The notes under the pieces are model-generated. The model ran no database searches and was not told the origin of the DNA. It saw only the letters and a list, made by a program, of their open reading frames with translations. Positions 1 to 64,000 of a stretch of 64,000 nucleotides of DNA are shown one piece after another; position 1 is the stretch's first letter, and every line of letters begins with the position of its first letter. This stretch comes from a virus. Both the position numbers and the translations under genes were made by a program. The DNA is taken from positions 1 through 64,000 of the IMG/VR virus record IMGVR_UViG_3300030202_003023; one strand, given 5' to 3'.

Positions 1-1659
1 TTTAAACCTCTGTTAGAGGATAAGAATAAGCTGTTTTTATTGCAGAATGCCAAGTTTGATTTAAAGTTCTTGTTTAAGCACGGTATAGAAGTCAGTAATG
101 TGTATGACACTATGCTTGCTGAGTGTTTACTTACTGCAGGACATGAAGATAGGTCAGTTGGTTTAAAGACTCTTGCTATGAAATACCTTGGTGTAGACCT
201 GGACAAGAGTGTCAGAGGTAGTATACACAAAGAAGGATTATCTGATAGAGTTATTATTTATGCTGCTGATGATGTTAGGTATCTAACGCCAATCAAAGAA
301 GCACAGATGAAACAAATCAAAGAGTTACAGCTTGAGAATGTACTTAATCTTGAGAATGAAGTTGTTAAAACATTTGCTAGAATGGAGTATACAGGTGTGC
401 TTATTAACCAAGAAAAATGGTTAGAAGTTGCTATACAGGCAGAAAATAACGTAGAAACTTTAGTAACGCAATTAGACGCTATTATAGATGAAGACATTAA
501 ACTTGTTAAGTATAAACCTAAATGCATACAAGGTAATTTATTTGGTATAGAAGAACGTCATCACACTGTTAACTGGAGTAGTCCTAAACAAAAACTAGAG
601 ATTATAAAAGACTTAGATATAAAAGTAGATGATGTATCAGATAGGACGTTACAAAAGAACAAAAGAAAACATCCTATTATAGGATTACTTATTGAGTATA
701 GTAAGCAAGCTAAGCTTGCAAGCTCATTTGGTAGAGATTTTCTCAAATTTGTTAATCCTAAAACTAACAAGATACACCCTAACTATTGGCAAATATTGTC
801 AACAGGTAGGATATCTGTGTCTGAACCAAACGTTAATCAAATACCTGCAAGAGGTGAGTTAGGTGGTAAAATTCGTTCTGCATTTATACCTTCTCCAGGT
901 AAAGTTATAGTTGGTGGTGATTACAGTGGTATGGAATTAAGAATTATTGCAGCATTAAGTAAAGATCCGTTGTGGGTTAATGCTTTTAAAACTGGGCAAG
1001 ATTTGCATTCTGTATTATGTGCTGCAACATTTGGTATATCTATAACAGATGTTAAAAAACCTTTTCCAGAGAAACCTGAAAAGTCATACAGAGATGTACA
1101 GAAGACAATCAATTTTGGTTTAGCTTATGGTATGTCAAAGTTTAAGCTAGCAGATACAATGGGTATTCCTGTTGGTAAGGCTGATGAAATCATTAAAAAG
1201 TTTTTTAATGTAGTACCTGAAGTAAAGAAATTTTTAGACATGCTAGGAAATTTAGGTAAAGCTAGAGGATATATAAGAACATCTTTACCTTATAGACGCA
1301 TGAGAAGATTTAAGAAACTAGAAGAATATGTAGACCAAGTAGGTTCTAACCAAGGCTTCTATGATTTTGCTTATTTAGGTAGTGTAGAACGTGCTAGTAA
1401 AAATATGCCTATTCAAGGTACTAACGGTGATGTGATTAAACTTGCTTTATGTAGAGTTAGTGACGTAATTAAAGCAGAGAAGTGGCCTGTCAATATATTA
1501 TTGTCTGTTTATGATGAAATACAAACAGAATGTGATTATGCCAGTGCAAAAAAGTGGAAAAACAGACTTGATCAAATTATGATAGAAGCTGCAGAAGAAG
1601 TAATTAAAGACATTCCAATAGTAGTTGATTGTAGTATATCAACACATTGGAGTAAATAA
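1..1659 (+). CDS. polA: DNA polymerase family A with 3'-5' exonuclease domain (5'-partial; frame is open from base 1)
   Basis: ExoII QNAKFD, ExoIII YAADD, TGRIS..PN, motif A DYSGMELR, motif B KTINFGLAYG, motif C VYDEI. No stop upstream of the listed TTG. Confidence 0.96.
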   Translation, partial: FKPLLEDKNKLFLLQNAKFDLKFLFKHGIEVSNVYDTMLAECLLTAGHEDRSVGLKTLAMKYLGVDLDKSVRGSIHKEGLSDRVIIYAADDVRYLTPIKEAQMKQIKELQLENVLNLENEVVKTFARMEYTGVLINQEKWLEVAIQAENNVETLVTQLDAIIDEDIKLVKYKPKCIQGNLFGIEERHHTVNWSSPKQKLEIIKDLDIKVDDVSDRTLQKNKRKHPIIGLLIEYSKQAKLASSFGRDFLKFVNPKTNKIHPNYWQILSTGRISVSEPNVNQIPARGELGGKIRSAFIPSPGKVIVGGDYSGMELRIIAALSKDPLWVNAFKTGQDLHSVLCAATFGISITDVKKPFPEKPEKSYRDVQKTINFGLAYGMSKFKLADTMGIPVGKADEIIKKFFNVVPEVKKFLDMLGNLGKARGYIRTSLPYRRMRRFKKLEEYVDQVGSNQGFYDFAYLGSVERASKNMPIQGTNGDVIKLALCRVSDVIKAEKWPVNILLSVYDEIQTECDYASAKKWKNRLDQIMIEAAEEVIKDIPIVVDCSISTHWSK

Positions 1660-1674
1660 AAACTAAATATTATT

Positions 1675-1959
1675 ATGGAGAATTTAAAACAACTTCATTT
1701 AAAAGCTGCTGAGCTTTATGAAAAGCATGAAAAATCTTCAGAATATGAAAAATGTGACTATCATTTAGTGGAAACATTTGATTCTGGAGGGTATGGATAT
1801 GGTCAAAACAGAAGATTGATGTTAATAGACATTTCAACAAAGAAAATATTAACAGACGGTGGTCTAAAAAGAATTAAATCTTATATGAATCTCAGAAAAA
1901 TAGACGCTGCAAATGTCTATGACTGGGATAAACTTGTAAATCAAAACAAGGATGAGTAA
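1675..1959 (+). CDS. hypothetical protein, 94 aa
   Basis: ATG after AT-rich leader; operon-like packing. Confidence 0.7.
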   Translation: MENLKQLHLKAAELYEKHEKSSEYEKCDYHLVETFDSGGYGYGQNRRLMLIDISTKKILTDGGLKRIKSYMNLRKIDAANVYDWDKLVNQNKDE

Positions 1960-2188
1960 AGAATTTGACGAATTTATGGATAGTGTAGAAAATATGCACT
2001 CAAACAGAAAAAAAATGACTAGAGATGCAATATACCGCCTATTAAGAGGTACTTTCCACAGTCAAAGTGGGTTATTCTTAAACAAAGAGCAATGTATGGC
2101 ACTTTGTATGGTGATTTACAATTTTAAACAAAATCAAAATTATGAGCGTTCAGAAAAACAAGGACAAAGTCCAGAGGGAAGCCCTTAA
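1952..2188 (+). CDS. hypothetical protein, 78 aa
   Basis: Overlaps the upstream stop; C-terminus overlaps the helicase start. Confidence 0.55.
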   Translation: MSKEFDEFMDSVENMHSNRKKMTRDAIYRLLRGTFHSQSGLFLNKEQCMALCMVIYNFKQNQNYERSEKQGQSPEGSP

Positions 2189-3272
2189 TGCTTGGGTTCT
2201 TGCTGGATGTGAAGGTACTATTGAAGCTGCAACAGCTTTTGGTAAGACAAGAGTTGGCGTGTTAGCTATATCTTATTACGCCAAAAAAGCTGATTACAAG
2301 TTTAAAGCTTTGATAGTTACTCCTACAACTGCTATTCAAGAAGAATGGCGTAAGGAGTTTAAAAAATGGGGTGAGTCCCGTGTATTAAAAGAGTGTGTAG
2401 AAGTTTACTGTATAAATACTGCTAGGGAATTTGTTGGTTGCTGCTATAACATAGCAGTATTTGATGAAATCCATAACTATATTAACGGTGAAGTTAACTA
2501 CAAAGTGTTTAAGAATAATGTATTTGACAAGATTTTAGGTCTTTCAGCTAGTATTGATAATTCTATTATGTCAAGCTTAAATGAAGTAGCACCAATATGC
2601 TATGCTTTGACAGTGTATGACGCATTAGAATTAGAACTAATTAGTGAATTTACTGTGTATAATTTACCAATAGCTTTAACTGAAGAAGAAAACATGCAAT
2701 ATAAATCTCTTTCAAATGCTATAACTTATACTTGGGAAAGATTTGGTAGACAAGCATGGAAGAAGATAGGTGAACGTAAAGACATCCTTTACAAAGCAGC
2801 TAATAAATTAGATATAGTAGAGGAAATTTCAAAGTATTTTAACGGTAATTACGGTATAGTATTTAGTCAAACTAAAAATTATGCTGACCTTGTTCAAGAT
2901 ACTATTGGAGAGACTTGTGTATCACATCATTCTGGTATAACTGCCAAAAACAGACTTTTGAATCTTAAAAGGTTTGCTGATGGTAGAACAAAAGTTAAGC
3001 GTATATCTTCAGCTAAAACATTAGATGAGGGTGTTACACTACCAAGACTTGAGTTTGCTGTTATAGCATCAGGTAGTTCTAAGCCTAAGCAAATGATCCA
3101 GAGAGTTGGTAGATGTTTACGTTTAGATGTAGAGGGTAAACACGCAAGTATAATTAGGTTGTATGTTAAAGATACCGTTGAAGAAAACTGGATATCTAAT
3201 GCACAGAAAGGATTTAAAGTTGTAAATATTAATTCTATAAATGAAATAAATGTCAGTGCAGAAAATTGTTAA
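2142..3272 (+). CDS. superfamily 2 (DExH) helicase
   Basis: Walker A ATAFGKT, Ia VTPT, DEIH, SAS, EGV, QRVGR. Confidence 0.92.
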   Translation: MSVQKNKDKVQREALNAWVLAGCEGTIEAATAFGKTRVGVLAISYYAKKADYKFKALIVTPTTAIQEEWRKEFKKWGESRVLKECVEVYCINTAREFVGCCYNIAVFDEIHNYINGEVNYKVFKNNVFDKILGLSASIDNSIMSSLNEVAPICYALTVYDALELELISEFTVYNLPIALTEEENMQYKSLSNAITYTWERFGRQAWKKIGERKDILYKAANKLDIVEEISKYFNGNYGIVFSQTKNYADLVQDTIGETCVSHHSGITAKNRLLNLKRFADGRTKVKRISSAKTLDEGVTLPRLEFAVIASGSSKPKQMIQRVGRCLRLDVEGKHASIIRLYVKDTVEENWISNAQKGFKVVNINSINEINVSAENC

Positions 3273-3522
3273 GTTAACTAGAGAAAAGCTACAAATCATG
3301 TTCCATTTAATGGAGATTAAAAATGCGGACTTTAGAAAACAAGAGTATGAAGTAATGGCGCAACAGATATCAGAGGAATTTGATGTCTGTTGTACTGTTA
3401 AAATTTTAGAAGACTACTGTTATAGTAGTTGTAATTTTGAAGATTGGGAATTAGAATCTAGAAAAGTAGAGCATAATTATCACTACAATAGTCAGTATTA
3501 TGAAGATAGAAATAGACATTAA
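3250..3522 (+). CDS. hypothetical protein, 90 aa
   Basis: Overlaps both neighbours in the replication operon. Confidence 0.65.
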   Translation: MSVQKIVKLTREKLQIMFHLMEIKNADFRKQEYEVMAQQISEEFDVCCTVKILEDYCYSSCNFEDWELESRKVEHNYHYNSQYYEDRNRH

Positions 3523-4048
3523 AAGGATAAGTACATATGATATAACTCCTAATGAATATGTGTTTCTTTTGTTAAGGATTTTGAAGAGACCAGTGCCTGA
3601 AATTGTAAATAATTCCGTATCTTTAAAGGTACTTCAAGACAAAGGTTTTATTAAAATAGTTGAAGGAGGCTTTGCTAAAAGACCAAAGCTTTCCAGGCTA
3701 TTTAACTCTGTAATAGAAACCTCTGAAGTAGAAAGTTGGATAGAGGAATGGCGCAGTCTGTGGCCTTCAGGAATAAAGAGTGGCGGTAAATTAGTCAAAG
3801 GTTCTAAAACTGATTGCGTTAAAAAAATGAAAGAGTTTTTAGCTAGAACTAATTACAGTAAAGATGAAATATTTGCAGCAACATTAGCTTATGTTACAGA
3901 ACGCAAAAATCATAGTTACAAATACATGTCATTAGCAAATTACTTTATTCAGAAGAACAATGATTCACCATTAGAAGCATGGTGTGAGCAAATTGCAGAA
4001 GACACTACTAGGGAAGATACTTATGGTGCTTTTCATAAAGAAATTTAA
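3500..4048 (+). CDS. putative replication initiator / helicase-loader-like protein
   Basis: N-terminal wHTH-like segment, W..WP..K helical domain, located directly upstream of DnaB. Confidence 0.5.
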   Translation: MKIEIDIKRISTYDITPNEYVFLLLRILKRPVPEIVNNSVSLKVLQDKGFIKIVEGGFAKRPKLSRLFNSVIETSEVESWIEEWRSLWPSGIKSGGKLVKGSKTDCVKKMKEFLARTNYSKDEIFAATLAYVTERKNHSYKYMSLANYFIQKNNDSPLEAWCEQIAEDTTREDTYGAFHKEI

Positions 4049-4058
4049 AACTTAATAT

Positions 4059-5132
4059 ATGAAGAGTGTATTTGATGAGGTTATTAATGAAGTTGATAGA
4101 GGTAGAGAAGGTTTAAACGTAGGATTACCTATGGGTTTTAAACGTTTAGTAGAATATCTACCTAATATTCAACAAAGTACTTATTATTTAATAGGTGCAG
4201 GTACTAAGGTAGGTAAGACTACTTTAGCTGATGATTGTTTCTTGTACAATCCATATGATTATCTTAAAGCTAACCCAGATTCACCTATTACATTAGACAT
4301 TGATTACTTTTCATATGAGATAGAAAAGAAAGTAAAGATAGTTAAAGGTGTAGGTAGAAAACTGTGGTGGGATCATGGTATAATAGCTGATGTAAATCAA
4401 ATATTATCTAGAGGTAACAACCATTGTTCAGATGAGCTTTACAACCTTGTAAAAGGTTATAGAGATTACTTTGAAGAAATGGAAGATGTTGTTACTATCC
4501 ATGACATGCCAGACAATCCAACTGGTATAAACAAGTATCTGTACAGAAAAGCTAATGCTTTAGGTAAAGTAGAGTACCAAGTAATAGGTAAGGACGCTGA
4601 AGGTAAAGAGATTACAAGGTTTAAGAAGTATACTCCTAATGACCCTAACAGGTACTGGATTATATTTATTGACCATATTGCTTTAATGAAAGCAGAACGA
4701 GGATTTGGTACAAAGCAGAACATTGATAAAATGTCTCAGTATTTTGTACAGCTTAGGAATAATTATGGTGCAATACCTGTAGTTATTCAGCAGCTAGCAT
4801 TTGATAGTGAGAATGACGAGCGTCATAAATCAGGTAGACTTACACCAGCAATTAAAGATTTTGGTGACAGTAAGTACACTACTAGGGACGCTAACGTTAT
4901 TATGGCTTTATTTGATCCTTCTAGGTATAATTTAGATAGATTTCAGAATTATGATATTAGAAGACTAGGAAATACATATAGAAATCTAGAAATATTAGCC
5001 AACCGTGATGGTGAACCTAATGTTAATATAGGACTTAATTTTATTGGTCCTGCAGGTACATTTAGAGAATTACCAAGAGCATCTGAAATTACAGATGAGC
5101 ATTATATGAAAGCTTCAAGTATGGAGCGTTAA
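4059..5132 (+). CDS. dnaB: DnaB-like replicative helicase
   Basis: Walker A GAGTKVGKTT, SYE, IFIDH, VIQQL, DANVIMAL, NRDGE. Confidence 0.9.
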   Translation: MKSVFDEVINEVDRGREGLNVGLPMGFKRLVEYLPNIQQSTYYLIGAGTKVGKTTLADDCFLYNPYDYLKANPDSPITLDIDYFSYEIEKKVKIVKGVGRKLWWDHGIIADVNQILSRGNNHCSDELYNLVKGYRDYFEEMEDVVTIHDMPDNPTGINKYLYRKANALGKVEYQVIGKDAEGKEITRFKKYTPNDPNRYWIIFIDHIALMKAERGFGTKQNIDKMSQYFVQLRNNYGAIPVVIQQLAFDSENDERHKSGRLTPAIKDFGDSKYTTRDANVIMALFDPSRYNLDRFQNYDIRRLGNTYRNLEILANRDGEPNVNIGLNFIGPAGTFRELPRASEITDEHYMKASSMER

Positions 5133-5150
5133 ATTTAAATTTAAATAAGT

Positions 5151-5888
5151 ATGATTGAAATTAAATTACCTACTAAGTTAGTAAAGAGTAGTACTAGTAA
5201 TCCTAAACTTATGCTAATGTACAGTCCTCCTAAAACAGGTAAGACTACATTGTTAGCTAAGTTAGACAATTGTTTAATTATTGACCTTGAAGATGGTGCA
5301 AAGTATTTAGATGCGCTTAAAATCAATGTTAATAGTTTAGAAGAATTACAAGCTGTTGGGACAGAAATTGTCAAAGCAGGTAAGCCGTACAAGTATGTTG
5401 CAATTGACACATTAACAAGATTAGAAGAGATGTGTTTGCCAGTTGCTAAAGCTATGTACAAAAAGTCACCAATGGGTAAGAACTTTGACGGAGATTCTGT
5501 CTTAGAACTAGCTAATGGTGCAGGTTATTTATGGTTACGTAAAGCTTTTCAGTTGTGGTTAGGTAAAATTAAACATTTAGCTGATCATGTTATTCTTGTT
5601 GGTCACATTAAGGATAAATTTATTGAGAAAAAAGGTAAAGAGGTACAAGCTAAAGATATTGACTTAACTGGTAAGCTTAAACAAATCACATGCTCTGACG
5701 CAGATGCTATTGGATATTTACACAGAGGAGACAACAATGAGCTGTTGTTAAATTTCCAAAGTTCTGATGTTATTAATTGTGGTGCAAGACCTTCTCATCT
5801 AAAAGGCAAAGAAATAGTTATGGCTGAATATGATGAGAAGAATAATGATCTCAAGAACGTTGCTTGGGATAAAATTTATGTTGATTAA
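5151..5888 (+). CDS. AAA_24 / Sak4-like P-loop ATPase (recombination)
   Basis: YSPPKTGKTT, IIDLEDG, AIDTLT, LVGH, DAIGY. Confidence 0.85.
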   Translation: MIEIKLPTKLVKSSTSNPKLMLMYSPPKTGKTTLLAKLDNCLIIDLEDGAKYLDALKINVNSLEELQAVGTEIVKAGKPYKYVAIDTLTRLEEMCLPVAKAMYKKSPMGKNFDGDSVLELANGAGYLWLRKAFQLWLGKIKHLADHVILVGHIKDKFIEKKGKEVQAKDIDLTGKLKQITCSDADAIGYLHRGDNNELLLNFQSSDVINCGARPSHLKGKEIVMAEYDEKNNDLKNVAWDKIYVD

Positions 5889-5902
5889 TTAAACTTTTAA
5901 AA

Positions 5903-6259
5903 ATGGTAGAGATTTCTATTAAAGCAGTGCTACAGCACTTAGAGAATGGTGTAACAAGAACCACAGACAGTAAGAACTATAACCCAGAACTTAGATCTAT
6001 TGAAGAGATTTATGAATTATCTAAAGCAGATGTAAGAGAGATGTTTAAGCATCCTTTATTAATGAACAAGAAGACAAAGCCACCAAGAGCTTTTACATTA
6101 ATTGATGATCTTACTGCAGAATTAGAAGCAGCACAAGCAGCACAGCAAGCAGCTACACCTTCTTATGGTGCACGTCCTGCACAAACTACTCAGTTGCCAA
6201 CAAATACAAACACAACTGATATTTATTTAACTGGAGAGAATTCAACAGAGCAACACTAG
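5903..6259 (+). CDS. hypothetical protein, 118 aa (possible HTH plus low-complexity tail)
   Basis: ORF with AT-rich leader. Confidence 0.7.
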   Translation: MVEISIKAVLQHLENGVTRTTDSKNYNPELRSIEEIYELSKADVREMFKHPLLMNKKTKPPRAFTLIDDLTAELEAAQAAQQAATPSYGARPAQTTQLPTNTNTTDIYLTGENSTEQH

Positions 6260-6304
6260 TTGCTTCATTATTATTAATTTTTTATTTTTAAAACCCAAGT
6301 AAAC

Positions 6305-6871
6305 ATGTACGGAAGTAGATTAGACAGTAAAGGAGAAGCTATTCAAGAGAATAGCCAGTACGCAACTCCAATAGCAGGAGAAAGAGTTCAAGGCAACACT
6401 TTAGAAGGAATTGCATTAGCTGAAGACAAGGATGGAAACATTGTTGAAACTAGAGCAAATGTAGTGTTTAAACAAGCTAATGGTTCAACAGTACGTTGGA
6501 CTATCTTTGAAGCAACAGAAGATTGGCAGTTTGATAGCCTTAATAAAAATATCAAGCATTTAGCTACTAAGCTTATGACTGAAGAAGAGTACTATGCTGG
6601 TATTGAAAAAGGAGGAGCACCTACAGACTTTGTTAGTTTTATTGACAGATTATCTAAGTTATTAGTTCCTAAAGCAGCTGGTAAAATGTTCACTATTAAG
6701 TTTGTATACAAGAAAGGATATGTTACCATTCCTACTTTTCCAAACTGGATTGCATTACCAGAAAATGAAAACAGTTTAACTACTAATCCTAAGTATGATA
6801 AGTATGTTAAAGAAGAACCAACTGCTGAAGAAGATGTAGCTTCTAGTACTGTTGGTACAGATGTGTTTTAA
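6305..6871 (+). CDS. putative single-stranded DNA-binding protein
   Basis: Beta-rich, acidic C-terminus ending DVF, between Sak4-like ATPase and primase, followed by a terminator. Confidence 0.6.
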   Translation: MYGSRLDSKGEAIQENSQYATPIAGERVQGNTLEGIALAEDKDGNIVETRANVVFKQANGSTVRWTIFEATEDWQFDSLNKNIKHLATKLMTEEEYYAGIEKGGAPTDFVSFIDRLSKLLVPKAAGKMFTIKFVYKKGYVTIPTFPNWIALPENENSLTTNPKYDKYVKEEPTAEEDVASSTVGTDVF

Positions 6872-6898
6872 GCATGTCTATTTAATTTTTTAGAATTA

Positions 6899-6931
6899 GC
6901 AGGGGAACACTATAGTTCTCCTGCATTTTTG
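6899..6931 (+). terminator. Rho-independent terminator
   Basis: GCAGGGGAAC-actata-GTTCTCCTGC stem (one G.U pair) followed by ATTTTT. Confidence 0.75.
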
Positions 6932-6938
6932 TCTTTAT

Positions 6939-7943
6939 ATGTATGGAAAAAGAGAGCTTACAATAGAAAACGTTAGAAATAGAGTTAATAGCTTTGATTT
7001 GTTTTCTTACTATTGTTCAACTTTTAAAGATATAAACGTAAGATTTTGCAGTGAATTAAGAGATGATAAATATCCAACATGCTGTATATATGCTTATAGT
7101 AATAAACTTTTCTATAAAGACTTTGCAACGGGTGATTCTTATGATGATATTGGGTATATTAAGGCAAAATATAATGTAGATTTTTTTACAGCTTTAGCCT
7201 ATATTAATAGAGATTTTAATTTAGATTTATGTGCAAAAACTTTAGAAGGAACTCCTACAATGCAGTTCTTTGGAGTACCAGATAAATCAATTAATCTTAA
7301 AAAATACATAAAGGAAACGTCTGTTATAAAAGTACAGGTAAGACAGTGGGGAGAAGAAGACAAATCTTTTTGGAAAAATAAATATGACTTTACTTCAAAA
7401 CAACTTAATTTTTACAAAGTATATCCAATAAAATTCTTTTGGATAAATGAAATAATGTATAGTTGTAAAAAGAACAGTTACGGTTATTATTTAGGAAATA
7501 GACAAGGTATTGCAAGATGGAAAATATATCAACCTTTGCAGCCTAGAGAAAGTAAATGGTTTTCAAATATAAATAGAGAAGACGTACAAGGAGTTACTCA
7601 ATTACCAGAAACAGGAGACACTCTATACATAACTTCAAGCTTAAAAGACATCATAGTTTTACGTAAACTTGGATTAAGTGCCGTTGCACCAAGTGCAGAA
7701 ACTACTATCATACCAGAAGATATTATCACTATGCTGAAAATAAGATTTAAAAAGCTAGTTATTTTCTATGATAATGATAATCCAGGTATAGTTGCTTCAA
7801 ATAAGCATTCAAAAATATATGGAGCAAGTGAAATATGTATACCTTTTAAACATTTATCTGAAAGCATAAAAGACCCAAGTGACTTTGTTGAAAAATACGG
7901 TTACGAGAAACTTTTAAATGTTATAAAAACAGAAGAAAAATGA
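6939..7943 (+). CDS. DNA primase (TOPRIM, crAss-like)
   Basis: Degenerate Zn-ribbon (CSELRDDKYPTC), YKDFATG, ITSSLKD, YDND..G, KDPSD. Confidence 0.88.
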   Translation: MYGKRELTIENVRNRVNSFDLFSYYCSTFKDINVRFCSELRDDKYPTCCIYAYSNKLFYKDFATGDSYDDIGYIKAKYNVDFFTALAYINRDFNLDLCAKTLEGTPTMQFFGVPDKSINLKKYIKETSVIKVQVRQWGEEDKSFWKNKYDFTSKQLNFYKVYPIKFFWINEIMYSCKKNSYGYYLGNRQGIARWKIYQPLQPRESKWFSNINREDVQGVTQLPETGDTLYITSSLKDIIVLRKLGLSAVAPSAETTIIPEDIITMLKIRFKKLVIFYDNDNPGIVASNKHSKIYGASEICIPFKHLSESIKDPSDFVEKYGYEKLLNVIKTEEK

Positions 7944-8083
7944 ACGAAAAACAAAAAGAAATATCACCAGCAGAAAAAATAATAGCATTATTTTTACACT
8001 TGAAAAAAACTATTCCAAATGATAGAGAGTTTGGTACAAAAATGCGTTCTGTAATGGATGCATTATTAGAAAAGAAAGCATAA
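7940..8083 (+). CDS. small hypothetical protein, 47 aa (MNEKQKEISPAEK...), not in the ORF track
   Basis: ATGA overlap with the primase stop and TAATG overlap with the next gene. Confidence 0.65.
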   Translation: MNEKQKEISPAEKIIALFLHLKKTIPNDREFGTKMRSVMDALLEKKA

Positions 8084-8457
8084 TGATATTTATAAGTGGA
8101 AATGTTCCAAGTAGTAAAAATAGCAAGCAATGGACAGGTCGTATGCTTATAAAATCAAAGACCACCTTGCGCTATGAAAAAGCTACTAAGGAGCAGTGGG
8201 AAGAAAACAAAGAAACATTCCTAAAATTGATTGATGGTAAGACCGTACCATATCAAATAGGATTTTATTTTGTGAGGGGAACTAGACATAAATATGATTG
8301 GGTTAATCCTGTTCAAACTATACAAGACTTAATGGTACGTTATGAGTGGTTAGAAGATGATAACATCACTATAATGTATCCAAAGCCTTTTAAAATAAAA
8401 GGTAAAATGGGACACTATGATAAAGGATGTCCTGGAGTATATATTAAAGTCTTTTAA
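8083..8457 (+). CDS. RusA-like Holliday junction resolvase
   Basis: GNVPSSKNS start, D-W-V-N...D-LM...EDDN acidic motif, final beta strand GVYIKV. Confidence 0.7.
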   Translation: MIFISGNVPSSKNSKQWTGRMLIKSKTTLRYEKATKEQWEENKETFLKLIDGKTVPYQIGFYFVRGTRHKYDWVNPVQTIQDLMVRYEWLEDDNITIMYPKPFKIKGKMGHYDKGCPGVYIKVF

Positions 8458-8459
8458 AA

Positions 8460-8681
8460 ATGTTTAGTGACAATGTTGAAAAACAATTACGTGTTTTAGA
8501 AATTAATACTGACAAGCCTATAAACGAGATAAGGTTATTGTTAGAAACAAAATTAGATGAAACTAAAAATCTAATTAATACAAAAAGCCATCACAAGTAT
8601 GAAGAAGTGAAGGATGCTTATTCTGTATTTATGGAAGAATACACCCGCATTCTTGATCTTGGAGATGCATTATTACCATAA
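8460..8681 (+). CDS. hypothetical helical protein, 73 aa
   Basis: Tightly packed ORF. Confidence 0.6.
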   Translation: MFSDNVEKQLRVLEINTDKPINEIRLLLETKLDETKNLINTKSHHKYEEVKDAYSVFMEEYTRILDLGDALLP

Positions 8682-8706
8682 TTATTTAATTTTAAATTTT
8701 ATTACA

Positions 8707-8934
8707 ATGAGAAAAGTTACTGTAGTATCTACCGCAACAGGTGGAAAGAATGAAGTTTTATCAAGTGCAACTACTTGGGGAGAATTAAAAGGTCAAATCT
8801 CTGAATATATGACAGGTGAAATGAAAGTTACTGTTAGAGAAACTAGAAATGATTTATCTAATGCAGATGCAATTTTACCTGAAGGTGATTTCACTTTATT
8901 CTTATTCCCTGTAAAAGTTAAGTCAGGTAGATAA
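8707..8934 (+). CDS. ubiquitin-like (beta-grasp) protein, 75 aa, C-terminus ...FPVKVKSG-R
   Basis: Likely true start is ATG 8707. Beta-beta-alpha pattern (KVTVV...EVL...TTWGELK), then LPEGDFTLFL strand and penultimate Gly; upstream of E2/JAB/E1 genes. Confidence 0.8.
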   Translation: MRKVTVVSTATGGKNEVLSSATTWGELKGQISEYMTGEMKVTVRETRNDLSNADAILPEGDFTLFLFPVKVKSGR

Positions 8935-9089
8935 TGGCTAAGAAAAAGAACAAAGTTACTGTTACACATCCTTTTTCTTCTGTAGAAGAGCACTACAAAC
9001 ATTTACAAAAAAAGTATGATACTTATTTTAATGAGCGCTTAGAAAAACTAGAAGAAATAGGAAAAGAACTTCGTGCAGATATTAATTAA
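8934..9089 (+). CDS. small hypothetical protein, 51 aa (MAKKKNKVTVTHPF...), not in the ORF track
   Basis: TAATG coupling to the Ubl stop; ends just before a hairpin terminator. Confidence 0.65.
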   Translation: MAKKKNKVTVTHPFSSVEEHYKHLQKKYDTYFNERLEKLEEIGKELRADIN

Positions 9090-9098
9090 ATCAATAAT

Positions 9099-9130
9099 AA
9101 GAGAGGGCTACATGTCCTCTCTTTAATTTT
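9099..9130 (+). terminator. Rho-independent terminator between the Ubl genes and E2/JAB/E1
   Basis: AAGAGAGGGC-tacat-GTCCTCTCTT stem followed by TAATTTT. Confidence 0.65.
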
Positions 9131-9136
9131 AAATTT

Positions 9137-10354
9137 ATGGGAGAAGCAGAAGATGAATTTGCAGAAGCAGAAGCATTATTACAACAGCTGCAATCAGAAG
9201 AAGAACAAAGAGAAATTCAAGCACAGCAAGAAGTTGAAGTTATTGAACTTAATGATACCAATACAATGGAAATTGCACCAATACAACCAGTAGTAAAAGA
9301 AGAGCCAAAAGACACAGATGTTATAGCTTTTTTGAATAAACGCGTTACTGAAATGGCAACATTGTTAAACGCTATATATCCAGACAATTGGCACATATAC
9401 AGAAACCAAGAGTATATAAAACAAAATCCGTTTTTAAACAAGGTTATAACTGATGATGAATATCACACTAATCATACAATAATTGCAATTAGATTTCCTG
9501 AAATAACTATTACTAACACTAGAGGACATAGTAATGTAATTAAAGATTTATTTGTGTTTATGAGCATGTGTATTTATAAAGGTTCAGCACCTGAAAGTGA
9601 AGCTATTATTATGTTTGATAGTAGAATGTGTGGTACTAGATCAACTTTAAGAGAAGAAGAGTTTAATAGTAATTATATACATTCTCATCTTCCTAGACGT
9701 ACTTCATCTAGCAGTGTAGAAAAACCATATACAGCTAATGTAAATGTTAGTTATTTTTGTTTAGGTGGAGGTACTGAAACATCTGCAGCTTTAGCTGATT
9801 TAAATTACAATTTTGATATACTAAAGTTTGAATTGTTTTTATATCAGTTGTCTACGTATGTTACGCATGAAAGCTTAGGAGGCGGTCCTTACATTAGAAT
9901 GGATAGTATAAGAATGGGATCAGGGCCTAGATTTAGTTCAGAAAATAACAATAGTTGTAAAAGTACATTTTTTCACTATGTTGATAAACTTGATTCTTTT
10001 CCTCTTAAATCTTGTGTTAAAGATGGAGAAAACGCACTTGTGTATGATGAAAACAACGAAGAGCATTTAAAAGTGCTAGGTAAACTAACTGATTACCCTT
10101 ATGAAAGGCTTGAAAATAACAGATTAGTTCCTTTTACTGAAAATGTAATAACTAAAACTGAAGAACAAATTAAAGAATTAGAAGGATTGATGTTTGATTT
10201 TAGGGGTGAATCAGTATTTTTTAAAATAACACCTTATCCTAAATCTACAATAAAAAACCCTATTAAGTATCCTTCAAACAAGTTGTTGTCTTATATATCT
10301 TCTTGTATTAATAATAATATTAAAACATTTAATTCATTGCTTTATGCAGAATAA
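9137..10354 (+). CDS. prokaryotic E2/UBC-like conjugating enzyme (divergent)
   Basis: I-R-F-P-E strand, YIHSHLP (H182/H184) and FCLG (Cys208), resembling the E2 HPN/H...C signature; context with Ubl, JAB and E1. Confidence 0.6.
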   Translation: MGEAEDEFAEAEALLQQLQSEEEQREIQAQQEVEVIELNDTNTMEIAPIQPVVKEEPKDTDVIAFLNKRVTEMATLLNAIYPDNWHIYRNQEYIKQNPFLNKVITDDEYHTNHTIIAIRFPEITITNTRGHSNVIKDLFVFMSMCIYKGSAPESEAIIMFDSRMCGTRSTLREEEFNSNYIHSHLPRRTSSSSVEKPYTANVNVSYFCLGGGTETSAALADLNYNFDILKFELFLYQLSTYVTHESLGGGPYIRMDSIRMGSGPRFSSENNNSCKSTFFHYVDKLDSFPLKSCVKDGENALVYDENNEEHLKVLGKLTDYPYERLENNRLVPFTENVITKTEEQIKELEGLMFDFRGESVFFKITPYPKSTIKNPIKYPSNKLLSYISSCINNNIKTFNSLLYAE

Positions 10355-11486
10355 AAAAATTTTAAAAAAGTATGAAGAGCATACTTTACCAGAAAATTCT
10401 ACTATCATATTAAGTCAGAATTTATTAGACCAAGTAGACTACTTACATAAAGTAGTTGGAAAAGTAGAATGGAGTGGTGTACTTGTTTATAGAACTATAC
10501 AAGGCTCTATTGAAAACTATAAAAAGTTTGTAGTAGAAGCTGTAGAAATTCTTCCTATGGATGTAGGTACATCAGGATACACTGAATATGAAATAGAAGC
10601 AGCAGATGAGTATGTGTTTAAAAACTTACTTGAAAGAGTAATGCTAGATGATGATTTAAAAATAGGTCATATACATACACATCATGGTATGGATTGCTTC
10701 TTTTCAGGTACAGATATGTCAGAGTTGCATGAAAATGCTCCTAATCACAACTACTATCTGTCTTTGATTGTTAATTTTCAAGACTACACTAATTGGAAAG
10801 CTAAGATTGCACAGATTAAAACAATGAAAACAAAAGGTTCTGCAGTGTATTCTTACAAAGGTACTAATGGTACAGTTGAAGAAAAAGTATCATTAAATGG
10901 TGAAAAAGAAATTATGTCTTTGATTAATTTAAAGATAGAGCCTGAAACTACTTTAGAAGATGAGTTTATAAAAAGAGTTAAGGAACTTAAAACAGAACAA
11001 GATAAGTTTGTTAAACAAAAGCCTTTGACAGGTAACACTGATTGGACTGGTTATTACGGTAAGCCTACTGAACAAGCTACTTTGTTTGATGTACTTAATG
11101 AAAGCCTTGCTCCTGATTCTGATGACTTGTCACGTGTTTTTGTAGATGTTTCTGAAGAAAGTATAACTATGTTTTCTTTAAAGCTTCTTGCTCAATCTAC
11201 TGAACCTTTAGGTAGTTTAGAAAATACTTTAAATGTTTTAGACCAAGCTTTTTTAAGTGAGGAATACGGTGCTATGGATTACTATATGGAAACTATAGTG
11301 GATAATTTTGATGCGTTGTATTTAGAGCATTTTAAAACTACACCTTCTACAGTATCTAAAAAACTTGTTGTTGAAAAAGTAGCTGAAGTTTTAGAGAAAT
11401 TTGAAGAAAAACATAATTACACATCAGCTTTAGTTGAAACTACAATTGACACACTAAGGCTAGATCTTATTTTAGAACAAGAATAA
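10344..11486 (+). CDS. JAB/MPN (JAMM) metalloprotease with long acidic C-terminal extension
   Basis: E42 (VEWSG) ... H111-x-H113-x7-S121-xx-D124 (HTHHGMDCFFSGTD). Confidence 0.9.
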   Translation: MQNKKILKKYEEHTLPENSTIILSQNLLDQVDYLHKVVGKVEWSGVLVYRTIQGSIENYKKFVVEAVEILPMDVGTSGYTEYEIEAADEYVFKNLLERVMLDDDLKIGHIHTHHGMDCFFSGTDMSELHENAPNHNYYLSLIVNFQDYTNWKAKIAQIKTMKTKGSAVYSYKGTNGTVEEKVSLNGEKEIMSLINLKIEPETTLEDEFIKRVKELKTEQDKFVKQKPLTGNTDWTGYYGKPTEQATLFDVLNESLAPDSDDLSRVFVDVSEESITMFSLKLLAQSTEPLGSLENTLNVLDQAFLSEEYGAMDYYMETIVDNFDALYLEHFKTTPSTVSKKLVVEKVAEVLEKFEEKHNYTSALVETTIDTLRLDLILEQE

Positions 11487-11499
11487 AAAATAAAAAAAA

Positions 11500-12237
11500 A
11501 TGGAAGATACAAATCAAATGGTTTCTATTGAAGGCGTAAATACAAATGAAAATGAAATAAATCTGAATCCTAGACATGCTAGGTTTTCAGATTTAATGTG
11601 GTATGATTCTAATAATCCTCCTCACGCACTTGTTGGTGGCGTGGGAGGTATAGGTTCTTGGCTATCTTTTTTACTAGGTAGAATGGGTTGTCATCTTTAT
11701 TTGTTTGATAATGATGAAATTGATGAGACAAATATGGGAGGACAGCTGTACCAACCTTCTCAGATTGGTATGACTAAAGTAGAAGCTGCACATCTAAATA
11801 TCTATAATTTTACTGGTAACAGTGATATAGAGACTTTTAGCAAGTACACTGAAGAATCAGAGTTTTGTCCTATAACATTTTCTTGCTTTGATAATATGAA
11901 ATCAAGAAAGATTATGTTTGATATATGGGCAAATAGCCATGACGGTAATGGTATTTTCATTGACGGTAGAATGCTTGCAGAGTCTTTTCAGATTTATGCA
12001 GTACTTCCTGGAAGTGAAGATAAGTACAGAGAAACGTTATTTGATGATAGTGAAGTTGAAGAGCAACCGTGTTCTGCAAAAGCAACTTCACATACTGCAG
12101 CTATGATTTCAAGCATGATGGTAGGTATATTTACAAACTATTTATCTAATATAAAAACAGAAATGAATATTAGAGAAGTTCCGTTTTTTACCAGCTTTGA
12201 AACACATTTACTAATGCTTAATTTGGAATTACAATGA
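11500..12237 (+). CDS. ThiF/MoeB/E1-like activating enzyme
   Basis: VGGVGGIGS nucleotide-binding loop, FDNDEIDETN..Q, TK, DN...R, DGRM, candidate catalytic Cys191 (QPCSAK). Confidence 0.92.
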   Translation: MEDTNQMVSIEGVNTNENEINLNPRHARFSDLMWYDSNNPPHALVGGVGGIGSWLSFLLGRMGCHLYLFDNDEIDETNMGGQLYQPSQIGMTKVEAAHLNIYNFTGNSDIETFSKYTEESEFCPITFSCFDNMKSRKIMFDIWANSHDGNGIFIDGRMLAESFQIYAVLPGSEDKYRETLFDDSEVEEQPCSAKATSHTAAMISSMMVGIFTNYLSNIKTEMNIREVPFFTSFETHLLMLNLELQ

Positions 12238-13271
12238 ATATTGATTTTAGTGATAAAAGACCTGAGCAATTAGTAGATGATTCAGGCAAGTTCTCAAATT
12301 TATTTACTTTTAACTTAGATAGAACCTCATATTTAAGGCATTTAACTATAAAAACATCTGATTATGTACCTTTGTATTCATTGGGGTTTTTTAAACCTGC
12401 ACGTGATTACAGTGTGATGCATTCTAGTAGATTTATTGGGTATAATGATTTTACTGAAATTACAAAAAACTATTTAGTTAAAATTAAATACTATAAAAAA
12501 CAAGACGGTCAGATAAAAAACAGTATAATAAATAGATTTCTTGATAATAATATTGGTTCACATGATTGGTATGTATTAAGGGGTGAGTATTCTTCTAAAG
12601 AATTTAATTTAGAGTTAATTGACAAAGAGATAGAAATACATAAGGAGAATTTAAAAGAAGTAAAGGAAAAATTACTCTGCAATTCATCTTCTTTGTCTCT
12701 TGGTAATATATACCCAATGTATGGAAGGGCTTCTTATTCTAATGTTTTTAATAGTGTTAATGGATTAGGACGTGGTTATTATGGATCAAATCTTTTTACA
12801 AGCGCTGCACATTCTTTAAGAAATGCAGATTATTTAACTAACCTTGGATTTACAGCAAAATTTAATTCTAATAATATAGAAGTTCTTTTTTCTTATATGG
12901 TAAAAGTAGAAATGATTCCTTATATTAGATTATGTATGCTCTTAGGAGAAGAGCCTCATCCAGACAGTTTAGAATTATGGGTTAATGATACATTAGATGT
13001 ACCTAGAGGCCCACATAAAAACATACGTCCAAGATACCGTAAAGAAGTTAAACTTTTTGCAGAAAGTAGAGGCATTAAAATAGAAGAATCTTCTAATTTA
13101 AATGCAGACATTTTTAAGTCATATAAGTTACCAACTTTTAAAAATATGGTAGAAAGAAGACAGTGGTATAATTTTATAGGCAGCGCTGTTTTAAATGGGA
13201 TGAAAAAAAGCAGAAATGGAGACGGTTTTAAAATAAAAGGCGATAAAAAAACAATTAAATTAAAATTATGA
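12234..13271 (+). CDS. hypothetical protein, 345 aa, translationally coupled to E1
   Basis: ATGA overlap with the E1 stop; no motif recognised. Confidence 0.75.
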   Translation: MNIDFSDKRPEQLVDDSGKFSNLFTFNLDRTSYLRHLTIKTSDYVPLYSLGFFKPARDYSVMHSSRFIGYNDFTEITKNYLVKIKYYKKQDGQIKNSIINRFLDNNIGSHDWYVLRGEYSSKEFNLELIDKEIEIHKENLKEVKEKLLCNSSSLSLGNIYPMYGRASYSNVFNSVNGLGRGYYGSNLFTSAAHSLRNADYLTNLGFTAKFNSNNIEVLFSYMVKVEMIPYIRLCMLLGEEPHPDSLELWVNDTLDVPRGPHKNIRPRYRKEVKLFAESRGIKIEESSNLNADIFKSYKLPTFKNMVERRQWYNFIGSAVLNGMKKSRNGDGFKIKGDKKTIKLKL

Positions 13272-14026
13272 GCAAAACATTGTTAATAGATGGAGATTCT
13301 TTGATGTACTATGAAGCTTTTAAAGAACAATCAGAAGAGAAGGCTATAGAAAGTATAAATAAAAGACTCTTATACATGTGTGAGCAAAACAGTGCTGATA
13401 GATATCTTGGATTTTTGACTAAAGGTAGTTGTTTTAGATATAAAGTAGCAAAATCAAAAGGCTATAAAGAGTCAAGACCAAGAGAAAAACCAAAACTTCT
13501 TTTACAATTAAGGGATTATTTACAAAACACACTTAAGTTTGAGATAGTACCACAACTAGAAGCAGATGATTTAGTCTGTTATTGGAATAATCAATTAGAA
13601 GAGGAGACAATTATTTGTTCTCCTGATAAAGATGTTTTGAAACAAATACCAGGAAAGCATTATAATTATAGATGGACAACAAAAACTAGAGGTTGCTGGG
13701 TTACTACTTCTGAAAAAGACGCTGAAAAATTCTTATGGCAGCAAGTCTTAATGGGAGATTCTACAGATTCTATACCAGGATTACCTGGAGTAGGAGAAAA
13801 GACAGCACTTAAGATTCTTGAGAATAAAGAATCACCTCTAAGTGGTTGTGATAAAACTTATAGTGCACTAGTACTGGGGGAGTACGTTAAAGCATTTGGA
13901 ATATCTGAAGGTATAAGCAGGTTTGCTGAGACTTTTAAATTAGTATATATGCTACGTACTCCAGAAGACGTGAAGAGAGAAACTGATTTGGTGCTAGAAA
14001 AGCCCCAGATTAAGTTATTGAGGTAG
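13268..14026 (+). CDS. 5'-3' exonuclease / flap endonuclease
   Basis: LLIDGD, YK..R, LEADD, SPDKD, GDSTDSIPGLPGVGEKTA (H3TH). Confidence 0.92.
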   Translation: MSKTLLIDGDSLMYYEAFKEQSEEKAIESINKRLLYMCEQNSADRYLGFLTKGSCFRYKVAKSKGYKESRPREKPKLLLQLRDYLQNTLKFEIVPQLEADDLVCYWNNQLEEETIICSPDKDVLKQIPGKHYNYRWTTKTRGCWVTTSEKDAEKFLWQQVLMGDSTDSIPGLPGVGEKTALKILENKESPLSGCDKTYSALVLGEYVKAFGISEGISRFAETFKLVYMLRTPEDVKRETDLVLEKPQIKLLR

Positions 14027-14043
14027 AATTTTTTATAAAAATT

Positions 14044-14841
14044 ATGACTAGTACTATAAAATGTGATAAAGTGGGAAAAGTAGTAACTGTTAAAGTATAT
14101 TCATCTAGACAGTTACACCTTCTTCCAATTTATAAAGGAGGAGAAGTTTATGACGACAAAGGAAACCTTGTAGAAATAAACTATGATGATGAATTTTTAG
14201 TAAAAGTAGGAGAAACGGTTTCTATTAAAAGACATAAATATAAAATACAGAAAATTACTAAGATGGTTAGCTTAGAAGGTATTCATGTATCAGGTTATTA
14301 CTTGCATACATCTACTTTAAGCAAATCTTCTATGTTTGTGTTTCCTTTGTTAGGCTATACTCGTACTTTTTTTGAATGGAATTCTAGTTTTATAAACTCT
14401 TTTATATGGAAAGAAGGCGGTGAAGAAGGTAGGTTTATTTATTTATGGTATAAATTTGTACCATCTTTAGAGATGGAAGAATTTGAAGAAAAGCTAAAAA
14501 ATAATATAAACTTTATAGATGCAGAAGATGTTGATGATTATCATGTATTGTATAGATTTATGGTTCCTGAAAAATTTGAAAAAGATTATGATAAAATTAT
14601 AAAAGGAAAATACTCTTACATTACAGAAAGTGCAAAAGAACGTATACTTGATTTTCATTTTTCTAGTCCAGACAGACCTATAGGTAAAATACTTTATAGA
14701 GATCCTGAAAGAAGAGAAAAGATGGAAAAAGAGTTAGGAATTAAAATTCCTGAAGAGCAGGATTTGCATGATCCATTTTATAAAGAAGAAGATACTTTCT
14801 TTAATAGGTATAAAATAATAAAATCAAGACTTGGATGGTAA
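14044..14841 (+). CDS. hypothetical protein, 265 aa
   Basis: Long ORF in operon. Confidence 0.75.
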   Translation: MTSTIKCDKVGKVVTVKVYSSRQLHLLPIYKGGEVYDDKGNLVEINYDDEFLVKVGETVSIKRHKYKIQKITKMVSLEGIHVSGYYLHTSTLSKSSMFVFPLLGYTRTFFEWNSSFINSFIWKEGGEEGRFIYLWYKFVPSLEMEEFEEKLKNNINFIDAEDVDDYHVLYRFMVPEKFEKDYDKIIKGKYSYITESAKERILDFHFSSPDRPIGKILYRDPERREKMEKELGIKIPEEQDLHDPFYKEEDTFFNRYKIIKSRLGW

Positions 14842-15530
14842 AAAAAGAAAATTTTGAACCATTGATGGACATTGGCTGGCTAGAACATCTCTGGCCAGCT
14901 TTGTCTTCATCAAAAATGAAGAGCAACTATGCTCTCATTAGTAATGAAAAGAAGAAAGGGTATCATATATTTCCTAAGTATACAGATACTTTTAATGCGT
15001 TTAAGTATACTCCTTGGAATAAAGTAAGAGTAGTTATACTTGGACAAGATCCTTATCACACAACAGGTATGGCACATGGATTAGCTTTCTCTACACAGAG
15101 TGATCTTACACCACCATCTCTAAGAAACATATTAAAAGAAGTAGAAGATGACGTGTATGAAGGCTTTAACTTACAGAGAAGCGTAACAAATGATTTAACT
15201 AGTTGGGCTGAACAAGGTGTTTTACTTTTAAATACAGCTTTAACAGTTAAGTTAGGGTGGCCAGGCAGTCATTTGCACCACTGGGAAGATTTTACTGCAC
15301 ATACTTTAAAAGAATTAAGTAGGTGGAAAAGCGGTGTAGTATATTTGTTGTGGGGAGCAAAGGCACAAGGATTTAAAAAATACATTAATACAAAACAAAA
15401 CCATGTTTTAGAGACAACACATCCGTCTCCTTTTTCTGCACATAAAGGGTTTTTAGGATGTAAGCACTTTTCTAAGACAAATGAGATATTACGGAATATG
15501 AACGGAAAAGAAGAAGAAATTGTATGGTAA
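14835..15530 (+). CDS. ung: uracil-DNA glycosylase, family 1
   Basis: GQDPYH, AHGLAFS, PPSLRNI, QGVLLLN, LLWG, HPSPFS. Confidence 0.96.
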   Translation: MVKKENFEPLMDIGWLEHLWPALSSSKMKSNYALISNEKKKGYHIFPKYTDTFNAFKYTPWNKVRVVILGQDPYHTTGMAHGLAFSTQSDLTPPSLRNILKEVEDDVYEGFNLQRSVTNDLTSWAEQGVLLLNTALTVKLGWPGSHLHHWEDFTAHTLKELSRWKSGVVYLLWGAKAQGFKKYINTKQNHVLETTHPSPFSAHKGFLGCKHFSKTNEILRNMNGKEEEIVW

Positions 15531-15703
15531 CTGAAGAACAAGACGTTACTCACCGTCAAGGTAGAGGAGAAATGAAGTATGAAGTTTTAAAAGAGTTACA
15601 AAAATTAGATAAAGAAGTAGCTTTAACTCCAATGAGTAACATAAATAAAAGAAGCCTTCGTAGTTTTATAACTATTTTAAAACGGAGATTAGAAAAACTA
15701 TAA
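15524..15703 (+). CDS. small hypothetical protein, 59 aa (MVTEEQDVTH...), not in the ORF track
   Basis: Fills the gap between ung and sigma; overlaps the ung stop. Confidence 0.55.
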   Translation: MVTEEQDVTHRQGRGEMKYEVLKELQKLDKEVALTPMSNINKRSLRSFITILKRRLEKL

Positions 15704-15706
15704 TTA

Positions 15707-16201
15707 ATGGAAAAGTCTTTAGTTGATCATATAAAGAAAGACATGAGTTTTTTGTACTACTGTGCTTTTAAACATTCTCTTAATACACAAGATGCAGAAG
15801 ATGTAGTTCAAGAAAGTATTATTAAAATGCATAGGTACTATAAAGAAGAAAAGTTTACAAGAGGCTGGATGGGAATGGTAGTGTCTTCTGTAGCTTTAGA
15901 TAAAATAAGGATAAATAATAAGCATGCTTATCAAGATATAGAAGACAGTGAATTAGAAGAAGCTATGTCTTTTTTTAATTCAAAAGATTATCAAGAAGGT
16001 TTACTAGAAGGGTTAGATGCAGCAATAGATACATTAGAGGATGATGTACAAAAAAGAGTCCTTAAAGAAGCTAGAAAAGGGACACTAATAACTGATATCA
16101 AACTTGAAGATGTTACTAGTTGGAAAGTTAAAGACTCTTTCCGTAAAGGTGTAAAAGAAATTAGAAAAGTATCAAATAAAATATTTGAAATTTACAGCTA
16201 A
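15707..16201 (+). CDS. ECF-like sigma-70 family factor
   Basis: Region 2 signature (DAEDVVQE...W......ALDKIR) and C-terminal region-4-like helices. Confidence 0.75.
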   Translation: MEKSLVDHIKKDMSFLYYCAFKHSLNTQDAEDVVQESIIKMHRYYKEEKFTRGWMGMVVSSVALDKIRINNKHAYQDIEDSELEEAMSFFNSKDYQEGLLEGLDAAIDTLEDDVQKRVLKEARKGTLITDIKLEDVTSWKVKDSFRKGVKEIRKVSNKIFEIYS

Positions 16202-16326
16202 TAATTTGCTTTTTTTATACATTCTTCGTATGGTATAATAAACAACTTTACCATGCTAGCTTGCTTCTTATTTTTTTCTATTTGCTGCTTAATATGGTCT
16301 TATGCATTCAATAAATTTGGTAATTG

Positions 16327-16349
16327 AAAGGGGCTTTTGCCCCTTTTTT
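16327..16349. terminator. bidirectional Rho-independent terminator at the convergence of the two modules
   Basis: AAAGGGGC-TTTT-GCCCCTTT(TTT). Confidence 0.85.
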
Positions 16350-16356
16350 ACTTCCC

Positions 16357-19300
16357 TTAATTTTGATACCATTTAAGTGTTTCTTTTGGATCTCTGAAAA
16401 GTGCTTTCCAAGGTGTAATTTTTTTAAGTTTTACTACAGCTTTATTTTTATCCTTGTGTTTACCTCTTTCATATCTTTCTGTTGGATCAAAAACTATTTG
16501 CATAAGAGCATCAACAGTCCCTTCTAACAAGTTTAAAGATACGGCAGGAGACCTAAATGTACGTTGCCACTCTCTAGGGTCTACATAAGTAAGTAATTCT
16601 GCTTGTAGTCTTCTAGCGTAAAAAGTAAGAAGAAGTATTACAAAATCATCATCATCATCTTCTGCTAAACCACTAAGTATCATCTGTGCTATTATACAAG
16701 ACACAACTAAAGCAGCTTCTGATATTGTTCTGTGTATATTCTTTTTTTCCATAAGAGTCAGATTGTTCCAATCTGCTGCTACTATAGAAAGTTTTAATTT
16801 TAATAAGTTTTTAAGATTACCGCTTATATATCTAAGTGTAGAAACATACATACCTTCTTCAAAAGATTGTGTTTCATGGTTATAGTGCAAGTCAATGTGT
16901 TCACGTAATTCAGTGTTTCTTATAGTTCTAAGCGGTATAAAATCAAGGATATTTTTTTTATTTTCTACTTTATCTCTTATCCATAAAGTTTTGTGACCTC
17001 TAAATCTTTTGTAAAGCCCTGGTAGCATCCACTGCCTCATATGAGTTACTAAACTACCTACTGCTGTTCTTTCAAATTTACTTTTATTTTCTCTGTCATA
17101 GTTACCAAACAATTCTCTGTTTATTCTACGTATAACACTAGATATTTTAAAAAGATTTAAATCATCACTTCTGTCTGTACTAGCTACTTTTTCATTTAAA
17201 TGTAGTACACCTACAAAATAATTCTTTTTCTCTTTTGCACTTAATCCGTTGTAAGTATCATTACTTATAGTCTTTTTAGTTTTTTTGTTTTGATAACCAA
17301 CAGAATAAGCTTCATCTAAAGACATTGCGTCTTTCCTATCTTCTACAACTTCTCCTTTTTTGTTAATGTATTTACCGTCTTTGTTTTTTACTTTAATGTT
17401 ATCAAGTACAGCATACATACCAATAGATTGCGCCCAATGTTCTGCTGTAGAGTTAGCAATTAATCCAGACCCTATACTAAGTTCTCTTTTAAACACGTTG
17501 TTTTTTGAAAACGCTTCATTTAAAATAGAATCAGCACTGTTTGCATTAAATAGTTCTACTAAAAGATTTGTTTTAGATAGATCTTGTCTTCTACCAACAT
17601 CTGCAGCTATATTTATGCTGTCTTTTCTGTATTTTCCTGCAGCACTTATTACATTTCTTTTTCCATAAAAACTTCCACCTGCTCCTTCCATAAATACCAT
17701 AGAAAGACCTTGTAATAAGTTAGAACCACCTGAAAGGTAATTACCAAACAAGTTAGTTATAGATACATATTTTCTAACACTGGCTACAACTTTGTTTACA
17801 GTAGGATCACCTGTCATTTTAACATCATATATTCTATTTTCAATTAAACTTTGTAGCGCTTTATAAACATTAGAATCACCTTCTTTTATTTGAATTTCAT
17901 CATACTGATCTACTTTAAGTAAATTTTTGTACCCTCTATCATAAACAGTAGCCTCTTTTACTCTGTCTAATACGTATTCTACTTTATTAGTTAATGTAAA
18001 TTTGTTGGCATAATTATTTGCTTGATGCGCTTCTAATATAATTAAAGACAGTACGTCAAAAGATCTTTCATCGTCTTTTATAGTTTCCTCTCCTCTAAAA
18101 TGTATAGGAATTAGCTTTTTTTCTTGTCCTCCTTTTACTAATACCTTTATAGTATCAGTTAAACTTTTTTTAGCTGCAGCGTCTGTTTCTTCAATTACAC
18201 CAAAACCTGTATCTTCTTTTCTGAGTTTAAACAAATCAATAGTACCTTCTTTAATTGCTTTAAGTATACCTGTATCTGCAACTCTTTCATAAAAGTTTTT
18301 GTTAACAACAGATAATTTTTTACCTAGCCTAAATGTTTTTGGTATTTTTTTATCTGATTCATTTTGAGTTTTTACAATAAAATCATACAAATCTTCTACT
18401 GCAGTGTTTTTGTACTTTCCTTGTTTTATCTCTTTCCATTTTTCTAAATCACCTTCAATGTCTCTAGAGTTACTAATTATTCTAGGTGCTAAAGAACCAT
18501 CTGAATTTTTACTAAGAAACGGTTCCCACTGTTCTTTAGGATTATTCTTTTTACCAAAATATGCTATATAATCAGCATATAAACTTTCAGCCTCTTTTAC
18601 AAGAGCTATAGACTCCATTCTAGTTTTAAAATCAGCTTCATCAATCCATAAAGAAACTGTTTGTATAATATCATTGCTAATGTCTTTAGGGTTTTGTACA
18701 AAACTTGCCCAAATACTAATATCTTTTTGTACTATATCTAAAAAATCATCTAAATATTTTTCAGTTGCATCTTTAATTTCTTGTTCGTTTTCTTTAAGGT
18801 ATTTATCTGTAAACTCTTCTAATTTATCTACACGTTCTTGCCCTCTTAGTTTTTTAAAATTTTCATCTTTTACAAACTCAAGTTCTGCTCTTCTTTTAAA
18901 GATGTCTCTAATTATTGTTATATCAGGCTTTATAACGTTTTTTATATATTTATCCCCTAGTTTTTTATAAGATTCTTCAAGCTGTCTTATAGATGTTGTT
19001 ATTTTATTCATAACTTCTGTAAGATCTTGGTCTGCTAGTTCACGCTGTATGTCTTCAATTAAAGCTATATCATAACCTTGTGCAGTATCTCTAAGGTATT
19101 TTATAGTATCTAATTCAGGAACTTCTTTATTAGTGTCATATGCAAGTGCATATTCTTTGAATTTAAGGTTTATGTAGTCTAATTGGCCGTCTGCTTTTGT
19201 TACATAAGCTAATAAAGCTTGTTCTGTTTCATATTCTTCAAGCTTAAGTTCTAAAAGATTTAGTTGATGTGATACATCCGTATCTTCATCAGTAGTAATT

Positions 19301-30200: not shown

Positions 30201-33200
30201 TACTTGGTAACTAGTAACCAGTTCTCCGTCTTCATACAAGTGAGCTATTCCTACGCTTTTGTCTACAATAACATATGGCGCAGCTGTGTTTTCATTAGCT
30301 TTTGTAATTTTAGTTACATTGTCTAACTTATTTAACTCATCTTGAGAAAGTTTTACTGATGTAAAAGACTCTAAATTATTTACTACTAAATTATCATAGC
30401 CGTAAGTTCCAACTTGTTCATTACGTACACTGAAAGATGAGGTAGATACTAATGTAGCTGTAATTAAAAACCCTATAAGCATGTTTTTAATAGCAGAAGC
30501 AATTCTTTGTAAAAGGCTAGGCTTTTTAGGAAGTGCAGATTTAGTGTTCATTTGAGACACTATTTCATCTTTAAGGGCTGCTCTAACTTCTTCTTTAGAA
30601 GAAAGATTTTCTTCAGCCATTATCTGCTTAATTTCTGCATCAGTTAGATTACTATCTAAAAGAGCCTCTAAAGTTTTTTCATGTTTTACAGCTTTTAATT
30701 CTTCTAGCTGATTAGTTATTGTTCTTTGTCTTTGTGATATACCTTCCTGTTCTATTTCTAGAGCAGCACGTCTAAGTTTTTCTTCTTTACTTTTAACTTC
30801 TTCCTTTTCTGCTCTATCAGTATCTTGCGCTTCTAGTATTTTTTCATTAAAGCTAGTTAAGTCTTGTCTAGTTAATACAGCATCAGTTAAAACATCTAAT
30901 ACTTCTTGGTTTGTTAATTTACTAAGTATCCACTTAGCAAACTTTTGCCACCATTTAAGCGCTTCTCCTACTTTACCTGTTTTTACAAATTCAACAGCTT
31001 GCTTACCAATAGCTTCTACTAAAGCTTCTTCAGATCCAAATCTTTTTATCCCTTCTTGTACAATAGGAGAACTACGCCACATTCTTATATAGTGGTGTGC
31101 ATATTCATGTGGTAAAGTGTCTTGCTTTTGATTAGCTGCATCAATTAATACAGTAAGTGCTTCTATATTAGCTTGTCCTACAATTTTACCAACAGCATCT
31201 CTTTGGTATAGCAGTGGGGCCGTTTCTTCATAACCAGAAATATCTACTCTATAACCTCCTGTAACAGTACGCCTGTCTTGTGTTCCTGAAGATTCCCAAC
31301 TAATAGTACCGCTTCTATTTAATCCAGGTATTTCTTCTACATATTGTAATTTAACTCCTGGTATTTTTTTAAGTGCTAAGTACATTACACCTACTTTTGT
31401 TGCTAATCCTTTTTTAACTTCTTCTGGACCTGCGTATAAAGCAGCTGATCTTTCGCTACCTTGTGTTAACATAGTAGCTTGCTGTCCTGTAAAGTAAATA
31501 GGAAAGTCTTTACCTTTTTCTTTAATAACGCTTTGTATTAGTTTGTGAAATAATACATTAGCATAAGTAAATTCAATGTTGTTTTTATCTTTAGTTATTG
31601 CTTCAATTTTTTTTCTTTTAGCTTCAATGTTTCCTTCTAATTCTTCTTTTAAACTATTGTACTCTGTAAATAATTTTTCAAAAGTAGCTTCTATTTCTTG
31701 ATCTGATAAAGCAGCATATCTATTATTAGCAGCAAAGTTTTTATTTCCTATTACAGCATTTAATACTTCTTGATTATCTAATTTTATTCTTCTAACAGCT
31801 TCTTTTCTTATTTTAGCTAAAAGAGCAGCAGCAAATTGTTTTCTAGATTTAGCAAAAAGTCTAGCAGGCATCCTTCCAGTTTCTAGATTGTATGTATCTT
31901 CTTCTAAATTACTACCGCTTTTAATTTGGTATGCTACGCCTCTACGTAAAAATTGATCTACACTTATTTGAGTTTGTGGGTTTTCTTCTAAATATTTTAT
32001 TTTTACTTCTTTGCTTTCAAATAAAAGCTCTCCAGGAACTAAGTAGTCAAGACTTGTTTCATTATCATAATAATCTAAAACTACATTAAACCCTTGTAAT
32101 AAATCTGAAATTATATTTGCATTAACTTCTTTTGATACTCTAATGTTTTTTGTAAGACCTTCAGGTAAATGCTTGTCAACAATTTCATTTAATTTTCCAG
32201 ATTGTTGCACTTCTTTTAAATGTCTTAAAAACCTTTTAAGGTTTTCTCTTCTAACTTTTGCTATTTCTACACTTTTTTTATTGTCTTTTATTGAGCTGCT
32301 TAGTAAATTTACTCTTTCTGCTATTCTTTGTCTATATGCCTTAATTTTAAAGTTCTTATCCCAGTTTGTTAAATCTTGGATAGCTGTAGATTGATCAATT
32401 CCTGTATTTTCCCAATCTCTTACTTCTTTTAGTACGTCCTCAAAAGCATCCATTAAAAAAACTGGATATCTTTTTATTTCTGACATTATCCTTATATAGT
32501 CTCCAATTCTTATTTTATTAGGGTCCTGTTCTTTTACACTTTCTCTTAACCTTTCAAAAAAATCATTCTGTATTTCATGCATTAAAACAGCGTCAGGAGC
32601 AAGTGCGTCTTGATAACGTTCTTTATCACTTTCCATTTCATTTATAAAAGCCATTTCTTCTGATAAAGGCATTCCTTCTGTACTTTCTTCACTACTAAGA
32701 GGCTTTGAATTAAAGTAAGTGATGTTACCCCAAGCAGATGGAGATAGAGGAAAATGAGAGTGCATGTTAAAAAACTCATCATTATATCTTAATGATACTT
32801 TTCTGTGCCTAACGCCTGCTGTCCTGTTAAATGTTTGATCTAGTCTGTAAGTTAAATACTGTTTTTCTTGTGCAAACCCTAAAACAAAACCTGCATCTAA
32901 AAATACTTGAACTTCTTTAATAAAGTCTTCAGCTGTAATGCTTTTTAGTTTAGGGTTGTCTACTTTAATACTTTCTCTGACAGTGTTTAAAATATTTAAT
33001 TCTGGTCCTTTAACACCATCAAGTTTTATAGGAGCTGATAAAGCTATTCTTTGTTTTTTATATTTTTCAGCTAGTATTTTAAAAGACTTTAGCCCTGCAC
33101 TTTCTTTTGTATATTTATTTTGTTTTTCTAAACTTTCTATTTCTTTATCTGTTAATTTAATTTTTCTAAGTTCTACTCCTTCATTAGCAACACTCCTTAT

Positions 33201-36200
33201 TGCTTTTTGAATAGATTTTTTAGAAAATCTAGTAGGAGTTGTAAGCCTGTTTATTAGCTTTTCATAATACTCCCTAGCTTTCATTTCTTCAATCTCATTA
33301 GTACTAGCAAAATCCAATACTTCTTGATTAAGTACAGAAGTAGATTCAGTTTCCCAAACAGGATTTTCAGCAATAGTTAATGTAATTTCAGGATAGAGTT
33401 TTTCAAATAGATTTTGTAATTTTTTACCTAATTCAATATCAAAATCTTCTCTTTCAGGATAAGCTTCACTAACATCTCTACTAGTTTCAATAATACTTTC
33501 TGTACTACTTGTGTCTACTACTTCAGTAGTTTCTAGAGAAGTAGGCTGTCCTAATTCAGTAAAAATACCCTCTTTAGTGTTGTTAAGAGAATTTAATAAA
33601 CCTATTTTACCTTGTTTCTTTTCTCTCTTTTTACCATTTTGGTCTATATAGCTTGTAGTAACACTGTCATTATCTACAGCCACTACTGTAACTTCAATAG
33701 TTCCATCAAAGTTCCAATTAAATTTATCCCCAACTTTAAAGTCTTTTCTTGTTCCTGGTTTTTGTTCAGTAGTTGTATCAGTTGTAGCTTGGTTTTCTTC
33801 TGCAAGTTTATTTAAACCTATCAAAAGCTTTTTCTCTAAGTCATAGCTTGCGTCAACTTCTTTACGTAAATTTTGCTTTGCAATATCCAGACTATGATAT
33901 ATAATCTTATTACTAAATTCAAACGTAACTTTATCACCATCTTCAAATTCTATTGATATAGGATCACCTAATTCTTTTAAAACATATTCTTTAGCTTCTT
34001 GTCTTTTTTCTTCAGATATATTTGTAGGATTAAAATTATAACCTTCAGTAGCTGTATCAGTTGTAGTTTCTTCTGTTTCAGTTACCTCTTCTTTAGTAAC
34101 TTCTTCTGATTTAGTTTTAAAATTAAAACCGCTTGCAGAAACTGAAGAATCTGCTATTTCTACTTTACTAAATAAAACTGTAGGCTGTTTAAATAAATTA
34201 GATTTACCATCACGGTTTTGTTGTAATCCTTCTTTAACTGTAGTTTGAACTAAGTTATTGTTAACTATAAAGGCTTTATATACAGGGTCTGATAATTTAT
34301 CTATATTAATTTGTCTTCTTTTCTTAGACAATGCTCTTACAAATGATTCTTTACCTTTTTCAGTTAGAAATACATTTGTAGGTATCCAAGTACCGCCTGC
34401 TTGTATTCCTGCAGGGCTAGACAAAAGCCTACCCCCGCCTAATGTTTTAGTATACTTACCTTCAAATACTAACATTGATAGTAAATCTTGAAGTGAAGTA
34501 ACTTCAACATCTACTAAATCTATTAATCCAGAAATTCTTTTATTACTTGATGTTTTTATATAATTTAATAAATCAGTGTGTTTACTTAAAGATTCTTTGT
34601 AAGTGTTTTTGTCTTGTAAAGTCTTAACGTATATGTCATAAATTAAATTAATTTCTTCAATTATAAGGTCTGGAGTAAATAGTCTTAATGGAAAAGCTTC
34701 TCCGTTACCTCTTTGTACTAGCGCATATATAGCTCCTGGAGTAGAAGAAACGTTATCTAATTCCTCAACTTTGTTTTTATTAGAGTCTATATAAATACCT
34801 GTTTTTTGTCCTGGCGCTGCTTTAGCTCCAGCTATAAATTTAATATCTTCAGGAACTACATTTAAAACTAATTCAAGGTTTTTAAAATACCTTTCATTTA
34901 AAGGGTCTTTCATTAATGTACCAGACCTTTGCCCTTCAAACTCTACATACGCTTGTTTACCTGTGTATACAGATTCAATTACTGCTTTTTTAATTTCTAC
35001 AACTTCTGCTCTTGCTATTTCCTGCTTATCTTCTGGAAGACCGTACCACCGCGGAAAAGTAGTATCATGGACTTCCATGTTTAGCTTAACTCCATTTACT
35101 AATACTCTTTCTCCTTTTTTATTTATAATTGCCCCTCTTACTGGAACTATCCCAAGTTCTTCATCTGTAAGAGGCTCTTTGTTTTTAATTTTGTTTGCTA
35201 TAATTGATTTTTGTGAATCTTTTTTAAATTTAGTTGCCCACTCTTCAAGTAGTACAGGGTCTACATAAAGCTGTGCACCGTAATCTTCAACATTTATATT
35301 AGGGTCTTCAAAAAACTGAGTTAAAGCTATAGCTTCTTCAGGGTTTCTAAATAGACTTTTGTCTTTTGTATTTTCTAAATTTGTTGATCTCCAAGCTATT
35401 CCGTATCCTGTTTCAACTATAAAGTTAGGACCGTCTTCTATTTCAGTGTTAATTTCATCATTAGTAGGATTATTAGGAGTACCTATTTCAGTAGAGACTG
35501 CAGTAACTAATACATCATCATGTTTTATAGTATTTTTTCTGTTTTCTTCTTCTCTCTTTTTTGCAATTCTTTCAGCTTGCGCTATTAAATCTGATGCGTC
35601 TGTTGCTTCTTCTTCAGCAATACCTTCTTGTACAGCTTCAGGAGTAACTCCTTCACGTTTAGCTTTTGCTTCTTCAGCTTGTTTTATTAAGCTTGATACA
35701 TCTCCTGCTTCTTCTTCAGGAATTCCAGTGTTTTTATTAGATTTTGGTTTTGATCCTACGCTTACTGTTACTTCAGCTGTTTGTACTTTTTTACCGTTTT
35801 TATTTATTTGCGGTTTTGTAACAAAAGTTATAATTTCTTTACCTTCTTCAATTTCATCACTAGGAACAAAAGTTGCAATAACTTCCATACCCTCTTTGTA
35901 CTCTTGTCCTTCTTCTATAGATGTTTCATAGCCTTCAGCTTCAAGTTCTTTTTCTATTTTTTTAATTGTATTTTTTTGGGCTTCTGTTAAAACTGCTCCC
36001 TTTGCTACATTCGTGTTAATTCTGTTTATTATATTTAATTTTTCTAAATTAGTCTTTGCTTTGTTCAGCTTTTCAAAATCTCTTTTTATTTGCTTTTCTC
36101 CTATTTTTTCAGTTTTTGTAGACGGTTCTTCAGCTTTAGCTTCAATTTTACTAGGAGCTGCTTTTATTCTTTTTGCATAATCACTTTTTATAGCTTTTAT

Positions 36201-39200
36201 GTCATTATCTATTTGACCAAGACGTTTTTTAATTTCAGCAATTCTATCAGCTTTGTTGATACTAAAATAAGTAGCATCTGCAGTTTGTGACGCTGCTTCT
36301 CTTGCTTCAGTATTAGCCTCTGAAACTAATTCATTAAATACATCATATACTTCATCAAAAGCTGTTTTGCTTATTCCAAATAAATCAGCAAAAAACTGCT
36401 TTATTTTACCTAATAATGTTTTAGCTCTTTTAGATTTTACACCTTTTAATTTTTCAACAAACTTAGGATTAGCCAATTCTGCAAGAAGTTCATCTATATT
36501 ATACGTACCGTACAAATTAATATCTGTAAAATTGTACATATCAAATGCACCTAATACTTCTTGAACTTCTTTAAGTATACTTTGTAATCTTTTAACTGCC
36601 TCAATTTGTTTTTTAGTAAGTTTAGAAAGCTCGTTTTTCTTTACGCTATCTGTTATATAAGCCGTAACCCCATGTATAAATTCATGCAGTATAAGTCCAC
36701 TTAGTTCTGATTTTAAATTTGATTTTTTATTAGAAACTTGATACCCAAAGAATGCAACATTTATGTATATTTTATTTTCTTTGAGTTCAAATATTCCAGC
36801 TGCATTTTTGCCAGCTTTAAAATCTGTAGCAAATTCTACTTTAACCCCTAATTTATTAGCAGTACCTTTAATTAAATTCCAAAGTGTTTTACTTAACCCT
36901 GATAAAGACAGCTTATTGCTTATTTCATCAGCTGTGTATTCTTTATTTGTTTCTATTCCATATTCAAGAAGCTTTTTTTCTCCTATTTTAGCATTTTCTT
37001 TTATATCAAATTCTTCTTCTACTTCTTCCCTTATCCAACCTTTTTTACGTTCTAAAGTTTCTTTAATCTCTTCTTCACTAAAGCCTGCATCTCTAAACTC
37101 ATTTTCAATTTCTTCTTTTTCTTCATTAAGTCTTTTTTCAACTTCTTTTTCTATAGCGTCATTAATAGATTTTTTAGGTCCTGTTTTTTCTTCTTCTTCT
37201 AATTTTCTTAATTCTTCTTCTAAGGCTTGACGTTCTTTTTCAAGTTCATCTATTTTTTCATCACGCTCTTCTTTTAGACCTTCTTTAGTTTGTTCTGTTT
37301 CTTCTTCTGGTTCTCTACCAGTTTCTTCACCTGTAGGACCTGTCTTTTCTTCTTCAGTTTCTTCTGTTGTTTCTTCTGTTGTTTCCTCTTCTGCTGTAGT
37401 ACCTGTTTTTTCTTCGTTGTTTCTAGAATTGTTTACAGATTCATTTGCTGCTGCTTCTTCTTCTTCTGAATAAGCGGCTGCTGCGGCTGCTGCTTCAGCT
37501 TCTGCTTTCTTTTTAGCTGCTTCTTTAAACGCGTCTTCTACTACTCTATATGCTTTTTGTCCTTTTTTACTTGTAAGCTTAGCTAGTTCTTTATTATTAG
37601 CGTCTATTAATTCATTTAATAAGATAATTTGCATTTGATGCCCTACAGCACCAGCAGAGTTTACTGCAACTTCGTTTAATATTTTATTATCATCTTGTGC
37701 GTCTATACCTAGAACACGCTTTTCATCAGTCTGTTCTCCTGTTTTAAATGATTCATCTTCTTTTAAGAATGCATCATACTTAGCTTTTTCTTTTGCTAAA
37801 TCATTTTCAAGCTTTGCTTTTCTTCTTTCAAGTTCTGCTACATGTGCAGGAGCTTCTGCAATTTTTTCATTAATTGCTGTTTCTGTTGATTGAATTGCAG
37901 ATAGAATTGCACTTATTTTAACTAGATTATCTAGCTTTTCTTTGCCTCTAGTACTTAATTCATTAAATCTTGGGATGTTCGCTCTTTCTTTTATAAGACC
38001 GTCTTTTTGCTTAGTCAAATTATCAGAATAGTACCTGTTCCAGTATTGGAATGAAGTAATAGGTCTTACTGTACTAGGCTGGTATTTTCTTCTATTTCTT
38101 TTATAGTCTTTTGATACTTTGGCCATTTCACCCTTCATTCTAACTAATCTTTCTCTATAGTTAGGAGCAAAGGCTTGCTTTTCTTCTTCTGTAGCATTGT
38201 CAATAGCCTCAATTAAATTGTCAACACTTGCTTGACCTATTGGCTCAGTACCGTTTTCAGCATGTGTAAAAGCAACGTTAAAAGCATTTTCAGCTTCAAC
38301 TTCTTGGGCCATTTTTTCATCGTTATTTAACAATGCGCTGTTTAACTTCATACCAGCAGCGGTCATTTTTTCAAACCCTTCTTGTGCTACTCTTATTTGT
38401 TCTTCTTCTCTTTCTCTTTCTTCTTTACCGCCAACAAGAGGAAGATTTGTTCTTTTTAATCCTGCTCTACTTGCTTGCATTACTCCAGCACCTAAAGCAC
38501 CAAATAACGCACTAGTCCACAGTTCTCCACTCTTCATGTATTTACTGTAGCGATCTCCTGCGTCTTCTTTGGATATAAGACCTGCATCTGCAAGTGCGTG
38601 ATATCTACTTTCTTCTCCAACTATGTGCTGATAAGCTTCTTCAGCACCTTCAGTAAGCATATCAAAACCATACATTGCACCAATTTGTGCTCTATTAAGC
38701 ATGATTTTTTGATTAGCCATTCCAGCTAACTTAGGGTTTGAAAATTTTCCAGCTTTACCAAAAACTCCAGCACCTATTGAATATTGAAATATATCTTGAA
38801 GTATTAAATTGTAGTTCTTTACGTAAGTTCTACTAGCTGCTTTTGATGCTAAATAGTTAGCTTCATCATAACCTGTACCTCTTTGAAATGCTTCATTTCT
38901 TACTCTTTCCCAAAGCTGATGGCTTTCCATCATGTTTTCCATGTGTCTAGAAACAAAAGCTTGTCCAAAAACAGACATTCCTTTCATTACTGCTGCTCCT
39001 TTTACACCTTTAGCAGTAAGACCCAGAGCTTTACCTATCATTCCTAAACCTCTAATAGTACCTACTGCAGGTATCATAAGTGAAAGTGTAGAACCTACAG
39101 ACACACCATTACTTAACCACCAACCTAAACTACCTTCATCTTGTGCTCCAAATATTGGAAAGTGTTCTCTAGACCCTTCTTTCATTGAAGTACCTAAATT

Positions 39201-39569
39201 AGATAACCAGTTACCCCAATTAGTAAGATCTTTGTTATACATACCTCGCAGCCCTTCAATGTCTCCAAGATAACCAACGCCTTCAATTATACCTCCTAAC
39301 ACTTCTGCCCCTAATTGTGCACTAAAGTTTTTCCATTTTTCTGGTGCGCTTTGTGCTTCTCCTAGTTTGTAAGGAAGATCTCCAGAAAATATATTTACTT
39401 GTCCTCCTAACTTTTCTGCTACTTTTTCAAAGTCAACTCCACCAGTCATTTCTTTTACTTCTCCTGGAAGTAAAGAAGGACTTGTTTTAATTATACTTTT
39501 TCTAGAAACGTTCTTTGCGTATTCTTCTGCTAGTTTATCGTGTAATCCTAGTTTTTTATTATCTCCCAT
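27228..39569 (-). CDS. giant polyvalent virion ejection protein, 4113 aa
   Basis: N-terminal hydrophobic Gly/Ala helices, coiled coils, three HExxH motifs, YkuD-like and lysozyme-like domains, PD-(D/E)xK nuclease-like domain. Confidence 0.8.
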   Translation of the reverse strand: MGDNKKLGLHDKLAEEYAKNVSRKSIIKTSPSLLPGEVKEMTGGVDFEKVAEKLGGQVNIFSGDLPYKLGEAQSAPEKWKNFSAQLGAEVLGGIIEGVGYLGDIEGLRGMYNKDLTNWGNWLSNLGTSMKEGSREHFPIFGAQDEGSLGWWLSNGVSVGSTLSLMIPAVGTIRGLGMIGKALGLTAKGVKGAAVMKGMSVFGQAFVSRHMENMMESHQLWERVRNEAFQRGTGYDEANYLASKAASRTYVKNYNLILQDIFQYSIGAGVFGKAGKFSNPKLAGMANQKIMLNRAQIGAMYGFDMLTEGAEEAYQHIVGEESRYHALADAGLISKEDAGDRYSKYMKSGELWTSALFGALGAGVMQASRAGLKRTNLPLVGGKEEREREEEQIRVAQEGFEKMTAAGMKLNSALLNNDEKMAQEVEAENAFNVAFTHAENGTEPIGQASVDNLIEAIDNATEEEKQAFAPNYRERLVRMKGEMAKVSKDYKRNRRKYQPSTVRPITSFQYWNRYYSDNLTKQKDGLIKERANIPRFNELSTRGKEKLDNLVKISAILSAIQSTETAINEKIAEAPAHVAELERRKAKLENDLAKEKAKYDAFLKEDESFKTGEQTDEKRVLGIDAQDDNKILNEVAVNSAGAVGHQMQIILLNELIDANNKELAKLTSKKGQKAYRVVEDAFKEAAKKKAEAEAAAAAAAYSEEEEAAANESVNNSRNNEEKTGTTAEEETTEETTEETEEEKTGPTGEETGREPEEETEQTKEGLKEERDEKIDELEKERQALEEELRKLEEEEKTGPKKSINDAIEKEVEKRLNEEKEEIENEFRDAGFSEEEIKETLERKKGWIREEVEEEFDIKENAKIGEKKLLEYGIETNKEYTADEISNKLSLSGLSKTLWNLIKGTANKLGVKVEFATDFKAGKNAAGIFELKENKIYINVAFFGYQVSNKKSNLKSELSGLILHEFIHGVTAYITDSVKKNELSKLTKKQIEAVKRLQSILKEVQEVLGAFDMYNFTDINLYGTYNIDELLAELANPKFVEKLKGVKSKRAKTLLGKIKQFFADLFGISKTAFDEVYDVFNELVSEANTEAREAASQTADATYFSINKADRIAEIKKRLGQIDNDIKAIKSDYAKRIKAAPSKIEAKAEEPSTKTEKIGEKQIKRDFEKLNKAKTNLEKLNIINRINTNVAKGAVLTEAQKNTIKKIEKELEAEGYETSIEEGQEYKEGMEVIATFVPSDEIEEGKEIITFVTKPQINKNGKKVQTAEVTVSVGSKPKSNKNTGIPEEEAGDVSSLIKQAEEAKAKREGVTPEAVQEGIAEEEATDASDLIAQAERIAKKREEENRKNTIKHDDVLVTAVSTEIGTPNNPTNDEINTEIEDGPNFIVETGYGIAWRSTNLENTKDKSLFRNPEEAIALTQFFEDPNINVEDYGAQLYVDPVLLEEWATKFKKDSQKSIIANKIKNKEPLTDEELGIVPVRGAIINKKGERVLVNGVKLNMEVHDTTFPRWYGLPEDKQEIARAEVVEIKKAVIESVYTGKQAYVEFEGQRSGTLMKDPLNERYFKNLELVLNVVPEDIKFIAGAKAAPGQKTGIYIDSNKNKVEELDNVSSTPGAIYALVQRGNGEAFPLRLFTPDLIIEEINLIYDIYVKTLQDKNTYKESLSKHTDLLNYIKTSSNKRISGLIDLVDVEVTSLQDLLSMLVFEGKYTKTLGGGRLLSSPAGIQAGGTWIPTNVFLTEKGKESFVRALSKKRRQINIDKLSDPVYKAFIVNNNLVQTTVKEGLQQNRDGKSNLFKQPTVLFSKVEIADSSVSASGFNFKTKSEEVTKEEVTETEETTTDTATEGYNFNPTNISEEKRQEAKEYVLKELGDPISIEFEDGDKVTFEFSNKIIYHSLDIAKQNLRKEVDASYDLEKKLLIGLNKLAEENQATTDTTTEQKPGTRKDFKVGDKFNWNFDGTIEVTVVAVDNDSVTTSYIDQNGKKREKKQGKIGLLNSLNNTKEGIFTELGQPTSLETTEVVDTSSTESIIETSRDVSEAYPEREDFDIELGKKLQNLFEKLYPEITLTIAENPVWETESTSVLNQEVLDFASTNEIEEMKAREYYEKLINRLTTPTRFSKKSIQKAIRSVANEGVELRKIKLTDKEIESLEKQNKYTKESAGLKSFKILAEKYKKQRIALSAPIKLDGVKGPELNILNTVRESIKVDNPKLKSITAEDFIKEVQVFLDAGFVLGFAQEKQYLTYRLDQTFNRTAGVRHRKVSLRYNDEFFNMHSHFPLSPSAWGNITYFNSKPLSSEESTEGMPLSEEMAFINEMESDKERYQDALAPDAVLMHEIQNDFFERLRESVKEQDPNKIRIGDYIRIMSEIKRYPVFLMDAFEDVLKEVRDWENTGIDQSTAIQDLTNWDKNFKIKAYRQRIAERVNLLSSSIKDNKKSVEIAKVRRENLKRFLRHLKEVQQSGKLNEIVDKHLPEGLTKNIRVSKEVNANIISDLLQGFNVVLDYYDNETSLDYLVPGELLFESKEVKIKYLEENPQTQISVDQFLRRGVAYQIKSGSNLEEDTYNLETGRMPARLFAKSRKQFAAALLAKIRKEAVRRIKLDNQEVLNAVIGNKNFAANNRYAALSDQEIEATFEKLFTEYNSLKEELEGNIEAKRKKIEAITKDKNNIEFTYANVLFHKLIQSVIKEKGKDFPIYFTGQQATMLTQGSERSAALYAGPEEVKKGLATKVGVMYLALKKIPGVKLQYVEEIPGLNRSGTISWESSGTQDRRTVTGGYRVDISGYEETAPLLYQRDAVGKIVGQANIEALTVLIDAANQKQDTLPHEYAHHYIRMWRSSPIVQEGIKRFGSEEALVEAIGKQAVEFVKTGKVGEALKWWQKFAKWILSKLTNQEVLDVLTDAVLTRQDLTSFNEKILEAQDTDRAEKEEVKSKEEKLRRAALEIEQEGISQRQRTITNQLEELKAVKHEKTLEALLDSNLTDAEIKQIMAEENLSSKEEVRAALKDEIVSQMNTKSALPKKPSLLQRIASAIKNMLIGFLITATLVSTSSFSVRNEQVGTYGYDNLVVNNLESFTSVKLSQDELNKLDNVTKITKANENTAAPYVIVDKSVGIAHLYEDGELVTSYQVGTGSAEGDKQTTLKSAYFNSSGVEVGLQKATYLENGTRYLRDGYTSKTNWSQGNKQTGAGIYTIDRKGKYKGDKAFFLKNEGGLNVPSILHKVPNSVVRKRKLNDKDSTNNRFSNGCFNFNVKSLEDLDARGLAPNSKVYVLPDNPNNKFEFVDNELVFRSRDSLVNRTPYSFESQPITIKANNLSQFHEFPETQKTIKGYIQTIANHKSDLMQMFPTVSNDIYNEIATLAYGILGQESSFGTYGGLRGHEGLLRDRAQVEINRITGRETRTPSVGITQTRIFSVPKKVRKKFNINKTEDLFGNYNNRNSALATMGILLDIYVNQTPSTRKSEFKTILPLLYSNQRKTAAKVFKGEKVTNEYVTNVLKYAEEVDVYLGTKEINNLQENSPLSPKDSTQIGMAGVLFLFRRKRREDTNIEEIDAEIDRLEREYKALNQRDLYIKAKLGIELEKIRVEMEAIPAESLAILEKMRADSKIVVLENENDDFYIHKNIPGKDTKFLQLIRVSKIVTPTTNRTAIMETGAALGRKVDRVVRDFFNEKLKSHTHYKLANKEEFEGFIEQLKVLRRRFEANNEHVVSDEITLHNTEMGIAGTTDLITIDNKGVWRIYDMKGQKGNRLKESYKSDPGTAKYDSTLNGKIKSERQKHKEQLSLYRMLMYKTYGVLAKNLEIIPIQLQYEENDTKTKVLDLKTSIEHTPSNDVLGYSITANSSSGKEHISVEDNKITHTPDVGLDGNPVGDVSDLLKAVEKKQSGIDEALSNLDALKKSTESKKQTPNTDEAFKVREAVDESTPITEEEIRKVEEIVPENMKVEVVKDYLRLLSGGRRVVGMFTDSMIKISTLAKTGDAFHEAFHGIFRTALTEAEQSELIEEAKSLFLGPLEEQIEDFQKRHKASREHAIRLFYEEQLADEFALFMKNPETYKAITPKTKHENLFKRLFTWLKEIIQRPKNYKTLFDKIQQGKFNKAESIDLMMQAGVIEQVNNITKKRC

Positions 39570-39584
39570 TTAAGTTGGCTTCTT

Positions 39585-42194
39585 TTAATCTATTTTTAAT
39601 ATACCTGCTAAAAGTAATGTTAAATTCTTTGTTTCATTTACATCATTATAGCCTAATATAGGTCTATTTTTAATTGCACTTGCTAGTTCTTTTTCTGAGT
39701 TAGTTAAAGTAGTACCGCTAAAAAACTTATTTAGTATTTGATAAACTTGCCCTCCGTCAGGGTTACTATCAGTAGGAGGTAAATACATGTTTCTTGTATT
39801 TTCACCTTCTAAAGCTTTTGGTCTGGTATAGCTTAAATTATGTGCAAAAATTCTTGCAAACATGTCTGCATTTTTAGGTTTCATTTGTGCTCCTTTCATG
39901 TCTTTCATTACTTTACCTATTGATACTGGAATTTTTGATTGACTGTAAGTAAACATAGAAGGTGTTGCAGGATTAGAATAAGAAGTATATCCTCTAAAAT
40001 CATTTATTTTAAGCCCTATACCTTTGTTTTCTATCTCTGCACTTTCGTTAGCATCAAATAACCTGTTAAATCCTCTTATATTTAAAACACTTTTACTGTT
40101 ATCTGTTAGAGTTTGTAACCCTTGTATAGCAGAGGCTTCATCATAAGTACCTTGTCCTAAGTATGAATCATATAAATATTTCATCACACCAGATGCTTCA
40201 TTTGAATTTTCTTGTATTTGGTATTTTTTTACAGAGTTTTTAATTAGCGTACCATGTTCTGTGTATTGAGGACTGGTTGTAACTTCTAAAAATTTATCAC
40301 CTTCTACACCTATTCTAGTAGTAAATTTATTTTTATTTGCGACACCTTTTCTAAATGCTTTGTAACCATCATCAGTTGGGGATAACATTACTGGTAACCC
40401 TTCATCACTTATTTCAAATACTGTAAATTCAGCGTCAAAATTATCTCTTCCAAGTACATCACTTATATCATCAGCAGCTTTTGGATCTGTAGGCATCCAA
40501 ACTTTTTGAGGAGTTACAACAGTACCGTCTGAAAGTTCATCTCTTTTTTTAGCTATGTCATAAGCTATATTTTTTATATAGTCTAATGCATCATCTGAAT
40601 AAGCCATGGTTTTATCCACAGCACTGCCTTTTTCATCTACATAAGAATTAAGTACATCTCCAATTGCTCTAGCCACTTTATTAGGCTGTTTAGTATCTAG
40701 TGGTCCTCCATAATGAGGACCCATAGCGTCTGCAATAAACTGCATACCTTCTTTTGATTTAGTATCTATGCCCATTTCGTTCCACCTAAATACTTCAGAA
40801 CTGCCTCTAAATGCAATACCTTCTTCAGTTACTTCAGCAACGTTACCAAACAGTGCGCTTCCAGTAGTAGGAAAGCCGTAATTTTCTGAGCTATCAAATG
40901 TAAGATTATCAAAAAATTCAGTGTTACCTGCACTTGCTTCTTTTTCAATTAACTTATATATGTTATTTTTAACATAGTTCTCAAGTTTTTTTACATTATC
41001 TTTTCCATTTAATTTGATATGATCAAATGCACCATCAAATGCGCCTTCTCTTGCTAAAGTCATTCCTCCTTGTGAAGGTTTTTCTCTAACACTACCGTCT
41101 TTATTAAGTACTGCTTTACCAGTTGTAAGTGCTTTTATCTTGTCTCTAGACCCAGATATAGTTGGATCTTTGTCCATTTTATCATGTATCTGTGCTAGTA
41201 AAGACTGTGCTTGTACAGACGCGTTACCTTTACCTTCTGATGCTAGGTCTATTAAGTCCCAGTAACTAGTGTCTTCAAGAGTTCCTGATTGTGTTCTAGT
41301 TATTACACCATCTTGTGGGTTTTTTGGTTTTCCGCTTAGTTCATTTAATCCTTTATTAAAGCTTATAGTTGATTTATTATGTACTCTTTCTAATCCTGTA
41401 CGCACCATTTGGTCTAATACATATCTAGATCCATCTGTAATAGGTTTACCAAATCTATCTGTAGGAGTTTGTCCAGTTTTAACTAAATAGTCATAGTAGT
41501 CAACATCTTGTTGTCCTGCATTACTAGCTAAATAATCACTAAATCCTAAATTAGCAAGGCTTTGTATTTGAGCTGTATCTATTCCTCCTACTCCAACTTT
41601 CATTATTAGACCTTCTATATTTTTAAAGCCTTCATGGAAACTTGCAGAAGCATTATTGAAAAAAGCTTCTCTTGCTTTACGTCTATCAAGTTCTTTTTCT
41701 ACAAATAAATCTCCTATACTTGATACTTCTCCTGCAGTGTTTGTGTAGTTGCTTATTTGTTGTATTGCAGTTGCATAAGAAGGTGTAAATAGCTCTTTCT
41801 TTTTTCTTAACTCTGCAGCTTCTTCTTTTAATTTTTGTACAGCAGCTAAGTTTTCTCTTGCTATTTTTAATTTTTTATCTTGTTGTATTTTAGTTGCAAA
41901 TCTAAATGCTTCTCTAGCTATACTACTATCTGCAAGGTCTTTACCTAAAGTAGAATCAACAAATTTAGACACGTCTTCTTTTACTGAATCAACGTATTCT
42001 GTATCTCTACCTTTAAGAGCATCTTGATCAAAGCTTCCTAACAAGTCAATGCCAGCTTGTGTTTGGTCATATTGACCTTGTTTAGTTACACCTGCCTTTA
42101 ACAAAAGGTCTATAGGTAAACTTTCGTCTACAAAGTGACTCATTGGAGTACTTTGTCTAGGATTGTAAAAAGGATTTATAGCTCCTGCTCCCAT
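39585..42194 (-). CDS. virion cargo/structural protein (likely start ATG 42194, MGAGAINPFY)
   Basis: Position between the muzzle-adjacent cargo and the giant genes; this start avoids overlap with the upstream gene. Confidence 0.65.
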   Translation of the reverse strand: MGAGAINPFYNPRQSTPMSHFVDESLPIDLLLKAGVTKQGQYDQTQAGIDLLGSFDQDALKGRDTEYVDSVKEDVSKFVDSTLGKDLADSSIAREAFRFATKIQQDKKLKIARENLAAVQKLKEEAAELRKKKELFTPSYATAIQQISNYTNTAGEVSSIGDLFVEKELDRRKAREAFFNNASASFHEGFKNIEGLIMKVGVGGIDTAQIQSLANLGFSDYLASNAGQQDVDYYDYLVKTGQTPTDRFGKPITDGSRYVLDQMVRTGLERVHNKSTISFNKGLNELSGKPKNPQDGVITRTQSGTLEDTSYWDLIDLASEGKGNASVQAQSLLAQIHDKMDKDPTISGSRDKIKALTTGKAVLNKDGSVREKPSQGGMTLAREGAFDGAFDHIKLNGKDNVKKLENYVKNNIYKLIEKEASAGNTEFFDNLTFDSSENYGFPTTGSALFGNVAEVTEEGIAFRGSSEVFRWNEMGIDTKSKEGMQFIADAMGPHYGGPLDTKQPNKVARAIGDVLNSYVDEKGSAVDKTMAYSDDALDYIKNIAYDIAKKRDELSDGTVVTPQKVWMPTDPKAADDISDVLGRDNFDAEFTVFEISDEGLPVMLSPTDDGYKAFRKGVANKNKFTTRIGVEGDKFLEVTTSPQYTEHGTLIKNSVKKYQIQENSNEASGVMKYLYDSYLGQGTYDEASAIQGLQTLTDNSKSVLNIRGFNRLFDANESAEIENKGIGLKINDFRGYTSYSNPATPSMFTYSQSKIPVSIGKVMKDMKGAQMKPKNADMFARIFAHNLSYTRPKALEGENTRNMYLPPTDSNPDGGQVYQILNKFFSGTTLTNSEKELASAIKNRPILGYNDVNETKNLTLLLAGILKID

Positions 42195-42207
42195 AATTTT
42201 TTTTATT

Positions 42208-45200
42208 TTATCCAGTTGTTTTAAATCTAATCTTACCAGTTTTGTCATACTCGTAATTACTTAGAATATTATTAATGGCCTCAAGCTGTATGTCATTTAG
42301 CTTATCAACTTGGTTACTCATTCTTGTATCTTTTAATGCTCCTGCAGCATTTCTACCTAATCCAGCTAATCCAGAAGCAATAGCTTCTTGTGCTTTGGCG
42401 TCTGCCATTAGACCAAGTTCTGTTTCTTTATTGTCAACTCCAATGTTATATTGTTTAGCTTGATTAGCTATTTGAGTATTTGTAGTTTCTTCATCTACAG
42501 CAGATTGTCTTAGTATATTACCTAAATTTTGATCAATTGCTGCTGTACCTGCAGTCATTCCAGCTAATGCTGCTCCTGAACTCTGTGCTGTATTTCTAAC
42601 ATTTTCACGTTGTGTAGCTTGTGAATTAGCAGCATTTACTCTAGCAATGTTTCTTTGCTCTTCTAAACTAATAAAGTCTGGATTAAATTTAGCTAAATTA
42701 ATGTCTTCAGGTCCTCTAATACCTTGATATAAATTGTACAAATCTGGAGCAGAATTAGCAAAAGATCCAAAATATATTTGTGCGTTTCTTTTTCTTATGT
42801 CTGCTTCTTTTTGCCTTTCATTTTCTGCATCTAATAAAGCTTGTTTTCTAGCAGCATCGTCTGCTGCAGCTTGTCTTAGTTCTCTAGCATAAGATGTATT
42901 AGCTGCATTAGGGTCTGATACCTTTGTTGTTGGTGCAAAAACACCAGTAGTGTTTGCTGCAGTTCCTTTTATAGCATCAAAGTCTTTATATTTATCATAC
43001 GCTGCAGAGTATTCTGCTCCAAACCTGTCATCTAATCCGTATTTACTAAACATTCCAGGATCTGTTTTATAAGCGTGGTCAATTACTTGTTTAAGACGTA
43101 CTTGTGATACTGGAGGTAAAGTATATCCTTGTGCTGGAGTAATTCCTCCAATATTGTAAGATATTTTACCACCGTTTTTATATAACATTCCACCATTTTT
43201 TTGCGGCATCATTGATTGAGGCTGTTGCATTATAGACGGGTCCATTGTTCCTGCTCCCATATCTGCTTGTGGCATCATAGGATCTGTCATTGGCGTTTGC
43301 ATAGGACCTTGCGGTGCAGCTCCTTGTGGATTTAATTCATCCATTTTTGCTTGCAACATAGCCATCTTAGTTTCTTTTTGCTCCTCTTGTTGATTAGCAA
43401 GTGCGTATAGCTCTTGGTTCATTGCTCTTTTAGCAGCAGCGTCACCTTCTCTATCTTTGTATTTCTTTTTAACTTTCTTAGATATGTCTGCAAAGGTTTT
43501 TCCTTTTTTACCTTTAGGTCCAAATCTGTCTGAAAAAACAAACTTACCACCTTCTACTAAATCCATAACAGTTTCACCTTCTTCTACTGAAGCGCCTGGT
43601 CCTATAGGTACTCCCCCCATTGGGTTTTGTTCATGTGTTCCTCCGTTTTCAATAGCCGTAAAACCACCACTAGCCATACTTTTTATTTTTCTTTCTTGTG
43701 CTAACATTTCAGCCGTAGGTTCATTTCCAGACCCTGCGTTTGCTCTAATGTTATCCCACATCCCTCTTGGAGAATAAGAACCATCAGCTCTTTTTATCAT
43801 ACCGCCATTTTTCATTTGCTCATGCCCATAACCTTGTTCTTTAAGACTAAGGTGTGTTTCATAGTCATTAGCCATAACCATTTGACCGTCTTTGTACATA
43901 GGATGAGGTTTAAACCCTCCTTGCGCCATTTGTATTAATCCACCATACTGTCTTGTAAAATCTAATTGATTACCAGTATTAAAAGTATTTTGTATGTTGC
44001 CCATATTACTTAAATCTGTTGTTCCTGCTTGTTGCGGAGAAGTTATAATATTCTGTCCTGTATTACCTAAGTTAGTTGATGTCTCTTGAACTACACCAGG
44101 AGTTTCTCCAAGTCCTGCACCTGGACCTTCTGACATTGAAGCATTCATTCCTTCAGTTCCTGTAGGTTTCTTTATACTATTATAACCTAATCCTCCTAAC
44201 ATACCTGCAGCATCAGCGCCCATTTTTAATCTTACTTTTCCTTCACCACTAAGTTCACTACCGTGTGCAATACCTTCACCTAATCCACTAGAAATACTAC
44301 CTATACTATTACCTAATGTTGCTCCACCAGTTGCAACAGCTGAAACAATACCTGCAGCTGCTTGTCCATATCCCATCAAACTTCTTTCTTCTTCTGAAAT
44401 ATCTTTGTCTAAAGCACCATGTAATGAGTCTATTCCCATATTAACAACGTTACTTATTGCTGGAGGTGTAAAAGCACTAACACCACCTTTAATTGCACCT
44501 ACACTAGCTGCTCCAACTTTACTAAGTACTGTACCACCTTTATCCATCTGTTGTCTTTGTGCATTCATCAAAGCAACATATCTATTGAAATCCATGTTTT
44601 GCATATCTGTATCTTTTACAGTACCACCATAGGCTCTTTTATAAGGTACTTCGTTATATTGTAGATTTTTATATTGATCTGTTTGTAGCATGTAATCTTT
44701 AATACCATGTGGTCTACCTTGAAAATCTATATAAAAATATTCTGTAGGCCCAGGAGCACCAACAACTCTTTTAATAGAATTAGGAGTACCTGATCCTGTA
44801 GCTTGTGGTTGTGTTTGTGCTTGTGCTTGTGTAACTGGTTGTGTAGGCTGTATAGCTGGTTGTATAACTGGCTCTTTAATAACTTGGTCAACTACTTTTT
44901 CTTCTTCTTTCTCTTCTTTCTCTTCTTTATTGTATTCTTCCCAAGCGGTTTGTGAGTTTTTACCCCATATACCATCTAAAGTTCCATCATATAAACCTGC
45001 ATCTTTAAGTTTCTTTTGTTTTTCTACTATTTCAGGTGGTGCGTATTTAAATTTTTTTGTAGGTTCATCGTATTTAGGTAACATTACACCAGTCTCACTT
45101 CTCTTTACATATCTATCACCTTCTAAAGTTGTAGTAGGCTCTTCTATTTGTAAATTATGCTCAACGTCAGGAAGTATATTGTATTTAGCATTTAAGCTGT

Positions 45201-45882
45201 CAATTTCTGCTTGTATAGCTGCACCTTTTTCAGGAGTTATTTTGTTTCCTGGATTATAATTATCGTATGTTTTACTCCAATCAGACAAAGCTTTTTTTGC
45301 CTGATAGTTTTTTAATCTTGGATCATTAGGGTCAGTAACATATACTGTACCATCAGGTCCAATTTCTCCTCCAGGACCAAAAGCTATTCTAGGTGTAGAT
45401 AGTCCTTGTGCAGTTATAGGGTCTATGAAGTTATCAATAGTTCCACCCTGCGCCAAGTAAAGATTATCATATAAAGACGCGGTGTTATAAGGTTCAAATT
45501 TTGATATATCAGGCTTTTCATTAAAAGTGTAAATTTTACCTGTAGTCTTGTCTCTGTAAGGAGAATAGCCTGCTTGCATGTCACCTTCAATGGCCATTCT
45601 AAATGTAGGGTGATTTTCTTTTTTTAATATTTCTCCTGTTTGAGGGTTTCTACTAAAAGCGTGGTAATAACCATCAGATTCTTTAGGTTGTGAGTAATCA
45701 AATTGTGACGGCTTACCTAAAGATTCCCAATAACCTCTTAGGTTATAAGTTGAAGTATCTGTACCTCTTAAATTAGACGGTAATGTTTTTACAAAAGTGT
45801 TGTAAGCATTATCATCAGGAGACACAGCTCCACCATTACCATAATATTTTTTCTTAGTTTTTTTCATTTTTATTTTTTTCAT
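42208..45882 (-). CDS. virion cargo protein with peptidoglycan-binding-like motif and repeated xxGG motifs (start 45882 or 45867)
   Basis: GGTHEQNPMGG...VEEGET...VFSDR...TFA core; LYDGTLDGIWGKNS PG-binding-like motif; Gly/Ala-rich hydrophobic segments. Confidence 0.7.
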   Translation of the reverse strand: MKKIKMKKTKKKYYGNGGAVSPDDNAYNTFVKTLPSNLRGTDTSTYNLRGYWESLGKPSQFDYSQPKESDGYYHAFSRNPQTGEILKKENHPTFRMAIEGDMQAGYSPYRDKTTGKIYTFNEKPDISKFEPYNTASLYDNLYLAQGGTIDNFIDPITAQGLSTPRIAFGPGGEIGPDGTVYVTDPNDPRLKNYQAKKALSDWSKTYDNYNPGNKITPEKGAAIQAEIDSLNAKYNILPDVEHNLQIEEPTTTLEGDRYVKRSETGVMLPKYDEPTKKFKYAPPEIVEKQKKLKDAGLYDGTLDGIWGKNSQTAWEEYNKEEKEEKEEEKVVDQVIKEPVIQPAIQPTQPVTQAQAQTQPQATGSGTPNSIKRVVGAPGPTEYFYIDFQGRPHGIKDYMLQTDQYKNLQYNEVPYKRAYGGTVKDTDMQNMDFNRYVALMNAQRQQMDKGGTVLSKVGAASVGAIKGGVSAFTPPAISNVVNMGIDSLHGALDKDISEEERSLMGYGQAAAGIVSAVATGGATLGNSIGSISSGLGEGIAHGSELSGEGKVRLKMGADAAGMLGGLGYNSIKKPTGTEGMNASMSEGPGAGLGETPGVVQETSTNLGNTGQNIITSPQQAGTTDLSNMGNIQNTFNTGNQLDFTRQYGGLIQMAQGGFKPHPMYKDGQMVMANDYETHLSLKEQGYGHEQMKNGGMIKRADGSYSPRGMWDNIRANAGSGNEPTAEMLAQERKIKSMASGGFTAIENGGTHEQNPMGGVPIGPGASVEEGETVMDLVEGGKFVFSDRFGPKGKKGKTFADISKKVKKKYKDREGDAAAKRAMNQELYALANQQEEQKETKMAMLQAKMDELNPQGAAPQGPMQTPMTDPMMPQADMGAGTMDPSIMQQPQSMMPQKNGGMLYKNGGKISYNIGGITPAQGYTLPPVSQVRLKQVIDHAYKTDPGMFSKYGLDDRFGAEYSAAYDKYKDFDAIKGTAANTTGVFAPTTKVSDPNAANTSYARELRQAAADDAARKQALLDAENERQKEADIRKRNAQIYFGSFANSAPDLYNLYQGIRGPEDINLAKFNPDFISLEEQRNIARVNAANSQATQRENVRNTAQSSGAALAGMTAGTAAIDQNLGNILRQSAVDEETTNTQIANQAKQYNIGVDNKETELGLMADAKAQEAIASGLAGLGRNAAGALKDTRMSNQVDKLNDIQLEAINNILSNYEYDKTGKIRFKTTG

Positions 45883-46105
45883 TTTTTTCTTTAGATTCAG
45901 ATGAACCAAAGAAATAATTAATGACTGAAACTAATCCTGATCCTACTATAACTCCTAGTACCATGTCTACAATTCTTTGATTGCCAACTGGTATCTCTAC
46001 AAAAAACAGCAAAAGCACCACTAGGGCGCTAAATAAGAATACTGCCATTGCAAGTAAATGAATAAACTGTTTAAACGGTCCTTGCATAGTAATAAAGGTT
46101 AACAC
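45854..46105 (-). CDS. small two-TM membrane protein (holin-like)
   Basis: Two hydrophobic helices, YFFGSS motif, charged C-terminal tail. Confidence 0.6.
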   Translation of the reverse strand: MLTFITMQGPFKQFIHLLAMAVFLFSALVVLLLFFVEIPVGNQRIVDMVLGVIVGSGLVSVINYFFGSSESKEKNEKNKNEKN

Positions 46106-46170
46106 ACTAATTTAATTACCTAAGCCTTAAGTAACAAGCTTTTACAGGACTTTCTGTTAAATTAACATAC

Positions 46171-49100
46171 TTAGTCTCTTGCTGGAGTATATGATACCAT
46201 TATATCATGTAATACGAGGCGTTTGTTAGTATTGTTACTGTATGATAGTTTCATATATACACTGTAATCTCTAATTCTTGCTTTACTGCTAGAACTATTT
46301 GTGTCTCTACCTATTACATGTCTCCAGTGTCTTATTCTTCTCTTTATATTCGTACCTACTATAAGCGGTATGTTACCAGTAGTTTGATAGTCATTCCAAA
46401 CTTCTAGTTCTGTCAGAGTCTCACTAGGTTGTTGTACATCATTTAATGATATTTCTGAATTGTATTCTATGTTTGTAAATATCTTTGGAATATTTGCATT
46501 AGGAGCAACTAACAATGTAATGTGAGATTTATAAGTTGTACCATAGAATTGTCCGTATATACCTTCATTGTGTACATAGCTTTTATCTTGAAAGTTAGGG
46601 TCTGTAGATATTATTCTTCTACCTGTGTTTAAATACATGTTAGGTACAAAAGAATAAAAAGATTCAAATGCTCCCATCATTTCATTGTAGCTTACAGTAA
46701 AATTAGATACTCCTGTTTTAGGATTAAGGAATGTAAATAAAGCTCTGTTATTTCTATGATCAAATGTACTGTGTACACCTGTAGGAGATACTTCTCTTAA
46801 TGTTTTATCTACTTCAATTATTTCACCATCAACATTATCAGCAAAGAAATTAGATAACCCTTTTAAATCACTAATTGGCTCTTGGCCATTAGGACTCATT
46901 TTATACAGCTTTCTAAGTGTTGCGTCATAATGATATAAAGAACCTGTAGAAGCTACAACACTAAATTGGTGTCTAGTACCTGTTGCAGTAGATACGTATC
47001 TAAAATCTTGTAATACATCTCCAGTACCTAGTGTAACTTGTACACCGCTATTGTCTGTAATAACAGATCTTTCATTTATAGCAGCTATTCCAAATGCTCT
47101 ATCTTGGTAGTAGAACAGTTTGTCTTGGAAGTTTATTACTTTATTAATTGGACCATAAGAACCTTCAACATCTAATATATTAGCAACTTTAAAATTTCTC
47201 CAAGCATCTACTGGTTCTCCATCTATTTTTTCTTCTGATGCCCACAGTCTATGTGGAAATTCTTCAGAGAAATCAGCTGCAAAATCTTTTGCAAAAAACT
47301 TATCTTCTGAATTATTTTGTTGGCTATATATTTGATCAACATTATATGATTCACCTACCCAATCACCTGGCTTTGAACCATTCCTGTCTTTTAAAAAGTA
47401 TTTTCCACTACCTAAGTTTATATTTATATAAGACTCTACAGGAACAATTGCTGTTACTCCTAGCCTTTTTTCCTTGCTGTCTATATCCTCATATTCTCCT
47501 GCAGGGTTCTGTGATGTAAGGTTGTAATACTGGTCTATATAAGTTCTCCCCCAGTAAGCTACATAAGTATCTCCTCCAAAAATTCTAGGAGAAATCTCTT
47601 GTCCATTATTTGTTGCACTTAAAACAGCGCTTGTTATTGGTTGAAAATGTCCTGTAGACATATACTGCTGTTTACTTCTAGCTTCATAGCTGTCTCCTCC
47701 GTATTGTCGTACTAAAGGTCTTGACCAAGCCACTTCTTTGTATTTAAATGTATCAATACTGTTATTTTCTAAATAAACAACACCGTTATCCCATAATCTA
47801 AATCGTTGTTCATTTTCTATTACATTATTATTCCAGTCCATGTCTTTTGGCTCTGTAAATTTAGTTGTAATAACATCTGTACTGTCTTCTAATGTCATTA
47901 AGTAAATATTATTACCTATACCAAAAGGTTGTCCAGGTATTCCTTTATTTATTTCAGTGGTATAACTATACGTAGTATTTACAAAATCAGCTTCAGGATC
48001 TATATTTTGTTTGTTACTTTCCCACTTTTTAGGAATATCATCATCATAAGTACTGTCAGGAATAAAAGAATCATTTGTATTAAGGCGTACACCGTTTCCT
48101 ATATACTTTGTTTTATCTATTTTAAAGTATTCTGGATTGTGTGCAGGTAATTCAAAAGCTCTTGAATAGTACGCCCAAGAACTTGTAAATTGTTTTTTAC
48201 CGTCCAATTCTTGGTATTGTACTAATGCTGTAGTATAGTAACCATTAGTTTTTATATAATCACCTTCTTTAGCTACAAATTGGTTTGTGTCTTTATATAT
48301 AGTAAGCGGAGATATAAATATGGTAAAGTTTTTAGTTTCTGGTTTTTTTAAATGTACTCCTTTGTAACCATTATGGTTAACTCTGTTAAATCCAGGAAAA
48401 TCAGGTAAGTGGAATCTGTTTGCTTTTCTTCCTTGCATACCATTAATATTAAGTTTATTAATACCAGTTTCCATAGCAATGTTTGTTTTTGATACTGCTT
48501 CTGCTAAACTATTTACATATTTATAGTTTTTCCCATACCCAGATCCTCCAGGTCCACTTTTAGTATCATTGTCTCCTCTTCTTCTGTTTGCTATTAAAAG
48601 AAACCCTGTACCTAGTTTAGTCATTTCACTTATAGGTCTTTCTGCTCGTAATATTCTAAACCCTCCTATTTTATCTTTTATGTCACTTATATCAATAGTA
48701 AATTGTATTCCTATACTTCTAACGTATAGCTTTCCACTATACGTATTTGTAGGAGCAGTTACTGCAAATTCAGGATCATCTGCAGCTTCAGGAAACTTAA
48801 TGTCTCCAATCCACTTAACAAAAGTTGTATGCCCTTTCTTTAAATAAAACTCTATACCAAACCTATAAACTTCTCCTCTAGTGTATCCAGTGTAAAGTGT
48901 TTCTACATAAGGATCTGAAAAATTAGGAAACACGTTTGTATATTGTAAGGTTAAAGGATTACCATTAGGTGAAAACATCCCTGTATTTTCTGTAATATTT
49001 GCTCTATCTACATTAACAAAAGGTGCTCTTTGTCTACTAGAACGCTGGTCTGAGCCTCCAAATGTACCGTCTTTATCTACTTCTAAATCTTTGTATACAA

Positions 49101-50499
49101 ATGTATAAGATATGTTTTTACCTTCTCCACCAAGTGTAACACCATCTGTTTTATATTTAAATTGCTGATTTACACTCCAATCAGAAGTTCCTGTTGCAGT
49201 TGTATCTACTCTTCCTGTTTGTGTTTCCTCGTGATTAAAAAGGTTTATAGCATCTGCATCTTCTGGAATACTGTCATAATTAGGTCCTGTAGGATAAGTG
49301 TCGCTATACAATGTTTTGTGTAACGCCCCACTTGCATCATATAGATCAGCTGTAATAAAACCAGTAGCATCGTCTTTCATAAACCTATATGCTCTTGCAT
49401 CCCATTCACTTGTAGGTATTTCTATAGAAGCTGTAGATATATTACCTATAACAAGCCTGTTTCCTTTTGCAGCAAGTGTTTTACATCTCTCAAATCCTCC
49501 CATAGTAGCGGAAAATTCTGGTTCTGTTAGCTGTATTCTAGGCTCATTTCCAGACAATGTTATAGACATCTCATCACTTGTAATACCATCTTCTCCAAAT
49601 TTAAAAATAGTAGGAGCGTCTTTTACTGTGTACAAAATTGCAATATGGTGTATTATTTCATAGCTAGTATCTATACCTTTTAAATTAAAAGTAACAGATC
49701 TTGTATTTTCAGAATCAGCTGCACTTCCAACAACATCAATATAATTAGCTTCTGAACTTGAGTCTGTTCCGTTTAATGTAACTAACTGACTAGTAGGAGA
49801 CATTATTGTTTGTGCTCCATTTTCAGATACTAATCTGTAAGCGTATTGTACTTTACCTCCTGCTGGAAGACTTCCTCCAAATCCTATTTCTTCTACTGTA
49901 GGCTGACAAAACACTAGATTAGGTGTAATGTCTATATCTCCTGGAGTTATTTTAAAAGAGTTTGGATCTAGTATATTAATTGATCTAAGAGGATTAAAGT
50001 TATCTGTCCAATATACATGTATTTTTGAATTGTTTTCATACCTACCTTCTGCTTCTATTCTGTGATTAATAGACAGTCCTATACTGTTGTTGTAGATTAG
50101 ATGATCATCAACATTTAAAGAAGCTCCCCCTCCTGTAGTAATAATAGTGTCTGTTTTTTCTTCATATTGGAATCTCCATATTTGTCCTACTCCTCCACCT
50201 AATGTAGTTGTAAACAGTACTACATAGTTAGAAACAGTGCACCATCCTATAATTCTAAGATTTGTTTGTTCTGGTACAGTTTCAGAATTACCGTTAATGT
50301 ACTCATAAGTAGTTTCTGGTATATTAGGTATTGTAAAAGACAGCTTATTACCTTTCTCTGTTTCTACAGAACCTGTAGACAGCCCTCCATTAGTAATAAC
50401 TTTAATGTTTAAAGCATCATAATAATTACTAGGGTCATACTTAGACCTACTATTATCTTTATTTAAACCTTTTATATATGTATTTACTGATTTAGGCAT
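46171..50499 (-). CDS. tail muzzle / tail stabilisation protein (crAss-like), 1442 aa
   Basis: GLNKD...YYDALN start, YWTDNFNPLR, GEVYRFGI, FGGDTY, YGPIN, FESFYSF; follows a ring protein gene. Confidence 0.85.
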   Translation of the reverse strand: MPKSVNTYIKGLNKDNSRSKYDPSNYYDALNIKVITNGGLSTGSVETEKGNKLSFTIPNIPETTYEYINGNSETVPEQTNLRIIGWCTVSNYVVLFTTTLGGGVGQIWRFQYEEKTDTIITTGGGASLNVDDHLIYNNSIGLSINHRIEAEGRYENNSKIHVYWTDNFNPLRSINILDPNSFKITPGDIDITPNLVFCQPTVEEIGFGGSLPAGGKVQYAYRLVSENGAQTIMSPTSQLVTLNGTDSSSEANYIDVVGSAADSENTRSVTFNLKGIDTSYEIIHHIAILYTVKDAPTIFKFGEDGITSDEMSITLSGNEPRIQLTEPEFSATMGGFERCKTLAAKGNRLVIGNISTASIEIPTSEWDARAYRFMKDDATGFITADLYDASGALHKTLYSDTYPTGPNYDSIPEDADAINLFNHEETQTGRVDTTATGTSDWSVNQQFKYKTDGVTLGGEGKNISYTFVYKDLEVDKDGTFGGSDQRSSRQRAPFVNVDRANITENTGMFSPNGNPLTLQYTNVFPNFSDPYVETLYTGYTRGEVYRFGIEFYLKKGHTTFVKWIGDIKFPEAADDPEFAVTAPTNTYSGKLYVRSIGIQFTIDISDIKDKIGGFRILRAERPISEMTKLGTGFLLIANRRRGDNDTKSGPGGSGYGKNYKYVNSLAEAVSKTNIAMETGINKLNINGMQGRKANRFHLPDFPGFNRVNHNGYKGVHLKKPETKNFTIFISPLTIYKDTNQFVAKEGDYIKTNGYYTTALVQYQELDGKKQFTSSWAYYSRAFELPAHNPEYFKIDKTKYIGNGVRLNTNDSFIPDSTYDDDIPKKWESNKQNIDPEADFVNTTYSYTTEINKGIPGQPFGIGNNIYLMTLEDSTDVITTKFTEPKDMDWNNNVIENEQRFRLWDNGVVYLENNSIDTFKYKEVAWSRPLVRQYGGDSYEARSKQQYMSTGHFQPITSAVLSATNNGQEISPRIFGGDTYVAYWGRTYIDQYYNLTSQNPAGEYEDIDSKEKRLGVTAIVPVESYININLGSGKYFLKDRNGSKPGDWVGESYNVDQIYSQQNNSEDKFFAKDFAADFSEEFPHRLWASEEKIDGEPVDAWRNFKVANILDVEGSYGPINKVINFQDKLFYYQDRAFGIAAINERSVITDNSGVQVTLGTGDVLQDFRYVSTATGTRHQFSVVASTGSLYHYDATLRKLYKMSPNGQEPISDLKGLSNFFADNVDGEIIEVDKTLREVSPTGVHSTFDHRNNRALFTFLNPKTGVSNFTVSYNEMMGAFESFYSFVPNMYLNTGRRIISTDPNFQDKSYVHNEGIYGQFYGTTYKSHITLLVAPNANIPKIFTNIEYNSEISLNDVQQPSETLTELEVWNDYQTTGNIPLIVGTNIKRRIRHWRHVIGRDTNSSSSKARIRDYSVYMKLSYSNNTNKRLVLHDIMVSYTPARD

Positions 50500-50510
50500 T
50501 TTCCTTAGTT

Positions 50511-51287
50511 CTATTTTTTACTTAAATTATCAAAGTAGTCATCTCTATCTACTTCATTAGAGGATGTTGAGCCGCTTTTAGTTCTTATGTTTCTTTCTTC
50601 TTGTAATCCTATAGAAGCAAAGAAGTCTTGTTCTTGGTTAATTTTAGGAATTAACCTTAAGAAGTTGTTTTTAATATTAACCATCTCATCTACAGACGGC
50701 ATAACTCCTCTTGTTTGCGCTGACCCAAGATACCATAATTGGTCTTGTACTGTTTTTTCATATACACCTTGAGGAAGTTTTCCAGACCTCCAAAGTTTAT
50801 AATCAATTTTTTCTCTTATGTAGAATTCTACAGCTTTAACAAACTTAACATCATCTGGAATAGTAGGCCATCCATTATCATCTGTAGGAAGACCTTTATA
50901 AGCTACCTCTACTGTACCTTTATCAAAGTTTGTAAATACACAGTCATCACTTAATGTATAAGTAACTGTATGTTCACACTTTGTATCAGGAGAAGAAGCG
51001 CAGTGTCTGTGAAAATTGTCTGTAGCATAAGACATTGGAACATAACCATTCTCAGTTTTATATCTAAACTGCATTACTAAATGCAAGTCACACGGTAAAT
51101 TTCCTCTACCGTTAGTTATGTCTATACAAGAAACTTTCTCACTTAAGCTTTGAGGAGAACCAATAAGTTCAATAGCTTCACCTGCCCATTCTAGAGCATC
51201 ATGTAAGTCTACCCCCTCTACTAAGCCTGTATCTCTAAAGACTTTTTCTAAGATAAATTGAATACTTTTTACTTTACCGTTAAACAT
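50511..51287 (-). CDS. tail ring / tubular protein
   Basis: LPCDL and V.Y..LPTD..G.P.IPD motifs; directly upstream of the muzzle gene. Confidence 0.75.
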   Translation of the reverse strand: MFNGKVKSIQFILEKVFRDTGLVEGVDLHDALEWAGEAIELIGSPQSLSEKVSCIDITNGRGNLPCDLHLVMQFRYKTENGYVPMSYATDNFHRHCASSPDTKCEHTVTYTLSDDCVFTNFDKGTVEVAYKGLPTDDNGWPTIPDDVKFVKAVEFYIREKIDYKLWRSGKLPQGVYEKTVQDQLWYLGSAQTRGVMPSVDEMVNIKNNFLRLIPKINQEQDFFASIGLQEERNIRTKSGSTSSNEVDRDDYFDNLSKK

Positions 51288-51290
51288 GAT

Positions 51291-51542
51291 TTATAGATTA
51301 ATGTTCTTAATTGCTTGTGAAACAGTTTCAGGCTCTTTAGATTCTTTATCTGACTTATCTGGTATTGGATCACTTTTAGAAATCCAGTGTTTTTTGTCTA
51401 CTTTGTACTCTTCTCCTTTCATATAGGAAGTAGTAATACAAACTATAAAACCGTTTTCTGCTGTTATTACTTTTAACTCTTTAGTGACACCGTCTTTGGT
51501 AACACTTTTAGTTCTTATTTTATCTTCTTCTACACCGTACAT
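51291..51542 (-). CDS. hypothetical protein, 83 aa
   Basis: Tightly packed ORF. Confidence 0.65.
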   Translation of the reverse strand: MYGVEEDKIRTKSVTKDGVTKELKVITAENGFIVCITTSYMKGEEYKVDKKHWISKSDPIPDKSDKESKEPETVSQAIKNINL

Positions 51543-51549
51543 AATGCTT

Positions 51550-52134
51550 TTATTTTAAATAGTAGTTGGTATTTATACTAGGGTCTTTAAGTACTTTACT
51601 TAAATCCCTATTCATTGTTCTTGTAGCTTTAAATTTGTAAGCAGATTTGTACTTAAAAGTCGCACATTTTAAACTTAAGTACCAAAAAGGTACATATCCA
51701 TTTGTATGCTCATTAAGATGCCTTACAAGTTTCTTTTGTTTTTTAGATTCTTCGTCTTCTTCCCATAATTCTCTGGTTGCTTTCCAATCTATAGGCATTG
51801 TATTAATTAAATTACCTTCTTTATTGTATTTAAGAATAGGCTTTTTCTTTTTTATACATAAAGTACCCATTCTTGACGGCAGTTTAAATTCAAAGTTGTC
51901 AAAAATTATCTCATCTGTAATTCTAGAGTGTATAAAATCAATTATTTGTCCATATACTTTTCTATCTACACAAAATTTAGAGTTCTTATGTACAATTGAT
52001 TTATTGTTTACTTTCTCTTTAAATGTAGTATCACAGTAGTAGCTATAGAATTCTTTCATTCCAATATCTACTTTAATTTTTTCTTTTTGTTTTCCTCTAC
52101 TTTCCACCTGTTCTCTCATTTGATGCAGCATCAT
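51550..52134 (-). CDS. IHF/HU-like DNA-binding protein (start uncertain)
   Basis: FKLPSRMGTLCIKK, IDW..T, YKFKATR; typical crAss-like position between ring genes. Confidence 0.65.
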   Translation of the reverse strand: MMLHQMREQVESRGKQKEKIKVDIGMKEFYSYYCDTTFKEKVNNKSIVHKNSKFCVDRKVYGQIIDFIHSRITDEIIFDNFEFKLPSRMGTLCIKKKKPILKYNKEGNLINTMPIDWKATRELWEEDEESKKQKKLVRHLNEHTNGYVPFWYLSLKCATFKYKSAYKFKATRTMNRDLSKVLKDPSINTNYYLK

Positions 52135-52795
52135 TGCTGTTATCTTCTGGTAATTGTAATGAAGTTATTAATTGCTTTACAACTTGTTCATGTATAAAAG
52201 GAAGCATCCAATTACTTATTGGGTATTCATCATCAAGACTAAAGCATGAACTACTGTCTGTATTACAGAACTTTGATACTTCTGTAGGATCTTCAAATAT
52301 CCCCATTATATTTACTTTTCTTAAAAGTTTAGATTGCTCGCTATTTACTTTAAAATACATTCTTTTATTGTAAATAAAGGCAAAAATAGAATCTTTGTTA
52401 TATTTACCACTACCTGAAAAAGCAGCTCGTTGGTAAGGTATAAAAGAGAAAAAGTAATCTAAATTATCAATAGGTCCTACTTTAGTGATGGCTTCTCTGT
52501 GGTGTAATTCTACCGCTTTTGGTAAATCACACGTAGTTCTTAATACAGTGCACCCTACAGGTAAATTAGGACATTCTGAACTATTTGTAGCTTCTAGTTC
52601 TACACAACCTAAAGACTGTACAATAAAAGGATCAATAGTTCTTCCAGGTTTGTTCAGTTCATTACGTATCCATAAAGATCTTTGTACTCCAATCTTATAA
52701 AGTACTTGTCTTTCACTAATATCTAAATCATCAGTTATGTGACTAGACCTAACATCTTCTAGAATATCAAAAATTATTTCATTTGCTGTTGCCAT
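52097..52795 (-). CDS. tail ring protein
   Basis: T.NEIIFDI...ISERQ...Q.L.C.EL...GIFEDP...YPI pattern and synteny. Confidence 0.7.
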   Translation of the reverse strand: MATANEIIFDILEDVRSSHITDDLDISERQVLYKIGVQRSLWIRNELNKPGRTIDPFIVQSLGCVELEATNSSECPNLPVGCTVLRTTCDLPKAVELHHREAITKVGPIDNLDYFFSFIPYQRAAFSGSGKYNKDSIFAFIYNKRMYFKVNSEQSKLLRKVNIMGIFEDPTEVSKFCNTDSSSCFSLDDEYPISNWMLPFIHEQVVKQLITSLQLPEDNSNDAASNERTGGK

Positions 52796-52798
52796 CTT

Positions 52799-53695
52799 TT
52801 ATAAGTTCATTGATATTAATATTGGCTGTTTACCGTTTTTAACTACTCCGCAAGATATTGTACTCTTTTTAAAATTTTTACCATACGCCATAGCGTAAGC
52901 AGTATCATCTACACCACAACCTACTTGCATACCAAACACTACATTATGTTTACCAGTGGAAAACTCAATGTATGCTTGTGCATGCAAGTGCCCTTGCACT
53001 TGTGACTGTAGTTCATTCTTCATCTTAGTTTTAGCTGTACCGCCTTCACCGTGATTATAATTAACGTTGTCTATTTCAATTTCTTCTACAAAGTTCCATC
53101 CTGGTGTTCCAAGAACCTCATCATAGTCCCTAACCCATTTGGATGATACTCCAGAAGTTTTAGCTTTTCTAAAAGCCATTCTATCATGGTTTCCAATAGT
53201 AACATATGCTTTTGGAAACACGCTATACCATTCTTGTATTTTATCTATTGCCCACAATAATTCATTATCAGAACCTAAAGCAGTTGTTTCTGTTTCATGG
53301 TAACTAGCGTAATGGTTATCAATTACATCTCCAATAAAAACAACAGTCCCGCAATCATATCTTTCTTGTATTTTCCTTACAAACTGTAGATAACCAGGTA
53401 ATGAAAAAGGCTCATGTATGTCGCCAATAATAAGAACGTTTTTTAAGTTACCTTTTAAATAAGGTTTAGGCAACTTTTTCTTTAGCTTTTTAGGAGGTTT
53501 AAACTTATTCTCTTTAAACTTTTTAAACTCTTCCCATTCTTTATCACTAATTATTTTAGAGTTTTCTAAAGCAATGGCTTTCTTTGCATTTGCTACTTCA
53601 TTTACAGATACTCCAAGCTTATTAGCAAGTTTCTGTTTGCCCCATTTAAGATATCCTGTATTTATTCTTAAAAATTTCTCTATTTCGTTGGGCAT
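52799..53695 (-). CDS. calcineurin-like metallophosphoesterase with N-terminal HTH-like segment
   Basis: GDIH, GDVID, GNHD, HG and GHLH motifs. Confidence 0.88.
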   Translation of the reverse strand: MPNEIEKFLRINTGYLKWGKQKLANKLGVSVNEVANAKKAIALENSKIISDKEWEEFKKFKENKFKPPKKLKKKLPKPYLKGNLKNVLIIGDIHEPFSLPGYLQFVRKIQERYDCGTVVFIGDVIDNHYASYHETETTALGSDNELLWAIDKIQEWYSVFPKAYVTIGNHDRMAFRKAKTSGVSSKWVRDYDEVLGTPGWNFVEEIEIDNVNYNHGEGGTAKTKMKNELQSQVQGHLHAQAYIEFSTGKHNVVFGMQVGCGVDDTAYAMAYGKNFKKSTISCGVVKNGKQPILISMNL

Positions 53696-53706
53696 ATATA
53701 AACAGT

Positions 53707-54297
53707 TTATCGTTTTATCTTAGTATACACATGTACATTGTGTGTCTTTTGTATTATATCATAACCATATCCAAACATAAATCCTTTTTTGGGGACTCTA
53801 ACTATTGCAGCTGGTTGTAATGTGAATGTGGCGGGATTTCCGCCAACTACACCCCCTACATATAATTCCCAAGGATCTTTTATTATTGTTTTATTGGTAT
53901 TAATCTGCTGTTTAAATGTATCTGTTTTATAAATATATTTAGGAAACTTTGATACATATTTAAAATCAGAAGAAAGTAGTTCTCCTTTTACAACTGAAGT
54001 AAATTTTCCAGAGATTAAAGAGTCTTCTACTGGAGTTGTATAAAAAGAAACGCTATCTCCTGTTGGAGTAACGCTATCTTTTATATACTCAATTACTAAT
54101 TCTTTGTGCCATTTAGTGATAGTATCATGGATAGTATCAGGCTTACCTTTAACATATTGTACTACTGTGTCTGTTTCTATAATAACATTTGGTTCAGTGT
54201 CTTTATTAAAGGTATTTTTAGGTTTTGTACATTGCCTAAACAAACAAAACCCTAAAGTAAATATGACTGTAAGTAATATGTAGTCTTTAAAGTCCAT
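53707..54297 (-). CDS. membrane-anchored lysis accessory protein (spanin-like)
   Basis: N-terminal TM with Cys (FCLFRQC), DT-rich stalk, beta-rich C-terminus; coupled to the endolysin. Confidence 0.55.
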   Translation of the reverse strand: MDFKDYILLTVIFTLGFCLFRQCTKPKNTFNKDTEPNVIIETDTVVQYVKGKPDTIHDTITKWHKELVIEYIKDSVTPTGDSVSFYTTPVEDSLISGKFTSVVKGELLSSDFKYVSKFPKYIYKTDTFKQQINTNKTIIKDPWELYVGGVVGGNPATFTLQPAAIVRVPKKGFMFGYGYDIIQKTHNVHVYTKIKR

Positions 54298-54830
54298 TAA
54301 TCTAAATCTGGATTTTGTATTAGCTTCTCATTACCTTCGTATGGTATATACTTACCTTTACCTAAAAATATTAAATTTTGTTTTCTGTTCTTACCATCTG
54401 CTCTGTAAGAAACATGTATCCATCCAGGATAACCGTTTACAGGCTTTTCGTAAATTAGCTGATCATAGTCTAGATTTTCTCTAATCCAGTCAGCCATTTC
54501 AGTGTTATTATACTTGTTAATGCCTTTTCTCCAATAGTAATCATCAATGTCCATTGCTGCACCGTAATTACGTTTGGTTTTGTCTAGTCCAACACAGTGT
54601 TGTGAATTTTTTGATCCTCCAATAGCCTTGTTAAGCTCAGGTCCTCTGAATACAGAGTTTATCTTTATTGGTTTACCTGTGTGTTTTCTAAGTTTATCAA
54701 AGACATTAAGACATAACGCTTGTATAAGTAACATCTGATTACTAGTTGGTGTGTTATCTAGTCCTCTACTTATAGCAGTGTTACTATGCGTTACTTCTGC
54801 TAAAGAAACATATTCTGAAACTTTCTCCAT
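54297..54830 (-). CDS. endolysin, peptidase M15 family (likely start ATG 54830, MEKVSEY)
   Basis: INSVFR...LN..IGGS..SQH, A.DI, DQLI.E, WIHVSY. Confidence 0.88.
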   Translation of the reverse strand: MEKVSEYVSLAEVTHSNTAISRGLDNTPTSNQMLLIQALCLNVFDKLRKHTGKPIKINSVFRGPELNKAIGGSKNSQHCVGLDKTKRNYGAAMDIDDYYWRKGINKYNNTEMADWIRENLDYDQLIYEKPVNGYPGWIHVSYRADGKNRKQNLIFLGKGKYIPYEGNEKLIQNPDLD

Positions 54831-54843
54831 CTTGTTTTCTTTT

Positions 54844-55125
54844 TCAGTTGAACATTCCAAAGAACTTTTGGCAAAGCCCTTTAATTCCAAGTATTGCCCC
54901 TGTACCAAGTGCACCGAGGATAACCATCTTTTTATCAAATTTACGCTGTTTTGTTTCAGCTTTTTTAAGACCGTCTTCAACTTCTTCTATTCTTTTAATA
55001 ATTCCTTTATTCCCCATGGACGGATCTCCAACTAAAGCAACTTCTAATCTTTCTGTTCTTTTTGCAGTATTTATTGCATGTTCTTCTAGTCTTATTAATA
55101 AATCTTTAGTTTCTTTACTGTCCAT
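54844..55125 (-). CDS. putative holin (coiled coil plus C-terminal TM)
   Basis: Immediately upstream of the endolysin; one C-terminal hydrophobic helix. Confidence 0.55.
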   Translation of the reverse strand: MDSKETKDLLIRLEEHAINTAKRTERLEVALVGDPSMGNKGIIKRIEEVEDGLKKAETKQRKFDKKMVILGALGTGAILGIKGLCQKFFGMFN

Positions 55126-55139
55126 AACGGCTTTTAATT

Positions 55140-55619
55140 TTAAATGTCTTCAATCATAAAAGATAAAGCACTCATTTGGTCAGGAGTAATAGTTTCTGGC
55201 AATTCTTCTAGTTTAACATACACAATACTAACATTAACATTTTCGTTGTCTAAAGCATCATTATATTTGTCTTCTATTTCTTTAGCCTTATTAAGTACCT
55301 CACTGTTGGCTTCACGCTTTTCTTTTTCTACTTCTTTAAATATTTCTATTTTTTCAGGAGCTATTTGATATTTATTATCTGTAATTACTAGTTCCCCATT
55401 TTCGTCTTTAAGTGCATGTTCTTTAAAAGTTTTTTCCATTTCTTTATTGTACACTAAAAACTCTTCTGGATATACTAAAGTGCTTTTAATTTTCTTTGCC
55501 TCCTCTTCAAATGTTTTTGCGTTTTTAATTAATGCATGTGAAAACTTTACTCCATAAAGTCCTTCTGCATTAAGTTCAGATAACGCAAAATTAATTCCTA
55601 AAACTTCTACATTTTTCAT
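55140..55619 (-). CDS. acidic helical hypothetical protein, possibly a tail assembly chaperone (likely start ATG 55619)
   Basis: DENGEL motif; located at the end of the fibre cluster. Confidence 0.6.
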   Translation of the reverse strand: MKNVEVLGINFALSELNAEGLYGVKFSHALIKNAKTFEEEAKKIKSTLVYPEEFLVYNKEMEKTFKEHALKDENGELVITDNKYQIAPEKIEIFKEVEKEKREANSEVLNKAKEIEDKYNDALDNENVNVSIVYVKLEELPETITPDQMSALSFMIEDI

Positions 55620-55686
55620 AATTTTTTTTCTTAAAACTTCTTTTATAAAAATAAAAGAATTAATCAATAATAGCAAGAGCAATATA

Positions 55687-56382
55687 TCAGCATATTATGA
55701 TACGTCTTCTTGTACTTCCTCCACTTACAGCATCAGGAATTACCCATGCCTGATTAGTTATCTTACCGCTATTTGATACTGTTGTACAAACAGTTGATCC
55801 AGCAGGTAAACTTGTTCCACTATAAGCAACACTAACAAATTTACCATTTACATTATGTTGGTTTACTTCTAAAGCTGCGTTAGCTCCTCCAATAACAAAA
55901 GGATTTGACATACTTTGTGTTGAAATTCCAGAAAGACATATGAGGTCATTTGCTGCTATAGTAATACTTCTACTGTGAGGAGTAGTACCGTCTATTCCGC
56001 CACTAAAGCCTAAATTATATGCGTGTTCAGTAGTTAAGTTGTTTTGACCTACTCCTGTAAAAGACTGTGCATAAATGCTTATTGGATTCCATTGGTTACC
56101 AGTAAAACGAACTTCAAAGTCTAAAGCTACACCTGTTGGTGGATTTGCTAACCAATATCCAACTTGTCTGGTGCTTACCATATTCCTTCTTGTCATTCTT
56201 TGCATTTGAACAAAATTACCATTTGTATCTTTGTAGAATGCATTATTAAAGTTTACTGTATTAGCCATACTAACAACTACAAATAGACCTGGATTTGTTC
56301 CTGGGCTACATGTTACAGAAATTGACTTTTTATTTGCGCCACAAGGTCCACTATATATTGCTTTAAGCCCTAATGTTGCCAT
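55687..56382 (-). CDS. beta-rich tail-associated protein, 231 aa
   Basis: S/T/G/N-rich beta composition within the fibre cluster. Confidence 0.6.
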   Translation of the reverse strand: MATLGLKAIYSGPCGANKKSISVTCSPGTNPGLFVVVSMANTVNFNNAFYKDTNGNFVQMQRMTRRNMVSTRQVGYWLANPPTGVALDFEVRFTGNQWNPISIYAQSFTGVGQNNLTTEHAYNLGFSGGIDGTTPHSRSITIAANDLICLSGISTQSMSNPFVIGGANAALEVNQHNVNGKFVSVAYSGTSLPAGSTVCTTVSNSGKITNQAWVIPDAVSGGSTRRRIIIC

Positions 56383-56383
56383 A

Positions 56384-56662
56384 TTACAATTCGTTTAAAT
56401 GTATTATTTCAATTAAATCTGGTCTTTCAGCATCTGTAACTGTAGATGCTGTATGAACAACGGGAGTAGTTTCAAAAAAAGCACTTATAGAAACTACTTC
56501 ATTTTGTAAGTTAGTTCTATTTTTTCCTATAAATTCTCCCATAGATTCATCGTAACTAATGTTTATTTCATTAATTAAAAAAACGTTTTCTGTATACCCT
56601 ACTTCTGTAGTTACTACTTCTCCGTTATCTCCTAATTCTATCTTCTCTATAATTGTTATCAT
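56384..56662 (-). CDS. small tail-associated protein, 92 aa
   Basis: Packed between fibre genes. Confidence 0.55.
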   Translation of the reverse strand: MITIIEKIELGDNGEVVTTEVGYTENVFLINEINISYDESMGEFIGKNRTNLQNEVVSISAFFETTPVVHTASTVTDAERPDLIEIIHLNEL

Positions 56663-56663
56663 C

Positions 56664-57611
56664 TTATTCTTCGTATCTTATGTCAATAGTTATGTATTGC
56701 CCTGCTGTTGCAGTGGCAGGAGCAGTAAACTCTACCCAGACCCATGAGTCTGCTGGAATTGCAGCAGTACTTAAAGTAGAAGCATTTCCAGTTAGTTGGG
56801 TATTAATGTTTTGAGAAGTTGTTAGTGCGTTTGCCGATGCTGAGTTTCTTGTTGGGTGATGGTAAAGTTGGTGAGTTACAGTAGTTCCACTACCAACTAA
56901 TACACTTATTACTTCCTTTACTGTTATAGCTACATCAGTTCTAAATATTGTAATGTCATCACCATTTACAGGCTCTTCTAAAGTTATTGTTTTGTTAAGA
57001 GTTTGAGCAACAATATTATTAACTGTTGTACTATCTCCTACTTTAGTAATGGAAAAAGTATGTATTTCCATTCCCCAAGAATCTTTAATATTTCCAGTAC
57101 CAGTTCTCCAGTGTGCCCAAAATTCTACATACTCTCCTACTGCTAATTCAACAGCAACAGAACCGTCTATGTCATCATGAGAGTCATTATGGCCTGAAAC
57201 ACCTAAATTCTGTGTAACTAATTGACTACCGCCTTTTTTTAGATATACAGAACCCCAACCAGAGCTTGATTCTACAAATAATGAAGCTTGAAAAATATAG
57301 ACACCAGCACCACTTGCACCAACTGTAAATCTATGATTTGTATTATCCCACTCACTATTTACATCAGTACCACCTGTTACACTATCATCAAATTCTATTT
57401 TTGTATGTCCAACAGCAAACGTTTGTACTGTACCACTTCCTGCAAAACTACCAGTTACTAAAACTTTAGTTCCACTTCCTAATGAAGTTGCAGTAGCGTT
57501 TTTTACAAAGCCATTTTCAGCCCACAAATCTCCTGCAGATAAACCAGAGTTTGATGTTGGTAATTCAGAACCATCTATTTTTTTAGGATTTATATTTGGT
57601 GTAGCACTCAT
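56664..57611 (-). CDS. tail fibre/spike protein with C1q/TNF-like domain
   Basis: LPTS..GL..GDLW N-terminus; WD..NHRFT....GVYIF...L.VGEYVEF. Confidence 0.65.
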   Translation of the reverse strand: MSATPNINPKKIDGSELPTSNSGLSAGDLWAENGFVKNATATSLGSGTKVLVTGSFAGSGTVQTFAVGHTKIEFDDSVTGGTDVNSEWDNTNHRFTVGASGAGVYIFQASLFVESSSGWGSVYLKKGGSQLVTQNLGVSGHNDSHDDIDGSVAVELAVGEYVEFWAHWRTGTGNIKDSWGMEIHTFSITKVGDSTTVNNIVAQTLNKTITLEEPVNGDDITIFRTDVAITVKEVISVLVGSGTTVTHQLYHHPTRNSASANALTTSQNINTQLTGNASTLSTAAIPADSWVWVEFTAPATATAGQYITIDIRYEE

Positions 57612-57614
57612 ATC

Positions 57615-57788
57615 TTAAATATTTTCTTGTTTATTTAACCATTCTGTATATTCAGCTGGTGGTTCATCACTCCAAAACCAACCTGCATGTTCGCTTTTAT
57701 TATCTTTTGAAATAACAATTCCGTTGGGAAACCGTACTTTATTTCCTGTTTCCCAATTATCATTTTCTATATCGTAAAAATAAACCAT
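57615..57788 (-). CDS. small Trp-rich protein, 57 aa (MVYFYDIEND...GWFWSD), not in the ORF track
   Basis: Exactly fills the gap between two fibre genes. Confidence 0.6.
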   Translation of the reverse strand: MVYFYDIENDNWETGNKVRFPNGIVISKDNKSEHAGWFWSDEPPAEYTEWLNKQENI

Positions 57789-57791
57789 ATT

Positions 57792-59501
57792 TTAATTTGT
57801 TACTGTCCAACCTTTAATAATAGCTATATCTTCTTGTGCTGTTGTTAATCCTGCTGAACCTGGACAATTAGAAACATTAATTACTGTTGCACTTGATACT
57901 GTTCCTAAATTAGTAAATATTTCTTCTATTTTAGATTCACTTAAAGCACAACTACTGTAATTAATTTTAGAAGTGTTACCAGTTACTAAAGACTCTCTTA
58001 AATTAAAACAAGCTGAAGCAAATAAATAAGTTTCATTTCCAGAGTTGCAACCACTTAAATCATAAGCAGGTATTTTCTCTAAGTTCCTACAATTTTGAAA
58101 CATTTGTTGAGCATTAGAAATAGTTCCACTTATTGGTGGAGCTTGTTTAAGGGTTCTGCAATAATAAAAAGCAGTTGTAGTATTTGTAATGTTTCCTGTG
58201 TTGATTAAATTAGGAGTTATTTCTAACATACCACAACCTTTAAACATTCCTGCTATTGATGTTAAGTTAGTACAATCAAAAGAAGCTGGTAGTTTTCTTA
58301 ACTTAACACAATCAGCAAACAAACTACTTACACTTGTTGCTGAACTAATATCTATAAAACTTGCGTCTGTTAAATAGTTACCAGAAAACATTCCTGTAAG
58401 GTTTTGACCTGAACTGGTATCTAACCAACCATAATCTCTAATATATCTATTTGTTCCAAAAGCATATCTAAATTCAGTAACAGCAGAAGTATCAAATGGT
58501 TTAATTTCTTTAATTTGATTACAACCAGAAAATAAATAACCTATGCTGGTTAATTGCCCATTAGGTATAGTTAAGCTTGCAACTTCTAAATTTGCACAAT
58601 TCTGAAACATAGTATAAAGATTTGTTGCGTTAGGTAACGTTGCTTCAAATACTTTAATACCCGTACTTTTAAAAGCAGCAGTAAAATTGGTTATTCCCGT
58701 ATAATCTGAAATTGGATTGCTTTTTAAATTATTACAACCATTAAAAGTATTACTTAATGACGTAGCTGCAGTTACAACTATTGGAGGAATATAATCTATA
58801 ATAAAACAATTTAGAAACATACTAGCAAAATTAGTACAACTACTTGTGTCTAATTGAGGAAGAGTGAGTAATTGGTAGCAAGAATTAAAACAACTGGATA
58901 AAGTTGTAACATTTGCTGTATTCCATTGAATTACTTTTTTAAGGTGAGTACATTGTGAAAAAACTTGACTGGCAGTAACTAAATTAGGTGTAGTTCCAAC
59001 ATATTCAAATTCTTCTAAAGCAGTATAATTATAAAAGGCTTGATGTAGAGTAGTAAATCCAGTACCCGCCATTTTAACACTTATAACGCTGTTACTTCCA
59101 CCTCTTGCAGTATCTCCCGTTGCGTGATATGGAGAACTTTGTCTGTTAATTCCTGTTAATGTTGAACCTGATTGTGGAGTAACTGTAACAATTACTTGTC
59201 TAAAACCATGACTTGTTAATGAACTTGGGGAAGCGTCACCCCAAGCAAATTCATGCTCTGCATTTGTAAGCGAAGAATGATTTGTATTTGCTGTACCATC
59301 TCCCCAATCTACTGTGTAATCGCCAGTTATTCTAAACCTAAGAAAATTCTCTCCGTCTTCAAATACTTTAACAAGATAATATATTTTTTCATCTCCTTGA
59401 GATAGCGCAGGCATATCTAACCAGTCACCTGGTCTTTCCCAGGTTTGAGCAGGTACAGGAGTAGTTCCTATTATTCTAGTTTTACTTATAATTATTGACA
59501 T
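57792..59501 (-). CDS. BspA/DUF285-like leucine-rich-repeat protein with PKD-like N-terminus
   Basis: YTVDWGDG plus many approximately 23-aa DTS..T....MF..C..L repeats. Confidence 0.8.
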   Translation of the reverse strand: MSIIISKTRIIGTTPVPAQTWERPGDWLDMPALSQGDEKIYYLVKVFEDGENFLRFRITGDYTVDWGDGTANTNHSSLTNAEHEFAWGDASPSSLTSHGFRQVIVTVTPQSGSTLTGINRQSSPYHATGDTARGGSNSVISVKMAGTGFTTLHQAFYNYTALEEFEYVGTTPNLVTASQVFSQCTHLKKVIQWNTANVTTLSSCFNSCYQLLTLPQLDTSSCTNFASMFLNCFIIDYIPPIVVTAATSLSNTFNGCNNLKSNPISDYTGITNFTAAFKSTGIKVFEATLPNATNLYTMFQNCANLEVASLTIPNGQLTSIGYLFSGCNQIKEIKPFDTSAVTEFRYAFGTNRYIRDYGWLDTSSGQNLTGMFSGNYLTDASFIDISSATSVSSLFADCVKLRKLPASFDCTNLTSIAGMFKGCGMLEITPNLINTGNITNTTTAFYYCRTLKQAPPISGTISNAQQMFQNCRNLEKIPAYDLSGCNSGNETYLFASACFNLRESLVTGNTSKINYSSCALSESKIEEIFTNLGTVSSATVINVSNCPGSAGLTTAQEDIAIIKGWTVTN

Positions 59502-59505
59502 AATT

Positions 59506-61179
59506 TTATCCTCTAATTAATCTTATCCAAACATTATCATCTACCGCAGTATACCAATAGTTACCGTTACTATCTAAATGTGCTTGTCCTTGATAAGTTC
59601 CAGTTAATGATGTAGAAGTAGCTTTGTAATGTCCATTTACATCCCAATTTGCTGAATCTTCTAATAAAGCAGTATTTGTTCCCGTTGTAAGATATTGTTG
59701 TACTATTGGAATTTCTTGCACTGTTCCTGTTCCTGCTACTGGATTACCTAACATGGTTGAACCACTAGCGTCTTGCATCTTATCATAGGTAACTGTATCA
59801 GGTTGTATTGTAGTTGCTCCAGTATTACTAATAGCAACATCTCCACTCATTGAAACTGAAGCAGCTTGGTTTGAAGCATCACCTACAAACACCTGTCCGT
59901 TATTTAAAGCAGGTATACTAGAAGCTGCTTCCCATTTTAATCCTCCAACTTCTCCTGATCTAGCAGTAAGTACATGTCCATTTGTAGGACTATTACTTAC
60001 TTTTAAATTGTCTTCGTCTACTACATCACTTGCAATAGTTAAAGCCCCAGATCCTTCTACTTCACCTGTATGTGTAGCGTTAGTTACTTTAGCTGTGTTT
60101 AAAGCTATTGCAGTTGTATTTGTTGCAATGTTAGTTGCGTTAGTTGCAATGTCTGTGTCATTAGATGCAATATTAGTTGCATTAGTTGCTATTGCAGTTG
60201 TGTTAGTAGCTATACCTGAAATATCTTGGTCTCCAGTGTTAGTACCACTTGTATTTCCTAAAATAGTTATTTGTCCTGCAGTTAATCCTACTTTAAGCGT
60301 GTTTGCAGTTACTTCATCAAACTTAGCTTTGGACATAACCCCTGCTCTTGTTGTAGAAGCTGCTGCTAAAGTAGCATTTGTACCATCACTTGAATTTACA
60401 TCTACTGTTGTAACAGTAGAAGTTCCTTCTGAGAGGTTAGTAGGTTGATTAGATACTTTTAAAGTATTTGCTTCTATCTCATCAAATTTAGCTTTTGTTA
60501 AAAGCCCTGCCCGTAATGTAGAAGCAGAAACTAGAGTAGCGTTTGTACCATCGCTGGAATTTACATCCACCGTTGTGTTTGTTGCAGTACCTTCTGAAAG
60601 ATTCGTAGTAACGTTAGTTACTTTGGCATTATTGGCTGTAATGTCTGTCTCCATTTGATCCAGGTCTACAGCTTGAGAAACGCTTATGTGTCCTAATTTG
60701 GTAACATCTCCAGCAGTTACAAATTTATTATTACCTTCTGTAATGTCATCAGTGTCATCAGCAGTTTTATCAAAAGCATTTGGATTAGTTATACTGTTTA
60801 CGTTTTTCCACCTAATTTGTCCAGAAGCATTAATTCCTGCTATTTTAGTTATACCGTCTTCTTCTAGTATACCAGACATGAACACATTAGCGCCTTCTGT
60901 TCTAAAAGTAGAAGTACTGGCAATTTGATACGTACCATTTGCTATTGTTAATGTATAACCAGCTAAACTGTGTGTTATATTATCTGATAACGTTAATGGA
61001 CCTGTACTCCAATTAGGAGGATCAATTGCACTACTAACTAAATCAGACGCAAAGAAATCTTTTAAGGTAATCCTTTTTAACTGGCCATCTCTATCTCCTT
61101 CTTTTTTCCAAATAGGTATTTGGAAGTCTAATGTTACGTCTTCATATTTTGTAAGTGACTCTCTGTATATCTGTCCCAT
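59506..61179 (-). CDS. tail fibre protein with internal repeats and trimeric coiled coil
   Basis: 55-aa tandem duplication, IATN heptads, SGDV...G.TTI fibre motifs. Confidence 0.75.
   Translation of the reverse strand: MGQIYRESLTKYEDVTLDFQIPIWKKEGDRDGQLKRITLKDFFASDLVSSAIDPPNWSTGPLTLSDNITHSLAGYTLTIANGTYQIASTSTFRTEGANVFMSGILEEDGITKIAGINASGQIRWKNVNSITNPNAFDKTADDTDDITEGNNKFVTAGDVTKLGHISVSQAVDLDQMETDITANNAKVTNVTTNLSEGTATNTTVDVNSSDGTNATLVSASTLRAGLLTKAKFDEIEANTLKVSNQPTNLSEGTSTVTTVDVNSSDGTNATLAAASTTRAGVMSKAKFDEVTANTLKVGLTAGQITILGNTSGTNTGDQDISGIATNTTAIATNATNIASNDTDIATNATNIATNTTAIALNTAKVTNATHTGEVEGSGALTIASDVVDEDNLKVSNSPTNGHVLTARSGEVGGLKWEAASSIPALNNGQVFVGDASNQAASVSMSGDVAISNTGATTIQPDTVTYDKMQDASGSTMLGNPVAGTGTVQEIPIVQQYLTTGTNTALLEDSANWDVNGHYKATSTSLTGTYQGQAHLDSNGNYWYTAVDDNVWIRLIRG
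60290..60606 (-). repeat. two-copy 165-nt (55-aa) tandem duplication in the fibre gene
   Basis: TNLSEGT..TTVDVNSSDGTNATL..AST.RAG...KAKFDE..ANTLKV occurs twice. Confidence 0.9.
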
Positions 61180-61182
61180 AGG

Positions 61183-61803
61183 TTAACAATTACATCCGTT
61201 GCTATTAGTTGTACTACCACCAGCAGTTTTACCTGATGCTGCTGTAGCAAACTTTATTAAATTACATAGTTCTTTTGCTGTTAGACTGTTCCAAATATTA
61301 AGAAGTTCGTCTAAATCAGTTTCAATACTTTTAGAAACTGCCGTTACTTTAGTTGTGCTTGAAGTAGTGGTAGCAGCATCTGCATAAGAAGCACCACTAT
61401 CGTAAGTATAAACATATAAAACATTATCAACCCTTTCTACATTATACGCTATTGTAAGCCCGCCTGCTTTTATAGTTGTTTCAAAGTGTGCAGCAATGTT
61501 AGTTCCAGTACCAGTTCCAGTGTATTGAGTTATTGTGTTGTCTTTTAACTGCATAGTTACTGTTGCAGATGTGGTATCTCCAACTGTTCTAGTAAAAGTA
61601 AACTTGTACGCGTATGTTACGGCACTTTCAAAAGGTTTATACTTCCTTAATACTTCTAATATATAACCTGTAGCTAAATTATACCTATCTAAACATACTA
61701 CTTTACGTGTTCCTGCTTCTAAATGGTCACTTAAAGTAACTCCTAGCGTACTGTGCTTATACTGAATGTTTAGAATATTATTATTTAAACACGTTTTATT
61801 CAT
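61183..61803 (-). CDS. tail hub/fibre-attachment-like protein ending ...NGCNC
   Basis: Cys-containing termini and Thr-rich middle domain, within the tail cluster. Confidence 0.5.
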   Translation of the reverse strand: MNKTCLNNNILNIQYKHSTLGVTLSDHLEAGTRKVVCLDRYNLATGYILEVLRKYKPFESAVTYAYKFTFTRTVGDTTSATVTMQLKDNTITQYTGTGTGTNIAAHFETTIKAGGLTIAYNVERVDNVLYVYTYDSGASYADAATTTSSTTKVTAVSKSIETDLDELLNIWNSLTAKELCNLIKFATAASGKTAGGSTTNSNGCNC

Positions 61804-61814
61804 TATAATTTAGT

Positions 61815-62450
61815 TTATGTTATACCATAATTAATTTCCATGCCTCTTATAGTAGAGTAATTCGGTATTGTTGATATTAAATCTACAATTGGAGCGTATG
61901 AATTACCTTTAGGGTGCAGTATTTTACTAGTAATACTATCAATTGGTCTATCAACTAGTTCTAACCATTCTAAATATTCATCATAAACGTTTTCATTTAT
62001 AATGTATATCTGACAAGACCAGGAAGATTTAAGTTGTAATAAATTACGTACCCTATTAAGACGGCCAGAACTATAATTTTGATGTGCTAAATGAAAAAGT
62101 TCCCAGTTTTTAGGCAACGTTTTAAACAAATTTTTAGCTGTTTTATACGCACCATGTCTGAAAACTATATCATCTTCCATAATCATTATGGATTTATACT
62201 TTTTAGCTTTAGCTTCTTTAATAATACCTATTGTAGTATGTACTAAACCTGCTGCACCTTGTGTCCAACCATCATATTTACTGTTCCAGTCATTTTTAAC
62301 CCAGTGAACGTTCTCTTTTCTTCCGTCTATTGCTTCTACTAATTTAAAGTGCGTACCTATTTTATGACATTCGCTATAAATGTTGTTTCTTCTGTCTTCA
62401 CTAGACTTCAGATTAATTGCATACACTTTATCTACTAGTTTATGAAACAT
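61815..62450 (-). CDS. glycosyltransferase family 25 (likely start ATG 62450, MFHKLVDKVYAINL)
   Basis: YAINL..S.DRR, AIDG, G...T, IMEDD, YII, PID. Confidence 0.85.
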   Translation of the reverse strand: MFHKLVDKVYAINLKSSEDRRNNIYSECHKIGTHFKLVEAIDGRKENVHWVKNDWNSKYDGWTQGAAGLVHTTIGIIKEAKAKKYKSIMIMEDDIVFRHGAYKTAKNLFKTLPKNWELFHLAHQNYSSGRLNRVRNLLQLKSSWSCQIYIINENVYDEYLEWLELVDRPIDSITSKILHPKGNSYAPIVDLISTIPNYSTIRGMEINYGIT

Positions 62451-62451
62451 A

Positions 62452-64000
62452 TTATTGAAGTTTAGTAGGTGTTTGTACGGCTCCTGAAGAGTTAATACTT
62501 TGTTCCCAAATATCAGTACCGTCTGTTCTATCAAATACTTTTTTACTGTAAGCTGCTGTTGTAACAACTGCTGCTCCTCTAGCTAACACAGACACTTCTG
62601 TAAATCCAAAACCTGCAACTGCATCAACATTTGATATACTATTTCCAATATTGTTGTAAGTTTTAGTTGCTCCTTGCAATCTTATAGCAGAACAGTTGTT
62701 TCCAATTGTATTGTAGTTACAATTTAATCCTCCTAATGTAGCTAGTGCAGTTATGTTTGTTGCGTTATATGCAGGACTAGATCCTGCAAGGTCTACTGTA
62801 CCACTAGTGTAAGTTATAGTGTAACTTGCTATTGAAGGACATCCTATAAAAACATCATTACAGTTATTTCCAACTACATTATTTTTACTACTAACTATTC
62901 CAATATTTGAACATTTTGCTCCTACATGGTTTTCTATGTTTTCAGCTTGTGGTTCACTTATAAGTTCTGCTAATGAACTAGCTACTCCAGTACGGGCTAC
63001 AGGGCTTCCTGCACCTACGTAAGTTCTATTAGAAAGAGTATTCATTCTTGTTCCACCGTTAGTGTCTAAAATAGTATTGTAATTAAAATTACTGTAATCT
63101 CCAGAATTACTAGTTACATTTTTTACGTTTAAAGGACTCATAGTAACATTAGTACAATCATCACCTATTGAACAATTATTATTATATACTAAGTAAATAC
63201 CATCACAGTGGTCTCCAATTTTAATTCTTGTTCCTTTTCTTATTTCTACAATTGAGGAAGCGTCTCCAGTGTAGCACTGATTTGCTGATTCCATTAATAC
63301 ATTACTACTGTTGTGTCCTATTTTAACATCAAAAGACCCATACATTATTAAAGCGCCTACAACATTGTCTCCAATGTGTACATAAGAACTATTAAATATC
63401 TTTGTATTTCTAGTACTACACCCTATATTAACGTGCTGTACGCCAGAAAATTCTAAATGAGTTGCAGAGTCTTTTATGTATACATACTCACAATACATAA
63501 ATGCAAGTCTGCTGACTCTGTTATCAACAGTTACACTTTGTGATGTTTTTATCCAAACGCCTTCACAGTCACTACCTATTAAAATTCCGTCAGAATCACC
63601 AATCCACAAATCTTTACCTCCAGATTTAATTTCTACAGACATATTACTTTCAGCAATTTCAGTTGCAGATAAACTTGTATGTCCTTGTGGAAATGTTTTA
63701 CCTTTACCTCCAGTACCGTTGTGTCTACAGTTTTTTAAATCAACAGTGTCCTGTTTACTTTCTATTTTAACGTCACTAGATGCAGACATTCTTATAACAG
63801 AAGACCAATCTTCTATGTATACATCATAACATTCACTAGCATAGATTGTTGTATTATAACTACCTATAGTAAAATCAGTACACCATTTTTCAAAATGAAT
63901 TCCAAGGTTTGCGTTTCCTATTGTAATACGTCTATTATGATCACAAATCATAATGTTTCTATTACCATTACCAATAACTATGTTTTCATTGAATCCTAGT
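62452..64000 (-). CDS. tail fibre/spike with beta-helix-like repeats (partial; frame stays open past the window end)
   Basis: Approximately 20-aa IG..C..I repeats; no stop between 63951 and 64000. Confidence 0.75.
   Translation of the reverse strand, partial: LGFNENIVIGNGNRNIMICDHNRRITIGNANLGIHFEKWCTDFTIGSYNTTIYASECYDVYIEDWSSVIRMSASSDVKIESKQDTVDLKNCRHNGTGGKGKTFPQGHTSLSATEIAESNMSVEIKSGGKDLWIGDSDGILIGSDCEGVWIKTSQSVTVDNRVSRLAFMYCEYVYIKDSATHLEFSGVQHVNIGCSTRNTKIFNSSYVHIGDNVVGALIMYGSFDVKIGHNSSNVLMESANQCYTGDASSIVEIRKGTRIKIGDHCDGIYLVYNNNCSIGDDCTNVTMSPLNVKNVTSNSGDYSNFNYNTILDTNGGTRMNTLSNRTYVGAGSPVARTGVASSLAELISEPQAENIENHVGAKCSNIGIVSSKNNVVGNNCNDVFIGCPSIASYTITYTSGTVDLAGSSPAYNATNITALATLGGLNCNYNTIGNNCSAIRLQGATKTYNNIGNSISNVDAVAGFGFTEVSVLARGAAVVTTAAYSKKVFDRTDGTDIWEQSINSSGAVQTPTKLQ

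Follow-up and report, generated by a model that had tools for sequence, protein, structure and literature searches.

The 64,000-nt stretch of DNA analysed here (the window) comes from a marine crAss-like phage, and among its DNA-replication genes, on the plus strand, stands a cassette that appears to encode a Bil/Bub-type pathway for the activation and conjugation of a ubiquitin-like protein (Ubl), expressed with the replication genes. Judging from the sequence, we give this reading slightly better than an even chance. Work on such a kit has so far been confined to cells and to the defence of bacteria against phages, and here it is borne by a phage; our literature search found no paper describing the phage cassette. 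Every open reading frame claimed in the first-pass annotation was present at its coordinates on the plus strand, which confirmed the observation, and the interpretation built on it was supported in part: the E1, the JAB protease, the capped glycine of the Ubl and the linkage of the genes stood, but the E2 fold and the beta-grasp fold did not. Because these two folds lack firm support, the terms "complete" cassette and "minimal ubiquitination machinery" were premature. The genes and their neighbours are the following:

6939-7943: primase, upstream of the cassette
8083-8457: RusA, upstream of the cassette
8707-8934, plus strand: Ubl precursor, 75 aa; its start is an internal ATG of the 8614 ORF
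8934-9089, plus strand: 51-aa ORF, helical and charged; overlaps the Ubl stop as TAATG
9137-10354, plus strand: 405-aa protein, candidate Ubl carrier ("E2c")
10344-11486, plus strand: 380-aa JAB protein; 11-nt overlap with the 405-aa gene
11500-12237, plus strand: 245-aa ThiF/E1-type protein; 13-nt gap after the JAB gene
12234-13271, plus strand: 345-aa protein; 4-nt overlaps with the E1 gene and with the exonuclease gene
13268-14026: 5'-3' exonuclease, downstream of the cassette
14835-15530: 231-aa ORF, UDG by position only, downstream of the cassette

The 231-aa ORF is called UDG because its relatives occupy the position that GenBank annotates as uracil-DNA glycosylase. The tight, co-directional packing inside the replication module, as described earlier, was upheld, and the linkage is conserved across related phage loci. 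The order Ubl, 405-aa protein, JAB and E1, next to the primase, was kept in 81-82 of 82 loci, so the arrangement is not due to chance, and the 405-aa gene was found between the Ubl and JAB genes in every locus. The cassette is virtually absent from cellular genomes, with one phage-like contig among 185,579 species genomes.

The 245-aa protein is solidly predicted to be a single-domain ThiF/E1 adenylating enzyme. In line with the earlier claim of a ThiF-type E1, it matched Pfam ThiF at 2.2e-17 (63.5 bits, cut-off 28.1), and its profile matched 63 solved E1/ThiF-family sequences in the PDB, with UBA5 as the best (2.2e-14), followed by MccB (~2e-12), PaaA (7e-12), ThiF, UBA3, MoeB and Cap2. Within the GxGGxG motif (47-52), G47, G49 and G50 were invariant, as were D72, N78, Q82, K93, D131, R136 and R157, and the claimed C191 was found in 51 of 52 relatives, the exception being a truncated ORF. 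Equally solid is the assignment, from its residues, of an intact JAB/MPN+ motif to the 380-aa protein, which consists of an N-terminal JAB/MPN+ (JAMM) metalloprotease domain (approximately residues 15-170) and a variable, helical C-terminal half. The JAMM residues E42, H111, H113, S121 and D124, already reported as intact, were invariant in 60/60 aligned relatives, and 55 of 60 JAB family members matched Prok-JAB (best 3.3e-6). The nearest solved structures were CSN5 (0.0064), Rpn11-like, JAMM1 and AMSH, and for the top matches (CSN5, Rpn11 and JAMM1) the alignment covered the HxH..S..D stretch.

The 75-aa protein ends in VKVKSGR, where Gly74 is the conserved domain end and Arg75 a cap. The SG-R end had been noted before, and the glycine was present in 81/81 relatives, at the end of the Ubl domain in all of them and as the last residue in none. 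It is followed by 1-4 residues in 12/81, by 5-30 in 3/81 and by a fused tail of more than 30 in 66/81, the longest tail having 267 residues; these tails are acidic and helical. In most relatives, the Ubl is thus the N-terminal domain of a longer protein, a fact overlooked by the earlier reader. Of the claim that this protein is beta-grasp-like, the capped glycine end held, but not the fold: Pfam ThiS matched 0/61 family members, the PDB profile search gave spurious matches only, and hhalign against ThiS/MoaD gave 54-56 colinear columns with z = 2.2, a weak similarity. The hhalign score was no higher than that of unrelated controls; a long colinear alignment was obtained with ThiS only. The protein also matched PHROG 15560 at 9.6e-11, and a feature search of the Atlas pointed, as a lead, to a neighbour cluster with ThiS in 14% of its members (score 0.89). 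Taken together, the 75-aa protein appears to behave as a ubiquitin-like precursor.

The 51-aa ORF, which the earlier annotation did not list, corresponds in detached form to the tail that most relatives carry fused to the Ubl. Among the loci with a short-tailed Ubl, 10/14 (window included) carry an ORF of 30-81 aa after the Ubl gene and before that of the 405-aa protein, and the small ORFs of loci L019 and L027 resembled the fused tails when judged by eye; as a jackhmmer query, the 51-aa ORF matched 0/82 loci. The 345-aa protein, immediately downstream of the E1 in 39/82 loci, is fast-evolving: its alignment (29 sequences) showed no invariant column, and Pfam and PDB searches gave no match. 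It is a possible fifth component, coupled to the E1 gene by the 4-nt overlap.

The 405-aa protein has a conserved core at about residues 110-260, with the motifs Y-x-H-S-H (180-184), F-C-L-G-x-G (207-212) and ESLGGGPY (245-252). The HSH at 182-184 and the FCLG with Cys208 were present as previously described; H184 and C208 were found in 82/82 members (72 distinct sequences) and S183 in 81/82, and N127, G210, E245, S246, G249 and P251 were also found in 82/82. The family comprises 3188 representative clusters at E<=1e-3. The distance between His and Cys ranges over 11-29 residues, which exceeds the canonical HPN-to-Cys spacing of E2s. The UBC/E2 fold proposed earlier for this protein was unsupported. 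Pfam E2 families matched 0/21 and 0/82 members, the NCBIfam E2 search 0/82, and PADLOC gave 0 matches for E2; no NCBIfam, Pfam or PDB match of any kind was obtained (0 PDB profiles). Against 30 archaeal UBC sequences, hhalign gave z = -0.9, and 122/150 shuffles scored equally well. The Atlas model had a pLDDT of 0.31 and was uninformative. The sole profile match of the core above controls was PRTRC-B / Prok-E2_D, local to 17-21 columns on the C-L-G Cys motif, with a score of 19.7 (z = 3.2) that was reached by 2/120 shuffles. In addition, the crude pattern of helix, four strands, His, Cys and helix resembles that of archaeal UBC. On these sequence features, the 405-aa protein is a probable but unproven carrier enzyme.

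The favoured pathway begins with three steps that are taken as shown by the sequence: a Ubl made with Gly74 capped (by Arg75 here, in relatives by tails as long as 267 residues), a JAB/JAMM metalloprotease with a complete active-site motif, always two genes downstream of the Ubl, and next to it a ThiF-type E1 with its nucleotide-binding motif intact and Cys191 conserved. Cleavage by the JAB protease after Gly74 would then expose the glycine and, in relatives, free the tail protein. The E1 would adenylate Gly74 with ATP, and the Ubl would probably then form a thioester on Cys191, from which it could pass to the invariant Cys208 of the 405-aa protein, assisted by His184, and on to lysines of phage or host proteins. 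The JAB protease may in addition undo the tagging. The detached tail encoded by the 51-aa ORF is a conserved partner, as is the 345-aa protein. By analogy, the gene order counts for this reading, as it equals the Ubl-E2-DUB-E1 order of Bil in its published outline, and so does the always-capped glycine, as in Type II BilA by its description. The E1 and JAB matches, the invariant H184 and C208 with the local PRTRC-B match, and the absence of sulfur-relay genes from the phage record also count for it. Against it count the 405-aa protein, with no E2/UBC fold match and a wide His-to-Cys spacing, the unproven beta-grasp fold of the Ubl, and the E1, which is minimal (245 aa), unlike the multidomain BilD of the same outline.

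Three candidate signals were found in the intergenic sequences:

8686-8699, plus strand: 14-mer TTAATTTTAAATTT, first copy, with 7 nt between it and the Ubl ATG downstream
9099-9123, plus strand: hairpin with a 10-bp stem, then an A/T-rich run, located after the 51-aa ORF and before the 405-aa gene
9123-9136, plus strand: second exact copy of the 14-mer, abutting the ATG of the 405-aa gene

These are the two exact copies of the 14-mer in the 64 kb. With up to one mismatch, it had 6 matches where 1.16 were expected, a number reached by 0/100 shuffles, and the copies are a possible shared promoter or translation signal. The hairpin (-15.7 kcal/mol, z = -5.45) folded better than all shuffles (0/200 as good) and scored as terminator-like, such sites numbering 2 in the region with 2.1 expected; it is possibly an attenuator or a terminator.

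It is unlikely, though with several points in its favour, that the product is instead a sulfur carrier, in which a ThiS/MoaD-type Ubl would be uncapped at Gly74 by the JAB protease and adenylated by the ThiF-like E1 to give a thiocarboxylate, and the 405-aa Cys/His protein would consume this sulfur or hand it on, e.g., for the thiolation of a nucleotide, a tRNA or a base of the DNA in the course of replication. JAB uncapping of a sulfur-carrier glycine has precedents in QbsE/QbsD and CysO/Mec+. The E1 has the size of ThiF/MoeB (245 aa), its best NCBIfam matches were ThiF models, all ThiF/MoeB models being far below their cut-offs, and its gene is named "thiamine biosynthesis protein ThiF" in GenBank. 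For the Ubl, ThiS/MoaD gave the one remote similarity that was colinear, its Atlas neighbour cluster is 14% ThiS, and the cassette is placed among nucleotide and DNA enzymes. However, rhodanese, cysteine desulfurase and PP-loop ATPase genes were absent from the 89.7-kb phage record, where the ThiF positive control was recovered; this agrees with the earlier statement that the window lacks genes for thiamine, molybdopterin or cysteine synthesis, though host enzymes could serve. Moreover, the Ubl terminus is S-G (A-G in some), whereas it was G-G in 30/30 archaeal ThiS/MoaD sequences. The long fused tails (66/81) and the invariant-Cys protein in every locus fit conjugation better, and the gene order is that of Bil as outlined in its reports.

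We consider it quite improbable that the cassette serves processing only, with the Ubl serving as a handle by which the acidic tail protein is folded or delivered, the JAB protease merely freeing the tail, and the E1 and 405-aa protein only regulating or acting on something else. The fusion of more than 30 residues in 66/81 relatives and the separate small ORF where the Ubl is unfused agree with it, and release of a Ubl domain by JAB at its last glycine has been proposed for TAPI/TAPK, in the part of the survey that treats them (Iyer et al. 2006, PMC1779556). Nevertheless, 81/82 loci encode an E1 whose adenylation residues are intact and whose Cys is conserved, which counts against this explanation because pure processing leaves the E1 without a role; and the cap is one residue in the window and 1-4 residues in 12/81 relatives, so there is nothing substantial to deliver. 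Finally, it is very improbable that the E1 acts as MccB or PaaA in a RiPP-like modification of a peptide C-terminus (Ubl or tail), giving a bioactive product for host takeover: these are among the best solved relatives of its profile (~2e-12 and 7e-12), but the matches are confined to the Rossmann core that these enzymes share (profile positions 18-102), the scores of UBA5 and canonical E1s are equal or better, and in place of a short leader-core peptide the substrate would be a globular, conserved domain of 75 aa that has a JAB partner.

Compared with known systems, the cassette resembles ThiS/MoaD with ThiF/MoeB in pairing a small carrier that has a Gly at its C-terminus with an adenylating enzyme of ~250 aa and ThiF type, but its one Gly is capped where those carriers have a free Gly-Gly, and it always includes the JAB protease and the invariant-Cys partner, and lacks sulfur-relay genes. 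The lambda/T1 tail-assembly proteins I (Ubl plus C-terminal domain) and K (JAB plus NlpC/P60), as summarised in PMC1779556, likewise combine a phage Ubl, a conserved end Gly, a C-terminal fusion and a JAB encoded nearby; in that summary, they come without an E1 or Cys/His carrier protein and belong to the tail module, not the replication module. PRTRC (ParB-related, ThiF-related cassette), listed from plasmids and conjugative elements in row 6d of Iyer et al. 2006 (PMC1779556), is described there as a mobile-element set of a small Ubl-like protein, an E2-like protein (PRTRC-B / Prok-E2_D), a JAB, a ThiF-type E1 and a fast-evolving extra protein, and the phage E1 weakly matches TIGR03736 (38.9 bits, cut-off 144.75). 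By the same description, the conserved His of PRTRC-B is downstream of the Cys, whereas that of the 405-aa protein is upstream, and the phage cassette has no ParB.

Type I Bub (BubAB, BubCD and BubE; formerly 6E.1), in the published summary, fuses the Ubl to the E2 and the JAB to the E1, and it has no catalytic cysteines (Tyr on the E1, Ser on the E2), whereas the phage genes are all separate, the Ubl partner is an acidic helical tail, and both cysteines (Cys191 and Cys208) are kept; among the proteins of the window, none with DUF6527 was seen. Nonetheless, BubAB is reported to be cut by its JAB domain (Ye et al. 2024, PMC11601596), and Bub in that account shares with the phage cassette a Ubl fusion cut after the last Ubl Gly (a predicted cut in the phage), a fifth conserved protein beside Ubl, E2, JAB and E1, and an invariant Ser-His pair in the candidate carrier (S183 81/82 and H184 82/82 in the 405-aa protein). 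BilABCD (Type I/II), as its reports outline it, resides in bacterial defence islands, whereas the phage cassette is in the replication module of lytic-type phages; the Bil E1 is IAD-AAD-CYS and not a 245-aa single domain, Type II BilA tails reach up to nine residues and not 267, and in the 405-aa protein, which matched no E2 model, the His precedes the Cys. PADLOC gave no Bil-type match in the phage. The Bil E2 was itself initially unrecognised, as a "CEHH" protein with conserved Cys and His (Chambers et al., bioRxiv 10.1101/2023.09.26.559546; summary PMC11601596), and BilC is described as cleaving Type II BilA after the Ubl Gly (Chambers et al., bioRxiv 10.1101/2023.09.26.559546). In these accounts, Bil shares with the phage cassette the order Ubl, E2, JAB, E1, a system without an E3, and a universally conserved Ubl Gly followed by extra residues, which a JAB peptidase takes off in Bil and would take off in the phage.

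Six co-directional ORFs make up the cassette, and they lie at the coordinates named by the first-pass annotation, one of them being a 51-aa ORF that was absent from its list:

8707-8934, + strand: Ubl gene, 75 aa, ending in KVKSGR; the start is an internal ATG of an ORF listed from 8614
8934-9089, + strand: 51-aa ORF, whose ATG overlaps the Ubl stop codon as TAATG
9137-10354, + strand: gene for the 405-aa protein, the candidate Ubl carrier
10344-11486, + strand: gene for the 380-aa JAB protein, with an 11-nt overlap with the 405-aa protein gene
11500-12237, + strand: gene for the 245-aa E1
12234-13271, + strand: gene for the 345-aa protein, with a 4-nt overlap on either side

On the 5' side, the cassette is preceded by genes for a DnaG-type primase and a RusA-like resolvase, and on the 3' side it is followed by a 5'-3' exonuclease gene and an ORF annotated as uracil-DNA glycosylase in relatives. 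The source record is 89,735 bases long, with an estimated completeness of 87% (IMG/VR), and the 15 sequencing runs listed for the sequence are all labelled as marine or viral metagenome DNA; the two with the best matches may represent the sample of origin. Two non-coding elements were also observed. An exact 14-mer, TTAATTTTAAATTT, occurs at 8686-8699, just 5' of the Ubl ATG, and again at 9123-9136, abutting the ATG of the 405-aa protein gene; when up to one mismatch was allowed, the window contained 6 matches (1.16 expected), and a role as phage promoter or translation signal is possible. A stable hairpin at 9099-9123 (-15.7 kcal/mol, z = -5.45), with an A/T-rich run after it, separates the 51-aa ORF from the enzyme genes, and this hairpin could keep Ubl and its tail in excess over the enzymes.

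The best-supported reading of this locus is a phage-carried pathway resembling Bil and Bub, Ubl systems of bacterial host defense. In such a pathway, JAB would cut Ubl after Gly74, and E1 would then adenylate this Gly, probably followed by thioester formation at Cys191. JAB may reverse the tagging as well.

The distribution of the cassette was analyzed in 82 loci, i.e., the best 80 of 160 confirmed IMG/VR matches (187 pattern hits) to the 405-aa protein, and two GenBank phages added via E1, cr111_1 (Crassvirales, Steigviridae) and Flavobacterium phage FpV4; the 405-aa protein gene is present by construction in the 80 IMG/VR loci. JAB was found in all 82 loci, Ubl and E1 in 81 each, the primase in 78, and the 345-aa protein, for which HMM searches gave nothing useful, in 39. 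The single Ubl miss and the single E1 miss were each cut by a contig end. The order Ubl, 405-aa protein, JAB, and E1 was always kept. In GenBank phages, E1 was found in 79 records (29 from Flavobacterium, 29 from Bacteroides, 12 uncultured, and others) and the 405-aa protein in 39, including DAC15, DAC17, and a Kolpuevirus; a megablast of the cassette against GenBank phages gave no match. Cultured carriers include Bacteroides phages DAC15 and DAC17, relatives whose annotation follows the crAss001 reference, and the FpV phages of Flavobacterium psychrophilum. It had been suspected that ThiF and JAB genes were already annotated individually, and this was the case, as the GenBank labels on cassette genes read 'thiamine biosynthesis protein', 'contains metalloprotease domain', or 'hypothetical protein', the last being the name of the 405-aa protein in every annotated GenBank record among those listed. 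Our literature searches turned up no published description of the cassette, and the supplementary gene tables that accompany papers on crAss-like phages may name ThiF or metalloprotease, as the GenBank notes do.

When one genome from each of 185,579 prokaryotic species was searched, one relative was obtained; this search used a single peptide pattern, which divergent cellular relatives could escape. That sole match, L086, is a contig of 41,565 bases (CAZEMX010000008.1) from a MAG labelled as a Nitrososphaerota archaeon, and it carries primase, UDG, Ubl, 405-aa protein, JAB, and E1 genes in the phage order. It resembles a contig from a crAss-like phage that ended up in an archaeal MAG during binning, and not a set of archaeal genes. 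E2 genes of the eukaryotic UQ_con type, having HPNF with a Cys close by, were observed in loci L089-L118 (genomes G071-G402), and UQ_con passed the Pfam cut-off in 65 of the 401 genomes sampled from the phylum of the Nitrososphaerota-labelled MAG.

The 75-aa Ubl indeed ends in SG-R, as first annotated, and the Gly at the domain end was conserved in 81/81 related loci, being the sole invariant column of 61 aligned domains. This terminal Gly is single (S-G or A-G) and never the C-terminus. Among the 81 relatives, it is followed by 1-4 residues in 12, 5-30 in 3, and more than 30 in 66, with a maximum of 267; the window Ubl, with its one-Arg cap, is therefore a minority form. The conserved residue fits the activated Gly of Ub/ThiS/MoaD-type modifiers, and its activation here is putative. 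Searches of Ubl against HMM libraries and solved structures retrieved no recognized family (Pfam ThiS, 0/61), and the Pfam and PDB matches to collagen adhesin, pilin, quinolinate synthase, and coiled coils were judged spurious. With hhalign, Ubl and 30 archaeal ThiS/MoaD sequences were colinear over 54-56 columns, at a score of only 13.9 (z = 2.2, equaled by 2/150 column shuffles), and the C-terminal strand of Ubl was paired with the DGD-x-(V/I)-x-PP strand of ThiS. Moreover, ThiS was carried by 14% of the members of an Atlas cluster neighboring Ubl (score 0.89). Altogether, the sequence evidence for a putative beta-grasp fold is weak.

In most relatives, the segment behind the Ubl Gly is a fused tail, and these tails (loci L004-L082, e.g., L026:5291-5665, L035:5269-5685, and L034:5141-5758) tend to carry a near-terminal Gly, with typical ends such as ...AREARELGY, ...AKMFG, and ...EELGM. 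Of the 58 distinct tails with a length of 50 aa or more, 35 had a Gly among their final 4 residues, against a null mean of 8.5 and a maximum of 18 in 1000 draws, and the final 30 residues contained on average 25% Asp plus Glu. The near-terminal Gly might belong to a docking motif or be, like that of Ubl, a capped Gly. The tails gave nothing useful against Pfam, and an early impression of a SAP/HeH-like helix pair at the start of some of them was dropped, as it was not supported by this search. Where the cap is short, 10 of 14 loci, including the window, have an acidic helical ORF of 30-81 aa between the Ubl gene and the gene that follows. By eye, the intervening ORFs of two of the related loci, L019 and L027, look like the fused tails of other phages, and the 51-aa ORF of the window, which ends in ...ELRADIN without Gly, is similar to its counterpart in the closest relative, L003; a jackhmmer search with this ORF matched 0/82 loci. 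We read the 51-aa ORF as a detached tail. A further 291-aa ORF, with a GIY-YIG-like motif at its start (by eye), was observed at L019:4658-5533 between the Ubl gene and the detached tail ORF; its probable identity is a homing endonuclease, whose insertion would have separated the Ubl/tail pair.

These features of Ubl also bear on the possibility that the cassette is a sulfur-carrier pathway in place of protein conjugation. The phage Ubl end is a capped S-G, whereas a free G-G was present in all 30 fetched ThiS/MoaD sequences, and the long fused tails fit a sulfur carrier poorly. In addition, rhodanese, cysteine desulfurase, and PP-loop genes were not found in the record, in a search that recovered ThiF as a control. 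We regard this explanation as weakened, though sulfur could be supplied via host enzymes.

For the Bil/Bub-like pathway, the putative processing enzyme is the 380-aa protein. All five of its JAMM residues, previously described as intact, were unchanged in 60/60 relatives (Glu42, His111, His113, Ser121, and Asp124, in the motif E ... H-x-H-x(7)-S-x(2)-D). The window protein itself stayed below the Pfam curated cut-off (16.2-18.6 bits vs. 25), and the domains of 55 of the 60 relatives matched Pfam Prok-JAB at E<=0.1, with a best value of 3.3e-6. The top solved matches of the N-terminal-domain profile were CSN5 (0.0064), an Rpn11-like protein, Rpn11, JAMM1, and AMSH, aligned across the HxH...S..D stretch. 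The C-terminal half is variable and helical, and the full-length profile matched only designed helical bundles through this half; the N-terminal domain alone gave CSN5 and Rpn11. Judged from its sequence, the 380-aa protein has an N-terminal JAB/MPN+ domain.

The 245-aa protein scored 63.5 bits against Pfam ThiF (PF00899; cut-off 28.1, E 2.2e-17) and was refound by a six-frame search of the record. A profile of 52 E1 relatives matched 63 solved E1/ThiF-family sequences at E<=0.001, the best being UBA5 (2.2e-14), followed by MccB, PaaA, ThiF, TcdA, UBA3, MoeB, SAE2, UBA1/6/7, Cap2, and Uba4. Gly47, Gly49, Gly50, Asp72, Asn78, Gln82, Lys93, Asp131, Arg136, and Arg157 were unchanged in the 52 sequences, and the catalytic roles of these individual residues are putative. 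Cys191, the candidate thioester Cys, was kept in 51/52, the exception being a truncated ORF. In E1 enzymes, the catalytic Cys of the crossover loop is required for the thioester, not for adenylation. The initial assignment as a ThiF-type E1 with a glycine-rich loop is upheld by a Pfam score above the cut-off and an invariant loop, and the Cys191 named there is nearly always conserved. Because none of the NCBIfam equivalogs (ThiF, MoeB, PRTRC ThiF, and TcdA) came near its cut-off, we consider this E1 a member of the superfamily and not of a named subfamily. A module for processing only, as for lambda tail-assembly proteins I and K, would leave this conserved E1 unexplained.

In the Bil/Bub-like pathway, the 405-aa protein would carry Ubl on Cys208 to targets. 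Its family comprised 3188 representative clusters at E<=1e-3, 2930 of them at E<=1e-10, among 1.84 billion representatives. Asn127, Ser183, His184, Cys208, Gly210, Glu245, and Gly249 were invariant in 82 representatives of the family, and in the 82 loci (72 distinct sequences) Asn127, His184, Cys208, Gly210, Glu245, Ser246, Gly249, and Pro251 were present in 82/82 and Ser183 in 81/82, with 11-29 residues between the His and the Cys. We infer that Cys208 is catalytic. A Bub-like nucleophile at Ser183 was considered instead and set aside as less likely, as this position is Pro in 1/82 and Cys208 is present in 82/82. The protein had been annotated as an E2: the HSH...FCLG motif with Cys208 is real, with His184 and Cys208 in every locus, but no sequence model of any E2 family was matched. 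Pfam E2 families matched 0/21 and 0/82 members, NCBIfam E2 families 0/82, and PADLOC 0; PDB profile searches gave 0 hits, and PF14457 was not found in the phage record. An hhalign comparison with the UBC reference set, 30 genuine archaeal E2s taken from a single phylum (65 of 401 genomes), gave z = -0.9, and the global mode aligned only 4 columns, a meaningless result. The sole signal above control was obtained with a 12-member PRTRC-B/Prok-E2_D profile (PRTRC-B being the E2-like protein of the PRTRC cassette of plasmids and conjugative elements), with a local match of 17-21 columns, a score of 19.7, and z = 3.2, equaled by 2/120 shuffles and centered on F-C-L-G-x-G against G-x-V-C-x-G. Single-sequence hhalign against PRTRC-B, PRTRC-C, and a neighboring 375-aa protein gave nothing significant. 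Iyer et al. 2006 (PMC1779556) treat UBC and PRTRC-B as one fold, and this accepted pair, our positive control, gave z = 0.58 only, so the negative profile-profile results carry little weight. A crude propensity profile of the 405-aa protein was compatible with a helix, four strands, a His loop, a Cys loop, and a helix, as in UBC; the Atlas model had a pLDDT of 0.31, and its neighbors were meaningless. The E2 reading is put forward from position, the invariant Cys and His, and analogy, and the family would be an E2 that has diverged very far or else a carrier with a new fold. An N-terminal acidic helix, MGE-x-EDEF-A-x-AEALL-x-x-L (window 9137-9200), was conserved in the closer relatives of the protein and is followed by 50-250 residues of hypervariable length; E1 or Ubl may dock on this helix.

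To our knowledge, ubiquitin-type conjugation in prokaryotes has so far been shown only for host defense systems (CBASS Cap2, Bil, and Bub). We tentatively propose, holding the idea to be somewhat more doubtful than secure, that a large clade of Bacteroidota phages, including crAss-like phages and phages of Bacteroides and Flavobacterium that are in culture, has Ubl tagging of its own during replication, with a carrier of a novel, virus-restricted His/Cys class of more than 3000 clusters, and with Ubl made as a fusion to an acidic tail that has a near-terminal Gly and is freed by the same cut. If this were true, ubiquitin-type conjugation would serve bacterial viruses as well as host defenses, and a possible role for the tail would be that of an adaptor or of a second substrate. 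A conjugation system encoded by a virus, and fixed beside the primase gene across so widespread a phage group, would turn the accustomed view around, with the phage tagging proteins; this tagging could organize replication, redirect host proteins, or blunt host Ubl-based defense. Since cultured phages carry the family, the question is directly testable at the bench.

Finally, the cassette was compared with the known systems. PRTRC is defined by its equivalog scores, ParB, and proteins A-F, a set that the cassette lacks; the ThiF equivalog TIGR03736 scored the phage E1 at 38.9 bits against a cut-off of 144.75, and the other PRTRC models gave no hit to the cassette proteins. With Type I Bub, in which, according to Ye et al. 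(PMC11601596), BubCD cleaves BubAB through its JAB domain, the sole common idea in the features described there is a Ubl made as a JAB-cleaved fusion. That system, as described, has Ubl-E2 and JAB-E1 fusions, a DUF6527 protease, and Ser/Tyr chemistry, whereas the phage genes are separate and conserve Cys191 and Cys208, and DUF6527 was not seen in Pfam scans of the cassette proteins. The E1 of BilABCD is multidomain, with inactive and active adenylation domains and a mobile Cys domain, unlike the 245-aa phage E1 with one ThiF domain, and BilABCD sits in defense islands, whereas the phage cassette does not. Because defining features of each system fail, we do not place the cassette within Bil, Bub, or PRTRC. 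According to Chambers et al. (bioRxiv 10.1101/2023.09.26.559546), Type II BilA has a capped Gly and is cut by BilC between Gly97 and Ala98, and the Bil E2 was first filed as an unknown 'CEHH' protein. BilABCD and the cassette have the same order of Ubl, E2, JAB, and E1, a capped conserved Gly, a JAB, and no E3, and, by analogy, BilABCD is the system among those compared that the phage cassette would most resemble in how it works.

Follow-up and report, generated by a model that had tools for sequence, protein, structure and literature searches.

A 75-amino acid (aa) protein encoded by a marine crAss-like phage is probably made as the precursor of a ubiquitin-like modifier that would be uncapped by a JAB metallopeptidase of the same gene cassette and then activated by an E1. 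We put the probability of this reading, which draws on family sequence comparison and on analogy with bacterial systems, at roughly 70%. The gene, which we call Ubl, occupies positions 8707-8934 of the window, the 64,000-nucleotide stretch of viral DNA that we analyzed (IMG/VR record IMGVR_UViG_3300030202_003023, positions 1 to 64,000); it and the other cassette features described below lie on the + strand. The precursor is predicted to consist of a beta-grasp domain, a flexible tail (V69-K-V-K-S-G74) and a one-residue cap, R75, followed by the stop codon.

Translation of 8707-8934 yields a C terminus of FLFPVKVKSGR followed by TAA, with K72 at 8920-8922, S73 at 8923-8925, G74 at 8926-8928 (GGT), R75 at 8929-8931 (AGA) and the stop codon at 8932-8934. 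An earlier, sequence-only reading had described this end as KSG-R-stop, with a lone Gly and one residue beyond it, and the translation bears this out. As that reading also stated, the list of open reading frames (ORFs) opens the frame at 8614, giving a 106-aa product; such a start would run into the upstream ORF at 8460-8681. The start at 8707, and with it the length of 75 aa, is backed by a Met at the aligned position in all 12 sequences of alignment A1 and by the N-terminal position of the beta-grasp domain, which begins no more than four residues from the protein's own N terminus in 143 of 161 family members. Sequence conservation shows that the ORF is a genuine conserved gene and no chance ORF. 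All nine near-length homologues share 57-93% identity, and at E ≤ 0.001 a profile search recovered 2015 cluster representatives. A contig from the 2025 marine metagenome of a separate study spans 8590-9200 with five differences; as all five are synonymous third-position changes, the KSGR-stop end is unchanged.

The Gly74 codon encodes the predicted mature C terminus and site of activation. The sequence-only reading had made conservation of this residue its test, and we found Gly in this column in 161 of 161 family members. In the same alignment Ser73 is kept in 146, Lys72 in 150 and Lys70 in 150. No member ends exactly at the Gly; between 1 and 276 residues lie beyond it, with tails of 1 aa in eight members, 2-5 aa in eight, 6-49 aa in four and at least 50 aa in 141, a long-tail share that is inflated because the profile used to rank 150 of the matches included tail columns. 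The cap position is also variable in identity: 17 different residues occur first past the Gly, never Pro, Asp or His. Thus, the family shows the pattern foreseen from the single sequence: KSG is conserved and the tail behind it varies, with neither the length of the tail nor its first residue constrained. A further 80 viral loci were gathered with a pattern that contains KSG and for this reason cannot be used to gauge Gly conservation.

One-residue caps elsewhere in the family are K, F, N and E, and close homologues of Ubl end in KSG followed by K (six sequences), YGC (two) or TNG (one). Truncation at or near the residue after the Gly occurs in several divergent loci (L003, L004, L031, L043 and L059) as well as in the window. 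Fused Ubl-tail forms include P0012 and P0013; in FpV4 (ALN97166), QVKSG is followed by 206 aa, and Gp79 of the Bacteroides phage crAss001 carries KIKSG and then a tail, also a Ubl-tail fusion. Pfam searches of 10 long forms and 27 tails, together with a profile search of PDB sequences, returned only scattered weak matches for the fused tail domain. Since family tails range from 1 to 276 aa, the single Arg is the short extreme of a family usually made as Ubl-tail fusions. By this comparison the Arg cap is no special device, and it could be selectively neutral.

A 51-aa ORF (8934-9089), whose ATG overlaps the Ubl stop codon (TAATG), occupies the position that the fused tail has in relatives. It has homologues in L003 (E 7.5e-21) and L004 (E 2.6e-5), and all four of its differences from an independent metagenome contig are synonymous. 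In each of the eight short-cap loci (L003, L004, L005, L006, L007, L031, L043 and L059), as in the window, Ubl is followed by a small ORF (39-131 aa), and the TAATG overlap of the window recurs in L003, L004 and L059. We considered whether the 51-aa ORF is a split-off homologue of the tail. Its position fits, but by sequence it does not match the fused tails significantly (5.3-5.6 bits; E 0.92 with a six-frame window control; 2.6 bits; and one search with no match), and we did not adopt this assignment. The 131-aa ORF of L059 is the only short-cap ORF that matches the tail profile, weakly (E 0.0031). No slippery heptamer that might join Ubl and the 51-aa ORF by frameshifting or readthrough was noticed by eye. 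Downstream, a terminator-like hairpin at 9099-9123, with a 10-bp stem containing five GC pairs and a T-rich tail, separates the Ubl/51-aa pair from the enzyme genes; one such site was observed against 0.2 expected in shuffled sequences.

The predicted fold of Ubl is a ubiquitin-like beta-grasp. The AlphaFold model (pLDDT 86.6, pTM 0.72) has the order beta-beta-alpha-beta-beta-beta, and the top-ranking Foldseek matches are all ubiquitin-superfamily domains, at TM 0.5-0.7 and E values of 1.8e-3 to 1.5e-2, none of which reaches 1e-3. In VIA comparisons ubiquitin (1ubq) matched the model with Z 8.1 and an rmsd of 2.3 Å over 68 aligned residues, ISG15 with Z 8.2 and preSUMO-2 with Z 8.0; 65 of 996 chains reached Z ≥ 8. 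The low mean pLDDT of the last five residues (51) points to a flexible tail, and the Gly that ends this tail is conserved, as in a modifier. The V-K-V-K-S-G74 tail follows a hydrophobic-basic-hydrophobic-basic-small-Gly pattern, as does the L-R-L-R-G-G tail of ubiquitin. The residue preceding the terminal Gly is Ser and not Gly, which counts against a ubiquitin-type reading.

UBX, DIX and FERM F1 domains, which are never conjugated, match the model equally well. They would suit a reading without processing, in which the beta-grasp is the N-terminal domain of a two-domain protein, K-x-K-S-G serves structure or binding, and in the window lineage a chance stop one residue later leaves a Ubl that acts non-covalently. 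Two domains are indeed the rule in the family (141 of 161 members, although long forms are over-represented in this sample). However, a structural linker is unlikely to keep its Gly in every member while 1-276 unconstrained residues follow it, and Gly+1-type truncations recur in the divergent loci listed above and in the window. This reading also gives no role to an E1 and an active-site-intact JAB that are linked to Ubl wherever the downstream DNA is available. We consider it unlikely.

The JAB/JAMM metallopeptidase (10344-11486, 380 aa) is the predicted maturase and possibly also a deconjugase. It contains a complete E...HxHx7SxxD motif, and none of E42, H111, H113, S121 and D124 varies among the 37 aligned sequences; E42 and H111, the residues that had been numbered from the sequence alone, thus fall on invariant columns. 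The JAMM site is intact in all 37 proteins, which include those of seven loci whose caps are 1-3 residues long (L003, L004, L005, L006, L031, L043 and L059). Prok-JAB (Pfam PF14464) matches 34 of the 37 at E ≤ 0.1 (best 4.4e-6); the window JAB alone scores 16.2 bits, under the gathering cut-off of 25 bits. A search of PDB sequences with the JAB family profile gave noise only and no solved relative by sequence.

Adjacent to the JAB gene is that of a minimal ThiF-type E1 (11500-12237, 245 aa), by its sequence matches a clear member of the ThiF/E1 family (Pfam ThiF, PF00899, 63.5 bits against a cut-off of 28.1). Its profile matched the PDB sequences of UBA5 (7.7e-13), MccB (9.3e-11), Uba1 (1.1e-9) and ThiF (6.1e-9). 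Its invariant positions are the GxGGxG motif (G47, G49, G50), D72, K93, D131 and R136; at least 90% of sequences also keep C191. The protein is ThiF-sized, without a separate Cys or UFD domain. The ThiF of the PRTRC cassette (NCBIfam TIGR03736) was tried as an assignment and rejected (38.9 bits against a cut-off of 144.75). Among the 80 viral loci, 46 have enough DNA downstream of Ubl (at least 4.5 kb) to be informative; all 46 encode a JAB and all 46 a ThiF-type E1, while 40 encode a 405-aa protein.

The JAB might instead serve only to strip the tag from its targets, with the cap trimmed by a host peptidase or another phage peptidase. A carboxypeptidase could take off a single basic residue, and the JAB of Type II CBASS (Cap3) has been described as a conjugate-cleaving negative regulator (PMC11601596). 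However, tails of up to 276 residues require an endopeptidase that recognizes the Ubl, the JAB is the sole peptidase in the cassette, and the cognate JAB is used in both characterized bacterial precedents (PMC10557695, PMC11601596). Trimming by another peptidase is, in our estimate, quite improbable, and we favor the cassette JAB as the enzyme that would remove the cap.

The third conserved partner, the 405-aa protein (9137-10354), is a candidate E2-like carrier. In an alignment of 30 sequences, S183-H184-L185 and C208 are invariant and H182 is kept in at least 90%; according to the alignment and the structural model (pLDDT 77.7), C208 lies past a four-strand meander and the H-S-H-L motif. Among the 50 structural matches listed, most are UBC, UEV or RWD domains, at Z 4.4-5.7, which may reflect merely a common arrangement. 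None of the 30 members matches a Pfam E2 family, Foldseek found nothing in the PDB at E ≤ 1e-3, and the family profile matched no PDB sequence. The ESM Atlas gave no score of at least 0.9 and structure TM values of at most 0.32. As the E2-like assignment comes with Z 4.4-5.7 and no Pfam family, we describe the conjugation cascade as putative. A 345-aa ORF (12234-13271) overlaps the E1 stop codon; searches of Pfam, PHROGs, PADLOC and NCBIfam assigned it to no family, and a homologue was detected in 13 of the 80 viral loci.

The cassette sits in a lytic-type phage genome, between primase and uracil-DNA glycosylase and amid replication and nucleotide-metabolism genes. This setting, together with the size of the E1, for which the top-scoring curated models are of the ThiF/MoeB type although all fall far short of their cut-offs, could also suit a sulfur carrier. 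Here, a ThiS/MoaD-like Ubl would be uncapped by the JAB, adenylated by the E1 and converted to a thiocarboxylate for a phage-specific thio-modification, without attachment to protein. Capped carriers of this kind are described in PMC5925218: QbsE/QbsD and CxnE/CxnF have 2 or 10 residues past the terminal glycines, and a JAMM peptidase uncaps them before adenylation. However, those carriers end in GG and supply sulfur to metabolites, and a long conserved tail fused past the Gly is not among the features described for them (PMC5925218). Ubl ends in S-G, in contrast to the G-G of ThiS and MoaD, and in none of the six cassette ORFs did we find a rhodanese, a cysteine desulfurase or any further sulfur-transfer domain; on these grounds we rejected membership in the ThiS/MoaD sulfur carriers. 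Also against this alternative, to which we give very little weight, is the conserved 405-aa partner, present in 40 of 46 loci, whose Cys is invariant and whose core is predicted to be E2/UEV-like.

For the modifier reading, we propose the following sequence of events. The beta-grasp domain would end in the flexible V-K-V-K-S-G74 tail, with the Gly74 carboxylate blocked by Arg75. The cassette JAB would cut the Gly74-Arg75 peptide bond, and the minimal E1 would adenylate Gly74. The tag would then pass to target lysines, probably via a cysteine (E1 C191, C208 of the 405-aa protein, or both), and the JAB may also undo conjugation. We infer JAB cleavage, and that E1 activation requires it, from the family comparison and from the BilC/BilA and BubCD/BubAB precedents; we also infer the order of the steps, the thioester transfer and the targets. 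As the Gly is followed in most relatives by 50 to 276 aa of tail protein, one cut would there yield two products. In the window lineage, only one residue is left past the Gly, and the separate 51-aa ORF lies in the place of the tail. Because K72-S73-G74 precedes the cap, trypsin is predicted to leave a Ser-Gly remnant on modified lysines, a prediction of the sequence-only reading that follows from the residues themselves.

A broader picture is possible, and we offer it tentatively. A large, phage-only ubiquitin-like system may extend from marine Flavobacteriia phages to gut crAss001 (Gp79-Gp76), with the modifier normally fused to a conserved partner and released by the JAB, as eukaryotic ubiquitin is from its fusions to ribosomal proteins. 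In the window, the gene would be split beside the cleavage site, the one-residue cap would keep activation dependent on the protease, and the modifier would tag host or phage proteins during replication.

In the databases searched, every occurrence of the Ubl family was in a viral contig or a phage genome. No relative turned up in two scans of 185,579 species genomes; since these scans were pattern-based, they give weak support for absence from bacterial genomes. A megablast search of phage records with the cassette returned no match, and public records name the cassette genes of the family "hypothetical" or "thiamine biosynthesis." Our literature search found no paper that describes a Ubl/E1/JAB cassette, either in crAss-like or in Flavobacterium phages. 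Neither ThiF, ubiquitin nor the other cassette terms tried occur in the main texts of PMC6235969, PMC7886860 and PMC10172136, although their supplements could list the genes. The interest lies in the setting, a cassette that we found only in phages and whose Ubl family comprises at least 2015 sequence clusters. If the modifier reading is correct, phages, and not hosts alone, would run ubiquitin-like tagging. The invariant K-x-K-S-G offers a handle, in that it defines where cleavage would occur and predicts both a mass shift and the lysine remnant, and the cultivable phage crAss001, which carries the same cassette, puts a laboratory system at hand.

Maturation of capped Ubls is already known from the bacterial Bil and Bub systems and from eukaryotic ubiquitin, and a cap by itself is therefore expected biology. 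Eukaryotic ubiquitin is not known to be made in mature form: its precursors are polyubiquitin with one extra C-terminal residue and fusions of ubiquitin to ribosomal proteins. The phage family resembles these precursors in having a variable cap or a fused cargo past the terminal Gly, and in the pattern of its tail. It differs in that eukaryotic processing is mostly carried out by cysteine DUBs and the ubiquitin terminus is Gly-Gly; moreover, phage Ubl has no detectable sequence homology with ubiquitin, with 14-18% identity in structural alignments.

The closest likeness in the cap is to Type II Bil of Ensifer aridi, where BilC cuts BilA between Gly97 and Ala98 and removes one Ala (PMC10557695). 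Both systems have one residue past the reactive Gly, a cognate JAB/JAMM and a separate E1 that activates, or in the phage would activate, the Gly. Unlike Bil, a bacterial anti-phage operon, the Ubl cassette lies in a phage genome and its E1 is only 245 aa (PMC10557695). We did not assign the cassette to Bil (BilABCD), as no PADLOC or NCBIfam model matched Ubl or the 405-aa protein in searches with a 2023 copy of PADLOC that may lack Bil models; the JAB and E1 had only weak generic JAB and E1-E2 matches. The long-tailed relatives resemble Type I Bub, in which the Ubl is fused to a downstream protein and BubCD cuts BubAB after the conserved Gly229, freeing both parts (PMC11601596). In Bub, however, the partner is the E2, the JAB and E1 are fused and the chemistry proceeds by Tyr/Ser oxyesters (PMC11601596), whereas the phage family has a tail of no known family, separate enzymes and conserved cysteines.

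A phage precedent is the tail assembly protein I of lambda and T1, a Ub-like domain with a conserved C-terminal Gly and a fused further domain, for which cleavage at the Gly was predicted (PMC1779556). As in the window, a phage Ub-like domain adjoins a JAB (protein K). The lambda/T1 genes belong to the tail-assembly module and include no E1 (PMC1779556); the Ubl cassette, in contrast, includes an E1 and lies between the genes for primase and uracil-DNA glycosylase.

The Ubl gene lies on the + strand at 8707-8934, within an 89.7-kb IMG/VR virus record. Its translation is a 75-residue protein (MRKV...FLFPVKVKSGR) in which the Gly74 codon (GGT, 8926-8928, +) is followed by a codon for Arg75 (AGA, 8929-8931, +) and a TAA stop (8932-8934, +). 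A mechanical ORF list begins this frame at 8614, yielding 106 residues and a start that would overlap the upstream ORF at 8460-8681. Since all 12 relatives in our Ubl alignment have Met at the position equivalent to 8707, and the Ubl domain begins at most four residues from the N terminus of the protein in 143 of 161 family members, comparison with relatives supports 8707, rather than 8614, as the true start. Thus, what the sequence-only reading had observed, a 75-residue Ubl ending in KSG-R-stop and hidden by the ORF call at 8614, was confirmed as written.

That reading had also predicted that the Gly would be conserved in homologues and that KSG would precede a variable tail. All nine candidates of 41-132 residues were close homologues (57-93% identity), and all nine kept K-V/I-K-S-G, followed by K (n = 6), YGC (n = 2), or TNG (n = 1). 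Among longer proteins, two of 43 candidates carry KVKSG and then ~110 further residues. Using tblastn against cultured phages, we obtained 29 records, every one a Flavobacterium psychrophilum phage; in the FpV4 homologue, which is 289 residues long, QVKSG occupies residues 79-83 and is followed by a further 206. When 1.84 billion cluster representatives were searched with a profile, 2015 proteins matched at E ≤ 0.001, of which 1100 also passed the stricter threshold of E ≤ 1e-10.

To count residues at the junction, we aligned a Ubl-only HMM to 161 sequences, consisting of the 12 profile seeds and 150 proteins among the matches listed (one common to both), with the FpV4 protein excluded. As the pattern used to fetch 80 related viral loci contained KSG, these loci were left out of the conservation test. 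Both predictions held among these seeds and listed matches: Gly74 is invariant (161/161), position 73 is Ser in 146, Ala in 12, Asn in two, and Leu in one, and Lys occupies position 72 in 150 of 161 and position 70 in the same number. Tails range from 1 to 276 residues. No protein in this set ends at the Gly (0/161), eight have one further residue, eight have 2-5, four have 6-49, and 141 have 50-276, although the 176-position search profile included tail columns and thereby enriched the 150 matches listed for long-tailed forms. In a plain count over the same 161 sequences, the residue after Gly has 17 identities, with Pro, Asp, and His absent, a spectrum that would fit a peptidase-accessible P1' position, the residue directly after the cleaved bond. 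These counts also bear on the rival explanation that the Ubl functions without any processing, in which case the residues after Gly74 would stay in place. Activation at the true C-terminal residue in place of Gly74 is implausible, since neither the identity of the last residue nor its spacing from the domain shows any conservation.

The Ubl has no family match in Pfam, PADLOC, or NCBIfam. In PHROGs it matches phrog_15560 (E 9.6e-11), spanning positions 9-83 of a 289-position profile. An AlphaFold model built from the alignment of 12 relatives (pLDDT 86.6) has the beta-grasp order strand-strand-helix-strand-strand-strand, and the low confidence of its final five residues (mean pLDDT 51) suggests that the C terminus is a free tail. 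Foldseek against the PDB gave zero rows at E ≤ 0.001; the best rows (E 1.8e-3 to 1.5e-2, TM 0.5-0.7) were ubiquitin-superfamily domains throughout, including DWNN, UBX, NEDD8, ISG15, MoaD, and ubiquitin. When the Foldseek candidates were realigned to the model, 65 of 996 chains reached Z ≥ 8, among them ubiquitin (1ubq; Z 8.1, rmsd 2.3 Å, 68 residues aligned, with model residues 2-73 superposing on ubiquitin 1-76), ISG15 (Z 8.2), and preSUMO-2 (Z 8.0). As the non-conjugated ubiquitin folds DIX, UBX, and FERM score equally well as conjugated modifiers, the fold alone is no proof of a modifier role.

The gene order primase, Ubl (with or without a tail), 405-residue protein, JAB, and E1 recurs across the 80 viral loci. 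For 46 of these loci, 4.5 kb or more of sequence follows the Ubl gene; JAB and E1 are each present in all 46, and a homologue of the 405-residue protein is detectable in 40. The JAB protein (10344-11486) scores 16.2 bits against Prok-JAB, below the cut-off of 25, and 34 of 37 JAB members match this family (best 4.4e-6). Across those 37 sequences, which include seven loci whose Ubl cap is 1-3 residues, E42, H111, H113, S121, and D124 are invariant, forming the exact JAMM motif E...HxHx7SxxD. A second rival explanation is that another peptidase removes the cap. The E1 (11500-12237) is clearly a ThiF-family enzyme by sequence (63.5 bits, cut-off 28.1). Conservation is complete at its nucleotide-binding glycines and acidic/basic residues and nearly so at C191, and its profile matches UBA5, MccB, Uba1, and ThiF among solved structures. 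By eye, the 245-residue E1 lacks CxxC zinc-site pairs and an extra Cys or UFD domain, and C191 is its sole nearly invariant cysteine; distant homologues (28% identity) occur in ~228-kb Xanthomonas and Erwinia phages.

The 405-residue protein (9137-10354) has no family match in Pfam, E2 families included, or by profile against PDB sequences. Its model (pLDDT 77.7) consists of a helix, a four-strand meander, H-S-H-L, C208, and then helices; S183-H184-L185 and C208 are invariant, and H182 is kept in at least 90%. In an exhaustive structural comparison, the matches listed were mostly UBC, UEV, and RWD domains (Cap2 and BubB among them) at Z 4.4-5.7, below the tool's safe level; the protein is a possible E2. 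The next ORF (345 residues, 12234-13271, +) overlaps the E1 stop, has no family in Pfam, PHROGs, PADLOC, or NCBIfam, and has a detected homologue in just 13 of the 80 loci.

Comparative evidence thus supports the earlier interpretation, to which we assign a probability of about 0.72: the Ubl would be translated in an inactive form with Gly74 blocked, the cassette JAB would cleave after Gly74, the E1 would adenylate this Gly, and the tag would be handed on, probably via one or more cysteines, to target lysines. If so, trypsin would leave a Ser-Gly remnant on those lysines, since it cuts after the conserved K72.

The 80 loci contain 60 distinct tails, of one residue (K, F, N, or E), three, 21-23, or 77-209 residues. 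Long tails, as in the related loci L018 (4975-5466) and L041 (8226-8645), share an N-terminal module, roughly S-Y-x-E-L-R...H-F-N-x-G-x-N-Y-T...S-x-x-E-L, that matches no Pfam family or solved structure; by eye, it resembles two short helices of the SAP/HeH kind. In the window and in each of the eight short-cap loci examined, Ubl and the 405-residue gene flank a small ORF (39-131 residues), an arrangement that looks like gene fission adjoining the predicted cleavage site. Sequence homology between small ORFs and fused tails is without statistical support; the sole small ORF to score against the fused-tail profile, weakly (E 0.0031), is that of locus L059. There (8001-8626), as in the window, Ubl ends one residue after KSG (KSG-E-stop) and TAATG opens the next ORF, in L059 of 131 residues, a junction that may reflect such fission. 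This stop/start overlap is common to the window, L003, L004, and L059; in the window, the ATG of a 51-residue ORF (8934-9089, +) begins on the last A of the Ubl stop. On comparative grounds this ORF is a real small gene: homologues occur in L003 and L004, and an independent marine metagenome contig from 2025 differs from it at four positions, every one a synonymous change. The one Ubl difference in that contig is also synonymous. Weak matches to DUF5344 were seen for the 51-residue ORF (E 0.028) and one fused tail (E 0.00014). A terminator-like hairpin (9099-9123; 10-bp stem, T-rich tail) separates the Ubl/51-residue pair from the enzyme genes; shuffles are expected to contain 0.2 such sites, versus the one observed.

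Two pattern scans of prokaryotes (185,579 species, one genome each) detected no relative, while in viral contigs 88 of 95 candidate stretches contained relatives. E1 homologues occur in 79 phage records, 29 of them Bacteroides crAss-like phages, where they are annotated "thiamine biosynthesis protein." Bacteroides phage crAss001 carries the cassette (L083, 2828-7238) in the order Gp80 (primase), Gp79 (225 residues; a Ubl-tail fusion with KKIKSG before the tail; Ubl HMM E 7.6e-12), Gp78 (homologue of the 405-residue protein; E 1e-6), Gp77 ("metalloprotease," a JAB with HxHx7SxxD; E 6.2e-26), and Gp76 (ThiF, E1; E 2.1e-44). Its cassette annotations are hypothetical, metalloprotease, and thiamine biosynthesis, and the main texts of PMC6235969, PMC7886860, and PMC10172136 make no mention of these genes. 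As our literature search found no publication on such a phage cassette, it appears to be so far undescribed. crAss001 is a cultivable model phage in which the mechanism can be tested.

The maturation step proposed for the Ubl is, by analogy, already established in other systems, and eukaryotic ubiquitin genes show the same precursor behavior. BilC of the Ensifer aridi Bil operon cuts BilA at the Gly97/Ala98 bond, BilA having, like the window Ubl, a one-residue cap (PMC10557695); the JAB domain of Type I BubCD cleaves the BubAB fusion immediately after Gly229 (PMC11601596); and JAB cleavage at the terminal Gly of lambda tail assembly protein I was predicted in 2006 (PMC1779556). Among sulfur carriers, QbsE and CxnE are likewise freed of their caps by JAMM peptidases (PMC5925218), and a third rival explanation is that the phage Ubl, too, acts as a sulfur carrier. 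The PADLOC and NCBIfam models applied did not place the cassette in Bil, Bub, CBASS, or PRTRC, and its carrier is a virus. For the preferred reading, JAB maturation followed by lysine tagging, the maturation mechanism is therefore well precedented, and what appears to be new is its setting in a phage-only cassette.
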